The translations under genes and the position numbers were made by a program. A stretch of 64,000 bases of DNA. It comes from a virus. Taxonomy: Duplodnaviria > Caudoviricetes. Location of the stretch: positions 1 through 64,000 of the IMG/VR virus record IMGVR_UViG_2888028904_000001. One strand, written 5' to 3'. The notes under the pieces were generated by a model. It worked only from the letters and a program-made list of their open reading frames with translations. It did not search any database and had not been told where the DNA came from. Of the stretch, positions 1-64,000 are shown one piece after another (position 1 is the stretch's first letter; each line of letters opens with the position of its first letter).

Positions 1-1134
1 TTAAACAGCAATAATTTGCCATTCTTTGCCTCTATCGTCGTGGTATCTATCAGTCATATTTTGTGTTTTATGACCCAATAATTTTTGTGTATTAATTCCT
101 TGTTCTCGATAAAGTCGTTCGGATAAAGATCGCTGTTCATGGAAAGTCGGTGCCGTGCCTTTTTCCCAAGTTAACCCACATTTATCTCGCGCTTTTTTAA
201 ATGTTGTGGTTAACGTATTTGGCGTGACTTGTTCACCGCGTTTCGCTTGTGCGGTGGTATGCCGATAATGGACGAGATATTTGCTCACAACCGCGTCACG
301 ACATTGGGCAACAACATCCCTTAAGGAGAGATTGATAGCCTCACATTTTAGTGAGAGAGGGATGGCCAACTTACTCCCCGTTTTTTCTTGCTGTATATGT
401 AACATGTCATCCCAAATATCAGAGAATTTCATTTTACAGATATCACCGATCCGCTGACCTGTGGTTAAGGCCAGCAACATGCCACATTGCAAGTAAGGAG
501 GGTGGTTCTTAGCTTGCTGGTAAATAGTGCGCCATTCTTCCAATGTCATGCGTTCTCTTTTCACTCTGTTCCGTGGTTGTTTCGTTGCTTTCGCAGGATT
601 GTAACCAGGCGGAACATAGCCAGCATGTTGAGCTTCTTTAAATACATCAATAAGCACCATGCGAACGACCTGAGCCATTCTTGAATGTCCTAATACTTTG
701 ACTGAATCTATTATTTCAGCAATATCTAAAGCGGTTATCTCTTTTAATATTTTCGTACCACAATACTGACGGAATAAATTAATAGGTTTCATTTTTTGTC
801 GATAAGAATTAATTTTTAATTCACCGATATCTAATCTTTCTTTTTGAATATCTAAATATTTATCCATCCATATATCGACAGATATTTCAGACTTATTTGT
901 CTTAATTTTTGATAACCGTTCATTAATACTTAATAACTGTCGAGTATGTTGTTCTGCAATAATTGTATTGGCCTGAATGGCAGTTTCTCTCGCTTCCTGC
1001 TCGTCGGTGCCTAAGCTATGAAATTTACCAGTGATGGGATGTTTATATTGCCAATAAATTTTGCCGTTACGTTTATCTAGCTTTCGATATAGATTAGGAA
1101 TGATAATTTTATGGGTTCGTGGTCGGGCAGCCAT
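1..1134 (-). CDS. int: Lambda-family tyrosine integrase
   Basis: N-terminal arm-binding domain; TGQRIGD, FHEQRSL, LLGH..TDRY catalytic motifs. Confidence 0.97.
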   Translation of the reverse strand: MAARPRTHKIIIPNLYRKLDKRNGKIYWQYKHPITGKFHSLGTDEQEARETAIQANTIIAEQHTRQLLSINERLSKIKTNKSEISVDIWMDKYLDIQKERLDIGELKINSYRQKMKPINLFRQYCGTKILKEITALDIAEIIDSVKVLGHSRMAQVVRMVLIDVFKEAQHAGYVPPGYNPAKATKQPRNRVKRERMTLEEWRTIYQQAKNHPPYLQCGMLLALTTGQRIGDICKMKFSDIWDDMLHIQQEKTGSKLAIPLSLKCEAINLSLRDVVAQCRDAVVSKYLVHYRHTTAQAKRGEQVTPNTLTTTFKKARDKCGLTWEKGTAPTFHEQRSLSERLYREQGINTQKLLGHKTQNMTDRYHDDRGKEWQIIAV

Positions 1135-1360
1135 CTGTAATTATCCTCTTAAGTCGTTCCGTTGATTTAGTAGGAATTTGGGGGAGAGACAGATAGCCCA
1201 CATAACGAGCTTCTCTATCAACCATCCACTTACGGCCAACTTTCATTGCAGGTGGTGCAATAAGGTTATTCTTTGCGTATTTTTGTAATACCGTCATGCA
1301 AGGAGAAGCATCTCCAAATTCCAACCTTGCCCACGCTTCAAGAGTCACCATTCTTGACAT
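1109..1360 (-). CDS. xis: Excisionase
   Basis: Overlaps int start; TLEAWA...PPAMKVGRKWMV Xis pattern. Confidence 0.9.
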   Translation of the reverse strand: MSRMVTLEAWARLEFGDASPCMTVLQKYAKNNLIAPPAMKVGRKWMVDREARYVGYLSLPQIPTKSTERLKRIITDGCPTTNP

Positions 1361-1445
1361 ATTTTCTCTCCATACTGCCGTATACAGTTTAAATAGACGT
1401 TAATTATGCTGGTGGTATTTATTTAAACTTTTTAGAACTGTTTAT

Positions 1446-1982
1446 TTAGCTCCTTTTACTTAATTCATTAAATCTACGTAAAAATAAAACTTTGGCTTGT
1501 AGAGGGGTTAATGGATTAACAATAAAATCACTTGTAGGAATGCCTTCAAGCATTAGCCAATTGCTACCCACATCAATATCTAAATCTCGTTTTTCAGTTG
1601 CTAACATCATTAAGTCGGCTAAATGCACAGCGTCCGACATAACGGGTGGCAAGTTATATTTTTGACGAATAACAGTATCAATTCTTTTTTCTATCTCCTT
1701 ATATTCAGGTAATAGCTTTTTAAGCGGTGATGGCAGATCTTTTACATAGGCCTCACTGGCATCATGAAGTAAGGCTTCTAAAGCATATTCTGGAGCAACT
1801 AAATAGCTGACATATACTGAGTGTTGAGCAACAGAGTAGAAATTATCAATCTGTCCATTAAAGCGACATTCATTAGCTAAACCCGTCGCAATGTCTTGAA
1901 TATCTATATCCTCGATCCGTACATCGAGGTAATAGAAGTGCTTATTCGTTGCAGTTGCAATATAAGACATTATTCTCTCCAC
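1446..1982 (-). CDS. HD-domain hydrolase (YfdR-like 5'-deoxynucleotidase)
   Basis: CRFNGQ..YSVAQHS..LLHDASEAY..D motifs. Confidence 0.85.
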   Translation of the reverse strand: MERIMSYIATATNKHFYYLDVRIEDIDIQDIATGLANECRFNGQIDNFYSVAQHSVYVSYLVAPEYALEALLHDASEAYVKDLPSPLKKLLPEYKEIEKRIDTVIRQKYNLPPVMSDAVHLADLMMLATEKRDLDIDVGSNWLMLEGIPTSDFIVNPLTPLQAKVLFLRRFNELSKRS

Positions 1983-2216
1983 ATAATTTAAGTAATAAAG
2001 ATCCCTCTCGAATTAATCGAGATTAAATTTCCCTGATGTTGGTTAATGGTAAATAAAGACTTATTTTTTATGTTTCAATTATTGAACTTGATTATTGCTT
2101 ACCTCAAGTTGTGGCTGTTTCTATTGTTTCCCAACAGACAGAAACTATTTATCTTCACATGAAAATTTTTATTAAGGTGTTTTTACACACATAATTGAAT
2201 TAGATATTAATCATAA

Positions 2217-2297
2217 TGTAACTCATCCTACACCGCACACTTAAAATGTAGGATAACCAACATTGATGTGTCAAGTGTTTTTGTAGGAAATCTTACA
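2217..2297 (-). promoter_or_regulatory. OL/PL: three 16-bp operators (2217-2232, 2247-2262, 2282-2297) and leftward promoter TTGACA-N18-TACATT
   Basis: Palindromic TGTAGG-N4-CCTACA variants; same motif and promoter at OR. Confidence 0.8.
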
Positions 2298-2359
2298 TCG
2301 GTATGTGATGGTAATAAAAAATCCTCCGAAGAGGATCCTTTTATCAATGAGATAGGAAA

Positions 2360-3007
2360 TTATGGTAAATGAGCTATTTTGGCATCCACAACAACACCCA
2401 CAATTTTACAATTTCCATTGATTGGTATTAAGCGGTATTGAGGGTTTAATGGTTTTAAGTAATGGTTGCCTGCATCCACAATGTACTGCTTAAATGTAAC
2501 TTCATTTTCAGATTCTAATTTAGCGACAACTAGCTTGCCACTAACAACCTCTACTGCGGGATCTACTAATATAATCATCCCTTCAGGAATACTTAGTCCA
2601 GAAGGAGAGGTCATAGAATCTCCTTTTACTTCTAGCCAAAATGATTCTTCGGAACAATGCACAGTTGTCTCATACCATGTATCGATTGATTTTCTATGAT
2701 ATGGCTCTACGGCCTCAGACCAATTCCCAGCGCTTACCCAGCTAATTAAAGGGTATTCACCACTAGATCTATTAAATTTTAAAAACGAAACATTAGAAAT
2801 AGGATCTTCTTTTCCATCAACAAGCCAAATAGGGCTTGTTTCAAGAGCACTCGCTAATGCTTGAAGATTAGCGCCATTGGGTTGATAGTCACCTTTTTCC
2901 CAACCAGTAACAGTTACACGATTAACTCCAGCTTTTTTAGCTAGAGCCTGTTGTGTCATTTTCAGCTCAAGGCGTCTTTGTTTAATTCGTTCGCTCATTT
3001 CTTTCAT
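2360..3007 (-). CDS. cI: CI-like repressor (XRE HTH + S24 peptidase)
   Basis: HTH TQQALAKKAGVNRVTVTGWE; VSAG cleavage site; GDSM and VTFK catalytic motifs; start taken at ATG 3007. Confidence 0.93.
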   Translation of the reverse strand: MKEMSERIKQRRLELKMTQQALAKKAGVNRVTVTGWEKGDYQPNGANLQALASALETSPIWLVDGKEDPISNVSFLKFNRSSGEYPLISWVSAGNWSEAVEPYHRKSIDTWYETTVHCSEESFWLEVKGDSMTSPSGLSIPEGMIILVDPAVEVVSGKLVVAKLESENEVTFKQYIVDAGNHYLKPLNPQYRLIPINGNCKIVGVVVDAKIAHLP

Positions 3008-3072
3008 GTAGGAAAGCCTACCACATTCTAAATGTAAGAATCTTGACATTTAAATGTAAGATATCCTACATT
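3007..3072 (+). promoter_or_regulatory. OR/PR: three operators (3007-3022, 3033-3048, 3055-3070) and promoter TTGACA(3043)-N18-TACATT(3067)
   Basis: Same 16-bp palindrome as OL, between divergent cI and cro. Confidence 0.8.
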
Positions 3073-3110
3073 GTATGCGTGTGAATTATTCACTTACCAA
3101 AGGATTACAA

Positions 3111-3305
3111 ATGAAGAAAAAAGATGTAATCACGTTTTTTGGTGGTACGTGTAAAACAGCAAAAGCCCTCGGTATTAAACATCCTTCGGTGTGTGGTTGG
3201 GGATATATCATTCCTAAAGTAAGGGCGTATGAAATAGAAAAAATCACCAAGGGAAAACTTAAATATAACCCTGAACTTTATAGAAAAAATACCAAAACAG
3301 CATAA
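3111..3305 (+). CDS. cro: Cro-like regulator
   Basis: MKKKDVITFFGG..TAKALGI..SV..W..IIP..RAYEIE pattern; divergent from cI. Confidence 0.9.
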   Translation: MKKKDVITFFGGTCKTAKALGIKHPSVCGWGYIIPKVRAYEIEKITKGKLKYNPELYRKNTKTA

Positions 3306-3342
3306 GGCAATTAACTACCAATAAAAGATAGAGCAGGTAGAT

Positions 3343-3819
3343 ATGAGCAAACATTCAATTAAAGAAGTTATTAAAGAAATGTGCAAAGCACTGCCGGGTG
3401 GACGTTCTGCTATGGCAGGGGCTCTAGGTATGTCACTCGAGACGTTTAATAACAAGCTATACGAAAAAAATGGCTGTCGTTTCTTTGATATTGATGAACA
3501 GGAAGCCATGGAAGACATTTCGGGCACTAAGTTGCTGGTGGAATATCACCTAGATCGTCATGGCATGAGTGCACTACCAAAAATAGAAGCAGAAAAGATA
3601 GATCAAGTAGAGCTGTTTGATATGCGAATGACATTGGCTGCTATGCAAGGTTCACTCGCCGTTTTAATTCAAGAAAGTCTTGTTGATGGTGTTTTAACGG
3701 ATGAAGAAATAGGGCGTATTTATCGAAAAGCAGGAAAAGTTTTTGCGTATGCAATTGGGTTCTTGGATTCACTGAAAGTGTTATACGGTGAAAAACAGGA
3801 AGCGACTAAGAAAGGGTGA
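3343..3819 (+). CDS. YmfL/CII-like regulatory protein
   Basis: GGRSAMAGALGMS..FNNKLYEKNGCRFF; position after cro. Confidence 0.75.
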   Translation: MSKHSIKEVIKEMCKALPGGRSAMAGALGMSLETFNNKLYEKNGCRFFDIDEQEAMEDISGTKLLVEYHLDRHGMSALPKIEAEKIDQVELFDMRMTLAAMQGSLAVLIQESLVDGVLTDEEIGRIYRKAGKVFAYAIGFLDSLKVLYGEKQEATKKG

Positions 3820-3881
3820 AGCCAAAGGTATACGGCCTCTGGCTTCGGTTGCCAATTTCAATGATGTGAAGAGAAATAAGC

Positions 3882-4091
3882 ATGAGTAGATTAGCGCATC
3901 TAATACCTAAAAAGCAATTTCGCTGTTTACCCTTAACTAAAGAGGGAACATTTCGCTATGTAGAAAGCATACCGAGTGACAATCGATCACACAACTACCG
4001 AAAAAATATTGATTTGGTAGATAAGAGGACACTGAAAAAGTCATGGGCTGATTTCTATTTCTTGAGTGGAGGAAAATGCAATGCGAAATGA
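3882..4091 (+). CDS. Hypothetical phage protein
   Basis: ORF in early right operon. Confidence 0.4.
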   Translation: MSRLAHLIPKKQFRCLPLTKEGTFRYVESIPSDNRSHNYRKNIDLVDKRTLKKSWADFYFLSGGKCNAK

Positions 4092-4260
4092 AGATCCCAA
4101 TCGTCTTGATCGCTATTACAGAAACCCTCGAGGGCTCCTTGTTCATGTCATTCGTTATGATCGAGAAAAACAGCGCGTTATTTTTATGATTGATGGTTGT
4201 GAATACGAACAATGCGAGCCGGTTCAAAGATTTAAAGAGAGATATACCCGAGTTAAGTGA
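4081..4260 (+). CDS. DUF4222-like small phage protein
   Basis: RYYRNPRG..VHVIRYD...RVIFM pattern upstream of rep. Confidence 0.65.
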   Translation: MRNEDPNRLDRYYRNPRGLLVHVIRYDREKQRVIFMIDGCEYEQCEPVQRFKERYTRVK

Positions 4261-4268
4261 GGCCTCTT

Positions 4269-5333
4269 ATGAGTGTTAAATTATCTAGCTATGTTTGGGA
4301 TGGTTGCGCCCATGCAGGTTTAAAACTCACATCAGTCGCTATCATGGCAAGATTAGCTGATTTTTCTAATGATGAAGGCATTTGTTGGCCTTCTGTTGTG
4401 ACAATTGCTCGTCAAATTGGTGCGGGTGAAAGCACGGTGCGCACAGCAATAAAACAGTTGGAAAAAGAAGGGTGGTTAACCAGCGAAAAGCGTAGAAAAG
4501 GCAATCGCAACGCAAGCAATATCTATCAGCTGAATGTAGAGAAACTATACCAATCAGCAAAGAAAGCGCTTTCTCAACCAACAAAATCTGACGTATCAAA
4601 ACCTGACGCATCAGGATCTGACCCATCAAAATTTGTTGCATCAAATTCTGTTCCCTCAAAATCGAGCAAAAATAGGGATTTTGACCCGCCAGCTCCTGAG
4701 GGCGATCCATCAGTAACTTCAAAATATGATCCATCAATAAATTATTCTTCGTCGCAGAATTCTGGCGAATCCAGCGACCAGCCCAAAAATGATTTTTTAA
4801 CTCGTTATCCTGAAGCTGTGATTTACAGCGCCAACTTTCAAAAATGGGGCTCCGCTGACGATTTGAAGTGCGCTAAATGGCTATTCAGTCGTAAATGCGA
4901 AGTGTTTCAAGAGATGGGATTAAAAACGCCTAAAGAGCCAAATTTCACTGATTGGGCTAATGATATTCGCTTAATGACAACGATTGATGGGCATACTCAC
5001 AAAGAAATTTGCCAGTTCTATAAACGAATTACGCAAGATGATTTTTGGAAAAAGAATGTTCAGTGTCCTCGTACACTCAGGGCTCAATGGGATGATTTAA
5101 CCTTACGTTTGGCGGGTAAGAAAAAAATCACCATCGACTCCGTAGAGCGTGATGAAACATTCCGGCTCATCTGGGGTACGGGTTGGAAACCTAAAAATAA
5201 AATCCAAGAATTAGCCGCTATTCAGGCAAAGAAAAATGGTCTAGGCCGAATGAATGAGGTTGCAGGTTTAGCTGCGTGGCGAGGTATTTGGCAACAAGTC
5301 GCGGAACAAGTTGCTCAGGAAGTTTTGCTATAA
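4269..5333 (+). CDS. Phage replication initiator (N-terminal HTH)
   Basis: LADFSNDEGICWPSV..IA HTH; internal iteron-like repeats. Confidence 0.88.
   Translation: MSVKLSSYVWDGCAHAGLKLTSVAIMARLADFSNDEGICWPSVVTIARQIGAGESTVRTAIKQLEKEGWLTSEKRRKGNRNASNIYQLNVEKLYQSAKKALSQPTKSDVSKPDASGSDPSKFVASNSVPSKSSKNRDFDPPAPEGDPSVTSKYDPSINYSSSQNSGESSDQPKNDFLTRYPEAVIYSANFQKWGSADDLKCAKWLFSRKCEVFQEMGLKTPKEPNFTDWANDIRLMTTIDGHTHKEICQFYKRITQDDFWKKNVQCPRTLRAQWDDLTLRLAGKKKITIDSVERDETFRLIWGTGWKPKNKIQELAAIQAKKNGLGRMNEVAGLAAWRGIWQQVAEQVAQEVLL
4581..4670 (+). repeat. Six tandem degenerate 15-bp repeats (consensus ~TCAAAATCTGACGCA), probable ori iterons
   Basis: Visible 15-bp periodicity in the middle of the rep gene. Confidence 0.7.
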
Positions 5334-5354
5334 ACGAGAGTGGAGAAAAATAAC

Positions 5355-6161
5355 ATGAATGGACTAATTGTTATTGATGGTGTTCAAATTCGTCGAGATA
5401 CCGCAGGGCGTTATTGTTTAAATGATCTTCATCGAGTCTCAGGTGGTGAAAAACGGCATCAACCGTCGAATTGGAGTGCTTTGACTCAAACTAAAGAGTT
5501 GGTTGATGAAATTTCAACCGCTCCTGTGATCTCAGGAGCGGTTCCTATTGTGACCATTGTCGGTGGGCTTAACCAAGGAACATATGTTTGCAAAGAATTA
5601 GTGTATGCCTATGCAATGTGGATAAGCCCATCATTTCATTTAAAAGTGATCCGGACTTTTGATGCTTTGATAAAACAGCAACACGACGAAAAGTTAGCCG
5701 ATAAAGTTCAAGCTGGAGTTATATTGCTTGAATCGATGGCAAAGAGCCTGAATTTCTCAAATTCTTCGAAACTAGGGGCGTATCAAAAATTACAAGCCAT
5801 GGCAGGCTTACCCGAATTAGCCCCTGTGTATGCGATTGATGCGCCAAGCGGATCAATGGATGGTTCAAGTCGTCCAACAGTAGCTTTATCAACACTGATT
5901 AGAAAACATCAATTACCTATTTCAGCGCAACAAGCTTATAAGCGGTTGGCCGATCTCGGCATTGTTGAACGTTTATCTCGGCCAAGTACGAAAACTGCTA
6001 ACAAAGTGAAAGAGTTTTGGTCAGTGACTGCAAGGGGCTGTCAGTTTGGGAAGAACATGACCAGCCCTAATAATCCTCGTGAAACTCAACCTCATTTCTT
6101 TGAAAGTAAAACGGATGAATTGATCCGTATGGTGATGCTGAATAAGCAGGTGAGTGCATGA
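5355..6161 (+). CDS. KilA-N domain protein
   Basis: GRYCLNDLH...QGTYVCKELVYAYAMWISPSF. Confidence 0.9.
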   Translation: MNGLIVIDGVQIRRDTAGRYCLNDLHRVSGGEKRHQPSNWSALTQTKELVDEISTAPVISGAVPIVTIVGGLNQGTYVCKELVYAYAMWISPSFHLKVIRTFDALIKQQHDEKLADKVQAGVILLESMAKSLNFSNSSKLGAYQKLQAMAGLPELAPVYAIDAPSGSMDGSSRPTVALSTLIRKHQLPISAQQAYKRLADLGIVERLSRPSTKTANKVKEFWSVTARGCQFGKNMTSPNNPRETQPHFFESKTDELIRMVMLNKQVSA

Positions 6162-7183
6162 AATTATTATTAACACCTTATATTCAGTCTGATCTTGGTG
6201 TTGTTTTATTGAAGCCTGAAGCGGAGTTGCTTGAGCAACTAAAACAACATTCTCGTGTGATTATTAGTGATGTACCAAAGAGTTTAGATAAATGGCCTTC
6301 TGGCGCATTAACAGGGAACGAACAGCCATTATTGAATAACAAGGACATTATTGGCTTTTTGAATAATGAAAAAGTGATCCAAGCTATGGGTGGGCTATCA
6401 TCGATGAATATGTGGATAGGTAGAAATATTCATTGCTGCCAGATTAACGATGAGAATGACAGTTATCATCATCATGAATTAACAACCACATGGCATAAAG
6501 ACGGTGTGATACGGACTTGTTGGTATCATGATAATCATATTCGTAATTCATCGGCGGGGTGGGTTGCTGAGTTAGCGTATAAAAATCGTATTGCTTGGAT
6601 GATAGATACTATTCGCAGTCGTTTGAGATTAGATGATAGCCATTCGCTGACGATACCTGACTTTTTTGCTTTTGCCGTGATGCATAAACTGGTTGATGAA
6701 TTACCTGATGCCATATTGCGTCGTATTCTAAATTGGCCTGATAAACCTAAAGAGCGCAGGGTGCATGGCGGTTTTCCTGAAGCTGATATTGTTCCAAATG
6801 AAGTGACAGCACTATCAGTAATGAATGCGCGTTTAGATGCTATAAAACCCGTTATTAATGTAGCTGTCGATCCTGAACCTCCAGCCTCATTTCTTCTTAA
6901 ACCTAAAATGCGCCGTTGGGAAAATTCCCAATGGCTTCAATGGGTAAAAACACAGCCATGTTGTGTTTGCGGACAACAAGCTGATGATCCACATCATATC
7001 ATCGGCCATGGTATGGGAGGCATGGGAACGAAAGCCCATGACTTATTCACTATTCCATTATGTCGCATTCATCATGACGAGTTACATCGTGATCCGAAAT
7101 TGTGGGAAGCCACTTACGGCAATCAAATCGAATTGTTATTTTCTTTTTTAAACCGTTCATTAGGAATGGGAGCATTGGTTTAA
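6158..7183 (+). CDS. DUF968-like protein with C-terminal HNH-like domain
   Basis: WVKTQPCCVCG..ADDPHH..TKAHDLFTIPLCRIHH. Confidence 0.85.
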   Translation: MKLLLTPYIQSDLGVVLLKPEAELLEQLKQHSRVIISDVPKSLDKWPSGALTGNEQPLLNNKDIIGFLNNEKVIQAMGGLSSMNMWIGRNIHCCQINDENDSYHHHELTTTWHKDGVIRTCWYHDNHIRNSSAGWVAELAYKNRIAWMIDTIRSRLRLDDSHSLTIPDFFAFAVMHKLVDELPDAILRRILNWPDKPKERRVHGGFPEADIVPNEVTALSVMNARLDAIKPVINVAVDPEPPASFLLKPKMRRWENSQWLQWVKTQPCCVCGQQADDPHHIIGHGMGGMGTKAHDLFTIPLCRIHHDELHRDPKLWEATYGNQIELLFSFLNRSLGMGALV

Positions 7184-7210
7184 CGTGTGTACGGCACGGG
7201 GAGTATTAGT

Positions 7211-7615
7211 ATGAGAGATATGCAGGAAGTTTTATCGCGTTGGGGAGCGTGGTGTGCTGATAATACTGAATCAGTTCAATGGTATTCTATCGCAGCAGGT
7301 TTTAAAAGATTAATCCCTAATAAAGTAAAATCTCGTCCTCAGTGTTGTGAAGATGATGCAATGGTAATTTCCAGTTGTATGGCCCAATTAAATAAAAAAA
7401 ATAGTGATATGCATGATCTCTTGCTCGATTATTATTTATTTGGAATGACTTTCATTCAGTTAGCCAAAAAACATCATTGCTCTGATACTTACATTGGAAA
7501 AAAACTACAAAAAGCGGAAGGTATCATTGAAGGAATGTTGATGATACTTGAGATTCCATTGGAAATGGATCGATATGTAAAAAAGTTATATAAAGACTTT
7601 ACGATCGTAAAATAA
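7211..7615 (+). CDS. Q: Late antiterminator Q
   Basis: [30 protein letters not shown]. Confidence 0.9.
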
Positions 7616-7798
7616 TTGATATTGTGATAAGACTAACATCAAAACCAATTAGTCTATGAACTTCAGCAATAGTGTTTTTTGTTTATTTTGAGAGAGATTA
7701 TTCAGCGGTGAAGTAAGATTATTATATTTGATTGTTATTTTGAACATTGTACAATTAATCTCATATATAATTATTATTACTTTATATGAGATAAATTA

Positions 7799-8689
7799 AT
7801 GAAAGTTTATTGTACTCCAATAAAAATACGTTCTTCAGTCGCTAGTTATCCAGTGACTGATTTCTTTCATGATTTTGCTAATGTGTATAAAGATCAAATG
7901 GATTATGAGACCGTTGATAGAAAGGTTATGTTCTCTACATTTGAAAGAGATAATCACTTTATCTTTGTTGCTATAACTATGAAAAAGACAAAATCTTTTT
8001 GTCAAGCTGAGTTTGATACTCTTGATCAACTACTGCTAAGCTACAAAGAATTAGATGGGAATGGCATTTTAGAGTGTAACATACTGTTATTTAGAAAAGA
8101 CAATCTATCTGGAGTATATGTTTACAATGAAGGCTCAATGAGGCTTGCTCGTCTTGATGTCAAGTTAAGAAATTTCTTTTATGAAAAAGTAAGAGCTAAA
8201 GCTAAAAGAGTGCCTAGAAAAGAAAGGTTTGACATACAACGATTGGTTGATAACTCGACTTTGATGGATAAATTATCTAAATTTGACTTTGTCGATGAGC
8301 TCAATGTTACACTAACTGGTACAACAGTGAGAGACCGTATTCTTAATGGGTCGAGTTATGAAAAAGCTAAAACTGTTAGGTTAAGCTTTAGAACAGATGG
8401 TGTATCAATGAAGATTAGAAAAAACAAAAAAGAGCTTCATGATTACATCGAAGAGCTAAAAAAGGAACATGGGTCATCAATTAGTGTCAAAGGTAGATAT
8501 AGTGGCGCGATGGACGGTGAGACGATCGATGTTATAGATACAATAAACAGTATCTATACAATTGAACATGATGAGTACTTAAAAGATTTAGATAATGTGA
8601 AAATGAGCGATTTCGGAAATATTGGCTTATGTGATGTGTTGATAGATAAGGTAGATAAAAACAAATTAATAACATCACAGCAAAAATGA
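7799..8689 (+). CDS. Hypothetical soluble protein, RexA-like (candidate exclusion sensor)
   Basis: Low-GC moron; local pattern similarity to lambda RexA (recalled sequence); followed by 4-TM gene. Confidence 0.5.
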   Translation: MKVYCTPIKIRSSVASYPVTDFFHDFANVYKDQMDYETVDRKVMFSTFERDNHFIFVAITMKKTKSFCQAEFDTLDQLLLSYKELDGNGILECNILLFRKDNLSGVYVYNEGSMRLARLDVKLRNFFYEKVRAKAKRVPRKERFDIQRLVDNSTLMDKLSKFDFVDELNVTLTGTTVRDRILNGSSYEKAKTVRLSFRTDGVSMKIRKNKKELHDYIEELKKEHGSSISVKGRYSGAMDGETIDVIDTINSIYTIEHDEYLKDLDNVKMSDFGNIGLCDVLIDKVDKNKLITSQQK

Positions 8690-8701
8690 TAGGTAACAAT
8701 T

Positions 8702-9244
8702 ATGAAGCCTAACAAAAGAGTTTTATTCAACGTACTGATATCATTAGGGATTTCCGCCTTTTTGTATGCCGTGGTTATATATGTACTTTTTGATATAAAT
8801 GATGGTGCTTGGGAAAGAGTTGTAAAAGTATATTCTGAAAGCATTCGTGGATATATTTTTACGGCATTCCTTGCAGTAGCTTCTTTTTTGTTATCATTGC
8901 TGACGTTTGTCGTTATTAATTTAAAAGAAAAAATGTTTGATTCTAAAGAATATATTGATATTGCAAAAAAAAGTTGGCAAAAGAAAAATGGATTGGTTGT
9001 TTTTAAAAAGAAAAACTTATATGAGCCTTTAGTTGTTATATCATGGGTTCTAGCTTTCGCTATATCAAGTTGCTTTTTGACGTCTATATCCCAGTTTCTT
9101 TTTGGGTTTTCATCTAATCATTATGTGTTGCTATTACCAACATATTTACCATTTTTATCGCTTACATTATTGATTTTTACTCTATACCAGATGGTTGATC
9201 TCATATTGCAGTGGTTGTCTTCAGATGCAGATTTAGACGCATAA
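8702..9244 (+). CDS. Four-TM membrane protein (RexB-like role inferred)
   Basis: Four hydrophobic segments; 12 bp after upstream gene. Confidence 0.55.
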   Translation: MKPNKRVLFNVLISLGISAFLYAVVIYVLFDINDGAWERVVKVYSESIRGYIFTAFLAVASFLLSLLTFVVINLKEKMFDSKEYIDIAKKSWQKKNGLVVFKKKNLYEPLVVISWVLAFAISSCFLTSISQFLFGFSSNHYVLLLPTYLPFLSLTLLIFTLYQMVDLILQWLSSDADLDA

Positions 9245-9267
9245 TTCAACGCAAGATTAAGAGAGGC

Positions 9268-9504
9268 ATGATGTACGAATTAATAACAATAGATGTTTCC
9301 TCTGACACTCCTAAAGGACTTGGAGTAAAACTTTATAAGACCCACCCTAGAATTGGCGAGTGGGTTGAAATGGACATAAATGAGGAAGGTACTATGTTTG
9401 AAGTTGTAATGGTGGCCCACTCAGATAGCGGAGCTGGTTCTGATATTTATGTAAGAAAACTAGGAACCACGCTCCAAGCAGTTAAAACACTTTGTCATAA
9501 ATAA
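9268..9504 (+). CDS. Small hypothetical protein
   Basis: GAGAGG RBS before ATG; followed by terminator. Confidence 0.55.
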   Translation: MMYELITIDVSSDTPKGLGVKLYKTHPRIGEWVEMDINEEGTMFEVVMVAHSDSGAGSDIYVRKLGTTLQAVKTLCHK

Positions 9505-9538
9505 ACTATTGTAATCAATTAGTAATACTTTTTTACAT

Positions 9539-9560
9539 AGACCACTTGAGTGGTCTTTTT
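9539..9560 (+). terminator. Rho-independent terminator
   Basis: AGACCAC-TTGA-GTGGTCT then T run. Confidence 0.75.
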
Positions 9561-9598
9561 ATTATTGGCTTTAGCCCGTTTAAGTCGCGTCAGCGTCT

Positions 9599-10291
9599 TA
9601 AATATAAAACCACCCGCTATGCGGGTGGGCATTAAAGGTTATACCAAGAAAAACACCTTTCCGTTACGATATAGATGTTCAAGCTAATATTCGTAACTTA
9701 AATAAGGAAAGGTGTTTATGGGCATTAAAGCACAAAGCTCAGTACATACAAAGTGGCTGTGTAAATACCATATCGTCTTTTCGCCGAAATATAGACGGAA
9801 AGTAATTTTTAATAAAATTCGTTCAAGTATAGGTGAGATCCTTCGAGACCTTTGTAAGTATAAAGGAGTGGAAATAATCGAAGGGCATCTTATGCCAGAT
9901 CATGTTCATATGTTAGTGAGTATTCCACCGAAGATATGCGTATCAAGTTTCATGGGATATTTGAAAGGTAAAAGTTCGTTGATGATCTTTGATAGACATG
10001 CCAATCTTAAATATAAATTTGGCAACAGAAAGTTTTGGGCGGAAGGGTTCTATGTCACAACAGTTGGACTCAATGAAGCCACAATTCAGAAGTATATCAG
10101 AGAGCAAGAAAAGTCGGATTTAATCTCAGATAAATTGAGTAGTAAAGAGTATGTCGACCCCTTCAAGGGGTAAGCCAAAGTAGCAAAGACACTTAGCTTG
10201 AACGAAGAGAAAGCAGCGTCATTTAGGCGCAGTCGGTAACAAGCCCTTATAGGGCTAGAGCAAACCACCCGTTTTACGGGTGGTTATGATT
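9599..10291 (+). mobile_element. IS200/IS605-family element (IS200-like, tnpA only); ends approximate
   Basis: Subterminal hairpins CCACCCG..CGGGTGG at ~9610-9628 and ~10266-10283; AAACACCTTTCC/GGAAAGGTGTTT inverted repeat covering the tnpA RBS. Confidence 0.9.
9718..10173 (+). CDS. tnpA: IS200-family Y1 HUH transposase
   Basis: YHIVFSPKYRR, DHVHM (HUH), LKGKSS, YIREQ. Confidence 0.96.
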   Translation: MGIKAQSSVHTKWLCKYHIVFSPKYRRKVIFNKIRSSIGEILRDLCKYKGVEIIEGHLMPDHVHMLVSIPPKICVSSFMGYLKGKSSLMIFDRHANLKYKFGNRKFWAEGFYVTTVGLNEATIQKYIREQEKSDLISDKLSSKEYVDPFKG

Positions 10292-10446
10292 TAGGACGGG
10301 TCTTTTAAATTAAAGAAGTTTACTTTTAGTCGTTTTACTGCCTGCTTACGCCGACTACAGAACCTTATTGATTGAAGTCTTCGTTAATATTAGTAGGGTT
10401 TTATTTTTGATAGTACACAAGTAGTTTCATCGCTAAAAAATAAAGT

Positions 10447-10653
10447 TTGCTATCTGAATTTTTCTATGGCTTAATAGCGTCACTGGTTTGGAAGTACAGA
10501 CCTATTTATGTTAGTAAGTTTAAAGTTGTTCCCGTTTAGCGTTATCCTCGATACCTCTTCATTGTGAATTCCTTCTAATTAATTCCCATAAGTAAAAATA
10601 CAAAACAAACCGCCTATGCCTTATGGCAAATTAAATAAATTAAAGGAAATTCT
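10447..10653 (+). promoter_or_regulatory. csp promoter and long cold-shock 5' UTR
   Basis: TTGCTA...CTTAAT promoter; GGTTTGGAAGTACAGACC cold-box hairpin like the cspA leader. Confidence 0.65.
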
Positions 10654-10866
10654 ATGTCTAATACAATGACTGGTACAGTAAAATGGTTCGATGAAGGTAA
10701 AGGTTTTGGTTTTATTACTCCAGCTGATGGTAGCAAAGATGTCTTCGTACATTTCTCTGCAATCCAAAGTGATAACTTCAAAACATTAGCTGAAGGTCAA
10801 CAAGTTTCATTCACCATGGAAAATGGTATGAAAGGCCCAGCAGCAGGCAACGTGGTGGCTCTCTAA
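10654..10866 (+). CDS. csp: CspA-family cold-shock protein
   Basis: KGFGFI (RNP1) and VFVHF (RNP2). Confidence 0.97.
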
Positions 10867-10873
10867 AGGCGCT

Positions 10874-11015
10874 ATTACTATTCGCCTCTATTATTAAATG
10901 CCCTTGTTGTAGCGGTTCACAACATAGAACATCACAATTTGATGTCACAGTGAACAATCCACACGGCGCAAAATGTATCTTTTGCAAAAGTGTGATGACA
11001 GCTCAAATGAGTTAA
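10874..11015 (+). CDS. YmcF/YnfQ-like Cys-rich cold-shock microprotein (ATT start; possible +1 frameshift near 10893)
   Basis: 10896-11015 translates as KCPCCSGSQHRTSQFDVTVNNPHGAKCIFCKSVMTAQMS*, directly after csp. Confidence 0.8.
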
Positions 11016-11036
11016 GCATTAAATAGTTGAATATAC

Positions 11037-11062
11037 AAAACCTCGCTTCGGCGGGGTTTTTT
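11037..11062 (+). terminator. Rho-independent terminator
   Basis: AAAACCTCGC-TTCG-GCGGGGTTTTTT. Confidence 0.85.
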
Positions 11063-11198
11063 GCTATCTACAATCCCATATTGGTCTAAGATAAAAAATT
11101 TAGATTTTAGGGCTTGAAAAATACTTGCTCGTTCATATTTATATTTTTGGTAAATAAGAGACCGCCCATAATTCACTAAATACTGAAGGAGGAGTTAT

Positions 11199-11657
11199 AT
11201 GCCTAACATTAAACCTTTTTCATTATTCCCAACATTATCTGACAACTTACTTTCAAATCGTTTTGATCAGATAGATCACCTGTTTAGCCAGTTAACAGGC
11301 AGTAAGCCTATTGTATCACCTGTACAGACTTATAATCTGAAACAGATTGATGATAACCATTATGAATTGACAGTCAGTGTGCCTGGATATCAAGAAAATG
11401 ACTTATCGGTTTCATTAAAAGGAAGTCATTTATTGATTGAAGGGAAAAAAGAAGAAAAATCAGAAGAAGACAATGATAAATGGATCCACCGAGGCATATT
11501 TCAAGGGCAATTTACATTGCAATTTGACCTCGGTAAAAATGTTAAAATAGAAAAAGCGGATTTATCAAGTGGACTTCTGACCATCGCTATTGAGTATGAG
11601 TTGCCTGAAGAAGAAAAACGGCAAACAATAGCGATAGAAAATAAAGATAAAAAATAA
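11199..11657 (+). CDS. Small heat-shock protein (Hsp20/IbpA family)
   Basis: YNL..IDDNHYEL.VSVPG, HRGI..F..F.L, A.L..GLL.I; CTTGAAAA sigma32-like -35 at ~11113. Confidence 0.93.
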   Translation: MPNIKPFSLFPTLSDNLLSNRFDQIDHLFSQLTGSKPIVSPVQTYNLKQIDDNHYELTVSVPGYQENDLSVSLKGSHLLIEGKKEEKSEEDNDKWIHRGIFQGQFTLQFDLGKNVKIEKADLSSGLLTIAIEYELPEEEKRQTIAIENKDKK

Positions 11658-11680
11658 TTGAGTTAGATAACGTGAATAAG

Positions 11681-11719
11681 ATTAAGGCTACGCATGATGT
11701 GTAGCCTTAATTGTTTTTT
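11681..11719 (+). terminator. Terminator hairpin after hsp20
   Basis: ATTAAGGCTACGCAT/ATGTGTAGCCTTAAT inverted repeat plus T run. Confidence 0.7.
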
Positions 11720-11900
11720 TCGGAATTTTAAATTGCACTAATTCAAATTTTGGCGTGCAAAGAAAGTTTGTAAGCCGAGCTCAATTAGAGCAGGCTGTCT
11801 GGTTTGAGCGAGATGCAGACATTAACCACTGCACTCTAAAAGCTAAAATGGCAGCAGTACCGAATGACCTTCAGTTAGTAATGCAGGACTCTCTATACTG

Positions 11901-12689
11901 TTATAATAATCTTTGTGACAGTTGCATAAGCGCATCAGCCTCTGTGACATCACCAAATATTATTATCGAATCACTATTTAAACCGTTAAGAGACGGTCCG
12001 TACCAAGCCTTTTCCTTTCCACTATTGTACTGAACAAAAATAAACCTATCGTGGAACGTTGAGGTGTTATTATGGTTCGAGACTGAACAGCGAGGAAATT
12101 TTTGCTGAATTCGTTTTTCAAGCCTATCTATTTTTTGAAGGTCGTTTTGCGGTGTTAGCTTAAGTTCAAATGATGATGTACTAAGAATATTCAGATGTTC
12201 CAATAGCTTTAACAAATTATCAAACCCACCTCCGTTGCCATTTTGTCCAATGTCTGAATAAATGTAGGGATCTGTGAGGATTACTCGCTGTACTATTGCT
12301 TTTTTTATCTTTGTTGTGTCGATCAAGTTAAAAAATGATTTGGCTGGCGGATTATGGCCTTTCCCGCCTGCAACCGTCATCAATTGCATATCGTTGTTGA
12401 CGTTAAATCCTCCTTTCTTCCGTAGGCAATACGGATGATTGCAGGAATCCCCTTCAGGTATATCTGTTACTGGTTCTTCAAACCTTTGAAGCCAATCGCG
12501 AATTGCTTCGTGAAGTTCGTATGCATCCCAATATAAAGGATGAAAGAATGCTCGTGGATGCTTTGTGATGCCTTTGCACTTTTCATTTGAGAACAATTCA
12601 GGGGCGCTTTCTCTTAATTCTTTTACGTCTTTAGCTCGTGGGGGTAAATCGAGAATCATTCGTGTAAACCATTCCATCGTTCTCTCCAT
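11901..12689 (-). CDS. Hypothetical protein with C-terminal PLD-like (HDR) domain
   Basis: ILTDPYI ... FHDRFIFV ... YGPSLNGL motif set. Confidence 0.6.
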   Translation of the reverse strand: MERTMEWFTRMILDLPPRAKDVKELRESAPELFSNEKCKGITKHPRAFFHPLYWDAYELHEAIRDWLQRFEEPVTDIPEGDSCNHPYCLRKKGGFNVNNDMQLMTVAGGKGHNPPAKSFFNLIDTTKIKKAIVQRVILTDPYIYSDIGQNGNGGGFDNLLKLLEHLNILSTSSFELKLTPQNDLQKIDRLEKRIQQKFPRCSVSNHNNTSTFHDRFIFVQYNSGKEKAWYGPSLNGLNSDSIIIFGDVTEADALMQLSQRLL

Positions 12690-13109
12690 TACGGGTAACA
12701 GTTTAAAGGGTTATATTGACAGGCTGGATATTATATCGCTAGATTTCATCATATTACACTTTTCAGCATGCCTATTAAACGTCTTCTCCGAGGATTAGCA
12801 CACCGACAAATTTTGAATGGCTTCTTTTGGCACTAAACTGCCTGTAAACAGAACTCAAGAGGCTGATTTGAGCGAGGAGCGGAAGTTGGCATTTGCCATA
12901 ACCGCAGGGATGTAGGATTAACATTGACGTGTAATAATCAACTGGGAGAAGGTCAGGATTGCCTAACACTGTGGGGGGCGACGGCCGAGTTGACGGATCA
13001 CAAGGGAAAACTGCTGGCCAATAGCGACAGTGTGGCCAGCCCTTTGCGTAAGGTGTGCAATAAATCCTAGGCGGATATGCCAAGCGCAGAAAAAACCTCT
13101 AGGGGTAAG

Positions 13110-14267
13110 TTACTTGGTCGCAGCGGTTGGTCTTCCAACAAATAGATTGATACCGCTCCTTCGAAACTTACTTCTGTCGAATACGGAGACCGCGAACACC
13201 TCCGCAATGTGTTTGATCTGTTCAGGGCTGAAGTTATCGTTAATATACTTCGGACCGTAGGCGGAGTTCTCAACGTAGTTGAGTACGATGTTTGAAAGGC
13301 CAATCTTCAGCGCTTCATCCTCTAGCTTGAGCAGTCGTTCTATCGACGCCTTGAAGCTCTGGTTACCCTTAGAGAAGGTGAAGATGACATGGGTTTTATC
13401 GCCTTCCGGAAAAACGTTGAGCATCACGTTCTTTATTTCAGCATTGCTCGCTGCGCTTGATCGAGCCATTCGCTGCTCCTCCTGCTCGGATATGATCCGA
13501 CTGCCATCATGGTCGAAGTATGGGATAAACGACGCGCAGCATGCTACAAGGAAAGTACCGTCGAGGACATGGTAGACGTGCTCGAATCCCAACGACTCCT
13601 CGCGTTCTATAGTGTCTGTCAACTCGTCGCAGATTTGCTGCAGTTCAGAAATGCTGTGTTCGCACTGCATGTGCAGTACCCGAATTTGATGGTTCTTCTC
13701 CCCTTGCAACATGGCTTCGAGAATGAAGTCAGGGACCTCGATTTCGCCTGACTTGATCTGCGGTAGCGTCATCTGGAAGTGCGCTGGAAAGTCATTAACG
13801 TTTAACTTGTCACCCAGCAGAACTTCGAAAAAAGCCTTTGACTCAAGGATGGAGTGTAATTCCTTGGCTGCAGCCCGATAGGCGTAGATGTTCAGCTGCT
13901 TGTTCGTTGCACTGAACGCTACATCTTCAATCGGTTGGAATATGGCTTTGTCGTGGCCGCCGCAGAATCCGGTGAAGGTGCTGAATTTTTTGATTCCTTG
14001 TAGCTTAAATTCCGGCTGCATAGATTGCATGTCCTCTGCCGGCGCTAAGCCAAGGTGGTATATTTTCCCCTCGTTTTCTCCGCTTACATCTGCGATAGAT
14101 TCGAGTATTTTTCCCCGTTGGATAGAGTGGGCATGGATAATTTTCCCAGAACACTTAAGTTTATCGTCGCCGGCTCGCAAGCATGCTTTTATGCTGGCTT
14201 CTTTCTGGTTTTGGCTCAAAAGTTTGTTGAACTCGATCTGCTCTGGATTCACTAAGATTTTCCTCAA
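13110..14267 (-). CDS. Hypothetical protein with Cys/His HNH-like N-terminal domain
   Basis: C..C..HAHSIQ ... FTGFCGGHD..IF..IE; GC-rich relative to phage. Confidence 0.55.
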   Translation of the reverse strand: MRKILVNPEQIEFNKLLSQNQKEASIKACLRAGDDKLKCSGKIIHAHSIQRGKILESIADVSGENEGKIYHLGLAPAEDMQSMQPEFKLQGIKKFSTFTGFCGGHDKAIFQPIEDVAFSATNKQLNIYAYRAAAKELHSILESKAFFEVLLGDKLNVNDFPAHFQMTLPQIKSGEIEVPDFILEAMLQGEKNHQIRVLHMQCEHSISELQQICDELTDTIEREESLGFEHVYHVLDGTFLVACCASFIPYFDHDGSRIISEQEEQRMARSSAASNAEIKNVMLNVFPEGDKTHVIFTFSKGNQSFKASIERLLKLEDEALKIGLSNIVLNYVENSAYGPKYINDNFSPEQIKHIAEVFAVSVFDRSKFRRSGINLFVGRPTAATK

Positions 14268-14344
14268 ACAAGGCTGGCAAGCCCCGGGCTTGCATTATTT
14301 GGGCCTTCATGGGTCTCCTATGCGCCCCCTGTGTGAAAGGATGG

Positions 14345-15133
14345 CTAGATTCTGGTCGGCGCAATACTCTGAAGATCTTTGCACAAGGCAATGCCGTAGG
14401 CATTTGCAAGGTTGGCAATCTGCATTCCTATGGATTTCCGAAGTGCTGACAGTGCGTCATTGAAATGGAGCCACTCAGGATTACCTGAACTACATCGTAA
14501 TGTTCTAAGGTCGACTGACTTCATCGCGTCGAAGAAAATCAGAATCGTCTTGGTTAGCGACAGCAGTATTTCATCAAGTGCTGTTCCGTCGAGGAGATTC
14601 CCCCGAATAGTGGTGAATCGTCGACGAAGTTCATCAAGCGACTGTCGTACGTGGTCGGGACATTCGGCATCGAATGTGGCCCATAACGAACGACGATCCG
14701 TCATTGCAGAGACGATTTCCTTCGCTATCTGCGGTTCCATGCGCCCAGATTGAAGCAAGGCAAGACTGCGTGAATATCCTTCGGTGCGGACCTCTGATAC
14801 CATATTCTCGTGGTCTCGCTTCCACTTGCGAAGCAAGTCCGCGTCGTAAGCGCAGTCGTCACCATCGACAATGACTCCGCACTCCCGACAAAGCCACAGA
14901 CCGTTATCTATGGACGTTCGTTCTGCGACGGTCTGCGAGGTCTTGTAGCGTGGCCCCAGTTCGGAGGCCGCATGAATATGTGCAGCGTGACCCGAAGTCA
15001 AAGCTTTGTTTGGGTCGGAGTGCGGCCCGATCGTGAGCTTGAGACAACGCGGATTGGAGCAAAAATGTGCAGCCCGACGGGCAAGCGCTAATTTCGTGGC
15101 TGCTTTGAAGTCATCCCTCTTGGTCACTCCCAA
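14345..15133 (-). CDS. HNH endonuclease fused to DUF6650-like C-terminal domain
   Basis: CSNPRC..AAHIHAAS..GPRY..NGLWLCREC..VD; C-terminal RRSLW..E.PDHV.QSL.ELR. Confidence 0.7.
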   Translation of the reverse strand: MGVTKRDDFKAATKLALARRAAHFCSNPRCLKLTIGPHSDPNKALTSGHAAHIHAASELGPRYKTSQTVAERTSIDNGLWLCRECGVIVDGDDCAYDADLLRKWKRDHENMVSEVRTEGYSRSLALLQSGRMEPQIAKEIVSAMTDRRSLWATFDAECPDHVRQSLDELRRRFTTIRGNLLDGTALDEILLSLTKTILIFFDAMKSVDLRTLRCSSGNPEWLHFNDALSALRKSIGMQIANLANAYGIALCKDLQSIAPTRI

Positions 15134-15571
15134 CCTCTCTGTTTAATATGAATTATTTTCCCTAAATATTATCACGTCGTAGGAGCGAAAGCACTGACCA
15201 ATGCACTAAAACTCGATCGCGCCAGAGCCTTTAGTGTTCGATTCTCAATAGACGCTGCTGCATAAATCTGTGTGCTTAAGCCAGTAGGTTTTTTGCATGA
15301 GCCAGCCCAACAGTAGTTCCAAACCACGTTATCTATCCTAGCTGGTTCTGATATAACGCGGCTTTGAAGACTCGGAACAATCCTGTTCGCACGCAACCTG
15401 GAGTAGCGGTCTTTTAGCTGTATGGGCACAACGAAACTTGCTTACCATTGCGATCAGCTCTGCTGAATCTCCGACCTTGGCAGGGCAGCAGTCACTCAGT
15501 CCATGGAGAGTTCAATGATTGGTAGGACTACAGTGGCCACCTATCCGCCAAAACTGGAGGCTACAGTCAAT

Positions 15572-15616
15572 TGACCTGCTCCCCATAAATTAACATATCT
15601 CAATGTTATCAATGTC
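15572..15616 (+). mobile_element. Isolated IS3-family terminal remnant
   Basis: TGACCTGCTCCCC...ATGTT..AATGTCT resembles an enterobacterial IS3-family end; no transposase. Confidence 0.45.
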
Positions 15617-15678
15617 TGCTCCTGGCACTGAGCAGAATATCTAAATTGTAGGTATAAAAGAATTACCCAAAACAAAAT

Positions 15679-15784
15679 AAAAAAATGCCGATACGCTAGG
15701 AGTCATATCGGCATATAAAATAAACGCAAGAAGCAATGTAAGTCATGTCGTACTAATTCGTATCAGACCTGTCAATTTGATACG
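15679..15784 (-). ncRNA. ryhB: RyhB-like small RNA
   Basis: Core AGTACGACATGACTTACATTGCTTC vs E. coli RyhB AGCACGACATTGCTCACATTGCTTC (recalled); 5' stem CGTATCA/TGATACG; terminator ATGCCGATA/TATCGGCAT + U7; Fur-boxed promoter. Confidence 0.85.
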
Positions 15785-15787
15785 TAT

Positions 15788-15819
15788 GTAATGATAATTA
15801 TTCTCATTAATATATTCAA
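15788..15819 (-). promoter_or_regulatory. Fur box overlapping sigma70 promoter of the sRNA
   Basis: TGATAAT-T-ATTCTCA 7-1-7 motif (15792-15806); TTGAAT(15819-15814)-N17-TATCAT(15796-15791). Confidence 0.85.
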
Positions 15820-15948
15820 CCTTAAATTAAATAAGGTTACTTTGTAGCCTTTTTGTCTACGCCGACCACAGAATCAACACCCACTTATACCGTTCACACA
15901 AGAGCTGTGAGTCGGCACCTTATTAACTAAAATAAATCGGTAAATGTT

Positions 15949-16377
15949 ATGTCAAAAGAGATAAGCAAATTACAGTTTAGTCTTCACTATGCCTCAGAAA
16001 CAGACAGTGAAAAGAATACCTCCGTCATTTTAACGGCGAATATCCATACGGCTGATGGTGAAACCCAACAACTGACACAATTAATTTGTACAACATCTCC
16101 CGCAGGTAAAAAACAATATCGAATCGGTACACGAAAGATTAATGATGCTGGTGACCCATTGCTGGTGGCAATTGAATCTTATTGGCGCAAAAACACACAA
16201 GAGAGCTGTATTTATTTGTTAGAGAAAGCGAAGCAATTTATTCAAGGACACTTACAACAAACGAATACATGAATATCCATGTACGGACTTGTGATTGTTT
16301 CTAATGCGTCACTGGAAGAGCAATTGCCTGAAGGTTTATTAAAGGCACTTAAAGTATCAATACTCGCACCCGCCTAA
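15949..16377 (+). pseudogene. Hypothetical pre-holin gene with probable premature TGA at 16270-16272
   Basis: Frame continues 34 sense codons past the TGA to TAA 16377. Confidence 0.5.
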
Positions 16378-16442
16378 TTTTTATCGTTTCACTTTTAATT
16401 CTCTCATTCTAATCATCAACGGACACTCCTCTGGGGGTGACT

Positions 16443-16712
16443 ATGCGTATGGAAAAATTAACTAATGTAACTTATGGAACAGCAGGTCTAACGGCCTTTT
16501 TTGCCAGCCTCTCATTATATGAATGGGGATTTGTTATCGGAATGGCGTTTAGCATGGTTCTTGGTTTAGCCACCTATTTTATGACTCGTCGAGAGCAACG
16601 AAAACGCACTCAATTATTTGAAGAGCTTGTTCGTCATGTTGACCCACAAAACCCAACTGAAACCCTAAAAAGACTTGCTGAATTAATGGTGAAAGCGCCA
16701 AAGGATATTTAA
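16443..16712 (+). CDS. Holin with dual-start (Met-Arg-Met) motif
   Basis: Hydrophobic segments; ATG CGT ATG start; upstream of endolysin. Confidence 0.8.
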   Translation: MRMEKLTNVTYGTAGLTAFFASLSLYEWGFVIGMAFSMVLGLATYFMTRREQRKRTQLFEELVRHVDPQNPTETLKRLAELMVKAPKDI

Positions 16713-17182
16713 TGTCTATCAAACAGAAAGTAGCTGCGCTAACAACTGCGGGAGCCACAGCAATCGCGTTAGTAGTAATAGCCCATTTTGAGGGTGTGCG
16801 TTATGAACCTTATCGTGATGTGGCAGGTGTTTTGACGGTTTGTTATGGGCACACAGGCAAAGACATTATTCAAGGTAAGAGATACACACAACAAGAATGT
16901 GATGCGTTATTACAAAGTGATTTTATTAAGACACAACAGCAAGTCGATGCATTAATCAAAGTACCACTCGATGACTACACCAAAGCCGCTTTATATTCCT
17001 TTGCTTTTAATGTGGGTACAACCGCATTTGCTCGCTCAACATTACTCAAGAAACTAAACGCTGGTGATAGAGCGGGTGCCTGTGAAGAAATAAAACGTTG
17101 GGTTTATGCAGGAGGAAAGGTTTGGCGAGGGCTTGTCAGTCGTCGAGAAGCGGAGTCAGCACTATGTTATGGAAACCTTTAA
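16712..17182 (+). CDS. Lysozyme (SAR-type endolysin, GH24)
   Basis: Hydrophobic N-terminus; EG....Y.D..GV.TVCYGHT triad. Confidence 0.95.
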   Translation: MSIKQKVAALTTAGATAIALVVIAHFEGVRYEPYRDVAGVLTVCYGHTGKDIIQGKRYTQQECDALLQSDFIKTQQQVDALIKVPLDDYTKAALYSFAFNVGTTAFARSTLLKKLNAGDRAGACEEIKRWVYAGGKVWRGLVSRREAESALCYGNL

Positions 17183-17322
17183 TCATCATTATCGGCTTTA
17201 TTCTTGCATTACTCATTACAGTCGCTGGTGGCATTTATCTCTTGATTGATAACTCATGTACTAAAGATCAAGTTAGTTTAGAAAAACGCTGTCAGATTGC
17301 ACTCTCACATCATCGGTACTAA
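17164..17322 (+). CDS. 52-aa single-TM protein with C-x10-C
   Basis: Same-length homolog at same position in prophage 2 (52981-53139). Confidence 0.7.
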   Translation: MLWKPLIIIIGFILALLITVAGGIYLLIDNSCTKDQVSLEKRCQIALSHHRY

Positions 17323-17324
17323 TC

Positions 17325-17789
17325 ATGAAATACGGAAAACTCTATGCCGTCATTACGATGGTAGGCATCATTGTGGGTAGTTATTGGGTGATTAACTGGC
17401 AAGCTAACAGGATTAACTCACTGACAGATACCAACAAAAAACTAACAGTGGCTCTCGAAGAACAGAAGTCTATTAATGCTGATTACCAAGCACGCATAAT
17501 GCGGTTAAACCAACTGGATATTCAATATACGCAGGAGTTAGCGAATGCTAAAAATGAAATTAGTCGCTTGCGTGATATTAGTGAGCGTCATCCTGAGCGG
17601 GTGTATATCAAAGCAGAGTGTCCCAAAGTCACAACCACTCCCTCCACCAGCTTGGCTTATGCAACCACCGCCCGACCTACTGACACCGCTATCAGAAATT
17701 ATTGGATACTCCGAGAACGAATTGCAGAATTAGAGCAAATGATTAAAGGGTTGCAGGATTATGTAAGGCATGGGTGTTTAATAAATTAA
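17325..17789 (+). CDS. Rz: Rz i-spanin
   Basis: N-terminal TM, coiled coil, LQDYVR end. Confidence 0.88.
   Translation: MKYGKLYAVITMVGIIVGSYWVINWQANRINSLTDTNKKLTVALEEQKSINADYQARIMRLNQLDIQYTQELANAKNEISRLRDISERHPERVYIKAECPKVTTTPSTSLAYATTARPTDTAIRNYWILRERIAELEQMIKGLQDYVRHGCLIN
17545..17733 (+). CDS. Rz1: Rz1 o-spanin lipoprotein embedded in Rz
   Basis: LSGC lipobox, Pro-rich PPPAWLMQPPP. Confidence 0.85.
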   Translation: MLKMKLVACVILVSVILSGCISKQSVPKSQPLPPPAWLMQPPPDLLTPLSEIIGYSENELQN

Positions 17790-17848
17790 AATTTATATAA
17801 CCAAATTTCTACATAAGATTATACTTTAAATTTTAAGGTATATGGTAC

Positions 17849-18721
17849 ATGGAACATTTCATTAGAAATACAAGCAAAAACAAAGAATTAACAATTGAGT
17901 CAGTGGAGCGTGCCGAGGAATGGTTAAAGACATTGGGTATTAATTTTTCAAACTCTCGGTTTGGAAATGCAAAGAAAATTTTGAATCAAATTAATCAGCA
18001 AGTAATACAACCTAATCTAGACAATCTTTGGGCTATGAATGAACTATATGAGTTAGTGCAACTATGTGATTCTTTTTCCTCCTCCAAAGAAATCGAAGAT
18101 GCTTTTATTGAAAGAATAACAGGAGGAGTAAATTTTTTATGCAATGAAAAAAAAAGCAGTGCTAGAGATTTATTTTTTGAAGCTAAAGCTGCATCGAGGT
18201 TGAAAAGAGGAGGATGTGAAATTATTAAGGACAAATCTCATGATATTGTTTTTAAAAAAAACGCAATAATCTTTGGCGCTGAATGCAAAAGACCTAGTAA
18301 TGACAATAAATTAATTAATCATATAAAGTATGCATACAATAGACAATTAAACAAATTATCAAATAGGAATGAACAAGGTGTTATTTTTATTGATTTGGAC
18401 CGAATTTTATATAAAAAATTTTCAGAGCAATTATTGCATTCAGACTCATCACTTCCCTTTTCAGACAGTGATTTATTAGCGAAATTTCGTAATGATACTG
18501 ATATTAAATATAAAAATTTGATACAACGAAAAATTCCTGAAATAGCGCACGGTGTATTAATGATAATTGTCCATTATAGCTTTCCTATAATTATTCAAAG
18601 CGAAATCGGATTTCGTTGTCTGATGTTCAATCATTATTGTCTAATAAGTAGTAGTTATAGCGAGTCAGTAGAATTGATATCATCTGGATTAAGAGATAGT
18701 GTTGGTGAAGGGTTATTTTAA
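17849..18721 (+). CDS. Low-GC moron, putative PD-(D/E)XK nuclease
   Basis: RDLFFE ... HDIV ... AECKRP; terminator at ~18768-18799. Confidence 0.55.
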   Translation: MEHFIRNTSKNKELTIESVERAEEWLKTLGINFSNSRFGNAKKILNQINQQVIQPNLDNLWAMNELYELVQLCDSFSSSKEIEDAFIERITGGVNFLCNEKKSSARDLFFEAKAASRLKRGGCEIIKDKSHDIVFKKNAIIFGAECKRPSNDNKLINHIKYAYNRQLNKLSNRNEQGVIFIDLDRILYKKFSEQLLHSDSSLPFSDSDLLAKFRNDTDIKYKNLIQRKIPEIAHGVLMIIVHYSFPIIIQSEIGFRCLMFNHYCLISSSYSESVELISSGLRDSVGEGLF

Positions 18722-18825
18722 TAAATATTTAAGAATGACAAATTTAGTAGCATAAAATTTTAAGAGACCATCGGCTCATTCATAGCTGGTGGCTTTTTTA
18801 TTGGAGAAAATTCGTAATAAAAACC

Positions 18826-19164
18826 ATGAAAAAACGCAATGTCTATGGTGGTCGCTGGGCTAAAGTGCGATTAGCATTTCTTAATGAACATCCACTTTGC
18901 GTCATGTGCCAAGAGCAAGGGCGCATTACTGCTGCCACAGTAGTTGACCACATTATTCCACATCGCCTAAAAGAGGCACTTGAATCAGGTGATAAAGAAC
19001 GTATCGCAAAAGCTCAAGCCTTATTCTGGGACACAAAGAACTTCCAAAGCTTATGCGAACTGCATCATAACTCAACCAAACAACGTATCGAAAAGAGTGG
19101 CAAAGTCATTGGTTGTAATGCGGATGGCATTCCACTCGATCCCAATTCTCATTGGCATCAATAA
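18826..19164 (+). CDS. HNH endonuclease (HK97 gp74-like)
   Basis: CVMC..VVDHIIPH..NFQSLC..HH; upstream of terS. Confidence 0.9.
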   Translation: MKKRNVYGGRWAKVRLAFLNEHPLCVMCQEQGRITAATVVDHIIPHRLKEALESGDKERIAKAQALFWDTKNFQSLCELHHNSTKQRIEKSGKVIGCNADGIPLDPNSHWHQ

Positions 19165-19282
19165 CACCATGAAATACAGGGTGGGGGTGGGATAAAAGTT
19201 CAAACACTTTCGCCCTGATTACCTAGCGCCCTCATTTGTGTGCACAACCGCGAAATGAAAAGTTTTTTTCTGGGAGGTTCCG

Positions 19283-19750
19283 ATGGCAGGAAGACGCCCG
19301 AAACCGACCCACTTGAAGGTGGTCACCGGTAATCCGGGAAAACGAAAACTCAACGATAAAGAACCCCAACCTAAACGTGAAATTCCAAGCCCACCCGAAC
19401 ATTTAACGGATTGGGGGAAAATGGCGTGGGCAAAATTAACCTTACTACTCGATGGAATGGGCGTTTTAACCGTGGCTGACACGCTGGCGTTAGAACGGCT
19501 GTGTGATATCTACGCCGATATTCTTCAATTACGAGACACCATTGCCATTGAAGGTCGGACATACACCACAAAAACGCAATCAGGGGATTTTTTAATTAAA
19601 GCGAATCCTGCCGTAGCCATGTTGGCTGATGCAGATCGCCGCTTTAAAAGTTATTTAGTCGAGTTTGGTTTAACCCCCGCCGCTCGTTCGAAGGTGAAGA
19701 TAGATGGTGGAGAAGAAGAGGAAGATCCGCTCAACCAATATTTCGGTTGA
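19283..19750 (+). CDS. terS: Terminase small subunit (P27 family)
   Basis: GNPGKRKLN, NPA, FGLTPAARSK. Confidence 0.92.
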   Translation: MAGRRPKPTHLKVVTGNPGKRKLNDKEPQPKREIPSPPEHLTDWGKMAWAKLTLLLDGMGVLTVADTLALERLCDIYADILQLRDTIAIEGRTYTTKTQSGDFLIKANPAVAMLADADRRFKSYLVEFGLTPAARSKVKIDGGEEEEDPLNQYFG

Positions 19751-21437
19751 TCCCGCAACACAATACGCGCAAGACGTGCATCAAGGCAAAATCTTAGCAG
19801 GGCCTGATATTCGTCATGCATGTGCGCGTCATCTCAAAGATTTAAATGAAGCCGAGCAACGAGGATTAGTCTGGGATGTCGAGGCTGTCAAAAGAGTGAT
19901 CGACTTTTTTGCGAAAGTCTTAAAGCTCAATGGCGGGGAACATGAAGGCAAACCGTTTATTTTATTGCCTTGGCAATGCTTTGTGATTGGCTCCATTTTT
20001 GGCTGGAAAATGACAGACGGCACACGCCGGTTTCGCATGGTGTACGTTGAATCAGGCAAAGGTTCAGGAAAATCCCCGATGGCAGGTGGCGTTGGGTTGT
20101 ATTGTTTAGTCGCCGACAGTGAACCGCGTGCCGAAGTGTATGCGGCAGCCACGAAAAAAGACCAAGCCATGATTTTGTTTCGTGATGCGGTGGCGATGGT
20201 TGATCAATCTCCTGCATTAAGTCAGCGGATCACCAAATCAGGCGGAACAGGCAAAGAGTGGAACTTGGCTTATTTGAAAACAAGTTCATTCTTTCGCCCG
20301 ATTAGCTCAGATGATGGGCAATCAGGGCCTCGTCCCCATTGTGCGTTGATTGATGAAATTCATGAGCACAAAAGTAATACCGCCGTTGAGATGATGCGAG
20401 CAGGCACAAAAGGCCGGCGACAAGCCTTGATATTTATGATCACCAATAGTGGCCATGATAAAACCAGCGTGTGTTATGACTATCATGAATACGGACGAAA
20501 AGTCGCCGAAGGTACTATCGAAGACGACAGCTTCTTTTCCTATATTTGCTCACTGGATGAAGGCGATGATCCCTTTAAGGATGAATCTTGCTGGGGGAAA
20601 GCCAATCCATCACTGGGCTACACCTTTTCTGATCGCTATTTGCGCGAGCAAGTGACACAAGCTCGAGGTATGCCCGCGAAAGAAAGCATTGTGCGTCGGC
20701 TTAATTTTTGCCAGTGGGTGGATGCCGATAATCCGTGGATTAACAGTGAAACATGGATGCAGTGTGAAAACACGTTCACCTTCGATGATCTTCAAGGTGA
20801 AGAGTGTTATGGCGGATTGGACTTATCAGGAACCAAAGATTTAACCGCATTAGCCCTGTATTTTCCTCGCCTCAAACGTCTTTATGTTGAATTTTGGACA
20901 CCCAAAGACACTTTATTGGATAGAGCGAAAACCGACCGAGTGCCCTACGACTTATGGGTAAGGCAAGGTTTTATGCATACCACGCCAGGGAATGCGGTGA
21001 GGTATGAATTTGTGGCAGAACGCATTGCTGAAATGGCGATGCACGTCAGCATGAGAGCCATTGCCTTTGACCCTTATCGCATTAAATACCTTGAACCCAA
21101 ACTCGATGAAGCGGGTGTGACGGTTCCTTTAACTCCGCATGGACAAGGATATTACAAAGCTAAAGATTCAGGGCTATGGATGCCACACTCTATCGAACTA
21201 TTTGAACAGCTCATTGATGACAAGAAGATTGAGATCTACACCAATCCTTGTTTGAGATGGAATGCCGCATCCGCTGTGCTTGAGGCTGACCAAAAAGATA
21301 ACCGCGTCTTTGCCAAGAAAAAAAGTACTGGTCGAATTGATGGTGTGGTGGCATCTGCAATGGCGATTGGTGCTGCGGAAGGTGAGGTTGATGATGGCAA
21401 CCTTGATGATTTTTTCTCTAACCCATTGAGTATGTGA
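19704..21437 (+). CDS. terL: Terminase large subunit
   Basis: GKGSGKS Walker A, IDEIHE Walker B, GLDLS, RIDGVVA. Confidence 0.95.
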   Translation: MVEKKRKIRSTNISVDPATQYAQDVHQGKILAGPDIRHACARHLKDLNEAEQRGLVWDVEAVKRVIDFFAKVLKLNGGEHEGKPFILLPWQCFVIGSIFGWKMTDGTRRFRMVYVESGKGSGKSPMAGGVGLYCLVADSEPRAEVYAAATKKDQAMILFRDAVAMVDQSPALSQRITKSGGTGKEWNLAYLKTSSFFRPISSDDGQSGPRPHCALIDEIHEHKSNTAVEMMRAGTKGRRQALIFMITNSGHDKTSVCYDYHEYGRKVAEGTIEDDSFFSYICSLDEGDDPFKDESCWGKANPSLGYTFSDRYLREQVTQARGMPAKESIVRRLNFCQWVDADNPWINSETWMQCENTFTFDDLQGEECYGGLDLSGTKDLTALALYFPRLKRLYVEFWTPKDTLLDRAKTDRVPYDLWVRQGFMHTTPGNAVRYEFVAERIAEMAMHVSMRAIAFDPYRIKYLEPKLDEAGVTVPLTPHGQGYYKAKDSGLWMPHSIELFEQLIDDKKIEIYTNPCLRWNAASAVLEADQKDNRVFAKKKSTGRIDGVVASAMAIGAAEGEVDDGNLDDFFSNPLSM

Positions 21438-22705
21438 TGACAGATAAACAATATTCAATCGATTTGCGCACTAATCATGGTTGGTTTGCGCGTCTGGCTT
21501 CCTTCTTTGTTGGGGGAAGACTCGTGACACCTGAACAAGGTTCACAATCAGGCGCTATCTCAGCGCAAGGCTCGCTTGGTGATTCTTCTGTAAATGATGA
21601 GCGAATACTCCAAATATCCACGGTTTGGCGTTGTGTCAGCTTAATTTCGACGTTAACGGCTTGTTTGCCACTGGATGTGTTCGAAACGGATAAACAGGGA
21701 AATAGAACCAAAGTTGATTTAAGTAACCCATTGGCTCGATTACTGCGATATTCACCCAATCAATATATGACCGCTCAAGAATTCCGAGAGGCAATGACTA
21801 TGCAACTTTGCTTTTATGGTAATGCTTTCGCGTTGATTGAGCGAAATAAAGTCGGTGATGTGATCAGCTTGCTTCCTCTGTTGTCTGCCAATATGGATGT
21901 ACGCATGGAGGGGAAGAATATTATCTATAAATATCAGCGTGATCATGAATTTGCCAAATTTAAACAACACGAAATTTTTCATTTAAAAGGGTTTGGTTTT
22001 AATGGATTAGTTGGATTGTCGCCTATTGCTTATGCGTGTAAGACAGCAAGCACGGCCGTTGCGATGGAAGATCAACAACGTGAGTTTTATGCTAATGGAG
22101 CTAAGTCTCCTAAAATTCTGACAACGGGCGATAAGGTATTGAATAAAGAGCAACGTAGCCAACTTGAAGAGAATTTCAAAGAAATTGCGGGTGGTCCCGT
22201 TAAAAAACGATTGTGGATCTTAGAAGGGGGATTTCAAGCACAAGATATTGGTGTTAGTCCTCAAGATGCAGAAACAATGTCTTCCCGCAAATTTCAAGTC
22301 AGTGAATTGGCCCGTTTCTTTGGGGTTCCACCGCACTTAGTCGGTGATGTTGAAAAATCAACAAGTTGGGGAACAGGTATTGAGCAACAAAACTTAGGTT
22401 TTCTTCAATATACCTTACAACCCTATATCTCCCGATGGGAAAATTGCATTGCACGTTGGCTTCTAAAACCACCCGAAGTGGGGAAATATCATGCTGAACA
22501 TAACCTTGATGGGTTATTGCGTGGCGATTCCACTTCACGCGCCGCGTTTATGAAAGCGATGGGAGAATCGGGACTAAGAACCATTAATGAAATGCGACGG
22601 CTTGATAATTATCCTCCTCTTGAAGGTGGAGATGTCGCTTACCGGCAAGCACAATATTTACCGATTAACCAACTCAATAAAGAGCCTCACGAAAGTGGGG
22701 CTTAA
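21434..22705 (+). CDS. HK97-family portal protein
   Basis: GLSPI, ARFFGVPPHLVG, TINEMR. Confidence 0.95.
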   Translation: MMTDKQYSIDLRTNHGWFARLASFFVGGRLVTPEQGSQSGAISAQGSLGDSSVNDERILQISTVWRCVSLISTLTACLPLDVFETDKQGNRTKVDLSNPLARLLRYSPNQYMTAQEFREAMTMQLCFYGNAFALIERNKVGDVISLLPLLSANMDVRMEGKNIIYKYQRDHEFAKFKQHEIFHLKGFGFNGLVGLSPIAYACKTASTAVAMEDQQREFYANGAKSPKILTTGDKVLNKEQRSQLEENFKEIAGGPVKKRLWILEGGFQAQDIGVSPQDAETMSSRKFQVSELARFFGVPPHLVGDVEKSTSWGTGIEQQNLGFLQYTLQPYISRWENCIARWLLKPPEVGKYHAEHNLDGLLRGDSTSRAAFMKAMGESGLRTINEMRRLDNYPPLEGGDVAYRQAQYLPINQLNKEPHESGA

Positions 22706-22722
22706 TTATTTATGGGGGTTCA

Positions 22723-23391
22723 ATGCCTGATATTAGAAAAACACTGAATTTTGATGAAGCGGAAATCAAATTTACGGGAGATGGCACACAAGGCGTTTTC
22801 GAAGGTTATGCCTCCGTATTTAGTCATCAAGATCTCGATGGTGACATTATTTTACCCGGTGCGTTTAAGCATGTTTTAGATAAGCAAAAACAAAAAGTCG
22901 CTATGTTTTATAACCATCGAGTCTGGGAACTTCCTGTGGGGAAGTGGGAGTACATGGAGGAAGATCAAAAAGGGTTACGTGTAAGAGGACAACTGACACC
23001 CGGTCATAGTGCGGCTCAAGATCTAAAAGCGGCAATGAAGCATGGCACGGTTGACGGGCTTTCTATCGGATTCGGTTGTCTGCGTAATGACTTTGAGCGA
23101 ACACCTTCAGGTCGTATTTTTAAAAACATCTCCCTGTTACGTGAAATCAGTATTTGTACATTTCCCGCTAATGACCAAGCACAGGTTTCATCACTCAAGA
23201 GCATCGATGGGTTATTAACGATCCGAGATATTGAGGATTGGCTGAGAGAGTCAGCCGGTTTATCAAAATCAGAAGCCGTCGGTTTTATTTCCCGCTTCAA
23301 ATCCGCTATTCGGAGTGAGTCCGATGACACTCAACAATCCCTAGTCGCATCCATTGTTAACCAAATTAATGCATTTAATCTGAAAGGATAG
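22723..23391 (+). CDS. Prohead protease (HK97 family)
   Basis: FEGYASVF, GLSIGF, LREISIC.FPAN. Confidence 0.93.
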   Translation: MPDIRKTLNFDEAEIKFTGDGTQGVFEGYASVFSHQDLDGDIILPGAFKHVLDKQKQKVAMFYNHRVWELPVGKWEYMEEDQKGLRVRGQLTPGHSAAQDLKAAMKHGTVDGLSIGFGCLRNDFERTPSGRIFKNISLLREISICTFPANDQAQVSSLKSIDGLLTIRDIEDWLRESAGLSKSEAVGFISRFKSAIRSESDDTQQSLVASIVNQINAFNLKG

Positions 23392-23394
23392 AAT

Positions 23395-24561
23395 ATGTCT
23401 GACTTAGCTATTATCCAAGAAGCCATCGAAGGATCACAAAAAAAGGTGCAAGAGCTTTTCGATGCACAGAAGAAAGAAATTGAAGCTACTGGCGTAGTTT
23501 CAAAGCAATTACAAACAGATTTAGCCTTAGTTCAAGAGGAATTAAAAAAAGCCGGTGAGCGTCTGTTTGATTTAGAGCAGAAAGGGGCAACGAGTGCTGA
23601 TGATCCTAATGCGAAAAAAGATTTTTCTGAGCGAGCAGCAGAAGCGCTGACAAAATCATGGAATGGGAGTCAGGCTTCTTATGAAGTGAAAACGTTTAAT
23701 AAATCATTAGGCAGTGATGTGAGTTCAGCCGGAGTTCTCATTCAGCCGATGCAAGTACCGGGTATTATTATGCCGGGTATGCGTCGTTTAGTTATCCGCG
23801 ATTTATTAGCACAAGGTCGTATTTCCAGTAACTCACTGGAATATGTACGCGAAAAATTGTTTACCAATAGCGCGGCACCTGTGAAAGAAAAGGCACAAAA
23901 ACCAGAATCTAATCTGACTTTTGAAAAACAAACGGCAAATGTGATCACTATTGCTCATTGGATCCAAGCGTCTCGCCAAGTGATGGATGATGCTGTGCAG
24001 TTACAGTCTTACGTTAATAACCGCTTATTGTATGGCTTAGCGTTAGTGGAAGAGGAGCAATTACTCAATGGTGACGGTACTGCGGATAATTTGACGGGGA
24101 TTAATCATGTTGCCACGGCCTATGATACCACGTTGAGTGCTACGGGTGACACGCATGCTGACCTGATTGCTCATGCCATTTATCAGGTAACAGAATCTGA
24201 ATTTAGCGCCTCTGGTATTATTTTAAATCCTCGTGATTGGCATGCCATTGCGTTAATGAAAGATAAAGAAGGGCGTTATATTTTTGGTGGCCCACAAGCG
24301 TTTACTTCAAATGTAATGTGGGGATTACCTGTTGTTCCCACAAAAGCACAAAAACAAGGTGAGTTTACTGTTGGTGCATTTGATTTGGCGTCTCAAGTAT
24401 GGGATCGAATGAATGCGGTTATCGAAGTGAGTCGAGAAGATCGTGATAATTTCGTGAAGAATATGCTGACCATTTTGTGTGAAGAGCGTTTAGCATTAGC
24501 CCATTATCGCCCTCAAGCCTTAATTAAAGGGACTTTTCCAACGTCTGGAAGAAGTGCTTAA
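23395..24561 (+). CDS. Major capsid protein (HK97 family)
   Basis: Coiled-coil delta domain; LLNGDG; NFVKNMLTILCEERLAL. Confidence 0.95.
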   Translation: MSDLAIIQEAIEGSQKKVQELFDAQKKEIEATGVVSKQLQTDLALVQEELKKAGERLFDLEQKGATSADDPNAKKDFSERAAEALTKSWNGSQASYEVKTFNKSLGSDVSSAGVLIQPMQVPGIIMPGMRRLVIRDLLAQGRISSNSLEYVREKLFTNSAAPVKEKAQKPESNLTFEKQTANVITIAHWIQASRQVMDDAVQLQSYVNNRLLYGLALVEEEQLLNGDGTADNLTGINHVATAYDTTLSATGDTHADLIAHAIYQVTESEFSASGIILNPRDWHAIALMKDKEGRYIFGGPQAFTSNVMWGLPVVPTKAQKQGEFTVGAFDLASQVWDRMNAVIEVSREDRDNFVKNMLTILCEERLALAHYRPQALIKGTFPTSGRSA

Positions 24562-24599
24562 GTAATAGGTCGGGGTAGGTAACTATCCCGTATTACATC

Positions 24600-24899
24600 A
24601 TGAATATCTTAGATGTCATTCCTCTTTCTTTATTAAAACAGCATCTCGAATACAGCGGTGATGATCGTGATGAGCAGATTATATTTTATGCACAAAGCGC
24701 ATTAAATTATTGTTTGAGATGGTGTGATGAACCGGCATGGAAATCACCTGATGATATCCCTTATGAAGTGAAATCGGCAATGCTCTTAGTGCTGGGGGAT
24801 ATGTTTGAACATCGAACCAGCCAAAGTGAAATTCCGTTATATGAAAATAAAGCAGTAGAACGATTGTTACTGCTTTGTCGAAATTGGCGAGGTAGTTAA
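24600..24899 (+). CDS. Head-tail connector (gp6-like)
   Basis: LKQHLE..D.D..I, AMLLVLG.MFEHR. Confidence 0.85.
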   Translation: MNILDVIPLSLLKQHLEYSGDDRDEQIIFYAQSALNYCLRWCDEPAWKSPDDIPYEVKSAMLLVLGDMFEHRTSQSEIPLYENKAVERLLLLCRNWRGS

Positions 24900-25228
24900 T
24901 GGATCCGGGACGATTACGCCACACTATTCATATTCAAAAATCAGTATTAGCGCCCGATGCCATCAGTGGCAATGATGTGATTTGGACGGATCATGCGACA
25001 AAAGTACGTGCAGCGATCATGCCTTATCAAGGGCGGGAATATTTTCAAGCCCAACAAGTACAAAGTGAGGCCACAACACGAATTATTATTCGCTATATCG
25101 CTGACATTGATACTTCGATGCGTATTGTATGGGGTAAGCGAATATTTAATATTATTTCGATTATTGACCCTTATGAGCGTCATCGTGAGCTTCAATTGAT
25201 GTGCAAAGAGGGCGTGAATGATGGGTGA
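24899..25228 (+). CDS. Head closure protein
   Basis: GRLRH, GRE, IRY..I..MRI. Confidence 0.85.
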   Translation: MDPGRLRHTIHIQKSVLAPDAISGNDVIWTDHATKVRAAIMPYQGREYFQAQQVQSEATTRIIIRYIADIDTSMRIVWGKRIFNIISIIDPYERHRELQLMCKEGVNDG

Positions 25229-25691
25229 GATTAAAATCAGTGGATTGTCTGAACTCGCTCAACGAATGCAAGACATTGCCCGTAAAACCAGAAATCAAAG
25301 TGCGCGTAAGGCGATGAATGCAGGCGCTTCGGCGTTAAAACAGGAAATCAAACATCGAGTGCCTATTCTTAAGGAAACGGTGCCTCATCGACGCAAAGGC
25401 ACCATCAAGCGCAATATTCGTTCTAAAACGAAAGTGCAGCGTAATGGACAAGTCAAAACGCGCATTTGGGTGAAATCATTATCGGGTAAAAAGGTGTCTG
25501 CCTTTAAACAGGCAACGGGAAAAAGTGCGGCATTGAACCCAAATGATCCGTTTTATTGGTGGTTTGTTGAGTTTGGCACTGCCAAGATGCCCGCACAACC
25601 GTTTATGCGCCCCAGCTTTGAAGCGAAAAAGGAAGCGACGGCTAAAGTGATTGTTCAAACACTCAAAGAGGATATTGAAAAAGCAAGGTAG
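25218..25691 (+). CDS. HK97 gp10-family protein
   Basis: FVEFGT.KMPAQPFMRP. Confidence 0.88.
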   Translation: MMGEIKISGLSELAQRMQDIARKTRNQSARKAMNAGASALKQEIKHRVPILKETVPHRRKGTIKRNIRSKTKVQRNGQVKTRIWVKSLSGKKVSAFKQATGKSAALNPNDPFYWWFVEFGTAKMPAQPFMRPSFEAKKEATAKVIVQTLKEDIEKAR

Positions 25692-25696
25692 AGATC

Positions 25697-26038
25697 ATGA
25701 TACAGCAATTAAAAGAGACCCTTTCACCGCTTGTCGATGGAAGGGTTTTTTTTCAGGTATTACCCGAAGGAAAAGGGCATTATCCCGCCATTGTGATCCA
25801 GTTTGCCAGCATCACGCCTAACAGTGCGCTGGAGGATACGGATTTAGACAACTATCGCGTGCAACTTGATGTGTATGCGCCACAACCACAACCCCTTATG
25901 GTCTTGCGTAAAAAAATCGAGGCTCAGATTATCGAGGCGATCCCATTTGCACAACGAGTGAATGCGGTCTTTGGGTATGAAGCGGATGTCAAATTGCATC
26001 GGCTTGTTCTTGAATTAATGATTTCATCAGATAAATAA
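25697..26038 (+). CDS. Tail terminator (DUF3168-like)
   Basis: YP.IV, RVQLDVYA; synteny. Confidence 0.75.
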   Translation: MIQQLKETLSPLVDGRVFFQVLPEGKGHYPAIVIQFASITPNSALEDTDLDNYRVQLDVYAPQPQPLMVLRKKIEAQIIEAIPFAQRVNAVFGYEADVKLHRLVLELMISSDK

Positions 26039-26041
26039 GGA

Positions 26042-26713
26042 ATGGATATGGCAAAGTCAAAAAACCATAAAGCGACGCCTTTCCTCGGCACGAAGATCTT
26101 TGTACAAACCGGCTTAGGAGAGGCGATGACCGTGACGGAAGCGACGTTATCACCCGCAACCATTACCATCGCCAATAATAAGCTGAAAGCCGATGACATG
26201 ATTATGTTATCGGGTTTAGGGGAATTAGATGGGCGTTTCCCCATTGCACAGGTTGATGGCAATAAAGTGACCTTGTGTGAGGAAGTGGATTGGAGTGATA
26301 AAACGTTACCCACGGATTTTGCAAACGCCAAAGCACAACGTATTCAATGGTCTAATAATTTTTGTGCAGTGAAAAGTTTCAGTAAAGACGGTTCGACAAC
26401 CGAACAAATTGATGTCACCACCATTTGCAGTGATGGCAAGGAATATGAATCCGGTGATACGGAATACGGCTCAATTAAATTGACCTTTTTCTTACGGTAT
26501 AGCTCCAGTGATGTGCAGCGGCTCTTGCGTAAATATGAAAACAGCAAAGAAAAATTTGCGGTGAAAATGGTTTTAACGCGAGATGAAGGCTCCATGTTTT
26601 ATTACGGCTCTGTCGAAACGGGCATGAATATTGATGGCAGTGTAGGACAAATGATGGATTCGGGGATCTCGATTAAATTGTCTGGCCGTGATTATTTGAA
26701 TGTGAAGAAATAA
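26042..26713 (+). CDS. Major tail tube protein
   Basis: EQIDVTTICSD.KEY..G..G; synteny. Confidence 0.8.
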   Translation: MDMAKSKNHKATPFLGTKIFVQTGLGEAMTVTEATLSPATITIANNKLKADDMIMLSGLGELDGRFPIAQVDGNKVTLCEEVDWSDKTLPTDFANAKAQRIQWSNNFCAVKSFSKDGSTTEQIDVTTICSDGKEYESGDTEYGSIKLTFFLRYSSSDVQRLLRKYENSKEKFAVKMVLTRDEGSMFYYGSVETGMNIDGSVGQMMDSGISIKLSGRDYLNVKK

Positions 26714-26777
26714 CCCCTAATTCACCTCTTTCATTATTTCTCTTCTCCCTTCTCAATAAAAAATCTTAGGAGTGATT

Positions 26778-27194
26778 ATGTCTAACGCTTTATTGCGTGA
26801 ATTAGTGTTAAACCAAGCACTGAAAGTGACGCCTTTTACCTATTTAGACAACACCTTTTATGTCAAAGAGTTGGATGTTGGCACCATGAATTACATTCAG
26901 CGCAAACTTCGCCAAATTAAAATCAAGCTCGCTGAGGCGCAGGACATTTATTTAGACGAAGACGATCCCGAACAATTTAATGAGGCGATAAATCGTGTCT
27001 ACGATGAATATGATGTCGCCAGAATGTTGGCTTTTAAGTTGTGTGATGAAAAAGGGGAACTGCTTTTTGATGCAGAAAATGAAGAAGACTTAAAAGGTCT
27101 TAATCGTTTAGGACAAGGGTTCTCTAATGCGGTGTTTACAGCAGAAGCGGGGAATAGCGAAAAAAACTTGGAGAACGGCGACAATTTCAATTGA
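26778..27194 (+). CDS. Tail assembly chaperone (gpG-like)
   Basis: Between tube and tape measure; slippery site near end. Confidence 0.75.
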   Translation: MSNALLRELVLNQALKVTPFTYLDNTFYVKELDVGTMNYIQRKLRQIKIKLAEAQDIYLDEDDPEQFNEAINRVYDEYDVARMLAFKLCDEKGELLFDAENEEDLKGLNRLGQGFSNAVFTAEAGNSEKNLENGDNFN

Positions 27195-27469
27195 TATTGT
27201 CGCTGGCATTGGGAAAAACCCTCGCGGAAATCGAGCAAATGCCCGAAAGCCACTTGTGTGAATATGAAGCTTTTTATCGCAAACAACCCTTTGGTTTATG
27301 GCGAGAGGATTATCGGATGGCACAAGTGGCGCATCTTCTTGCGATGATAAATCGTGATCCGAAAACGTCTCCGCCTGAATTGATGGATTTTATGCCGATG
27401 TGGAAGAAGAAAATCACGGAAGAAGAGCTGTGGGATAACGTTACTGAGAGTGTATTAGCTAATCGATAG
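27161..27469 (+). CDS. gpT-like extension reached by -1 frameshift at A AAA AAC (27161-27167)
   Basis: X XXY YYZ heptamer; -1 frame open as LGERRQFQLILSLALGKTLAEIEQM. Confidence 0.75.
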   Translation, partial: KKLGERRQFQLILSLALGKTLAEIEQMPESHLCEYEAFYRKQPFGLWREDYRMAQVAHLLAMINRDPKTSPPELMDFMPMWKKKITEEELWDNVTESVLANR

Positions 27470-27493
27470 CCCCACATCAGTGGGGCTTAATCG

Positions 27494-27685
27494 TTAACCA
27501 CCGCGAGACATTTTCTCAATTTTTTTATCCGTATTGTATTGAGAAAGCGCATAAACCGACCAGATAGCCGCAGGGATCCAGCCAATTAATGTGATTTGTA
27601 GGATAAGGCAGAAGATGCCAGCAAATGGGCGACCAATCGTGAAAAATTGTAACCAAGGTAGTAATAACGCCAGAATAAGTCTCAT
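27494..27685 (-). CDS. YqaE/Pmp3-family small membrane protein (moron)
   Basis: LALLLPW..F..ILQITLIGWIPAAIWSVY; antisense to tail operon. Confidence 0.85.
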   Translation of the reverse strand: MRLILALLLPWLQFFTIGRPFAGIFCLILQITLIGWIPAAIWSVYALSQYNTDKKIEKMSRGG

Positions 27686-27811
27686 AAAACCCCCTCTATT
27701 ATTCGAAATTTCAGTTTATCAATAATTAAATCAATAGCAAATAACAAGGAATATTGCATTTATTCAGGATGAAAGTTTGCTTTTGTAGTGTTCATACCAA
27801 GGATTGAATTT

Positions 27812-30800
27812 ATGGCGGGAGCATTAGGTAGATTAAATATTGATTTGACGCTGAATACGGCAAATTTCACAAATGCGATCAACCGTAGCCAGCGCCAAAC
27901 AGAACAATTTGGGCAAAGTATTCGCGTCAGTCTTCAAGCTATCACCGTACAACAAGAGCGAATGGTATCGCAAACCGCAAAATCCTCAGCGCTTTTTGCC
28001 CGTTTTGCGAGTGTCACCGCAAGTGCATTATCCATTCATCAAGTCATTAATTATGCCGATAGTTGGACTGAATTACAGAACCGCTTAAAACTGGTGACAG
28101 AAAGCTCCGTTGAGTTAAATAAAGCCACACAAGCCGTCTATGATATTGCCCAAAAAACCTATCAATCATTGGATGCCACAGCACAGGTTTATCAACGTTT
28201 TGCGGATAATGCCGATCGCTTAGGCTTAAGTCAGCAAAAAGTGGCTGAACTCACAGAAACTGTCTCAAAAGCCGTGGCGATTTCGGGAGCGAGTGCAACC
28301 GCAGCACAAGCGGCATTAACCCAATTTGGTCAAGCATTAGCCTCGGGGCAGTTACGCGGGGAAGAGCTGAATTCGGTGATGGAGCAAACCCCTGCGTTAG
28401 CGAAAGCCATCGCTGACGGAATGGGTGTCAGTGTGGGTGAACTAAGGAAGAAAGCCCAAGACGGTGAAATGACGATTGAAAAAGTCATTCAAGCCTTAGA
28501 GCGTGCTGCCGACAGTGTGGATAAAAAATTCGCCACCAGTGTGACAACGGTTAGCCAAGGTTTCACTAATCTTCAATCGGCGATGACCAAATTTATTGGT
28601 GAAGCGAATCAAGGTACAGGTGCGACTCAGCTTTTTACCACAGGGATGACCACTCTTGCCGATAATCTATCGTTAGTCGCTAAAGTAGTCGAAGGGATCG
28701 CCGTCACGGCATTGGTAGCAAAACTCTCTCAATGGACGAAAGCCACTTATCTGAAAAATCAGACAACGTTGAATGAAGCCAAAGCCACATTACAGAGTGC
28801 AGAGGCAAACAGTGTGGCAGCAACCAGTGCCGTGAGGAAGGCATGGGCGGATAAAGAAGCCGCCACATCGGCGCTCAATAGAGCCAAAATGGAATATCAA
28901 GTTGCTAGAGGCACTAACGCGGAAAAAATAGCACTTGATAACCTTATTGCCACAAAATCACTCGCAAGAACAACCTCTCTAAATTATACACAGGCATTAA
29001 CCGCCGAAAACGTTGCTCAACGTGCATTAACGACCGCTCGGCGTCAATCAACGGTGGCGGGGCGAGCACTTAACAGTGTTATGGGATTCGCGGGTGGCCC
29101 TATTGGATTAGTGTTGACGGGTGTTGCGGCATTGGGCATGGGATTGTATGAATACAGCGAAAATGTCAAACAAGCCAAGTTAGAATCGATTGAATTTGCT
29201 CATTCCCTTGATACATCAACAGAAGCGTTAAACAAAATGAGCAATGCCACGTTAGTGGCGAATTTAAGCAAAGTTTCATCGGGCATTAACGCGCAATTGG
29301 AGAAAATCGAGGAACTTAAACAACAGGTTATTTCCTTACAAGGTCTATCAAAATACAGCGTTGAGAGTGAAAAGGCGTTTACTGAACAAGGTGTGGGGGA
29401 TTTATACCTTAAACGAGTGGCTGAAAAGCAAAAAGAGCTTGATGCTGCGATGGGGATATATGCAGAGCAAGTTAATAACTTAGAGCGTCAGCGAGCCAAT
29501 ATGCAAAATATGTTGGCGACACTCAAAGAAAAAGTAGGTGACCAAGCTCCTGAATATAGACGCTATGCCACCGAATTACAAAATGTTGATGCCGTTATCA
29601 ATTCACTTAAGGCGAGTTTAAAGAGTTTAGGCATTGAATATGAATCACTCATTAATATCACGCTTCAGGCGACAAATAGCCAAGTGAATGCCGCCATGGC
29701 GATTGCTAAACAGATTGATGAATCGATTGAAAAATCGCAACGTTCAGTGGCAAAAGCACAAGCCACAGGGAAGGTATTAGCGAAATTAAATGCAGAAGAT
29801 GTATTGGCTTCACGCAAAATTACGCCAGATATGCAAGGCTACGATAAGGCCTTACAAGCTGAAATTGAGGCACAACTGGCACTGCAAGCCAAACGGACGT
29901 ATAAGCCCAGCCATAAATCAACCATTGATTATGCCAAGCAATACACCAAAATCTTAACGGAATTAGAGGAAAAACAAGCCTCACTGATTGCGGATGGACA
30001 AAGTATTCAGCTGTATGGCACTACCTCTTCCTTTAATGAATACACATCCGCATTAGCCGATATCAAACAGAATAAAGACAAATTTGATGCCATCTTAAAA
30101 ATCGATCCCAAAGCCATTGAGACGATAAAAGAAAAAGCGAAAGCCATTGATGATTTAGCTCGTGCCAACTCGGTTGCGCAATTTGCTTATGATCGCGGTA
30201 AAGAAATTGAGCAGATGCAATTTGAAACCACCTTGATAGGAAAGACACGCGCAGAGCAAGAAAAACTCAATGCCCTTCGTCAGATTGATGTGCTGTATCA
30301 GCAAGCCAGTGTGGATTTAGGCGAGAAAGAGCTGGCGAACTTACAACGCAATGTCGAACTCACTAAGCAGCAGATTGAGGAAGAGCTGAGGAAGCGAGAG
30401 GCCATGAAAGGCGATCCGATGGTGGGATTAAAACAAGGCTTATCGGATTTCAGTGAGTCGGCTATGGATGTAATGGAGAACGTCAGAAACGTCACTACCA
30501 ATGCCCTTAATAATATGTCTGATGCATTAGCCGATTTTGCTTTAACGGGCAAAGGAAGCTTTAAAGATTTTGCCAATGCGGTGATTTCCGATATCACTCG
30601 AATGGTAATGAAAATGCTGATTTTCAAAGCCATTGAAGCAGGCGGGCAGGCAATGGGCTTTGATATGGGATGGATGAGCAAAGGGCATGCTTACGGTGGT
30701 TATACGGGGCATGGAGGAAAATTCGAACCTAAAGGGATTGTACATGGTGGTGAGTTTGTTTTTACCAAAGAAGCGACGGCTAAATTGGGTGTCGGCAATC

Positions 30801-31087
30801 TCTATCGCTTAATGCATGCGGCGCAAGGTTATGCTTCGGGGGGCTTTGTGGGGCCGGTCGCAGGGCGAATACCCGTTACACCGCAACCGACGTTAGCCCA
30901 TGCAGGTGGTGTACAAATGACCGTCGTTAATCATATTACGGTGACGGGAAATGGTGACGCTGTACTTGCACAGGCAATGAAGGAAGCCGCACAACAAGGG
31001 ACAGAAGCAGGCGCACAGAAAGCTCACGCGATGATGTTACAAGACTTTCAAAGTAATGGCGCAGCACGCAGAACATTAGGAGTCTAA
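27812..31087 (+). CDS. Tail tape measure protein
   Basis: ALASGQLRGEELNSV; Ala-rich helical; GGYTG.GG..EPKGIVH.GE. Confidence 0.95.
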   Translation: MAGALGRLNIDLTLNTANFTNAINRSQRQTEQFGQSIRVSLQAITVQQERMVSQTAKSSALFARFASVTASALSIHQVINYADSWTELQNRLKLVTESSVELNKATQAVYDIAQKTYQSLDATAQVYQRFADNADRLGLSQQKVAELTETVSKAVAISGASATAAQAALTQFGQALASGQLRGEELNSVMEQTPALAKAIADGMGVSVGELRKKAQDGEMTIEKVIQALERAADSVDKKFATSVTTVSQGFTNLQSAMTKFIGEANQGTGATQLFTTGMTTLADNLSLVAKVVEGIAVTALVAKLSQWTKATYLKNQTTLNEAKATLQSAEANSVAATSAVRKAWADKEAATSALNRAKMEYQVARGTNAEKIALDNLIATKSLARTTSLNYTQALTAENVAQRALTTARRQSTVAGRALNSVMGFAGGPIGLVLTGVAALGMGLYEYSENVKQAKLESIEFAHSLDTSTEALNKMSNATLVANLSKVSSGINAQLEKIEELKQQVISLQGLSKYSVESEKAFTEQGVGDLYLKRVAEKQKELDAAMGIYAEQVNNLERQRANMQNMLATLKEKVGDQAPEYRRYATELQNVDAVINSLKASLKSLGIEYESLINITLQATNSQVNAAMAIAKQIDESIEKSQRSVAKAQATGKVLAKLNAEDVLASRKITPDMQGYDKALQAEIEAQLALQAKRTYKPSHKSTIDYAKQYTKILTELEEKQASLIADGQSIQLYGTTSSFNEYTSALADIKQNKDKFDAILKIDPKAIETIKEKAKAIDDLARANSVAQFAYDRGKEIEQMQFETTLIGKTRAEQEKLNALRQIDVLYQQASVDLGEKELANLQRNVELTKQQIEEELRKREAMKGDPMVGLKQGLSDFSESAMDVMENVRNVTTNALNNMSDALADFALTGKGSFKDFANAVISDITRMVMKMLIFKAIEAGGQAMGFDMGWMSKGHAYGGYTGHGGKFEPKGIVHGGEFVFTKEATAKLGVGNLYRLMHAAQGYASGGFVGPVAGRIPVTPQPTLAHAGGVQMTVVNHITVTGNGDAVLAQAMKEAAQQGTEAGAQKAHAMMLQDFQSNGAARRTLGV

Positions 31088-31684
31088 ATGTCTATTCTTG
31101 AATGGCCAAAAGAGGTGATCCCCACACAAGAAAACTGGCAATTATTGAGTAACAGCAAAACCTTTACCTCACCATTTAATGGAAGTAGCCAGACGGTACG
31201 CTTTCCGGGAAGCCGTTGGCGTTGTGAGCTGACATTTAATAATTTAAATGAAGAGAAATCGCGCCAGTTAGAAGCGCTGGTGGCTTCATTGGATGGGATG
31301 TCGGGGCGAGTCAAAATATCAAGCTGGATAAGAAAAGGGCGTTATGGGTATGGTTCGCCTCGTATTGCAATACCGAGCCAATTGGGTAATCGACTAGAAA
31401 CGAAGGACTGGAAGCGCAATATGCGCGTGTTACAGCAAGGGGATCGCTTAACTGTGGGCAATGAACTCAAAATGGTGGTGGCGGATGTGGTCAGTGATAA
31501 TCAAGGACGTGCCATTATTCTTATTTCGCCGATGTTAAGAACATCACCTACCGTCAATGAAATGCTCGAGGTTGAGCGTCCTTTTGGAGTTTTTCGGCTC
31601 GTTGATAATGAACAGGGTAAATTTCAGCATCGTCGCTTGGGGTATACCCATATCACGTTATCTTTTGAGGAGGTGTTGTACTAA
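31088..31684 (+). CDS. Distal tail protein
   Basis: F.SPFNG..QTV.FPG.RW; after TMP. Confidence 0.7.
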   Translation: MSILEWPKEVIPTQENWQLLSNSKTFTSPFNGSSQTVRFPGSRWRCELTFNNLNEEKSRQLEALVASLDGMSGRVKISSWIRKGRYGYGSPRIAIPSQLGNRLETKDWKRNMRVLQQGDRLTVGNELKMVVADVVSDNQGRAIILISPMLRTSPTVNEMLEVERPFGVFRLVDNEQGKFQHRRLGYTHITLSFEEVLY

Positions 31685-32265
31685 TGCAATATCATCCATT
31701 TTCTGATGCCATGGTCAACGCGATTAATGAGGGAGCTTATATCGTTTTAGCTGCCAGACTCGATTTGAAATCAGGCGTCACCTGTGCGCATACCGGTGTT
31801 GGGCAACTGATTATTGCGGGTGAAACCTATTTAGGTGTAGGAAGTTTAGGTGAAATCAGTCAGCTAAAAGAGAATAAGACAACCAGTCCTCCACAACTAC
31901 AGCTTAAATTAGCCGGTTTTGATAAATCGCTGGTGGGAATGGTGATGAATGAGCAAAGTCGAGGACGCGAAGTCCGGTTGATGATGGTCGCCATTGGTGA
32001 AGAGGGAAAACCGTTGCTTGCTGAAGTCTTATTTGTCGGACAAATCACATCTATCAATGTAGTGTCTGGCGAAGAAAATGCCGTATGTGTTAATGTTTCT
32101 AATCGATTCGAGCGATGGTCAATCGGGTTACCTGATAGATTCACCGATGAATCGTGGTCATCTCGAAGACAAGGTGATCGTATCTTTCGCTATGTCGCTC
32201 AAATGGCTGAACGGGCCATTTATTGGGGCAGTAAGAAAGATGCACCTGCATTTATTTATAAATAA
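31684..32265 (+). CDS. Minor tail protein
   Basis: YLGVG.LG; synteny. Confidence 0.65.
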   Translation: MQYHPFSDAMVNAINEGAYIVLAARLDLKSGVTCAHTGVGQLIIAGETYLGVGSLGEISQLKENKTTSPPQLQLKLAGFDKSLVGMVMNEQSRGREVRLMMVAIGEEGKPLLAEVLFVGQITSINVVSGEENAVCVNVSNRFERWSIGLPDRFTDESWSSRRQGDRIFRYVAQMAERAIYWGSKKDAPAFIYK

Positions 32266-32282
32266 TTGTTGGAAGAAACGAA

Positions 32283-32831
32283 ATGAGTAAAAAACTTTTA
32301 GTTCCCCTTATTATGACGAGTCTATCGCTATGCGCAGCAAGTGCACAAGCCGTAGGTGAAAATACGCTTTCATTAGGTTATGCACAAAGTCATGTTAAAG
32401 CGGATGGCGATAAACTAAAAGAGAAGCCGAAAGGATTTAATGTCAAATATCGTTATGAATTCGATAATCATTTAGGTGTTATTGGTTCTTTTGCTTATAC
32501 ACATCAAGGCTATGATTATCGCTTAGGATCTCACTCTGTGGGAAATGGCGATCTTGATTATTATTCACTTACCGTGGGGCCAACCTATCGTTTTAACGAT
32601 TATATTAGCGCATATGGTTTATTGGGTATTGCCCACGGTAAAGCTGAAATGGAGTTAAATGCCCCGGGTTATCACGAAAAAGAAAGCCAAAGTAAATCTG
32701 CATTCGCTTATGGTGCGGGACTTCAATTTAACCCATATCCCAATATCGCTATTGATGCTTCCTATGAATACACTAAATTTCATGATGTTAAAGTAGGTAC
32801 ATGGATGGTCGGTCTTGGCTATCGTTTCTAA
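32283..32831 (+). CDS. Ail/Lom/OmpX-family outer-membrane protein
   Basis: Signal peptide, GFNVKYRYE, GPTYRFND, C-terminal GLGYRF. Confidence 0.93.
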   Translation: MSKKLLVPLIMTSLSLCAASAQAVGENTLSLGYAQSHVKADGDKLKEKPKGFNVKYRYEFDNHLGVIGSFAYTHQGYDYRLGSHSVGNGDLDYYSLTVGPTYRFNDYISAYGLLGIAHGKAEMELNAPGYHEKESQSKSAFAYGAGLQFNPYPNIAIDASYEYTKFHDVKVGTWMVGLGYRF

Positions 32832-32898
32832 TTAAAGATAAATATTATGTATGAAAGTCGGCATTATGCCGGCTTTTTTGTTTTTAGGCGTTCTGATA

Positions 32899-33297
32899 AT
32901 GAAACAACCTAACTGGACACTTAAATTACCCGAAACCATAAGGGTGGCGATGAGCCGCCCTTTTTCATGGGGTGAATTTGATTGTTGTATTTTTGCCTCT
33001 GAATGTATTTACGCACAATGCGGTTTCTCGCCAATAAAGCCTTATCTCAATCACTATAAAACCAAAGCAGAAGCCTTCAATCTTATCAAATCTAAATTTG
33101 GCTCATTAGAGAAAGCCGTTTCACGCTATTTCAAATCCATTGAGATTGAGTGTGTTCAGCGTGGCGACCTCGTACTGTTTAAAGGTGAGGATGGTGAAAG
33201 TTTAGCCGTGGTCTGGGCGGGGCATTATTGGGGCGTAACCCCACAAGGCGTGAAGCCGGTGCAGATTAACCCAATCAAAGCGTGGAGAGTGGAATAA
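32899..33297 (+). CDS. NlpC/P60-like tail assembly protein
   Basis: FSWGEFDCC, QRGDLV. Confidence 0.7.
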   Translation: MKQPNWTLKLPETIRVAMSRPFSWGEFDCCIFASECIYAQCGFSPIKPYLNHYKTKAEAFNLIKSKFGSLEKAVSRYFKSIEIECVQRGDLVLFKGEDGESLAVVWAGHYWGVTPQGVKPVQINPIKAWRVE

Positions 33298-36200
33298 TGG
33301 GTGGGAGTGGTGGATTAATTTCAAAAGTCTTGGGTGCTGGCTTAATGATTGCTGGGCTATTTACCGGTGGCGTGACATCGGCGATGGGCATGGCGCTGAT
33401 GGCGGCAGGCGTTGCGGTTCAAGTCGCGGGTTCGCTTATCTTTAAGCCAAAACTGCCTTCCATGAATTATCGAGATACGGGTGAACGCAAACAGATGTTA
33501 CGTTCATCGTCTGCGCCTGAAACCGTAATTGTCGGAAAAACAGTGATATCGGGTTTGCTTTTCTTCGCCGAAGAAGAAGCGGGGGAACAAGATGAAAACG
33601 AAAAAATCACACTGGCATTAGCGTTAGCAGGGCACCCCATAGAGAAAATTGGGAAGATTTGGTTGGGAGACGATTTAATTGAGACGTTTGGTGAATATAC
33701 CGTTCATGAAGTTAAACACCTTTGGTTAAAGAGTTTAAAAATCACGGCACCTGTTGTTGAAGTGGAGTTGCATAATGACAGGGAAGATGTCGATCCCTTT
33801 ATGCTTAAAAATTGCCCGTCATGGAAAGAGGATATGATTGGTCGAGGTCTGGCGTGGTTACGAGTGACACTCACGTTTGACCAAGAAAAATTCCCTTATG
33901 GATTACCCAATGTGAAATGTGAAGTCTGGGGAAAACATCTGTTTGATCCTCGCACTGGGCAAACTGCATGGAGTAATAATGGGGCTTTAGTCATTTTGGA
34001 TTATTACCGCCATTATTTAAAAGTGCCTGATACGGATATTGATTTTGACAGCTTTAAACAGGCGGCCGATTTATGTGATGAAAAAGTGAGTCTACCAGAA
34101 GGCGGATTTGAGTCGCGATATACCCTTAATGGTGCCTATGACTTAAATGAGAGTCCATCCAGTGTTTTGGAAGTGATGCACAAATGCATCAACGCGGAAC
34201 CGACATTCACCGCAGGAAAACATGGTATTCAAATCGGCGCTTATTATGGGCCTGCAATAAAAACCATCACTGAATCACAATTGATTGGCACCGTCACATG
34301 TACCCCTGAAACAGGATTAAAAGACGCCACCAATACGGTGTATGGCACGTTTATTGATGCCGAACAGTTGTACACAAAAACCGACTTCACGCCTGTGATT
34401 GTGGACGAATGGGTGAAAGAGGATGGCTTAGAAATTCGAGAGAATATCGACTATCGTTTTGTCACCAGCCCTTATCAAGCCCAACGATTAGCTCGCCAAT
34501 ATCTTCGTAAAAAGAAAGCAGGAAGACGAGTTCAATTGACCATGAACTTAGACGGCTATGCTTATCGTCCGGGTGAAGTTGTGCTTTTAGAATTACCTTC
34601 TTTGGGAATTAGTGGGCTGGAATTCCGTATTGCCGAATGGTCTTTTCATGCTTTAGACGGTGTGGCTTTAACGTTGGAAGAGGATGGTGCCTATCTATAT
34701 GAAGATGTGATTGGCAAACCGTTTGAGCGTCCCCCGTTTGTGAGTTTACCCACTGGCGGTGTTGCTTCACCCATTAATCTTACCTTTGTTCCACTTGCAG
34801 TCAGTGACATCGTACAAGGTACGCTTTCTTGGCAAAATGTTGCTTCTGATGTGCGCTATAACACCGTTACTGTTCTTCAAGAAGGCAATGTTATTCAATC
34901 TATTCAGGTACCGGCTGAGCGTGTTGATATTAACGGATTAGCGCGAGGAACTTATCGTGTTGAAGTTAGGGCGACAAATGTGGCAGGCGCAATGTCGGCA
35001 CCCGCTATCAGTGACTTTGCCATTCAAGCACCACCGCCTCCTGAGCATATTGATGTTACCTCTGGCTTATTTAATCTGACCATTGCACCGAAACAAGGCG
35101 ATAGTGCTGTCTTTGGTTATACCTTTGAGTTTTGGTTTAGTGAGGAAAAGCTCGCTGATCTTTCTGAAAATGAAGTGATCACCAAAACAAACAAAGTTGG
35201 CCAAGGGAATTTCTGGACGCAAGAGAATTTAAAAGCAGGGCATACGTATTATTTTTATGTTCGAACAATCAACAGCTATGGCAAATCACCTTTTGTGGAA
35301 GCTTCAGGTACTTGCTCTTCTCAAACGGATTTAATTCTTGAGGAATTAGCGGGGCAAATTAGCCGAGACCAATTAGCGCAAGACCTATTGGGTGAGATCA
35401 ACAGCAAGGCTAACCAACTCGATATTACTGAATTACATGAGTTGATGAGGATAAATCATGACAAGATTTTATCTGAGTTGATGAGGCATGGAGCAACTAT
35501 TGAAGAAAGTGAAAAAAAACTGGAGGAGGCAGGAAAATTATTAGCTGAGCGAATGAACCAAGTTGCAACGGCAACAGAAGCACAGGCCGCCACAATTAAA
35601 CAAGAGCAACAAGCACGTATTGAGGCTGATAAAACTGAAGCACAACAACGGCAATCCTTAGCTACTCAACTTCGTGGTGATTATACCGGCAATGATTTAT
35701 CGAAAGTCACCGCAGGACTTATCTCCGCAGAGAAACAAGCACGTGTTACAGGCGACCAAGCGGAAACCAAAGCCAGACAGTCATTGGAAACACGGATGAA
35801 TGGAAATGTTTCCGCGATTAATAAATCATTAGAAACCCTCACTTCAAAACAGCAAGCCCAAACGCAAGAGATTTCAACGCTCAATTCAACTCTTAAAGGG
35901 AAAGCTGATAGTAGTGCGGTAAATGCGTTAAATACGCGTGTATCTAATATCGATGGCAAAGTGACGTCTGCAACCTCACAGGTACAAACGTTATCCAGCA
36001 AATTAGATAAAGTGAAAGCCGATTTAACGGAGTCTGTGGTGGTGGATTTAGATTTATCAAAACTCAATGAAAACACCTATTATCCGGTTATTTTGCCATT
36101 AGTGACCTCTCGTCGTTACGCGTTTAAGGTTTTTAGAACCTTAGGGCAATATAGAGACAATAAACCCAGCTATGCGACACATGGCACCAAAGGCTTTGCC

Positions 36201-37112
36201 ATGATTGTGGAATGGCAAGTCAGTGGTTCTGGATGGGGAACACAGTCTGAAAACCGCATCATTGATAATTTTGATTGGCGATGGACAAATCAATCCCCTG
36301 TGCTGGGACCCGCTCAATTAATAAATGGTTCTGTGGAATATATCTATTTGCGGGGAGGGGCAAAATATCAGTTAACTAAACACAAAAGTGTTAACCATCA
36401 AATTATCACCAGCACTTATACCAACAACAAGCAATCGGTGGCACCAAAGGGGTTTGTGGCGAATGAAGTACCTAAGTCGAGCGAACAGAAAGCCAATGCA
36501 ATGGCGAATGCGGTAAGCCAACTTGAAACTAAAGTGACTGAGGTTTCAGGTAAAGTGACCTCTACCGCTCAGCAAGTCACTCGTTTAGAAAGCCAAGTGG
36601 GTACAAGTTCAGCCAAAATCGAACAAACTTCGAAAGTGGTCACAGACATAAATGGCAAAATTTCAGCATCATGGACAATGAAAGTCCAACAAGATAGCAA
36701 AGGGAATAAAGTCATTACCGGCATTGGCTTAGGGTTTAATGCACAAGGAAATAGCCAATTTCTGGTCAATGCCCAAAACTTTGCAGTGATATCGTCATTA
36801 AACGGTAAAGTGGTGACACCGTTTGTGATCCAAAATGGACAAGCTTTTTTCAATGATGCGTTATTTAGCAAGGCAACCATTGATAAATTATCGGTAGGTA
36901 AAAAAATCACATCCACTAATTATTTAACGGGCAAGAAAGGATTTAATATTGATGCCACAACAGGGAATGTGGAATTAAATGATGCAGTATTTCGTGGACG
37001 ATTAGATATTAACTCAGGAGGAACAAAAGGGCGGTTAGTGATCACGAATAATACTATTTATGTTTACGATGAAAACAATCAGTTAGCGGCAAAAATAGGT
37101 TATTTAGGGTAG
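33297..37112 (+). CDS. Tail tip / host-specificity protein (J-like)
   Basis: Hub domain, FN3 repeats (YYFYVRTIN.YGKS), coiled coils, DUF1983-like C-terminus. Confidence 0.9.
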   Translation: MGGSGGLISKVLGAGLMIAGLFTGGVTSAMGMALMAAGVAVQVAGSLIFKPKLPSMNYRDTGERKQMLRSSSAPETVIVGKTVISGLLFFAEEEAGEQDENEKITLALALAGHPIEKIGKIWLGDDLIETFGEYTVHEVKHLWLKSLKITAPVVEVELHNDREDVDPFMLKNCPSWKEDMIGRGLAWLRVTLTFDQEKFPYGLPNVKCEVWGKHLFDPRTGQTAWSNNGALVILDYYRHYLKVPDTDIDFDSFKQAADLCDEKVSLPEGGFESRYTLNGAYDLNESPSSVLEVMHKCINAEPTFTAGKHGIQIGAYYGPAIKTITESQLIGTVTCTPETGLKDATNTVYGTFIDAEQLYTKTDFTPVIVDEWVKEDGLEIRENIDYRFVTSPYQAQRLARQYLRKKKAGRRVQLTMNLDGYAYRPGEVVLLELPSLGISGLEFRIAEWSFHALDGVALTLEEDGAYLYEDVIGKPFERPPFVSLPTGGVASPINLTFVPLAVSDIVQGTLSWQNVASDVRYNTVTVLQEGNVIQSIQVPAERVDINGLARGTYRVEVRATNVAGAMSAPAISDFAIQAPPPPEHIDVTSGLFNLTIAPKQGDSAVFGYTFEFWFSEEKLADLSENEVITKTNKVGQGNFWTQENLKAGHTYYFYVRTINSYGKSPFVEASGTCSSQTDLILEELAGQISRDQLAQDLLGEINSKANQLDITELHELMRINHDKILSELMRHGATIEESEKKLEEAGKLLAERMNQVATATEAQAATIKQEQQARIEADKTEAQQRQSLATQLRGDYTGNDLSKVTAGLISAEKQARVTGDQAETKARQSLETRMNGNVSAINKSLETLTSKQQAQTQEISTLNSTLKGKADSSAVNALNTRVSNIDGKVTSATSQVQTLSSKLDKVKADLTESVVVDLDLSKLNENTYYPVILPLVTSRRYAFKVFRTLGQYRDNKPSYATHGTKGFAMIVEWQVSGSGWGTQSENRIIDNFDWRWTNQSPVLGPAQLINGSVEYIYLRGGAKYQLTKHKSVNHQIITSTYTNNKQSVAPKGFVANEVPKSSEQKANAMANAVSQLETKVTEVSGKVTSTAQQVTRLESQVGTSSAKIEQTSKVVTDINGKISASWTMKVQQDSKGNKVITGIGLGFNAQGNSQFLVNAQNFAVISSLNGKVVTPFVIQNGQAFFNDALFSKATIDKLSVGKKITSTNYLTGKKGFNIDATTGNVELNDAVFRGRLDINSGGTKGRLVITNNTIYVYDENNQLAAKIGYLG

Positions 37113-37115
37113 CGT

Positions 37116-37367
37116 ATGAAGTTTATTGTTTTAATTACAGCATTATTATTGTCAGGGTGTACCTCTGGATATAAAAAAGTCGATTGCCAAGGTGTTTACC
37201 AAATAAAAACTTTTCACTATCAACAACCTGTATTGGTAAAGTTTGATAAAAAGAGAGAAACCATTAAAGGGCCTCTTTATCATGCTGTACCTCAATTAGG
37301 ATTTAAATTCTTAGGAGGATGGGTATCTCCTGATGCCGTAGAGGATTTCTCATGTCGTGGGGAATAG
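37116..37367 (+). CDS. cor: Cor-like superinfection-exclusion lipoprotein
   Basis: LLSGC lipobox; C...WVS...C pattern; position after J. Confidence 0.7.
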   Translation: MKFIVLITALLLSGCTSGYKKVDCQGVYQIKTFHYQQPVLVKFDKKRETIKGPLYHAVPQLGFKFLGGWVSPDAVEDFSCRGE

Positions 37368-37615
37368 AGATATATGAAAAAGGAAAGCCAATAAAAATCA
37401 CAGGGCGTTCATTTATTTTTGACCAAATAGCGGTCACTCAGAATGGCAGTAAAACTTATAATAATATTCCTAAAGGGCGGTCATTGGCCGCCTATATTGC
37501 CGCTAGAAATCGAGGATCTTATTTCACTGTTAGAGTCGAGAATAATAAAATCTCGTGGAATTCTCTACGCGGTAGCCAATCGATTAATGGAATTATTATG
37601 GTACTAATTAAATGA
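37352..37615 (+). CDS. Small tail-associated protein
   Basis: MSWGIEIY start typical of post-J genes. Confidence 0.6.
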   Translation: MSWGIEIYEKGKPIKITGRSFIFDQIAVTQNGSKTYNNIPKGRSLAAYIAARNRGSYFTVRVENNKISWNSLRGSQSINGIIMVLIK

Positions 37616-38253
37616 GTAAATATGGTGCATTATTTTTTAATCAGGGAATTACCGAAGAATTAACACCTTATGAATCAGCCGTATTTTTAAAAAAAATAAA
37701 AACAAAGCCAGGACTAATTAAAGTCATCGAAGGTAATAATAACGCAGTGCCACTTATTTTTATTCGAATTCTTAATTCTTCTAATCCATCATTAGGTGGA
37801 TTATCTGAAGTAATTTATGAAAACAATGCGTGGTGTGTGAATTTAATCGATACTATTCAAGGTAATTCAGCAGAATATGAGCTCTATGTATTTGTGAAGT
37901 CTTCTTATCATATTTCACTTCATCCTCAAAAATGGGGAATTCAAATTTATCATAAAGGTGTTATTACACATGCCTCAAGCCAAAGACCGCTTAATTTATT
38001 AGAGGGAAATAACTTTGTGCTCACAGGAAATAATTGGAGTGGTGTGGATGTCGGATTCCCTTGTGCGGTATTAATCACAACAATTGGGCATATAGGGATG
38101 ATGGATTCGATGGGAGGAAAAACGATTAGAGTAACTCTTTGTGGGCGAGGTAATCGTATTATCCCTCATTCCATGATAGTAGCCGGACAGATGTCAACAA
38201 CCTCTCTAGGTAAGCAGTATTTTTATATTGATGTGAGGGAGTATGGTGGGTGA
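37612..38253 (+). CDS. Tail-associated protein
   Basis: YGA.., WGIQIY..S..RPL, terminal IDV..Y. Confidence 0.6.
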   Translation: MSKYGALFFNQGITEELTPYESAVFLKKIKTKPGLIKVIEGNNNAVPLIFIRILNSSNPSLGGLSEVIYENNAWCVNLIDTIQGNSAEYELYVFVKSSYHISLHPQKWGIQIYHKGVITHASSQRPLNLLEGNNFVLTGNNWSGVDVGFPCAVLITTIGHIGMMDSMGGKTIRVTLCGRGNRIIPHSMIVAGQMSTTSLGKQYFYIDVREYGG

Positions 38254-38289
38254 TAGAAAAGAGTTTAGATAGTTGGTGGTGGTCGGCTT

Positions 38290-38836
38290 TGTACTGTGAG
38301 TTCAACCATAAAAGGGTATACTGACTTTATTGCGAACTATCATTGAACATGAGAATAAAACCGAAAAAATTACTGAAATAGAATAAACCTGAACTACTGA
38401 CAGTATCTGAAAGTAGCAACGAATGTTGGTCTATGGACTTTAGGCATGATTAACCGTCAGATAGTCGTTCATCCGTTTTCTGAATATCATCAGAACATTG
38501 GTTCATCTCATGGGGTGGAAAGAGAAAACTGTCGCCATTCGGTGTGATAAAGGTCCTAAATATACAGGAAAGATACTGATGTTATGGGGAAATATACCCC
38601 TCCGTTTTATTCAACCAAGCAAATTTCAGCAGAATGCTTATATTGAGCACTATAACTGGTCGGTACGTTATGACTGACTGCGATAATATTTTTTTAATTG
38701 CAGGACTATACCACGCGATGGCAATGATCCTATAACTACGACCGAATATTGGGTTAGATAGTTTTACGTTAATACAGTATAGTCAACGTATGGACTAACT
38801 CTAATTATCACATCCATTAAAAATGTGGGAATTACC
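38290..38836 (+). pseudogene. Degenerate IS3-family OrfB transposase remnant
   Basis: Fragmented motifs NHKRVY, NECWSMDF, IRCDKGP.Y, IQPSK.QQNAYIE, with stops and frameshifts. Confidence 0.8.
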
Positions 38837-39047
38837 GAATCCTCCGGCTACCTATAACACTGATAATAAGATAAAGAAAACTGAGACCTCAAAGGTAATA
38901 AATGCTAATAATATGTAAAATAAAAAAGTGTTCCTTTATCTAATGACTGAATAATCCAATGTCTTAGATGTGTTTTCTTTTGTCAAAATTTGGAACGGAC
39001 TATTTGACAGACTTCATCTAAAGTAAGCATGGTTGTAACAATAGAGT

Positions 39048-39821
39048 TTATTGTCCTAGATCTATTTGTAACCGTTCTGCTTCACACTCTGCTAAATGTA
39101 GTAAATGACCTAAGGATACAAGCCGAGATGCGCTAGTGCCATGCCCATATTCGACATCCTGCAAAAGGCGAGTTTTTTCATATAACTTATGTGATAGACC
39201 TCTCCATATCTCATTTAATTGGGAGTAGATTTGAATCTCTATATGAAAATCATCGGTGTAGATAATATCTGCATGGTAAGCAAAATAACCGCTCGCCATC
39301 TTTGCCTCTTGCTCCACTTTTATTTCTAATATGTCATTGTAATCATCTAATGATATTTGATTCATTTGAAGCTTTTCTCTCCATTTTGGTAATGCCTTGC
39401 TGAAGTCATTTGCAAACTTGTGAGTGCTTAAAATTACTGAACTTCTTGCTAAGTCTTTTATATTGTGTTTAATGTTGGTTGATGTGACGTATTCTGACGC
39501 ATCTTTGTTCTTTCTCCATAATTTATCAATTATTGATTCAATCGGCTTGAATATGTCGTTGTATCTTCCTGTTGATAGTTGGGTATTTAAAAGTATTTCA
39601 CACTTATATGAAGAAACGTCTACATCAGCAGTCTGTTTAGCTCTTAACAAAACGGTATTAAGTTGATCTAATAGTCTCGCGAGTTTTTCAAATCTATCTC
39701 TATTTGCTTCCAATGAATTAATTATGTTTGTTAACTCGGTTATAATATTTAGCCCAGGCTCAACTTCAAGGTTGTGCCATGTTATATATTGGTTATAGTT
39801 GAAAGTTTTTGGGCAGTCCAT
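39048..39821 (-). CDS. RelA/SpoT-domain small alarmone synthetase (toxSAS-like)
   Basis: K..ESI.DKLWRK, DLAR, SGYFAYH, EIQIYS..W..LSHKLYEK. Confidence 0.8.
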   Translation of the reverse strand: MDCPKTFNYNQYITWHNLEVEPGLNIITELTNIINSLEANRDRFEKLARLLDQLNTVLLRAKQTADVDVSSYKCEILLNTQLSTGRYNDIFKPIESIIDKLWRKNKDASEYVTSTNIKHNIKDLARSSVILSTHKFANDFSKALPKWREKLQMNQISLDDYNDILEIKVEQEAKMASGYFAYHADIIYTDDFHIEIQIYSQLNEIWRGLSHKLYEKTRLLQDVEYGHGTSASRLVSLGHLLHLAECEAERLQIDLGQ

Positions 39822-40178
39822 TTAAAACTCCCCAATGTAAAAAGCTTTTGAAAGTCTCTTCGCAAGAGACTTAACTTCGATACTGCACCAACTCATCTCA
39901 AAGGCTAGACTGACTTGGTGTGCTTTATTGTTTTTTATATTAAATTCATTTTTAAAAAAAGTTAGACCAGAAATAACAAAAACTTCTTGGCCTTCCCATC
40001 GATTTAATCCAAATCGTTCAAGCTTATGTTCGAAAGTGGTTTGGATAGTACCAAGTTTGTCAGATAAATCATTTAAGTACCATTCTTTAGAGAATATCTC
40101 AGTCCACATTTCATGGGCTTGTTTATAAATGTCAATGACTTTTTCGTCACCATTATTAAGTAATTCAAATGTTTTCAT
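39822..40178 (-). CDS. Small hypothetical protein, candidate antitoxin of the SAS
   Basis: Its TAA directly abuts the SAS ATG. Confidence 0.6.
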   Translation of the reverse strand: MKTFELLNNGDEKVIDIYKQAHEMWTEIFSKEWYLNDLSDKLGTIQTTFEHKLERFGLNRWEGQEVFVISGLTFFKNEFNIKNNKAHQVSLAFEMSWCSIEVKSLAKRLSKAFYIGEF

Positions 40179-40441
40179 TTCATACCTTTCAAAAATTCTT
40201 ATTTATATAAATAGCTTAGTATACTACCAACAAAAATTCTTAATGCTACTTTATATAGAATTTACTCGGTTGCTCATCATTGTCTCTGTTCTCGAATATG
40301 TTCTGTGAAGAGGCTCATGCTAAATTGTTCTACGTGTTTCACAAACAGTTTTGCAACCATCAGAGTTAAGTAAGGGGCACTTCAATTATGTTGTTCTAAA
40401 CATCGAAACTGTGTGATCTCAGCATGATGCTTCGCGGTAGG

Positions 40442-40580
40442 TGTAATAGCCAACTAAAAAAGTCTCTGTTTCAGCGTTTTTCCTGTATTACCTTTCAGAT
40501 TCGTTTGGTGGTAATCCATCGCTATATTCGTGTGACATGAATGTACTGCAATATCTGACAATATCGACTCTACCTGTTCA
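40442..40580 (-). pseudogene. IS3-family (IS911-like) 3' end remnant
   Basis: Minus strand HEYSDGLPPNESE followed by ...TTTTAGTTGGCTATTACA terminus. Confidence 0.65.
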
Positions 40581-41128
40581 TCAGGGTTATAGTGGAAAGA
40601 CCTATATTCATGATTTTAACCTCATTAACAATATTGTAGTTCTGAACAACACTAATTGGGTGGATTCACGTTTTGATGTTTGTTTTAATAACGTAGTTAA
40701 AAAAACAACATATCGCTGAGATAAAGAATCAAAAAGGCTGTAATAATACAATATATTGCTGATTTAGGTATAGAGACAGATGGAGACGTTACTCTCTGCA
40801 TGTATGAAGAAAGACTATATTATCTAAAATTATATAGGTATTTTTACGCATTAACTGAAAAGTTATAGTTTCAAATTAAATTACAAAACTTGCCAAAGTA
40901 TAGTCATTTGTATTAATACTACACAGGATAGGTTTTATTTATAGTACATAATTAAGCTCGATTTGCCTCATTAGAATTATAGGGAATATAGGTAAGGATA
41001 CGAGCCAAAAATAGACTATTATTTTTTATGGAACTGTGAGTTATTTAAAATTAAAAACCTTTTTATAATTTCTGGGATGTTATACTATTCATCATTGTTT
41101 TATAATTAAAAATGAGATTACAATTATT

Positions 41129-42073
41129 ATGAATGAAAAAGATACTGAGTTTCATTGTCAAAAAAGTATTAAATTAACTATAGATGTTGATTCTGATATG
41201 ATCGAAATGTTAAATGAATGGTCTAGAATGGTTCCTACACTATATTTATTAGATATCTGTTTGGTTTCTATAATAAAATTACCAGAGGAAAGTATTAACA
41301 GAGATAAAAGAAAGAAAAAATGGATTGATGAACTTAAAAATTTAGATCGTGAACAAAATAAATTTTCATATATATGTGCGTTAATGGAAAAAGTTAGTGA
41401 TTCACGAGTAAAAATGACTGATGTCGAGTTAGAAGAACAAATATTGGGTGATGTGGCATCTTTAAGACGTTTTTTTAAAAATGCTTCTATATATGAATCT
41501 GATAAATTTTTGATTTCATTTCTCCGCGAATTAAGAGGACTACCAGTAGAAACCGATAAGGAGAAATACGTGAGGTTTCTGAAATCTGCAAATGAAAAAT
41601 TTAATTTAAAAGATGCAGTTTCACCATCAAATAGACTTAATAAAGCAAAGGAATTATTGGAAGAAGCAGATAATATAGGGATATATAAGCAACACCCAGT
41701 AGTTGTTGTTACATTAGCTTGCTTATATGGTAATCGGCAGGCTAAAAAATTAATGAAATTTAAAAAGAATGCTGATTTATTTGATGTTGAAAATGTTTTG
41801 TCCGATATACTAATTATTTCTAGGACAGCAAAGCTTAAGTTAGAAATAGAGCATTATGGAAATAATGGGAGAGGGCGTTTTCCTCGTGCTATTTTTCTTT
41901 CAGATGACACCGCCCTTAATGAAATACGTAATTGTTTTGAACCCAAGATGGTTAAAAATATAGATAGTGAAGATGGAAGAGAAAGTATACTTACATTAAC
42001 TGTTAATTTAGAAAAACTTATGACAGAAATTACGGAAGATGAACTCGCTCAACTTACTGAATTGCTAAAATAG
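41129..42073 (+). CDS. Hypothetical protein, possible PIN-like nuclease
   Basis: YLLDIC N-terminal strand-Asp, SDILI, FLSDDTAL; very low GC. Confidence 0.5.
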   Translation: MNEKDTEFHCQKSIKLTIDVDSDMIEMLNEWSRMVPTLYLLDICLVSIIKLPEESINRDKRKKKWIDELKNLDREQNKFSYICALMEKVSDSRVKMTDVELEEQILGDVASLRRFFKNASIYESDKFLISFLRELRGLPVETDKEKYVRFLKSANEKFNLKDAVSPSNRLNKAKELLEEADNIGIYKQHPVVVVTLACLYGNRQAKKLMKFKKNADLFDVENVLSDILIISRTAKLKLEIEHYGNNGRGRFPRAIFLSDDTALNEIRNCFEPKMVKNIDSEDGRESILTLTVNLEKLMTEITEDELAQLTELLK

Positions 42074-42415
42074 ATTTAATGTACTGATTACTTTTTCATG
42101 ATATAAAAAGTGATATTTCAAGTGAAGTAATATAATTTTAAATTGTAATTAAGTAAAAAATGAGATTATTGAACTCTCGAACAAAATGCTGTTAACCAGA
42201 AGGAAATAATAAATATTTCAATAAACTGTTAAAATACATGGAGTGTTTGTATATAAAAATATCAAATTTTTATTGAAATAAAAGTGTTCCCCAAAACCAC
42301 TCCAACCCAAATTAAAAATCAACCAGTTACATACAAACCAAGATCACATAAAAAAAGATTATCACCCACAATAATTATAATTTATTTGATAAGTTACTTA
42401 ATTATTATGGGTATA

Positions 42416-42580
42416 ATGCTACGCCACATGGGGTGGACAGAAGCGGCTGACTTAATCATTAAAGGTATGGAAGGCGCGATTGCCGCTAAGACTGTAACTT
42501 ATGATTTCGAACGTCAGTTAGAAGGCGCTAAACTGCTGAAATGTAGCGAGTTTGGTGACGCGATTATCAAACATATGTAA
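42416..42580 (+). pseudogene. icd: Duplicated 3' end of isocitrate dehydrogenase (att of prophage 1; core ~TGCTACGCCA)
   Basis: [34 protein letters not shown]; same att region as E. coli e14/phage 21. Confidence 0.93.
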
Positions 42581-42604
42581 TATAATTAGCGTTGCAAATT
42601 GATT

Positions 42605-42630
42605 ACGGGAACTTAAGGGTTCCCGTTTTT
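42605..42630 (+). terminator. icd terminator
   Basis: ACGGGAAC..GTTCCCGT + T run. Confidence 0.8.
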
Positions 42631-42883
42631 GTTACAGGGTTTTTTATGAGTACATGTAACGTCTTGATGCGTATTTTTGTATTAAAAGTAGCCTAATGTA
42701 GCAAAACCAAACAAACAATGAATAAAACGTAAGTGTTAAAATCAACCCATTAAAAGAGGCGATAAGGCTTTATTTATGGCGAAATGAAAAAGAAAGAAAA
42801 TAATCTGCAAACCGCATGATAAACGTGGCGAAAATTATCATTTGCAGATTATCTGATGAATCAAAATAAGGTCAGAAATAAGA

Positions 42884-44011
42884 TCAACACGCGATGGTTA
42901 TCCATTCTTTGCCACGAACATCATTATAACGGTCGGTTTGTGCTCGAGTGGCATGCCCTAATAAAGCTTGCGTATCGATACCCTGTTTTCGATATAAACG
43001 TTCTGATAATGAACGTTGTTCATGAAAGGAAGCTGGCATTCCTTCACCCCAATCAATATCAGTTTTATTTCTTGCTTTGGTGAAATTCGTTGTCATCGTA
43101 TTTGCTGTGACTGGGCCTCCTCGTTGCCCTTGCGATGTACTCCGAAAATAGTGAATTAAATAGTGGCTCACTACGCGATCACGACAGCGGTCAATGATTT
43201 CTTTAAGTGAAACATTAATGGCTTGATTGCGCAAAGAAAGGGGAATGGCCACTTTAGCGCCCGTTTTTCCTTGAACAACATGCAAGTGGTCATCCCAAAT
43301 ATCTTGAAAACGCATTCGAGAGATATCACTAATACGTTGACCTGTTACGAGAGCAAGGAGCATCGCATTACCCATATAACGGTGTTGTTTGTCCGCTAAA
43401 TCATAAATCTGATGCCATTCATCTAAAGTCAATCTTTGACGTTTTATCCGAGTTTTTGGCCTTTTAGTTGCCAATGCGGGGTTATAACCTGGTGGAACTT
43501 CACCCGCATGTTGTGCTTCTTTAAAAATATCACTAAAAACGGATCTGACTACCTGTGCCATACGCGATTGTCCCGCCGTTTTATACTCGTCGAGAATACT
43601 GACCAAATCTCGAGTGCCCACTTTGGCTAATGGGAGTAAAGCTAATTTTTGGCGCATAAGGGCGATGGGTTTTTTCTTTTGCCGATAGGTGGCCAGTTGT
43701 ATCTCTCCTTGATCTAAGCGTTCTTTTTGGATGTTCCAATAACGATCTAACCATGTGGCAACCGTAATCGACTCATCTTTGTCAGTTGCAATGCGATCAC
43801 TGATGGCTAAAATTTGACGCGTTCTTTGCTCTGCAATACGGCTATTTGCTTCGATGGCGATTAGTCGCGCTTGAGTTTCATCAGCGCCCAAGGAATGAAA
43901 TTTACCCGTTATAGGGTGACGATATCGCCAATATATTTTTCGCATTCTTGGGTGATACGTTGTATATAAATTGGGGATATCAATGTTTTTCTCACGAGGT
44001 CGTCCGATCAT
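42884..44011 (-). CDS. int: Tyrosine integrase, paralog of 1-1134
   Basis: TGQRISD, FHEQRSL, LLGH..DRY. Confidence 0.96.
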   Translation of the reverse strand: MIGRPREKNIDIPNLYTTYHPRMRKIYWRYRHPITGKFHSLGADETQARLIAIEANSRIAEQRTRQILAISDRIATDKDESITVATWLDRYWNIQKERLDQGEIQLATYRQKKKPIALMRQKLALLPLAKVGTRDLVSILDEYKTAGQSRMAQVVRSVFSDIFKEAQHAGEVPPGYNPALATKRPKTRIKRQRLTLDEWHQIYDLADKQHRYMGNAMLLALVTGQRISDISRMRFQDIWDDHLHVVQGKTGAKVAIPLSLRNQAINVSLKEIIDRCRDRVVSHYLIHYFRSTSQGQRGGPVTANTMTTNFTKARNKTDIDWGEGMPASFHEQRSLSERLYRKQGIDTQALLGHATRAQTDRYNDVRGKEWITIAC

Positions 44012-44234
44012 CTTTTAGTATCTTCCTTAATATTGGATCATCAAAGATATTGATTGAAGGGATAGCTAACATGCCGACTAAATCTGCATCTTCTCTCACT
44101 CGCCACATGCCACCTTCTTTCCTTGCAGGTGGGCAGAAAAAACCTAATCGTGCATAGCGACTTAATGTGGTGAGAGACGGTGGACGACTTTTGTATCGTT
44201 TCTCAGCCCATTCTTTTAATGTTAATACTTGCAT
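43992..44234 (-). CDS. xis: Excisionase
   Basis: TLKEWA..PPARKEG..WRV. Confidence 0.88.
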   Translation of the reverse strand: MQVLTLKEWAEKRYKSRPPSLTTLSRYARLGFFCPPARKEGGMWRVREDADLVGMLAIPSINIFDDPILRKILKDDRTTS

Positions 44235-44490
44235 TATTCTTTCCTTATATTATTAAAAATGAATTAATAATGATTATTCCTTTATTTTAAATAAATTAAT
44301 GCTGTATTTATTTGATGGCTAATTAATACGTAATTATATTTTTAGTCTTTTATTTCCTTATCGTTTAAATGAGTGGGTGTTTGTTACTTGTGATTAATTG
44401 TACTCTATGTTTCTTTATAGGCAATAACACTGTGAGGGGAAGTACATATTGAGCTGAAGTGATCCAGCTCAATAAATTAAACTAAATAAG

Positions 44491-45150
44491 TTAAAGTGTT
44501 TGAATAATTTGTATCACATAACCAATGATTTGATAATCATGAGTTAATAATATAGGCGTAAAGGCGGCATTTAATGAAACCAAATAAAGATGAGGTGGTT
44601 CTGATATTAATTTCTTAATTACCACATCATGGGTAATACTATGTTTCGCGATGATTATCTTTCCATATAATTCAATATTATTTTTAAATTCCGGCTCAAT
44701 AATAATCGTTGAACCCTTTGGTATGGAGGGGAGTGAGTAAGGGTTAGTCATTGATTCACCTTGATACACAAGCCCGTAAGCCTGCTCAGAAACAGGTACT
44801 GTCGCATAACACCAAGTTTGAATATCACTCAACCTTAATGTTTCATAACGTGTTTTCCAATCAAGGGTTTGCTCTAGTGTGATAATGGGAATTTGACGAA
44901 TATTCATTGTCTTACGTGTGATTATTAACGCATCAGCATCGGATGATGTTCCACCATAAAGTAACCATTCAGGTGAAACTTCAAGAACTTTAGCCAGTAT
45001 TTGTAAGTTTTCCCCGTCTGGTTCAGTGACTTGGGTTTCCCATTTTGTAATAGAAACTCGGCTGACACTTAACATCTTTGCTAATGACTCTTGTGTTAAG
45101 GCTAATTGCAATCGACGCTCTCTAATTCGGGTATGCATTTTGTTTCTCAT
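44491..45150 (-). CDS. cI: CI-like repressor (XRE + S24)
   Basis: TQESLAKMLSVSRVSITKWE; GESM, IKKL. Confidence 0.88.
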   Translation of the reverse strand: MRNKMHTRIRERRLQLALTQESLAKMLSVSRVSITKWETQVTEPDGENLQILAKVLEVSPEWLLYGGTSSDADALIITRKTMNIRQIPIITLEQTLDWKTRYETLRLSDIQTWCYATVPVSEQAYGLVYQGESMTNPYSLPSIPKGSTIIIEPEFKNNIELYGKIIIAKHSITHDVVIKKLISEPPHLYLVSLNAAFTPILLTHDYQIIGYVIQIIQTL

Positions 45151-45471
45151 GTAATTCCCATTTCCTTTTATTTAAGTAAAAATGATTTGCGTGTCCATTC
45201 TCTATTTATTAATTTTAATAGCGTAATCGATAACTGATTAATTTAATCTATAAAGATGTTATTTAAATTAATCCTATTAATTTAACTCACGATAGTTTCA
45301 ATGGTAATAACGGATTAGATCTTTTCGTTAAGTGTGCTAATTAAAAGTAATGCAACGGAATATTTTACAAAACAAAAGTGGAATTACCATCTTTTGTTAT
45401 TTTTTCAATTAAATTATTTTTAATTTGATGCACATCTTTTTTTTAAAAGAATGGTAGAAAAAGGAATTCAC

Positions 45472-46542
45472 ATGAAATTATTAATGGAAAAAACACGTCC
45501 TCAGATAGTCATACCTGAATTAGCAGTTCAAATTGGGTTATACGAAGCAATTGTTTTGCAACAATTACATTATTGGATAACAGAAACAATATCGGGTGTT
45601 GAATATGAAGGACGGCGATGGATCTACAATACATTACCTGATTGGCATTTACAGTTTCCCTACTTATCGCTATCAACACTAAAACGCGTCTTTACTCATC
45701 TTCGAACGGCTGGATTGATTGAAGTGAGACAGCTCAACAAACACCTTCATGATCGTACTAACTTTTATAGTATTAATTATCAGCATAAAATTTTGAAAAC
45801 GGAAGATGAAGAGCAAAATACGAATGAAGAAGGTAGTGATAATGAAACGAAAATACGCACATTCGATGGTGCCAAACAGGAACAATGGAAGGGATGCAAA
45901 AGTCAGCCTCAGAACGGTTCAAATAGGGCTCTTCTTACAGAGAATACAACAAAGATTACTACAAAGAGTAACCTTAAAAGATCTTGTTCAGATTGCTCAT
46001 CGTCAAATCGTGAACGGCCTGAAATAGACATTATTCGCTATTTTAATAAAACAACTCACTCCCATTATCGAGAATGTCAAACCACATTGGGCTATGTCCG
46101 AGCTAGGTTGGCTGATGGTTTCCAAGTCGATGAATTGATCTTAATTACCGATTACCTAACAGCAAAATGGCTCAACGATAATAAAATGCAGGATTATTTA
46201 AGACCTAAAACCCTGTTCCATAAAAACAATTGTGCAGAGTATCTTGATAAAGCGAAAAAGTGGCAATTAAAAGGACGACCCACTTATCAAAATGGGCGGT
46301 GCTTAAAGGAGGGCGAAATCCCTATTGAAATCGATTGTGTTGAAAGAGATAACACATTTAGTCTGTTATTTAGTTCAGCATGGAAGCCTAAAACAGCTCT
46401 TCAGATCCTCGCGAAAAAAATCGCCTTACAACGTGGTTTAGGGCGAATGCATATTCATAATGCTAAAGTGCTTTGGAAAGAAATTTGGTATCAGTCCGCA
46501 CAGTTAATTGCGCGTTCAACATATCACAATAGTATTAGATAA
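45472..46542 (+). CDS. Phage replication protein
   Basis: GLYEAIVLQQLHYW..G.RWIYNT; YLRP.TLF; C-terminus shared with prophage 1 rep. Confidence 0.85.
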   Translation: MKLLMEKTRPQIVIPELAVQIGLYEAIVLQQLHYWITETISGVEYEGRRWIYNTLPDWHLQFPYLSLSTLKRVFTHLRTAGLIEVRQLNKHLHDRTNFYSINYQHKILKTEDEEQNTNEEGSDNETKIRTFDGAKQEQWKGCKSQPQNGSNRALLTENTTKITTKSNLKRSCSDCSSSNRERPEIDIIRYFNKTTHSHYRECQTTLGYVRARLADGFQVDELILITDYLTAKWLNDNKMQDYLRPKTLFHKNNCAEYLDKAKKWQLKGRPTYQNGRCLKEGEIPIEIDCVERDNTFSLLFSSAWKPKTALQILAKKIALQRGLGRMHIHNAKVLWKEIWYQSAQLIARSTYHNSIR

Positions 46543-46555
46543 AGGTATTTGCGAC

Positions 46556-46951
46556 ATGAGAGATATACAGCAAGTATTAGAACGATGGGGTGCTTGGGCA
46601 TCTGATGTACAAAGTGGTGTGGATTATTCTCATATTGCTGCGGGCTTTAAAGGGATATTACCTTATCAATCATCATCTCGTATCAGTTGTTGCGATGATG
46701 ATGGATTGATCATTGATTCTGCTATCGCTCGCCTAAAACAACTGAGAAAAGAAGAAGAGGTGAATGCACTTATATTACATTATATTTATCAGCATCCTAA
46801 AAGAAGTATTGCGAGGCGTTGGAAAATAAGTGAAAGCCGAGTTCGCCAAATTATACAAGTTGCAGAGGGTTTTGTTGAAGGAGGGCTGGCAATGTTAGAA
46901 ATATGTTTAGAGATGGATCATGAAGTTTATTGTTATAAGAAAACAAATTAA
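46556..46951 (+). CDS. Q: Antiterminator Q
   Basis: MRDIQQVLERWGAW..CCDDDG. Confidence 0.9.
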   Translation: MRDIQQVLERWGAWASDVQSGVDYSHIAAGFKGILPYQSSSRISCCDDDGLIIDSAIARLKQLRKEEEVNALILHYIYQHPKRSIARRWKISESRVRQIIQVAEGFVEGGLAMLEICLEMDHEVYCYKKTN

Positions 46952-47177
46952 ATAAAAAAGTATTAACGCGCTACGCAAATTAGCTGTTAATCTAATAAAA
47001 ATAAAGATATTTACCTGGCTTATAATTTATCTAAAAGGGTAATATTAAATAATGAAACATCAAATACTACTTTAATTAATGTTTATATAGCCTAATCTTG
47101 TTAAGTAATGCTTAATTTTTAAGGTTTGAATTTTTATGATATAAACTTACATCTTCATTTTAAATGTTAGAGTTATT

Positions 47178-47438
47178 ATGATCCCTAAAAGACTAAAAAC
47201 GGCAAGAGCAAGAGTTGAATTAACTCAAGAGGAGTTGGGGATTTTAGCTGGGATAGATGAGGAGTCAGCTAAAATTAGAGTTTGCCAATATGAGTCAGGC
47301 ACACATCGTCCTAATTTTGAAACTATTTGCCGATTTGCCAAAATATTGAAAGTACCAGAAAATTATTTTTACACTTTAAATGATGAATTCGCAGAAGAGC
47401 TAATTTTTATTTATAATGAAAAATATAATCCACTATAA
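47178..47438 (+). CDS. XRE-family HTH regulator
   Basis: RLK.AR....TQEELG..R..QYE.G.H.P. Confidence 0.9.
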   Translation: MIPKRLKTARARVELTQEELGILAGIDEESAKIRVCQYESGTHRPNFETICRFAKILKVPENYFYTLNDEFAEELIFIYNEKYNPL

Positions 47439-47612
47439 AATTCGTTTTAAAAAAGTGCTATACACGTTTTTTAAATTTATGATATAAAATAAATGAATTA
47501 CTAAAATAAAAATACTATTTTTAAAGAAATTGCTATTTGCTTAATGATTGGGAGGTGGGGCAGAATAGATAAAATAAATATCTTATTAATTTAAAAATTA
47601 TTGGTTATAGCT

Positions 47613-47870
47613 ATGGTTCATCTTAGATTAAGATATGCCCGTAAAATGGCAAAATTAACTCAGGCAAGATTAGGTATACTGGCAGGAATAAATATAGATC
47701 ATGCGCGTTCAAGAGTCTGTCAGTATGAATTAGGGGTTCATAGACCAACTTTTGAAATGGTATGTAAGTTTGCCAAAATACTTAATTTACCTGAATGTTA
47801 TTTTTATACTGTTAATGAATATTTAGCAGAGGATATAATGAAATTATATCGTGAAAAATATAATAAGTAG
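47613..47870 (+). CDS. XRE-family HTH regulator (paralog of 47178)
   Basis: Same motifs RVCQYE.G.HRP.FE. Confidence 0.88.
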   Translation: MVHLRLRYARKMAKLTQARLGILAGINIDHARSRVCQYELGVHRPTFEMVCKFAKILNLPECYFYTVNEYLAEDIMKLYREKYNK

Positions 47871-47875
47871 TAAAT

Positions 47876-48148
47876 CTACAGTTTATGTTTATCGTTTGAT
47901 TTTTGCTCTCTCGTTTTGCGAACAATTTGATTTCCATGTTCATCAAAATAACGCTCAGGCCATATTGTTGATGGGGGCAAATTAAGTTCTTGAGCGATAA
48001 GTTGTTCTCCTTTAGGCCATGGACGGGACAATGCATTAGACAGAGTTGATGAGCTTAAGCCTGCGGCTCTGGAAATCTCTGCTAACGTTGTCCCTTTTTT
48101 CTTTAATGATGCGATAATATCTGCTGCATGCCAATTTTTATTAATCAT
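47876..48148 (-). CDS. Ner/Nlp (SfsB)-family regulator
   Basis: WH.ADIIA.L.K.G..L..LSRPWPKGE..IA..IWP.RY. Confidence 0.92.
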   Translation of the reverse strand: MINKNWHAADIIASLKKKGTTLAEISRAAGLSSSTLSNALSRPWPKGEQLIAQELNLPPSTIWPERYFDEHGNQIVRKTREQKSNDKHKL

Positions 48149-48451
48149 ATACTTTCCTGTATGATTTGTTAGTTTAATTTAAAAATTTTAATGTGTAGTT
48201 ATTTCCAAACAAATTCATTTTAAATAAATTAATTTTTTATATCAAATAGAATAAATCTTATTTTTAAATGTAGTAGATTAGTATTTCTATTTATAAAAAT
48301 ATCTTAAATATATAAATTAATATTTTTGTTTTTATAATTATCAATAAAGTTATTTATTTAAAAATAATCTGACAAAAGAACTTGCTGTTTATAGGATGAA
48401 GAGTTACACCTTTAGATATATTATTTGTTTAAAATAAAGGTGTAAAATATC

Positions 48452-48658
48452 ATGATAAAACAGAGTGATATGACTATTCAGGCATATGATATATTAGAAA
48501 TAATATCACAAAGTACGTGTAAGAATATAATAGAAATCGTAAGTGAATCTAAACTCAGTTATGAAAGTTGTGAGTTTTTACTCACTCAATTAGAAATGGC
48601 GGAATTAATTTTAAAACAAGATGATTTTTATAAGCGAACAAGTAAAAGAATTGATTAA
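48452..48658 (+). CDS. Small winged-helix-like protein
   Basis: RBS; EIV.ESKLS...C..LLTQLE.AEL pattern. Confidence 0.5.
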   Translation: MIKQSDMTIQAYDILEIISQSTCKNIIEIVSESKLSYESCEFLLTQLEMAELILKQDDFYKRTSKRID

Positions 48659-48843
48659 ATACTTTATATTATAATAAAAGGTATCAGTTTGTATTTTTCT
48701 TGCATAAAAGATGAATTTGCACTTGATAAACCGCAGATAAAGATAAGATTGAATAATTATTTTATAAATAAAAATTCAAGATAAAGCCTTTCGATTAATT
48801 GACGATATACATAATGACTTATCTTAAATGAGAGATTAAATTT

Positions 48844-49227
48844 GTGAAAAAAATCTTATTATTATCACTACTGTTTAGTTCTTCTGTTTTTGCACAAAAT
48901 GTCGATGTGGGGCAAGTATGTAAAGCTTCTGCGGCAACCATGTTTGGTCGAGATCATAAGATTATGCAATTAGATACTATTGAAAACGGTATTGCTTATG
49001 TTCATTACATTCGTTCAGTTGATAACAGTCGCTGGGCTATAAAATGCAAGCTAAACGGTGAAAAGGTAATTTGGGCATCAAATAATGCTGATAGTATTGG
49101 TCGATGGAGGAATGATCCTTTAGATAGTATTGTGAAATATTCTGTAAATGGTGGGGATATCACGATTTCTGAAATTTATAGTGATGGTTCTAAAACGGAA
49201 AAAACATATCCAATAAAAGAGCTATAA
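48844..49227 (+). CDS. Secreted hypothetical protein
   Basis: Signal peptide MKKILLLSLL..VFA; two Cys. Confidence 0.7.
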   Translation: MKKILLLSLLFSSSVFAQNVDVGQVCKASAATMFGRDHKIMQLDTIENGIAYVHYIRSVDNSRWAIKCKLNGEKVIWASNNADSIGRWRNDPLDSIVKYSVNGGDITISEIYSDGSKTEKTYPIKEL

Positions 49228-49324
49228 ATTACCACTGGTTTTTGAACTCTTTTATATTAAATATAAATACAAGTCAGAAGTTTGATAATTTCTGGCTTTT
49301 TTGTTGCCTCAATAAAGGATATAG

Positions 49325-50350
49325 ATGCAATTATATAATAATGACGCATTGGTTGTGCTAAAAGTGTTACCAGAGAATTGTATTGATTTGATAGTGACAG
49401 ATCCCCCTTATTTTCGGGTTAAATCTTGTGCATGGGATAATCAGTGGGCAAATGAAGCTGAATACTTAGCGTGGCTAGATGACGTATTAACTGAGTTTTG
49501 GCGAGTATTGAAACCGAATGGAAGCTTGTATTTATTTTGTGGCTCTAAGCTTGCCTCTGATACTGAATTATTAGTAAAAGGGCGATTTAATATGTTAAGT
49601 CATATTATTTGGGCTAAACCTTCAGGCCCTTGGCGACGCCAGAATAAAGAAAGCCTGCGTACGTTTTTTCCTTCGACAGAACGAATATTGTTTGCGGAAC
49701 ATTATCAAAGACCAGTACAAGCAAAAGGAGCTGAGTTTGTTATAAAGTGTCGTGAACTCAAGCAACGAGTATTTAAACCTCTTATGGATTATTTTATCGA
49801 TGCACGATCAGCATTACAGGTTAGCGTTAAACAAATAAATAAAGTTACAGGGAAGAAAATGGCTAATCACTGGTTTGGTCGCAGTCAGTGGCAATTACCA
49901 TTAAAGGATGACTATCAAAAGTTACAAATATTATTTTCACAACGAGCTACGCATATTGATCAGTTATCACCCTTATTACGTACCTATGATGATTTGCTGT
50001 CAGAATATAAAATTTCTCAGATACGTTATCAAACATTGGTTGAAGAACACGGATTATTGAAGTGTCCTTTTTTTGTTACAGCTGATGTTTCTTACACTGA
50101 TGTATGGACATATCCTCCAGTGCAATATTATCCTGGGAAACATCCTTGTGAGAAACCATCAGATATGATGGAACATATTATTCGTTCTAGCAGTCGTGAA
50201 GGGGACTTAGTGGCCGATTTCTTTATGGGATCAGGGGCAACGATAAAGGCGGGATTAAAGTTAAATAGAAATGTGTTGGGAGTGGAGTTAGAGAAGGAGA
50301 GATTTGAGGTGACAAAAGAGGAGATAAATAATTATTTAAGAAATACATAA
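49325..50350 (+). CDS. Phage DNA N6/N4-methyltransferase
   Basis: DPPY, HPCEKP, DFFMGSG. Confidence 0.93.
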   Translation: MQLYNNDALVVLKVLPENCIDLIVTDPPYFRVKSCAWDNQWANEAEYLAWLDDVLTEFWRVLKPNGSLYLFCGSKLASDTELLVKGRFNMLSHIIWAKPSGPWRRQNKESLRTFFPSTERILFAEHYQRPVQAKGAEFVIKCRELKQRVFKPLMDYFIDARSALQVSVKQINKVTGKKMANHWFGRSQWQLPLKDDYQKLQILFSQRATHIDQLSPLLRTYDDLLSEYKISQIRYQTLVEEHGLLKCPFFVTADVSYTDVWTYPPVQYYPGKHPCEKPSDMMEHIIRSSSREGDLVADFFMGSGATIKAGLKLNRNVLGVELEKERFEVTKEEINNYLRNT

Positions 50351-50570
50351 AATATAAATAACTTCTTAATAAGAGTTATTCCTCTTAAGTATAATTTAAA
50401 TATTTTTAATTTTAATAACGCAATAAAACAATTGAATATTATTCAGTTGTTTATATAGTAAGTAATATTTTATTGTTAAACTATTCTTAATTAAATGGAC
50501 TTTCAGGTTTTATTTATTAGATGTCTATTAAATGATGGATTATGGTTTTCTATAAATGGAGATGTATAAA

Positions 50571-51050
50571 TTGGCAAATATTATTTATTTAAAGTTAAAT
50601 GGAAATAATCAAGGTTTAATTTCAAAAGGGTGTTCTACATTTGATTCTATTGGTAATAAATATCAATCTGGTCATGAAGATGAAATTTTAGTTTATGAAT
50701 TCTCATCAAATCTTTCAATGCATCAAAATGTAAGCTTTCAACCTATAGATATACGTAAGACAATCGATAAGGCATCCCCATTATTATCTCAATCATTAGT
50801 CTCTAATGAGTTATTAACATGTGAATTTTTCTTTTATAGAACATCAGGTAATAGTGGATTGGAGTTATATTACAAAATAAAATTAACAGATGCTTCAATA
50901 GTAAATATCAGTTGTTTCTATCCTAATTCTATAACACATAATGAAGTTCAACCCGAAGAGTCATTATCAATACGGTTTAAGTCAATAACATGGGAACATG
51001 TAACCGCAGGAACAAGTTCTTATAGTATTTGGGATGAAAGGATATTTTAA
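50571..51050 (+). CDS. hcp: Orphan Hcp/TssD
   Basis: QGLIS.GCST..SIGN.YQ.GHEDEI, K.IDKASPLL, I.W.H..AGT. Confidence 0.92.
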   Translation: MANIIYLKLNGNNQGLISKGCSTFDSIGNKYQSGHEDEILVYEFSSNLSMHQNVSFQPIDIRKTIDKASPLLSQSLVSNELLTCEFFFYRTSGNSGLELYYKIKLTDASIVNISCFYPNSITHNEVQPEESLSIRFKSITWEHVTAGTSSYSIWDERIF

Positions 51051-52018
51051 TGTTTTTTAGTTTTGAAGAAAAATTTGAAAGATATGCTAATGATATTAAA
51101 AGGTTATCCGAAATATCCGCAAGATACCTACTTACAGATGATTACTGTAAACAAGGATATAGAAGTGAAATAGCAGAAGTTGTAAGGTTAATTCGAGCTG
51201 ATTTTTATCGTGCATTATATAACCACAGAGAAAGATATAATCGAGTTGAAGGTTTTAGAGATACAGTAAAAGAGACATTTGGAGTTGGTTCTACGCCAGA
51301 AATAATGCAGTATCTCAATGAAATAGAAACTGAGTATGAAACTGAAATGTCTGCTTATTCTCAATTAAGAAAACAGAGTAAAGAACTCTATGAACTAACT
51401 AAAACTTTTTCTGGAACGGGATGGTATTTTTACCTTAAAGGTAGTCAAACTATTATAGGAGGAGGAATACAAAGTGCTTTTGGATATTTAAGCTTTAAGA
51501 TAGGCCGTAAAATTAGAAATAAAGAAATGCAAGGTGCAGGAATTATTGGTTTATCACTCGGTGGCGGTAAGTTTTTTGAAGGTGTATCAGATTTAGTGTA
51601 TGAATTTACTGATGGCGATATTAACTTTGGAGGGGATCCCGTTAAAGAGAGAATTCAGAAAGGATTTGAATTTTTGGGTTTGAATGAGAGTCATGGTGAG
51701 ATAGGCTATGATGTTATTGATATGACTGTTAGCGTATATAATGGATTCGCTGCTTTTGCTAAATATGACTCACCTAATCGTATTATTCATTTACCTGTCA
51801 CCATGGGTGGAAGAACTTATAGAGCAACACATTTTGATAGATTATTTACCAGTAAAGGTACTCGCTTATTTCGTTGGAGTTCATTAGATTTTAAGCGAAA
51901 ATTTAGCGTTCATAGCAATCCACTATTACTCACTACCTTAGGCTATAATATGGGAAAATTTATTCTAATATTAAAAAAATATAATAACGAAGATTCATCT
52001 AATGAAAATACTCATTAA
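51050..52018 (+). CDS. Hcp-linked putative effector (DUF4225-like)
   Basis: Overlaps hcp stop; Gly-rich hydrophobic hairpin GGGIQ..G. Confidence 0.55.
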   Translation: MFFSFEEKFERYANDIKRLSEISARYLLTDDYCKQGYRSEIAEVVRLIRADFYRALYNHRERYNRVEGFRDTVKETFGVGSTPEIMQYLNEIETEYETEMSAYSQLRKQSKELYELTKTFSGTGWYFYLKGSQTIIGGGIQSAFGYLSFKIGRKIRNKEMQGAGIIGLSLGGGKFFEGVSDLVYEFTDGDINFGGDPVKERIQKGFEFLGLNESHGEIGYDVIDMTVSVYNGFAAFAKYDSPNRIIHLPVTMGGRTYRATHFDRLFTSKGTRLFRWSSLDFKRKFSVHSNPLLLTTLGYNMGKFILILKKYNNEDSSNENTH

Positions 52019-52048
52019 GTTAGATTAATGTTCTAATTAAAAAATAGA

Positions 52049-52414
52049 TCATTTTTTCATTATATAGGTCATTATTGCAATTCTCTTTACTCTAAAGAAT
52101 AAAATTAGTGATATTTTATTATTAATACAATCATAGATAGTAATTACTAAACTCATGGTAAAGTAAATAAAAACTAAAACTAAGAATGAATAGAATAGAT
52201 GAGGTGTGGTTCCTAATGTGATTATACAAATGAAAACTATAGTAAGTGAAATAAATAATCCTTCAAATAAGATACGATCAAAGATAAATGTGTCAAAAAA
52301 CCATTTTTTGAAACTATCTTCTTTATTGGTTTGGTTGTTATAGGTTTGATTTATTTTTTTTACATCCTTGTCCGATAAGTTTTTAATTATTTTATCTATA
52401 TCGAATTTTTTCAT
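52049..52414 (-). CDS. Two-TM membrane protein, candidate immunity
   Basis: Hydrophobic segments; convergent with effector. Confidence 0.5.
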   Translation of the reverse strand: MKKFDIDKIIKNLSDKDVKKINQTYNNQTNKEDSFKKWFFDTFIFDRILFEGLFISLTIVFICIITLGTTPHLFYSFLVLVFIYFTMSLVITIYDCINNKISLILFFRVKRIAIMTYIMKK

Positions 52415-52528
52415 TATATTTTATCTCTAATTTTTATTTTTCTAATGATAACATAATTAAATATTAAATTGAATTATAAGATTCAATTATATTTATGAAA
52501 TGATACTTTTTAATAAAAAGGATCTTAA

Positions 52529-52999
52529 GTGCAATTAAAACGGAAAGCAATTGTATTAAGTAGCACCAGTGCCGTTACTATAGCCTTAACTCTTATTAGT
52601 TATTTAGAAGGAATAAAATACAAATCCTATTATGATATTGCGGGTGTTCTGACGGTTTGTTACGGCCATACTGGCAATGACATCATTCAGAATAGGCTAT
52701 ACACACAGCAAGAATGTGATGCTTTATTACAAAAAGATTTTATTAAAATACAACGACAAGTCGATGTTTTAGTTAAAGTATCTCTCGATAATCACACTAA
52801 AGCCTCTTTATATTCTTTTGCTTATAATGTTGGAATAACCTCATTTTCACATTCTACTTTACTCAAGAAATTAAACGAAGGTGATCAATATGGCGCTTGT
52901 GAAGAAATGAAACGCTGGATTTATGCTGGTGGAAAAGTATGGAAAGGCTTAATTAATCGCCGTGAAATGGAATCTGCTTTATGCCATGGAAATCTTTAA
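52529..52999 (+). CDS. Lysozyme (SAR-type endolysin)
   Basis: EG....Y.DIAGVLTVCYGHT; paralog of 16712. Confidence 0.93.
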   Translation: MQLKRKAIVLSSTSAVTIALTLISYLEGIKYKSYYDIAGVLTVCYGHTGNDIIQNRLYTQQECDALLQKDFIKIQRQVDVLVKVSLDNHTKASLYSFAYNVGITSFSHSTLLKKLNEGDQYGACEEMKRWIYAGGKVWKGLINRREMESALCHGNL

Positions 53000-53139
53000 T
53001 TATTATTTTGTGTTTTATTATTACTCTTTTTCTTATTGTTATCTTCAGTTTTTATCTTTCCATTGATCCTTCTTGTTCTAATGATAAATCGAGTTTAGTT
53101 AAACGCTGTCAACGCGCTATTTCTCATCATAGGTATTAA
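52981..53139 (+). CDS. 52-aa single-TM protein with C-x10-C
   Basis: MPWKSLIIIL..DPSCSNDKSSLVKRCQRAISHHRY; homolog of 17164. Confidence 0.7.
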   Translation: MPWKSLIIILCFIITLFLIVIFSFYLSIDPSCSNDKSSLVKRCQRAISHHRY

Positions 53140-53145
53140 TCAATA

Positions 53146-53607
53146 ATGAATTGGAAGTTTTATATCGCGACTATGGCGATAGTTATTATTGCTGGTGGTT
53201 ATATGGTGATAAATGAGCAATCAAAAAAACTCAATAGATTAAACAATGCTAACAAGGAATTAGACAGTCGTTTAAAAGAACTAGTGAATATAAATCACGA
53301 TTATCAAAAACGGGTAACTCTATTAAATCAACTCGATATTAAACATACTCAGGAATTAGTTAATGCGAAAAAAAAAATTGATGAGTTGCGTATTTTGGCT
53401 GAGCGTAATCCTAAGCGGGTGTATATCAGAGCCGAGTGCTCCTCCCGTATCACCACAAATTCTTCCTCCAGCATGGATGATGCAATTCCCACCAGACCTA
53501 CTGACACCGCTCTCCGAAATTATTGGCTACTTAGAGAACGAATTGCCGAGTCGGAAAGAATGATTAAGGGATTGCAGGAGTATATAAGATATGAGTGTTC
53601 ACAATAA
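53146..53607 (+). CDS. Rz: Rz i-spanin
   Basis: Paralog of 17325. Confidence 0.87.
   Translation: MNWKFYIATMAIVIIAGGYMVINEQSKKLNRLNNANKELDSRLKELVNINHDYQKRVTLLNQLDIKHTQELVNAKKKIDELRILAERNPKRVYIRAECSSRITTNSSSSMDDAIPTRPTDTALRNYWLLRERIAESERMIKGLQEYIRYECSQ
53363..53563 (+). CDS. Rz1: Rz1 o-spanin
   Basis: LSGC lipobox, PPAWMMQ.PP. Confidence 0.8.
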   Translation: MRKKKLMSCVFWLSVILSGCISEPSAPPVSPQILPPAWMMQFPPDLLTPLSEIIGYLENELPSRKE

Positions 53608-53770
53608 TTAAAAATATTCAAATAAATTACAAAAATAAGTTGAATAATAAAGGAAGCTATGAGTAATGTTAAATAGAAATAAATACTTTTACAATGCGTG
53701 GTCAAAATCAGGTAATTATGCATTACAGAGTGTTAGTATCATCGAATATTAATCAGGCATGAGGTTATAT

Positions 53771-54148
53771 ATGGGAAATTACGGTAAAGCAGCAGTACAG
53801 ACTGTATTGAATTATGATGATAAAGTGAATTTACGTGAGCAATGGACGAATGCGATATCAAAAGAAACAACTAGTAAATCATCAATTAATAAAGGATGCC
53901 CTAAAGGTGCATTTCTTGGTTTATGTGAGCTTGGTTTAGTGAAGAACATCCCATCAAATAATTATAAAGCGGGTATAGCTAATAAACACCATGCGAAAGA
54001 ACTTTTAGCATTAGCAATAGAGAACCCAAATATAACAGCCATCGAATGTTTTCGGTTATATCAAAAAAACAATGATGATTTACCTAAAAATCATAATGGG
54101 CAAGCCGATGTGGTTATTAGCCTTTTAGAAGCAAACCTTATTAAATAA
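53771..54148 (+). CDS. DUF6979-like hypothetical protein
   Basis: YG.AAV..W...S..KGCPKGAFLGLC..G. Confidence 0.65.
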   Translation: MGNYGKAAVQTVLNYDDKVNLREQWTNAISKETTSKSSINKGCPKGAFLGLCELGLVKNIPSNNYKAGIANKHHAKELLALAIENPNITAIECFRLYQKNNDDLPKNHNGQADVVISLLEANLIK

Positions 54149-54178
54149 TAAATTAGATTGAAGAACAGTTAATTAAAA

Positions 54179-54235
54179 AGGTACTCCCAATAGCCTCCCT
54201 TCCCGCGGGGCGGGGGCTTCGCGGAAAACGTCAAA
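54179..54235 (+). other. Lambda-like cos (cosQ AGGTACT; cosN GGGCGGGGGCTT at 54208-54219)
   Basis: Resembles lambda GGGTCCT...GGGCGGCGACCTCGCGG; upstream of terS. Confidence 0.7.
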
Positions 54236-54467
54236 TTTTTGTATTTTATTTCAGCATCACCACTACTTAATTAACTTATTGATTTTTAAATATACAAACA
54301 ATAAATACTGATGTCTGTGAACGTTTTTTGTTCATCATCAGATTGATAGCACATGATTTTCCACAGGGACTTTTCCTTAATATCCATAAGAATGTGATGT
54401 AGTAACTTGTATTTATTATATTCTGTACGTATATCATAATTTATTATTCACAAATGGAATTCTCATA

Positions 54468-54968
54468 ATGAAACTTGAAAATAAATTAATGTTACGTGTT
54501 TTTGGTGCAAGTAAGCGTGGTAAAACACAAACACTAATTCAATTGATTAGAAAATTAAAATCAGATAAAAGCTATACTGTTCGTTTAGAACCAAAAGAAA
54601 ACCCTTTAGCTAAAAATGATGAAATAGCTATTTTTGAGAAAGATGGTTTAAAAATAGGGATATCTACAGGTGGTGATAACGAAAAAATTATAAGAAAAGC
54701 AGTGGAAGAGTTAATTGAAGAAAACTGTAATTTTATAATTTCTGCAACAAGAACTAGAGGTCAGACAAAAAAAGAACTTTATAAACTGGTCAATGAACAT
54801 GAATATCAAAAACAGTGGTTCAAGAAAAATACAAATATAGATTATTGGTGTAATAAATGGCCTCATAAAGGTGAAGATTTTGACAAAAGAAAAGCCGAAT
54901 ATTTCAATAAATTAAACGAAACAGATGCTCAATTTCTTTTTGACTATATTGATTCCCTAACAAAATAA
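54468..54968 (+). CDS. Small P-loop-like protein (moron)
   Basis: GASKRGKT; ISTGGD; terminator at ~54989-55010. Confidence 0.6.
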   Translation: MKLENKLMLRVFGASKRGKTQTLIQLIRKLKSDKSYTVRLEPKENPLAKNDEIAIFEKDGLKIGISTGGDNEKIIRKAVEELIEENCNFIISATRTRGQTKKELYKLVNEHEYQKQWFKKNTNIDYWCNKWPHKGEDFDKRKAEYFNKLNETDAQFLFDYIDSLTK

Positions 54969-55028
54969 AGTTAAATACCACTATGAACACCCGCTTAACG
55001 CGGGTTTTTTATTCACTATTTACATGCA

Positions 55029-55508
55029 ATGATGGTTCAAAAACTCAAACAGCTAACACTCAATATTAGTCAGATAGCTGCATTATCAGGAATACATCGA
55101 CAGACCGTTTCATCACGCCTTAAAAATCTCACGCCCGTTAATACCAATAACTCAAACCTCAAACTTTATGCACTTAGCGATATTTTAGCTGAAACAATGA
55201 AAGCTCCTGCATCGATTGATAGTCAAGACATGCAACCTCAAGATCGCAAAGCGTGGTATCAATCAGAACGAGAACGATTGAAATTCGAGCAAGAAATAGG
55301 GGTGTTATTACCTGCTTCTGATGTTGCTCGTGAATATGCGGCTTTAGCGAAAGCCATGATACAGGTGTTAGAGACGTTACCAGATATATTAGAGCGCGAT
55401 TGTGCATTAACGCCTTCGGCGGTTTTTCAAATACAAGCGGTGATTGATGACCTACGTGATCAAATAGCGATAAAAGTGCTAGCAGACGATGAGCTTAAGG
55501 AGGATTAA
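55029..55508 (+). CDS. terS: Terminase small subunit (DUF1441/Nu1-like)
   Basis: LNISQIA...HRQTV; PQDRKAWYQSERER; LPDILERD. Confidence 0.9.
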   Translation: MMVQKLKQLTLNISQIAALSGIHRQTVSSRLKNLTPVNTNNSNLKLYALSDILAETMKAPASIDSQDMQPQDRKAWYQSERERLKFEQEIGVLLPASDVAREYAALAKAMIQVLETLPDILERDCALTPSAVFQIQAVIDDLRDQIAIKVLADDELKED

Positions 55509-55519
55509 AAGGAGGAGAA

Positions 55520-58500
55520 ATGGGTAAACCAATATCTGCCTCTTTATTACGTAAAAATGTGGCTCAACTCATTAAAGCACCGAGGCGAATGCCAGTTGCG
55601 GATGCCGTGGCAAAATATATGCGAGTGCCTGTGGGAGCGGGTAACTCTGTTCCTTGGGATCCCGCCGTATCCCCTTATATTGTTGAACCCATGAATTGTT
55701 TATCGTCACGGCTCTATGATGCAGTGATATTTGTGGGGCCTGCGAGAACAGGAAAGACCGTTGGGTTAATTGATGGGTGGGTGATTTACAATATTGTGTG
55801 TGATCCGTCGGATATGTTGCTGGTACAAATGACGCAAGATAAAGCACAAGAGCACAGCAAAAAACGGCTTTCTCGTACCTTCCGTTGCAGTCCTGAAGTC
55901 AGTAAGCAACTCAGTCCTCGTCGTAACGATAATAACGTATTTGATAAATACTTTTTATCGGGCAGTTTTTTAAAAATGGGGTGGCCATCGATTAACGTGA
56001 TGTCCTCTTCGGACTTTAAATGTGTGGCGCTTACCGATTATGACCGTTTTCCCGAAGATATCGATGGTGAAGGAGATGGTTTTTCTTTAGCCTCAAAACG
56101 GACAACCACCTTTATGTCAGCGGGTATGACGCTGGTGGAAAGCTCAGCTATTGAATCACGCAAACAAGCCGATGCTTTTTTAGAGCAAGCTCAAAGTGTT
56201 GGGCAAACGAGAGATGCACTCGAACAACTCACTGAGGTTTTAAATAAATCCACAAAGGCTTATGACAAGCTCAAAATTACAGGTGAGCAGTTTGCCGAAA
56301 TTCAAAATGTCACTCAATCAAGAATAAAGGCGATACAAGATCAACAAGATGCGAATACTGAAAAATACTACAAACAAATCGAAGCCGTTAAAGGATTATC
56401 AGGTAGTGCATCAGCATTAAGAGCGATTCAGGCTCAGTTAAACCAAGAAGTGAAGAAAGGCACTATCCATCAGCGCGATTATCAGGTGCTTATTTCTGCT
56501 ATTACTTCAGAGTCAATGAAGTTACGCCGAGAAGAAGAGTCTCTAACACAACAAAAAACACGGTTTATTCAGCGACTAAAAGAACAGGTTGCCACTCAAA
56601 ATTTAAGTCGCGAGCAAATGTTGCGTTATCAAGCCTCTCAACTTGGTGTCAGTTCTTCAGCCGAGATCTATATTCGTCGCTTATCTGAATCGAACAAAGA
56701 AACTAAAGAGTTTGATAAAAACAGCAAGTCATTAGCTAGCCGTCTTCAGAGTATTGCCAATTCCTTTAATATGGGCTCACTGGTTCGCGGTGGTATTTGG
56801 GGAGGAATTACTGCAGGTCTAACGGGTGTTGCAAAATTAGCCTATGATGCAGAAAGAGAGTTTTCTCAATTTAATAAGCAGTTGATCTTAACAGGTAACT
56901 ACGCCAATAAATCTGCTAGCCAATTAAATGAAATGTCGCGAACCCTTGCGGGTGGCGGTATTACGCGTGGTGAAATGGCATCATCCATTTCGAGTGTTGT
57001 CGGTACAGGCGTATTTTCAAATAATGAGATTTCCCGTGTTTCAAAAGCGGTCGCACAGATGAATTACATCACAGGGCAGGCGATTGATACCACGATTGAT
57101 CAGTTTAAACGCTTGCAAGATGAACCACTTCAAATGTCGCTTGAATTAGAAAAAGCGAACCACCACCTCACAGCATCCCAATTAGAGCAAATCAGAACAC
57201 TCGAATTACAAGGTAATAAAACCGAAGCCGCTAAGCTGGCGATTGATGCTTATGCGCAATCTATTAATGATGGCGCTAATGATATTGTTGAAAATCTTGG
57301 ATACTTAGAGTCAGCATGGCTAGGGATAAAAAATACAGCGAAAAAAGGCTGGGATGCCATGCTCAATATTGGGCGTACAGAGACATTAAACGATCAAATT
57401 AGAGAGCAAGAGTCATTATTAAAGAGTCTCAGTAATATTGCTATCACTCCTCAATATCGTCTTGATGAAATCAAAGCAAAAATCGCCACTTTAAAAGAGC
57501 AAGTGGGCGATATCGATCTTAAAAATGCACAAAAACAAGCAGAAGTGGTGGCAAATCAATTAGAAGTGAACCAAATCAGGTTACAAGAAAAATGGCGAAG
57601 TTTTTATAGTTGGGAAACACAACGGCTAAAGAAATTAGCTGAATTAGAAAAAGAGAAACATGCCTTAACCAAAGAGCAGTATGAAGAAGCTAAAGCGATG
57701 ATCAATTACCGATTAAGAGATCGGCAAATACCAGGAAGAGGACGAGAAAGTGGAAATCGCGTCTCTGCTGGAAGACGCGAAGAAGAGAACGCTTCGCGTG
57801 ATTTATTCACATTACAAGCCCAGCTTGATGTACTTAGAAAACATCACAATACGTATCAACAAATTAGCCAACAACGTAAAGACTTACAAAAACAACAAGC
57901 GCAATTTACCCTCTTAGAACAAGCCTCTCAGTCTCGACAATTAACGGTAACTGAAAAATCATTATTAGCTCACAAAGATAATATCCTCTCACAAAAAGAA
58001 AAATTAGCATTAATTGGCGATGAAATCGTATTACAGCAACGCTTAAACAAGATGCAAGCGCAAGCTGAAAAATATCTCACTCAACAAATTAAAAAACGTC
58101 AAGCAATAGAGGCAAATGCAGGACTTTCTCGCCAAGAAATTCAACGAAATAATCAGCGCGAGCAATTATTAGCAGACAATAAAGATAATCCTCAATTATC
58201 CATGATGATCGCAGAGCAACAAAAAACATTTGAAGCGGAGGACAATCAACGAAACAACTGGTTAGCAGGGGCGAAAAGTGCGTGGGCTGATTATCGTGAG
58301 ACGGCATTAGATGTTAACACACAAGTTAAAAATGCCACATCAATGGCATTAGACGGATTTAGTAGCCAGTTAACAGATGTATTAGTAGAAAGAGAAGCTG
58401 ACTTTAAAGCATTCACTAAATCGATATTTAAAATGATCACGAATATCTTAGTTAAAATGGCTTTAATAAAAGGTCTAGAAGCCTTCGGTTTTGGTGGTTT

Positions 58501-58861
58501 TAGTGCACCTGTCGCCAATGCGAAAGGAGGTGTTTATTCCTCATCAAGCCTTAGCCGTTATAGTGGACACATCGTCAATCGGCCTACATTGTTTGCCTTT
58601 GCTAAAGGCGCAGGAGTGATGGGGGAAGCTGGGCCTGAAGGTATTTTTCCTCTTCGCCGAGGGATTGATGGCAAATTAGGTGTTATTGCTAAAATACCGA
58701 ATCAAGGTGCAGGATTCACTCAAATCAATAATGTCACTATTCAAAATGAAAGCAGTCATGGGCAAATTAGCCCTCATGTGCTGAAAAAAATCTATGAGAT
58801 AAGCAAGCGAGGGGCTCAAGATTATATTTTAAGTCAGCGCCGTGATGGTGGTGGAATGTAG
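55520..58861 (+). CDS. In-frame fusion of gpA-type terminase N-terminus (aa 1-209) to lambda H-type tape measure
   Basis: GPARTGKT and TDYD motifs, switch at LVESS|AIESRKQ (56146), TMP C-terminus FAKG.G.MGEAGPE. Confidence 0.88.
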   Translation: MGKPISASLLRKNVAQLIKAPRRMPVADAVAKYMRVPVGAGNSVPWDPAVSPYIVEPMNCLSSRLYDAVIFVGPARTGKTVGLIDGWVIYNIVCDPSDMLLVQMTQDKAQEHSKKRLSRTFRCSPEVSKQLSPRRNDNNVFDKYFLSGSFLKMGWPSINVMSSSDFKCVALTDYDRFPEDIDGEGDGFSLASKRTTTFMSAGMTLVESSAIESRKQADAFLEQAQSVGQTRDALEQLTEVLNKSTKAYDKLKITGEQFAEIQNVTQSRIKAIQDQQDANTEKYYKQIEAVKGLSGSASALRAIQAQLNQEVKKGTIHQRDYQVLISAITSESMKLRREEESLTQQKTRFIQRLKEQVATQNLSREQMLRYQASQLGVSSSAEIYIRRLSESNKETKEFDKNSKSLASRLQSIANSFNMGSLVRGGIWGGITAGLTGVAKLAYDAEREFSQFNKQLILTGNYANKSASQLNEMSRTLAGGGITRGEMASSISSVVGTGVFSNNEISRVSKAVAQMNYITGQAIDTTIDQFKRLQDEPLQMSLELEKANHHLTASQLEQIRTLELQGNKTEAAKLAIDAYAQSINDGANDIVENLGYLESAWLGIKNTAKKGWDAMLNIGRTETLNDQIREQESLLKSLSNIAITPQYRLDEIKAKIATLKEQVGDIDLKNAQKQAEVVANQLEVNQIRLQEKWRSFYSWETQRLKKLAELEKEKHALTKEQYEEAKAMINYRLRDRQIPGRGRESGNRVSAGRREEENASRDLFTLQAQLDVLRKHHNTYQQISQQRKDLQKQQAQFTLLEQASQSRQLTVTEKSLLAHKDNILSQKEKLALIGDEIVLQQRLNKMQAQAEKYLTQQIKKRQAIEANAGLSRQEIQRNNQREQLLADNKDNPQLSMMIAEQQKTFEAEDNQRNNWLAGAKSAWADYRETALDVNTQVKNATSMALDGFSSQLTDVLVEREADFKAFTKSIFKMITNILVKMALIKGLEAFGFGGFSAPVANAKGGVYSSSSLSRYSGHIVNRPTLFAFAKGAGVMGEAGPEGIFPLRRGIDGKLGVIAKIPNQGAGFTQINNVTIQNESSHGQISPHVLKKIYEISKRGAQDYILSQRRDGGGM

Positions 58862-58868
58862 GATATAT

Positions 58869-59198
58869 ATGGACGTTTTTAAATGGAAAGTGAAGCCTGA
58901 TATGACCAAAGTATCTGAACCTAGAGTGAAATCGGTAAAACTGGGGGAGGGTTATGAACAACGACGACCTGACGGATTAAATTCTAATACAGTCAAATAT
59001 AATGTCACATTTCTATCAACACATGCTGAATCACAAGAAATCGATCGTTTTTTAGCAAAACATCAAGGTGTTAAAGCCTTTCTTTGGCAACCTCCATACC
59101 AAGCTGACTATATCAAGGTGATTTGCCGTAAATGGTCAGAACAAGTCAAACTAATGCGCAGTGAAATTGAAGCTGAATTTGAACAAGTGGTAAATTAA
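58869..59198 (+). CDS. Minor tail protein M
   Basis: V.LG.GYEQR..DGLN, FL..H.GV.AFLW.PP. Confidence 0.9.
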   Translation: MDVFKWKVKPDMTKVSEPRVKSVKLGEGYEQRRPDGLNSNTVKYNVTFLSTHAESQEIDRFLAKHQGVKAFLWQPPYQADYIKVICRKWSEQVKLMRSEIEAEFEQVVN

Positions 59199-59333
59199 TA
59201 AAATTAATTATTACTGTGTAATCAGTCTGAAAATAAAGAATAGAAGAGGAAAATGATTTTTTTGTCTCTGATACATGTATAGAGTATGCTTACATTTTTC
59301 TTTTATAGCGAGATTAGTGTGGGAGAATTAATA

Positions 59334-59636
59334 ATGTCGAAATTCACTTTAGAGGGTAATGAAGATTTACCTGCTGTGTTTGGTGGCTATTTAGTGATTT
59401 TAAAAGACAATAAAGAGCTTGCGGTTGTGAGTGTACCTTCATTCAATTTACTTGCTGATAGATATAGAGATAGTGTCATTGAAAATGATGATTCATTTGA
59501 AGATGATGAGGGTAACGAATATATGATAAATATTTATTCTTCAAATACAGGTATCGATTGGAATTTAGAAATTGGATCACAGAATGAGGAGATATTAAAC
59601 CATATAAAAGTGGAGTATCAACCCAATGACTACTAA
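59334..59636 (+). CDS. Acidic hypothetical protein (possibly N-terminal part of a split HEPN gene)
   Basis: RBS; overlaps next ORF by 11 bp. Confidence 0.5.
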   Translation: MSKFTLEGNEDLPAVFGGYLVILKDNKELAVVSVPSFNLLADRYRDSVIENDDSFEDDEGNEYMINIYSSNTGIDWNLEIGSQNEEILNHIKVEYQPNDY

Positions 59637-60159
59637 CAATCCATTTTATAATATATTTCGAACAGGGATTGAAAATATAAGAAATCAAAGCAAAGATCCT
59701 TTCCATAATAAATTATATTATTCCAATGTGATCAGCTTAATGGAACAGTATTTATCAGGCTTATTTATCAATGAGATTACAAAAAATAGAAAATATCTGA
59801 TTAAATTATCTTCTCATGGGAAATTTAATGCCGATAACCTACCGTTAGTTAAAGCAATAAATCTATCAATGAATGATATTGATAATATTCTTATTGATAA
59901 GATGAAAAATTTAGTCTGGCATCGCTTAAATGATATAGAAGGATACTTTAAACATGTTTTTAATATCAAGTTTAACATCAGTAGAGAATTACTTTCTTTA
60001 TTAGAAACGAGACATGATCTTATTCATAGGAATGGGTTTAATATGGATGGTCAAGAAACACAAATCACAGAAGATAAACTAGTAAATTGTATTAAGGTTG
60101 TTGAAGATTTTATAAATGATATTGATAAAAAGTATAATTCCTTTCTTAACTCTCATTAA
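59626..60159 (+). CDS. HEPN-domain protein
   Basis: YSNVIS.ME.YL helix and RHDLIH (R-X4-H) RNG motif. Confidence 0.75.
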   Translation: MTTNNPFYNIFRTGIENIRNQSKDPFHNKLYYSNVISLMEQYLSGLFINEITKNRKYLIKLSSHGKFNADNLPLVKAINLSMNDIDNILIDKMKNLVWHRLNDIEGYFKHVFNIKFNISRELLSLLETRHDLIHRNGFNMDGQETQITEDKLVNCIKVVEDFINDIDKKYNSFLNSH

Positions 60160-60284
60160 TAAATAATTATTGTATTTAAATACTCACTTTTTATTAATTT
60201 AAGCTAGTATAAAATCTCATTATTAATATAAGCTAAACTAGTGTATTCTATAGTTACTATGATTTCTTTTATTCTGGAGAATTT

Positions 60285-60830
60285 ATGCGAATTTTCGGTG
60301 CCATATTAATAGCCTTGGGATTATTGGCTATTATCTATGCATTAAATATGAGTGTAACAGTAAGAGTTTCATCAGGTTATGGTGAAGTAAATAATATGGG
60401 ATTAATTGCAAGTAAAAATAATACCCTGATGTTAGGATGTTTTATCACATTAATGGGTTTTATTTCATATTGCACAGCTATTATAAAAGAAACTATCGAA
60501 AAGAGTGTTCTAGGTAGCTTTATTCATAACAATAATAAAGTTGAGATAATAGGAAGTAAAAAATCTGAGGGTACTGAAGATAAAGAAGAATATGGAGCAC
60601 CTGAAAAGGTTGATATAAAATCTTTATTAATACCTAAAAAAGATGGTTTTATGATTGATGATGAGTCAATTGCAAAACTTGCACTAAGTATTATTCAGCA
60701 TAATCCTGATGTGAAAAAGGAAAATTTATTTCTACATTGCGAGGAGTTAATAAATAATATTGAATCCTCTTTACCTTCTGAAGTACGAATAACATTTATG
60801 CGACGTATAAAGTATTGGTTAGAAAATTAA
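60285..60830 (+). CDS. Two-TM moron membrane protein
   Basis: TM-VNNMGL-TM N-terminus; terminator at ~60849-60869. Confidence 0.6.
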   Translation: MRIFGAILIALGLLAIIYALNMSVTVRVSSGYGEVNNMGLIASKNNTLMLGCFITLMGFISYCTAIIKETIEKSVLGSFIHNNNKVEIIGSKKSEGTEDKEEYGAPEKVDIKSLLIPKKDGFMIDDESIAKLALSIIQHNPDVKKENLFLHCEELINNIESSLPSEVRITFMRRIKYWLEN

Positions 60831-60881
60831 AAAAATATTGTGATATTGACCCGCTTCGGCGGGTTTTTTATTGGAGCTAAT

Positions 60882-61586
60882 ATGGAACATATTCCTCCTG
60901 AAATGCGAATTAGTGTTACCGAACTCTCCTCCACTGATGCTTCGCTTGAGCTTTACGAATTTGATTTAACTAAAATAGGCGGTATTCGGTACCGCTTTTT
61001 TGATGGACTCAATCAACGTAAAGAGCCGTTAATCTGGCAAGGAAACACCTATGAACCTTACCCCGTGAAAGGCGAAGGATTTTCTTTTAATGGCAAAGGC
61101 CCCTCAGGGCGACCCACTATTACATTGTCGAATTTATTTGGGCTGATTACGGGGATTGCCAGTCAGCTAGATAGTGCAATCGGTGGGCTGGTGGTACGTC
61201 GCATTGTCAGTACTCAATTTTTAGATGCGGTAAATTTTCCTCATGGCAATCCTAATGCCGACCCGTCACAAGAAATTGTGACACGTTGGATCATTGAGCA
61301 GATGACCAGTTTAAATTCAGTAACAGCTACCTTTATGTTGGCGACACCCAGTGAAACAGACGGATTGATGCTTCCTGGTCGCGTGATTTTGTCGGATATC
61401 TGTCCTTGGGGGTATCGTTCTGAAGAGTGCGGATATAAAGGGCCTCCTGTTGCCGATGAATGGGGAAAGCCAACCACCGATCCGTTAAAAGATAAATGCG
61501 GTAAACGTCTTAGTGATTGTAAGTTACGAAAAAACGAGTCGCGTATAGGTGCGTTTGTTTCTACTTCCCGTATTGGTAATAGTTAA
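60882..61586 (+). CDS. Minor tail protein L
   Basis: WQG..Y..YP; C..YR..ECGY.G; D.CGKRL.DC. Confidence 0.92.
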   Translation: MEHIPPEMRISVTELSSTDASLELYEFDLTKIGGIRYRFFDGLNQRKEPLIWQGNTYEPYPVKGEGFSFNGKGPSGRPTITLSNLFGLITGIASQLDSAIGGLVVRRIVSTQFLDAVNFPHGNPNADPSQEIVTRWIIEQMTSLNSVTATFMLATPSETDGLMLPGRVILSDICPWGYRSEECGYKGPPVADEWGKPTTDPLKDKCGKRLSDCKLRKNESRIGAFVSTSRIGNS

Positions 61587-61607
61587 TTCCTTCCTAAGGT
61601 ATTTCTT

Positions 61608-62336
61608 ATGATTGAACAAACAATTTTGGCGCAGGCAAAAGAGCAAGCGCCCTTAGAGGCATGTGGCTTATTGATAAGTACCGCACAGGGTGAGCAGTAT
61701 TTACCTTGCGTTAATCAGCACGCTGATCCGAAAAACCATTTCACGATTTCTTTTGATGATTTTATTCGCGCCGAACAGCAGGGCGAGGTGATCGCGGTTG
61801 TACATAGTCACCCTGACGGCCAACAGTACCTCAGTACATTAGACCGACAACTGCAGGTGAACAGCGCATTGCCGTGGTGGGTGGTCTGTGATGAAAAAAT
61901 TCATCGCTATCAGCCGGTGCCTCATCTGTTAGGTCGCCAATTTGTTCATGGCTCAACAGATTGTTATGGGTTGTTTCGTGATGCTTACCATTTGGCAGGG
62001 CATGAATTGCCTGACTTTGAGCGACATGATAATTGGTGGCGCCAAGGCAAAGAACTGTACCTCGATAATATGGTGAGCACTGGTTTTCGGCAGGTCAAAA
62101 AAGAGGCGCAACCCGGCGATATTATTTTGTGTTGTTATGCCAGCTCTCGCGCCAACCACGCAGGGATCTATTTAGGCAATCAAACGATTTTGCATCACAT
62201 TCCAAACCAACTTAGCAAACGCGAGGAGTATAACGAACGATGGCAACGAATGACGCACTCAATTTGGCGTTACCGCGATTGGCAACCTTCCGACTTTATG
62301 GGAATTTGCAACGATTTGGACGTCGCTTTGATTTAA
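61608..62336 (+). CDS. Tail assembly protein K (JAB + NlpC/P60)
   Basis: EACGL, VHSHP, DCYGL, NHAGIY. Confidence 0.92.
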   Translation: MIEQTILAQAKEQAPLEACGLLISTAQGEQYLPCVNQHADPKNHFTISFDDFIRAEQQGEVIAVVHSHPDGQQYLSTLDRQLQVNSALPWWVVCDEKIHRYQPVPHLLGRQFVHGSTDCYGLFRDAYHLAGHELPDFERHDNWWRQGKELYLDNMVSTGFRQVKKEAQPGDIILCCYASSRANHAGIYLGNQTILHHIPNQLSKREEYNERWQRMTHSIWRYRDWQPSDFMGICNDLDVALI

Positions 62337-62890
62337 ATGTGAATACCGCCTCTGAAGGGCTTCACGCGCTTTTTATTCAAATTCCAGCCTTACGCCTCGC
62401 CATTCGTGATGGTTGGTATCAAGTTCGCATTGCCGGTACCGATATTTCCCCGCAAGAAATTAACCAAAAATTCAATGAAGCCTTACCGGATAATGCGGTC
62501 GTCCATATTGTGCCGAAATTATCAGGCGCTAAAAACGTCGGTGTTTTTCAGTTTGTTGCGGGTGCGGCCTTATTTTCATTGGGATGGTGGGGACCTGCGT
62601 GGATCTCCGCAACCGTTGCCACGTCTTTGATGGCAGGTGGTGCAGCCATGATGATTGGTGGTGTCGCTCAAATGCTGATCCCCGCGCCTAAACCGCCTAA
62701 TTTATCTCGTGGTGATGAAGAAAAAGGCAATACCTATTTTAGTAATCTTGATAACGCGGTTGCACAAGGGATGCCGGTGCCCATTGCGTATGGTGAAATT
62801 ATGTGTGGTTCACGCGTCATTTCACAATCGGTTGAGATTATGGATGACAGTGACGGCGAAGATATCGATGCCGGTAAACACGGTGGATAA
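62240..62890 (+). CDS. Tail assembly protein I
   Basis: LYG.L.RFGRR, AQG.PVP.AYGE..GSRVISQ. Confidence 0.92.
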   Translation: MATNDALNLALPRLATFRLYGNLQRFGRRFDLNVNTASEGLHALFIQIPALRLAIRDGWYQVRIAGTDISPQEINQKFNEALPDNAVVHIVPKLSGAKNVGVFQFVAGAALFSLGWWGPAWISATVATSLMAGGAAMMIGGVAQMLIPAPKPPNLSRGDEEKGNTYFSNLDNAVAQGMPVPIAYGEIMCGSRVISQSVEIMDDSDGEDIDAGKHGG

Positions 62891-62904
62891 GAGGAGTTCG
62901 TATC

Positions 62905-64000
62905 ATGGGTAAGGGTGGTGGTGGTCAAAAAACACCGTATGAGGCACCAAACGATTTAACATCACGTCAAAAAGCCTCATTAATTGATTTAATCAGCGAG
63001 GGGCCGATTGAAGGCCCTATTCATATTCAAGGCTCGATGGATGATTTAGGGTGTATTTACTTGGATGATACGCCTGTGGTAGACGGCTCTGGTAATAGCA
63101 CCATTAATGGGATGTATGCACAATGGCGGGCGGGTACATTAGAGCAACCAGCAATGAGTGGGTTTACGGCGTCTGCGAATGAAGTGCCGGTGGGGATTGA
63201 GGTTAAATATAATTCCCCCGTTACTCGTACCATCACCTCGCCTAATATTGACCGTTTACGCCTAACCTTTGGTACACAAGCTTTGGTTGAAACCAAAGAT
63301 AATGGTGATCGCGTACCGACTTCTGTTCAATTGCAAATCCAAATCCAGCGCAAAGGGGCTTGGATAACAGAGAAAAATGTCACAATTAATGGCAAGCGCT
63401 CTAACTCACCTTATTTAATGGCCGTTGTGTTGGATGATTTACCGCCCGTTCCGTTTAGTATACGCATGATCCGTATCACTCAGGACAGCACTTCTGACAA
63501 AATTCAAAATAATACCGTTTGGTCGAGTTATTCTGAGTTAGTGGATATCTCACAAACCTATCCGAGTTCTGCCGTTGCAGGATTGATGTTTGATAGTGAG
63601 CAGTTTGGCAATAAGTTTCCACGCCGTAATTACCTTATCAAAGGTCGCATTATTCAGGTACCCAGTAATTATGATCCAGATAAACGGATTTATTCGGGGA
63701 TTTGGGATGGCACCTTTAAACCCGCATTTACCAATAGTCCTGCATGGATATTATGGGATTTATTAACCCATCCGCGTTATGGCATGGGGAAACGCCTCAA
63801 TATCAGTGAAGTTGATAAATTCGCCCTGTATGCAATCGGTCGTTATTGTGATGGGCGATATGTGTGCCATGATGCGCATTATGCCGGTCTGGAATGGGCG
63901 AACATTAACCTTTATTCAAGATAGACCGTCTGATGTGGTATGGCCATATACCAACGCTAATGTGATTGAGGGTAATTTCCAATACAGCTTTAGTGCATTA
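62905..64000 (+). pseudogene. Host-specificity protein J with internal deletion/frameshift at ~63850
   Basis: J N-terminus to YAIGRYCD, then another frame resumes as VMGDMCAMMRIMPVWNGRTLTFIQDRP. Confidence 0.85.

Follow-up and report, generated by a model that had tools for sequence, protein, structure and literature searches.

We found that a lambdoid Proteus prophage carries and transcribes a derivative of RyhB, and this reading was well supported. RyhB is the Fur-repressed, Hfq-dependent iron-sparing small RNA (sRNA) of enterobacteria and a textbook core-genome stress sRNA. The prophage gene was located in the window, which was the whole stretch of 64,000 nucleotides analyzed here (positions 1 to 64,000 of IMG/VR record IMGVR_UViG_2888028904_000001, a provirus of 86,953 bp). 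A changed seed was shown in the predicted core of the RNA, and its signals made Fur control and Hfq dependence likely. With moderate confidence, we favored the explanation that the gene is a working, self-contained moron. In lambdoid Proteus prophages, it occupies the cargo slot that separates the antiterminator gene Q from the lysis genes.

The sRNA gene and its signals

The initial annotation had described a minus-strand sRNA gene with a promoter, an overlapping 7-1-7 Fur box, a 5' stem-loop and a terminator ending in seven U residues. All of these elements were present, and they are listed with the surrounding prophage genes in Table 1. The promoter matched 9 of 12 consensus positions in a promoter scan. 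The Fur-type 19-mer at 15811-15793 agreed with 15 of the 19 positions of the textbook consensus. An equal score was obtained on the opposite strand, and overlapping 14/19 matches were shifted by 6 nt. Matches of at least 15/19 were not rare in this AT-rich DNA, with 5 in the 86,953-bp record and a mean of 1.05 in 20 shuffles. At the level of sequence, a Fur box was present, and an alignment placed both this box and the -10 hexamer in register with their counterparts in four chromosomal ryhB paralogues. In the 1.5-kb region, 6 promoter-like sites (3.4 ± 2.4 expected) and 3 terminator-like sites (1.2 ± 1.3 expected) were counted, and neither number was significant alone.

The predicted fold of the sRNA had an energy of −25.1 kcal/mol (z = −3.0), and an equally good fold was obtained in 1 of 200 shuffles. 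Over 32 aligned copies, 96.7% of the alignment cells at stem positions were paired overall, with 93.3% in the 5' hairpin and 98.9% in the terminator. Changes on both sides of a pair were observed in 2 of 18 pairs, one in the 5' hairpin and one in the terminator. Since the variation among the copies was too small, the covariation support for the fold was too thin. An AU/U-rich stretch and a U-run terminator were found at the 3' side, which corresponded to a putative Hfq-type module. A 16-codon ORF starting from the seed-change ATG was rejected as the main function. On visual inspection, it lacked a Shine-Dalgarno sequence, and 3 divergent copies had lost the ATG.

Table 1. Positions of the prophage genes and of the predicted sRNA signals in the window
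Feature	Position	Strand	Remark
Integrase	1-1134	-	
CI-type repressor	2360-3049	-	
CII-like activator	3343-3819	+	
O-like replication protein	4257-5333	+	
Antiterminator Q	7187-7615	+	phrog_79, E 3.3e-48
Transposase	9712-10173		phrog_2577, in cargo
RyhB-like sRNA	15679..15785	-	predicted ~107 nt, transcription start to U-run
Intrinsic terminator	15679..15714	-	predicted stem-loop 15714-15685, 11 pairs, 8-nt loop, U7 to 15679
Open (unpaired) core, 44 nt	15758-15715	-	predicted; 25-mer seed 15730-15754, then CUUCUUGCG and AU-rich stretches
5' hairpin, 7 pairs	15784-15759	-	fold prediction
-10 hexamer TATCAT	15796-15791	-	aligned with the -10 of four chromosomal Proteus ryhB promoters
Fur-box look-alike	15792..15811		7-1-7 repeat TGAGAAT-A-ATTATCA at 15806-15792, over the -10
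-35 hexamer TTGAAT	15819-15814	-	17-nt spacer to the -10
Conserved spacer, sRNA promoter to first lysis-side gene	15832..15911		identity of 98, 86, 95 and 97% in four 20-nt bins
Terminator-like hairpin within the conserved spacer	15833-15851	+	adjoins the sRNA promoter; 98% conserved
phrog_2473 gene	15949-16272	+	first of the divergent neighbors of the sRNA (15949..17789)
Holin	16437-16712	+	
Lysozyme	16712-17182	+	
Rz	17325-17789	+	
Long ORFs	from ~19700 onward	+	

Relationship to RyhB

RF00057 (RyhB) was the top family for the sRNA among 4227 Rfam families, with 30.1 bits and an E value of 0.0017 over 701 nt. Over the whole record, the E value of this match was 5e-5, and the model covered 15679-15757. 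No RyhB match was obtained in the window at the curated gathering score of 55 bits, and the Rfam search at threshold yielded only cspA. The RyhB-like nature that had first been proposed stood in that RyhB was the best family and the match was beyond chance, and it fell short in that the score lay below the gathering value. The proposed agreement of the core with RyhB at 21 of 25 positions was confirmed in the Rfam consensus alignment. These scores indicated that the predicted likeness to RyhB is greater than chance. The conservation and the RNA-seq reads described below strengthened the case independently.

The sRNA was also compared with the chromosomal ryhB genes of the host genus. Each of five Proteus genomes contained 3-4 matches to RF00057 above the threshold, with ~75-82, 73, 59-60 and 55-60 bits, and the phage-type copy in these genomes gave 30.1 bits. 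The phage gene aligned with the chromosomal copies (A-D), including the promoter and the Fur box. In the conserved RyhB core ACGACAUUGCUCACAUUGCUUCCAG, the phage copy was identical to all four chromosomal copies at 19 of 22 positions. The second half-motif ACAUUGCUUC was retained. The first motif ACAUUGCU was changed to ACAUGACU, and the following CCAG was changed to CTTG (CUUG in the RNA). The chromosomal copies all retained ACGACATTGCTCACATTGCTTC, which was followed by CCAG in most of them and by TAG in copy C. Over the promoter and RNA, the identity between the phage copy and each chromosomal copy was 61-64%, and that among the chromosomal copies was 60-77%. Copy C was the best-scoring partner, and the terminator loop CTCCTAGCG was common to copy C and the phage sRNA. 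The phage gene can be read as a diverged fifth RyhB paralogue, which by the Rfam threshold is not a member of the family.

Two chromosomal ryhB copies were found ~5 kb apart, surrounded by typical chromosomal genes, including those for MliC, GNAT, cspA, a lipid A acyltransferase and a 5'-nucleotidase. Capture of the phage gene from this cspA-ryhB neighborhood was unsupported. Only cspA was common to this region and the prophage cargo (79.7% over 438 nt).

Position in the prophage

The sRNA was prophage-encoded and directed against the late genes, as had been claimed, with Q on one side and holin, lysozyme and Rz on the other. The cargo between Q and the lysis genes was ~8 kb long. It contained two ORFs without an assigned family, the transposase, cspA with its thermoregulator (237 bits in Rfam), Hsp20, four minus-strand ORFs that likewise had no assigned family and the sRNA at the right edge. 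In Proteus phage vB_BPM-V3, the sRNA was missing, and the same lysis genes came directly after Q. With a 6-kb query, the homology of this phage to the window ran from 15850 rightwards, which is 31 nt upstream of the -35 hexamer. Because the sRNA is in the slot between Q and the lysis genes and vB_BPM-V3 has the Q-lysis arrangement without it, the sRNA was considered cargo of lambdoid prophages. The predicted gene had its own promoter and terminator in the prophage, on the opposite strand and outside the phage operons, as would be expected of a moron.

Spread and conservation

A survey of related prophages, which the initial annotation had called for, revealed that the sRNA is recurrent in Proteus prophages. 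The 22-mer core was present in 43 IMG/VR contigs. The exact 25-mer was found at 7 places in 5 genomes, which were P. penneri, P. vulgaris, P. columbae (twice), P. cibi and Proteus sp. FME41 (twice). When the promoter and RNA were used in BLAST, the gene was present in 15 of 21 Proteus species genomes. A covariance model (R1, 32 distinct copies) gave 19 matches of at least 90 bits, all in the same 15 Proteus genomes, when 151 genomes were searched. In a wider-family sample of 201 genomes, the sRNA was found only in the Proteus genome at the center of the sample. Ten other genomes of this sample matched just 24-33 nt of the Fur-box part. Eight ORFs lay beside 6 of these 10 outside look-alikes. 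One encoded a GpmA-like phosphatase, and the others were assigned to TetR, SecE or AraC or to no family at all. The gpmA gene is Fur-controlled in E. coli. The 301-nt sRNA region matched none of 50,697 GenBank phage records.

The context of the gene was compared over 51 loci, with the window included. A divergent phrog_2473 homologue was found upstream in 41 of the 51 loci, and in most cases the holin, lysozyme and Rz genes came next. An hsp20 gene was located downstream of the sRNA in 33 of them, at a distance of 150 bp to 7.5 kb. Where Q was found, it was 3.8-8.8 kb from the sRNA. The four minus-strand ORFs of the window were absent from all other loci. The neighboring cargo was swapped among the loci while the sRNA gene stayed.

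Enough flanking DNA for a conservation alignment was available in 44 of the 51 loci, which gave 40 distinct loci. The RNA at 15692-15751, composed of the 22-mer core and 38 nt downstream, was 100% identical in all 40. Since the 22-mer core was the search key, only the 38 nt represented free conservation. The promoter, including the -35 hexamer, showed 93-98% identity. The identity was 72-84% in the adjacent ORF and 13-67% in the DNA past the terminator. These values provided good support for purifying selection on the sRNA.

They also bear on the possibility that a host RyhB copy was simply picked up and now spreads with the cargo module as a functionless, decaying passenger. Altered or decayed copies were indeed observed (L007, L099, L101, the second copy in L098 and L159; described below), and the target searches reported below came up empty, as would be expected of such a passenger. 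However, 38 nt outside the search key were identical in 40 loci next to a far more variable ORF and unrelated downstream DNA. The gene was also retained through the exchange of its neighbors, and it was transcribed. We consider a passenger role improbable.

Expression

Nine RNA runs contained part of the stretch, and four of them (X1, X3, X21 and X24) were examined. X21 was stranded. Over the sRNA at 15679-15771, the first mates of X21 gave 24-30 on the plus strand and 4-9 on the minus strand. Over the plus-strand ORF at 15958-16050, they gave 4-7 on the plus strand and 71-81 on the minus strand. Summarized as reads of the two polarities, the counts were 29 versus 9 over the sRNA and 6 versus 80 over the ORF. 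Since the polarity was opposite to that of the adjacent plus-strand ORF, the RNA over the sRNA gene was minus-strand RNA. Its depth was 29, 29.8 and 23.8 over 15679-15771, 7.45 in 15772-15802 and 0 in 15803-15864. Loose read ends were observed at 15782-15785. Fifteen reads matched up to 15782, continued with 3 strain-variant letters and then with unlike letters. These fifteen read ends pointed to a 5' end of the sRNA at ~15785.

At the other end, 34 reads of X21 ran past the U-run into the flank of that strain itself, and no discrete 107-nt species was visible. The reads past the terminator could result from either read-through or a library that missed short species. Of the ~105-nt transcript that had been predicted, X21 showed minus-strand RNA whose 5' edge lay near 15785, and a 3' end did not appear at the terminator. 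In X24, the two directions were covered to the same depth, also across the promoter, which looked like an unstranded library. X1 and X3 were contigs. These three runs indicated presence at most and gave no evidence of transcription. In X21, the one stranded run, the sRNA was transcribed in the lysogen.

Low plus-strand RNA was also detected across the sRNA gene in X21. Its depth was 9, 7.5, 3.8, 2 and 1.2, fading towards 15833. Because any Q-driven late transcript contains the exact complement of the sRNA, an antisense effect at induction would be unavoidable in principle. The main role of the gene could even be in cis. A Fur-controlled promoter would then fire against the late operon and block or cleave plus-strand transcripts, with trans targets being secondary. 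Such a role would make the gene an insulator in the lysogen or a device for iron-dependent timing of lysis. Two unrelated lambdoid prophage types kept the gene in this slot and pointing against the late genes. The distance of Q, wherever it was found, meant that late transcripts must cross the sRNA gene. Both these observations and the fading plus-strand RNA were consistent with a role in cis, as was the conserved plus-strand terminator-like hairpin beside the promoter. However, convergent transcription needs neither an RNA body that is 100% identical nor an open core, an AU-rich stretch and a U-run of the RyhB type. In addition, the promoter-like sites after Q were consensus matches only. We judged a primarily cis role to be unlikely, and the RyhB-derived moron acting on mRNAs in trans was preferred.

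Predicted targets

Duplex energies of the open core were calculated for the phage copy and for chromosomal copies A-D with seven Proteus start regions and 100 shuffles each. The calculation was crude because accessibility and Hfq were ignored. With the start region of a ferritin-family (bfr-like) gene, the chromosomal copies A-D gave −30.0 to −31.5 kcal/mol (z = −4.5 to −5.7) via CUGGAAGCAAAGGAGCA. With the sdhC start region, they gave z values of −2.1 to −3.9. For the phage sRNA, none of the 7 start regions rose above background (z = +0.2 to −1.1). In the case of sodB, weak pairing was calculated for every copy, phage and chromosomal. The target set of the phage sRNA should differ from that of the chromosomal copies, because the changes at 3 of 22 core bases and from CCAG to CTTG abolished the predicted fit to the bfr-like and sdhC start regions. 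It had been suggested that the core substitutions may shift the targets. This suggestion was strengthened, since the phage copy was without the strong predicted bfr-like and sdhC pairing seen in all four chromosomal copies. Within the limits of a crude pairing calculation, the data support a predicted target set that differs from that of the chromosomal copies.

The same observations could be explained by competition. An iron-induced, Hfq-binding look-alike would draw Hfq or common partners away from the 3-4 chromosomal RyhB copies, and their response would be dampened or reshaped. The phage sRNA shares its regulatory signal and its Hfq-type 3' module with these copies. It retained the second ACAUUGCUUC motif and lost the predicted pairing with classic targets, which would suit a competitor. 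The depth in X21 was modest for such a role, with ~30 reads over the sRNA compared with ~80 over the adjacent ORF, in a type of library in which small RNAs are under-sampled. Competition was given very little weight, and an altered target set was kept as the preferred reading of the changed seed.

Longer complementarity was searched with BLAST in 5 complete Proteus genomes, and none was found at start codons. The matches obtained were a chromosomal ryhB copy, AT-rich stretches and a prophage coding site of 17/18 that was ninG-like by eye. None was at a start codon, and they were rejected. A 12-mer coding for QEAM in a gene resembling an ABC-transporter ATPase (by eye) and a shorter, one-mismatch look-alike in a neighboring coding region were also rejected, as neither was at a start codon. 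Inside the provirus, no convincing target was found beyond the complement of the sRNA itself. The best other site gave −29.8 kcal/mol at 82341, beyond the window. It lay immediately before the ATG of a 160-aa ORF (82349) and extended over this codon.

It had also been proposed that the sRNA could alter the levels of TonB receptors. A single Proteus genome contained 17 genes for TonB-dependent receptors, and the start region of one of them (L172) gave −23.2 kcal/mol (z = −3.5, 5 of 1000 shuffles). The pairing involved an AU-rich 11-mer beside the terminator and a 6-mer, which was a weak lead after 17 tests. For the regulation of TonB receptors, the computation offered this one weak lead only.

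Proposed mechanism and comparison with known sRNAs

In the proposed mechanism, Fur would bind the 7-1-7 box over the -10 hexamer in the presence of iron and shut the promoter, as suggested by the sequence and by the homology to chromosomal ryhB promoters. In the absence of iron, the ~107-nt RNA would be produced. Its transcription and 5' edge came from one run, and the response to iron is putative. The AU-rich stretch and the U-run of the terminator would bind Hfq, and the 44-nt open core would pair with mRNAs. According to the crude calculation, the altered core and CTTG would no longer fit the bfr-like and sdhC start regions and would lead to a different target set.

The phage sRNA resembled RyhB (RF00057) in the Fur-box look-alike over the -10, the open core, the AU-rich stretch and the intrinsic terminator. 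It differed from RyhB in its score (30.1 vs 55 bits), the changed first motif and CUUG, and its location on a prophage. It also differed in an extra 5' hairpin of different sequence and in the absence of predicted bfr-like and sdhC pairing. Extra RyhB paralogues occur in Salmonella (RyhB-2/IsrE) and Yersinia (RyhB1/2), where the core is kept and the genes are chromosomal or island-borne. Proteus was similar to these in having several Fur-type RyhB copies per genome, with 3-4 chromosomal ones above the Rfam threshold. Unlike the Salmonella and Yersinia paralogues, the phage sRNA is altered in its core and is carried by a temperate phage. PrrF of Pseudomonas (RF00444) gave a weak match over the promoter and RNA, with an E value of 1.2 and 18.9 bits, where the gathering score is 90. 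PrrF is also a Fur-controlled iron-sparing sRNA, and it was regarded as an analogue of the phage sRNA and no relative.

AsxR/AgvB and StxS are sRNAs of lambdoid prophages. DicF (PMC5069750), svsR (PMC12803456) and the Pas sRNAs (bioRxiv 10.64898/2026.05.13.724894) are further examples. The phage sRNA was like all of these in being prophage cargo with its own signals that would be expected to act on host mRNAs. Unlike them, it derives from a core host sRNA with the same stress regulator, which is predicted to be Fur. In the matched passages, ryhB-2 was mentioned in PMC12803456, and RyhB appeared in PMC12803456 and bioRxiv 10.64898/2026.05.13.724894 for core-genome comparison only. Among the matches listed by a full-text literature search, no description of a phage-borne RyhB was found; supplementary tables of Proteus transcriptomes could list it. 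Among the same matches, phage sRNAs elsewhere were phage-specific inventions and no copies of a core regulator.

If the proposed mechanism is true, the phage copy would keep its input (Fur and iron) and change its output (the seed), which would be a case of mobile elements plugging into host stress circuits. It would also show how the target set of an sRNA evolves by duplication and seed change. The phage may answer low iron via targets unlike those of the host copies. In the urinary tract, Proteus mirabilis is limited for iron, and the iron response may therefore not be the same in lysogens and non-lysogens.

Variants and a second prophage type

The open core was identical in every copy of the main type. 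In divergent Proteus species, substitutions or deletions of 4 or 10 nt were found in the seed. The seed ATTGC was replaced by ACCAC in L097, and three substitutions were present in L098. Deletions of 4 nt in L101 and 10 nt in L099 were identified. In the case of L007, the promoter and the 5' hairpin were deleted, and this copy looked decayed. Degenerate copies were also observed as a second copy in L098 and beside hsp20 in L159.

Another lambdoid prophage type, represented by L160, had a different Q (phrog_127) and different holins (phrog_198 and 217). A RyhB-like gene was located in the same slot and orientation. It contained a Fur-box-like sequence (by eye), a 5' hairpin, a first motif of the chromosomal type, a 5-nt gap in the core and a terminator of the phage type. 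No Rfam match was obtained for this gene at an E value of 0.1.

We tentatively propose, as a possibility that at present falls short of an even chance, that Proteus temperate phages keep a diversifying family of RyhB-derived sRNAs, wired to Fur and re-aimed through their seeds, at one fixed position with Q on one side and the lysis genes on the other. The family would include the main type, the variant with the ACCAC seed, the 4- and 10-nt deletion variants and the second lineage in the other prophage type. If this is true, the prophage would tap the iron-starvation signal of the host for its own program. Such a program could act by silencing host genes, for example a Fur-induced surface receptor, or it could tie the late genes and lysis to iron. 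The natural seed variants form a ready-made series for studying the rules between seed and target.

Outside the seed, few changes were observed among the copies, and the AU-rich stretch and the terminator were almost invariant. The CTTCTTGCG stretch was altered in a single copy (L100, CTTCTTGTG). In the UUUAUUUUAUAU stretch before the terminator, one position varied over 32 aligned variants, in the one copy of L099.

Gene context of the phage sRNA

The gene context of the RyhB-like sRNA was compared across 51 loci, including that of the window. The Hsp20 gene accompanied the sRNA in 33 of these loci, so that cold-shock and heat-shock genes and an iron-related RNA travel together as a module. 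The four ORFs of the window prophage that followed the sRNA were absent from all other 50 loci. The N-terminal domain of the 262-aa product encoded at 14345-15133 was similar (E 5e-22) to effector endonucleases from PDC-M68A and CBASS-type defence systems. The four-ORF block was a possible anti-phage defence insert.

Features neighbouring the sRNA in the window prophage
Feature	Window position	Strand	Location or match
Transposase gene	9712-10173		Inside the prophage cargo region; phrog_2577, E 2.8e-45
cspA gene with full cspA thermoregulator (237 bits) and Hsp20 gene	10482-11657		Prophage cargo
Four same-direction ORFs	11901-15429	minus	Directly downstream of the sRNA
Terminator-like hairpin and T-run	within 15833-15911	plus	Just upstream of the sRNA promoter

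On the other side of the sRNA, the 60 nt beyond the plus-strand hairpin were 86-97% conserved, which was higher than the adjacent ORF. This hairpin may stop stray plus-strand transcripts short of the lysis genes.

Sequence variation and seed complementarity

The change in the seed, the 25-nt core of the sRNA at window 15730-15754, created an ATG on the minus strand. It opened a 16-codon frame, MTYIASCVYFICRYDS, which ended in the terminator loop. No Shine-Dalgarno sequence was seen for this frame by eye, and the ATG was missing from three divergent sRNA copies. A further variant was found in Proteus sp. FME41 (locus L007, 432-538), where a copy of the phage sRNA gene had neither the promoter nor the 5' hairpin and carried two changes in the terminator stem. 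An intact copy was located 26 kb away on the same contig.

The prophage of genome G216 (locus L127) held a coding site with complementarity to the seed at 17 of 18 positions, about 3 kb from the sRNA copy of that genome. The gene holding it looked ninG-like by eye. No such 17/18 site was found in the prophage of the window.

Ordinary RyhB in viral contigs and Proteus chromosomes

The ordinary RyhB core was found in 12 viral contigs of IMG/VR (L074-L085). It was located no more than about 250 nt from the start of the locus in nine of them, as if these nine proviruses ended next to the host ryhB gene, with the integration site nearby. In the chromosomes of five Proteus genomes (G001-G005; loci L010-L028 and L141), there were three to four RyhB copies per genome above the Rfam threshold (RF00057, 55 bits). 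Two chromosomal copies were approximately 5 kb apart and adjoined cspA and the gene of a lipid A acyltransferase. One more weak RyhB-like match was observed between these two copies.
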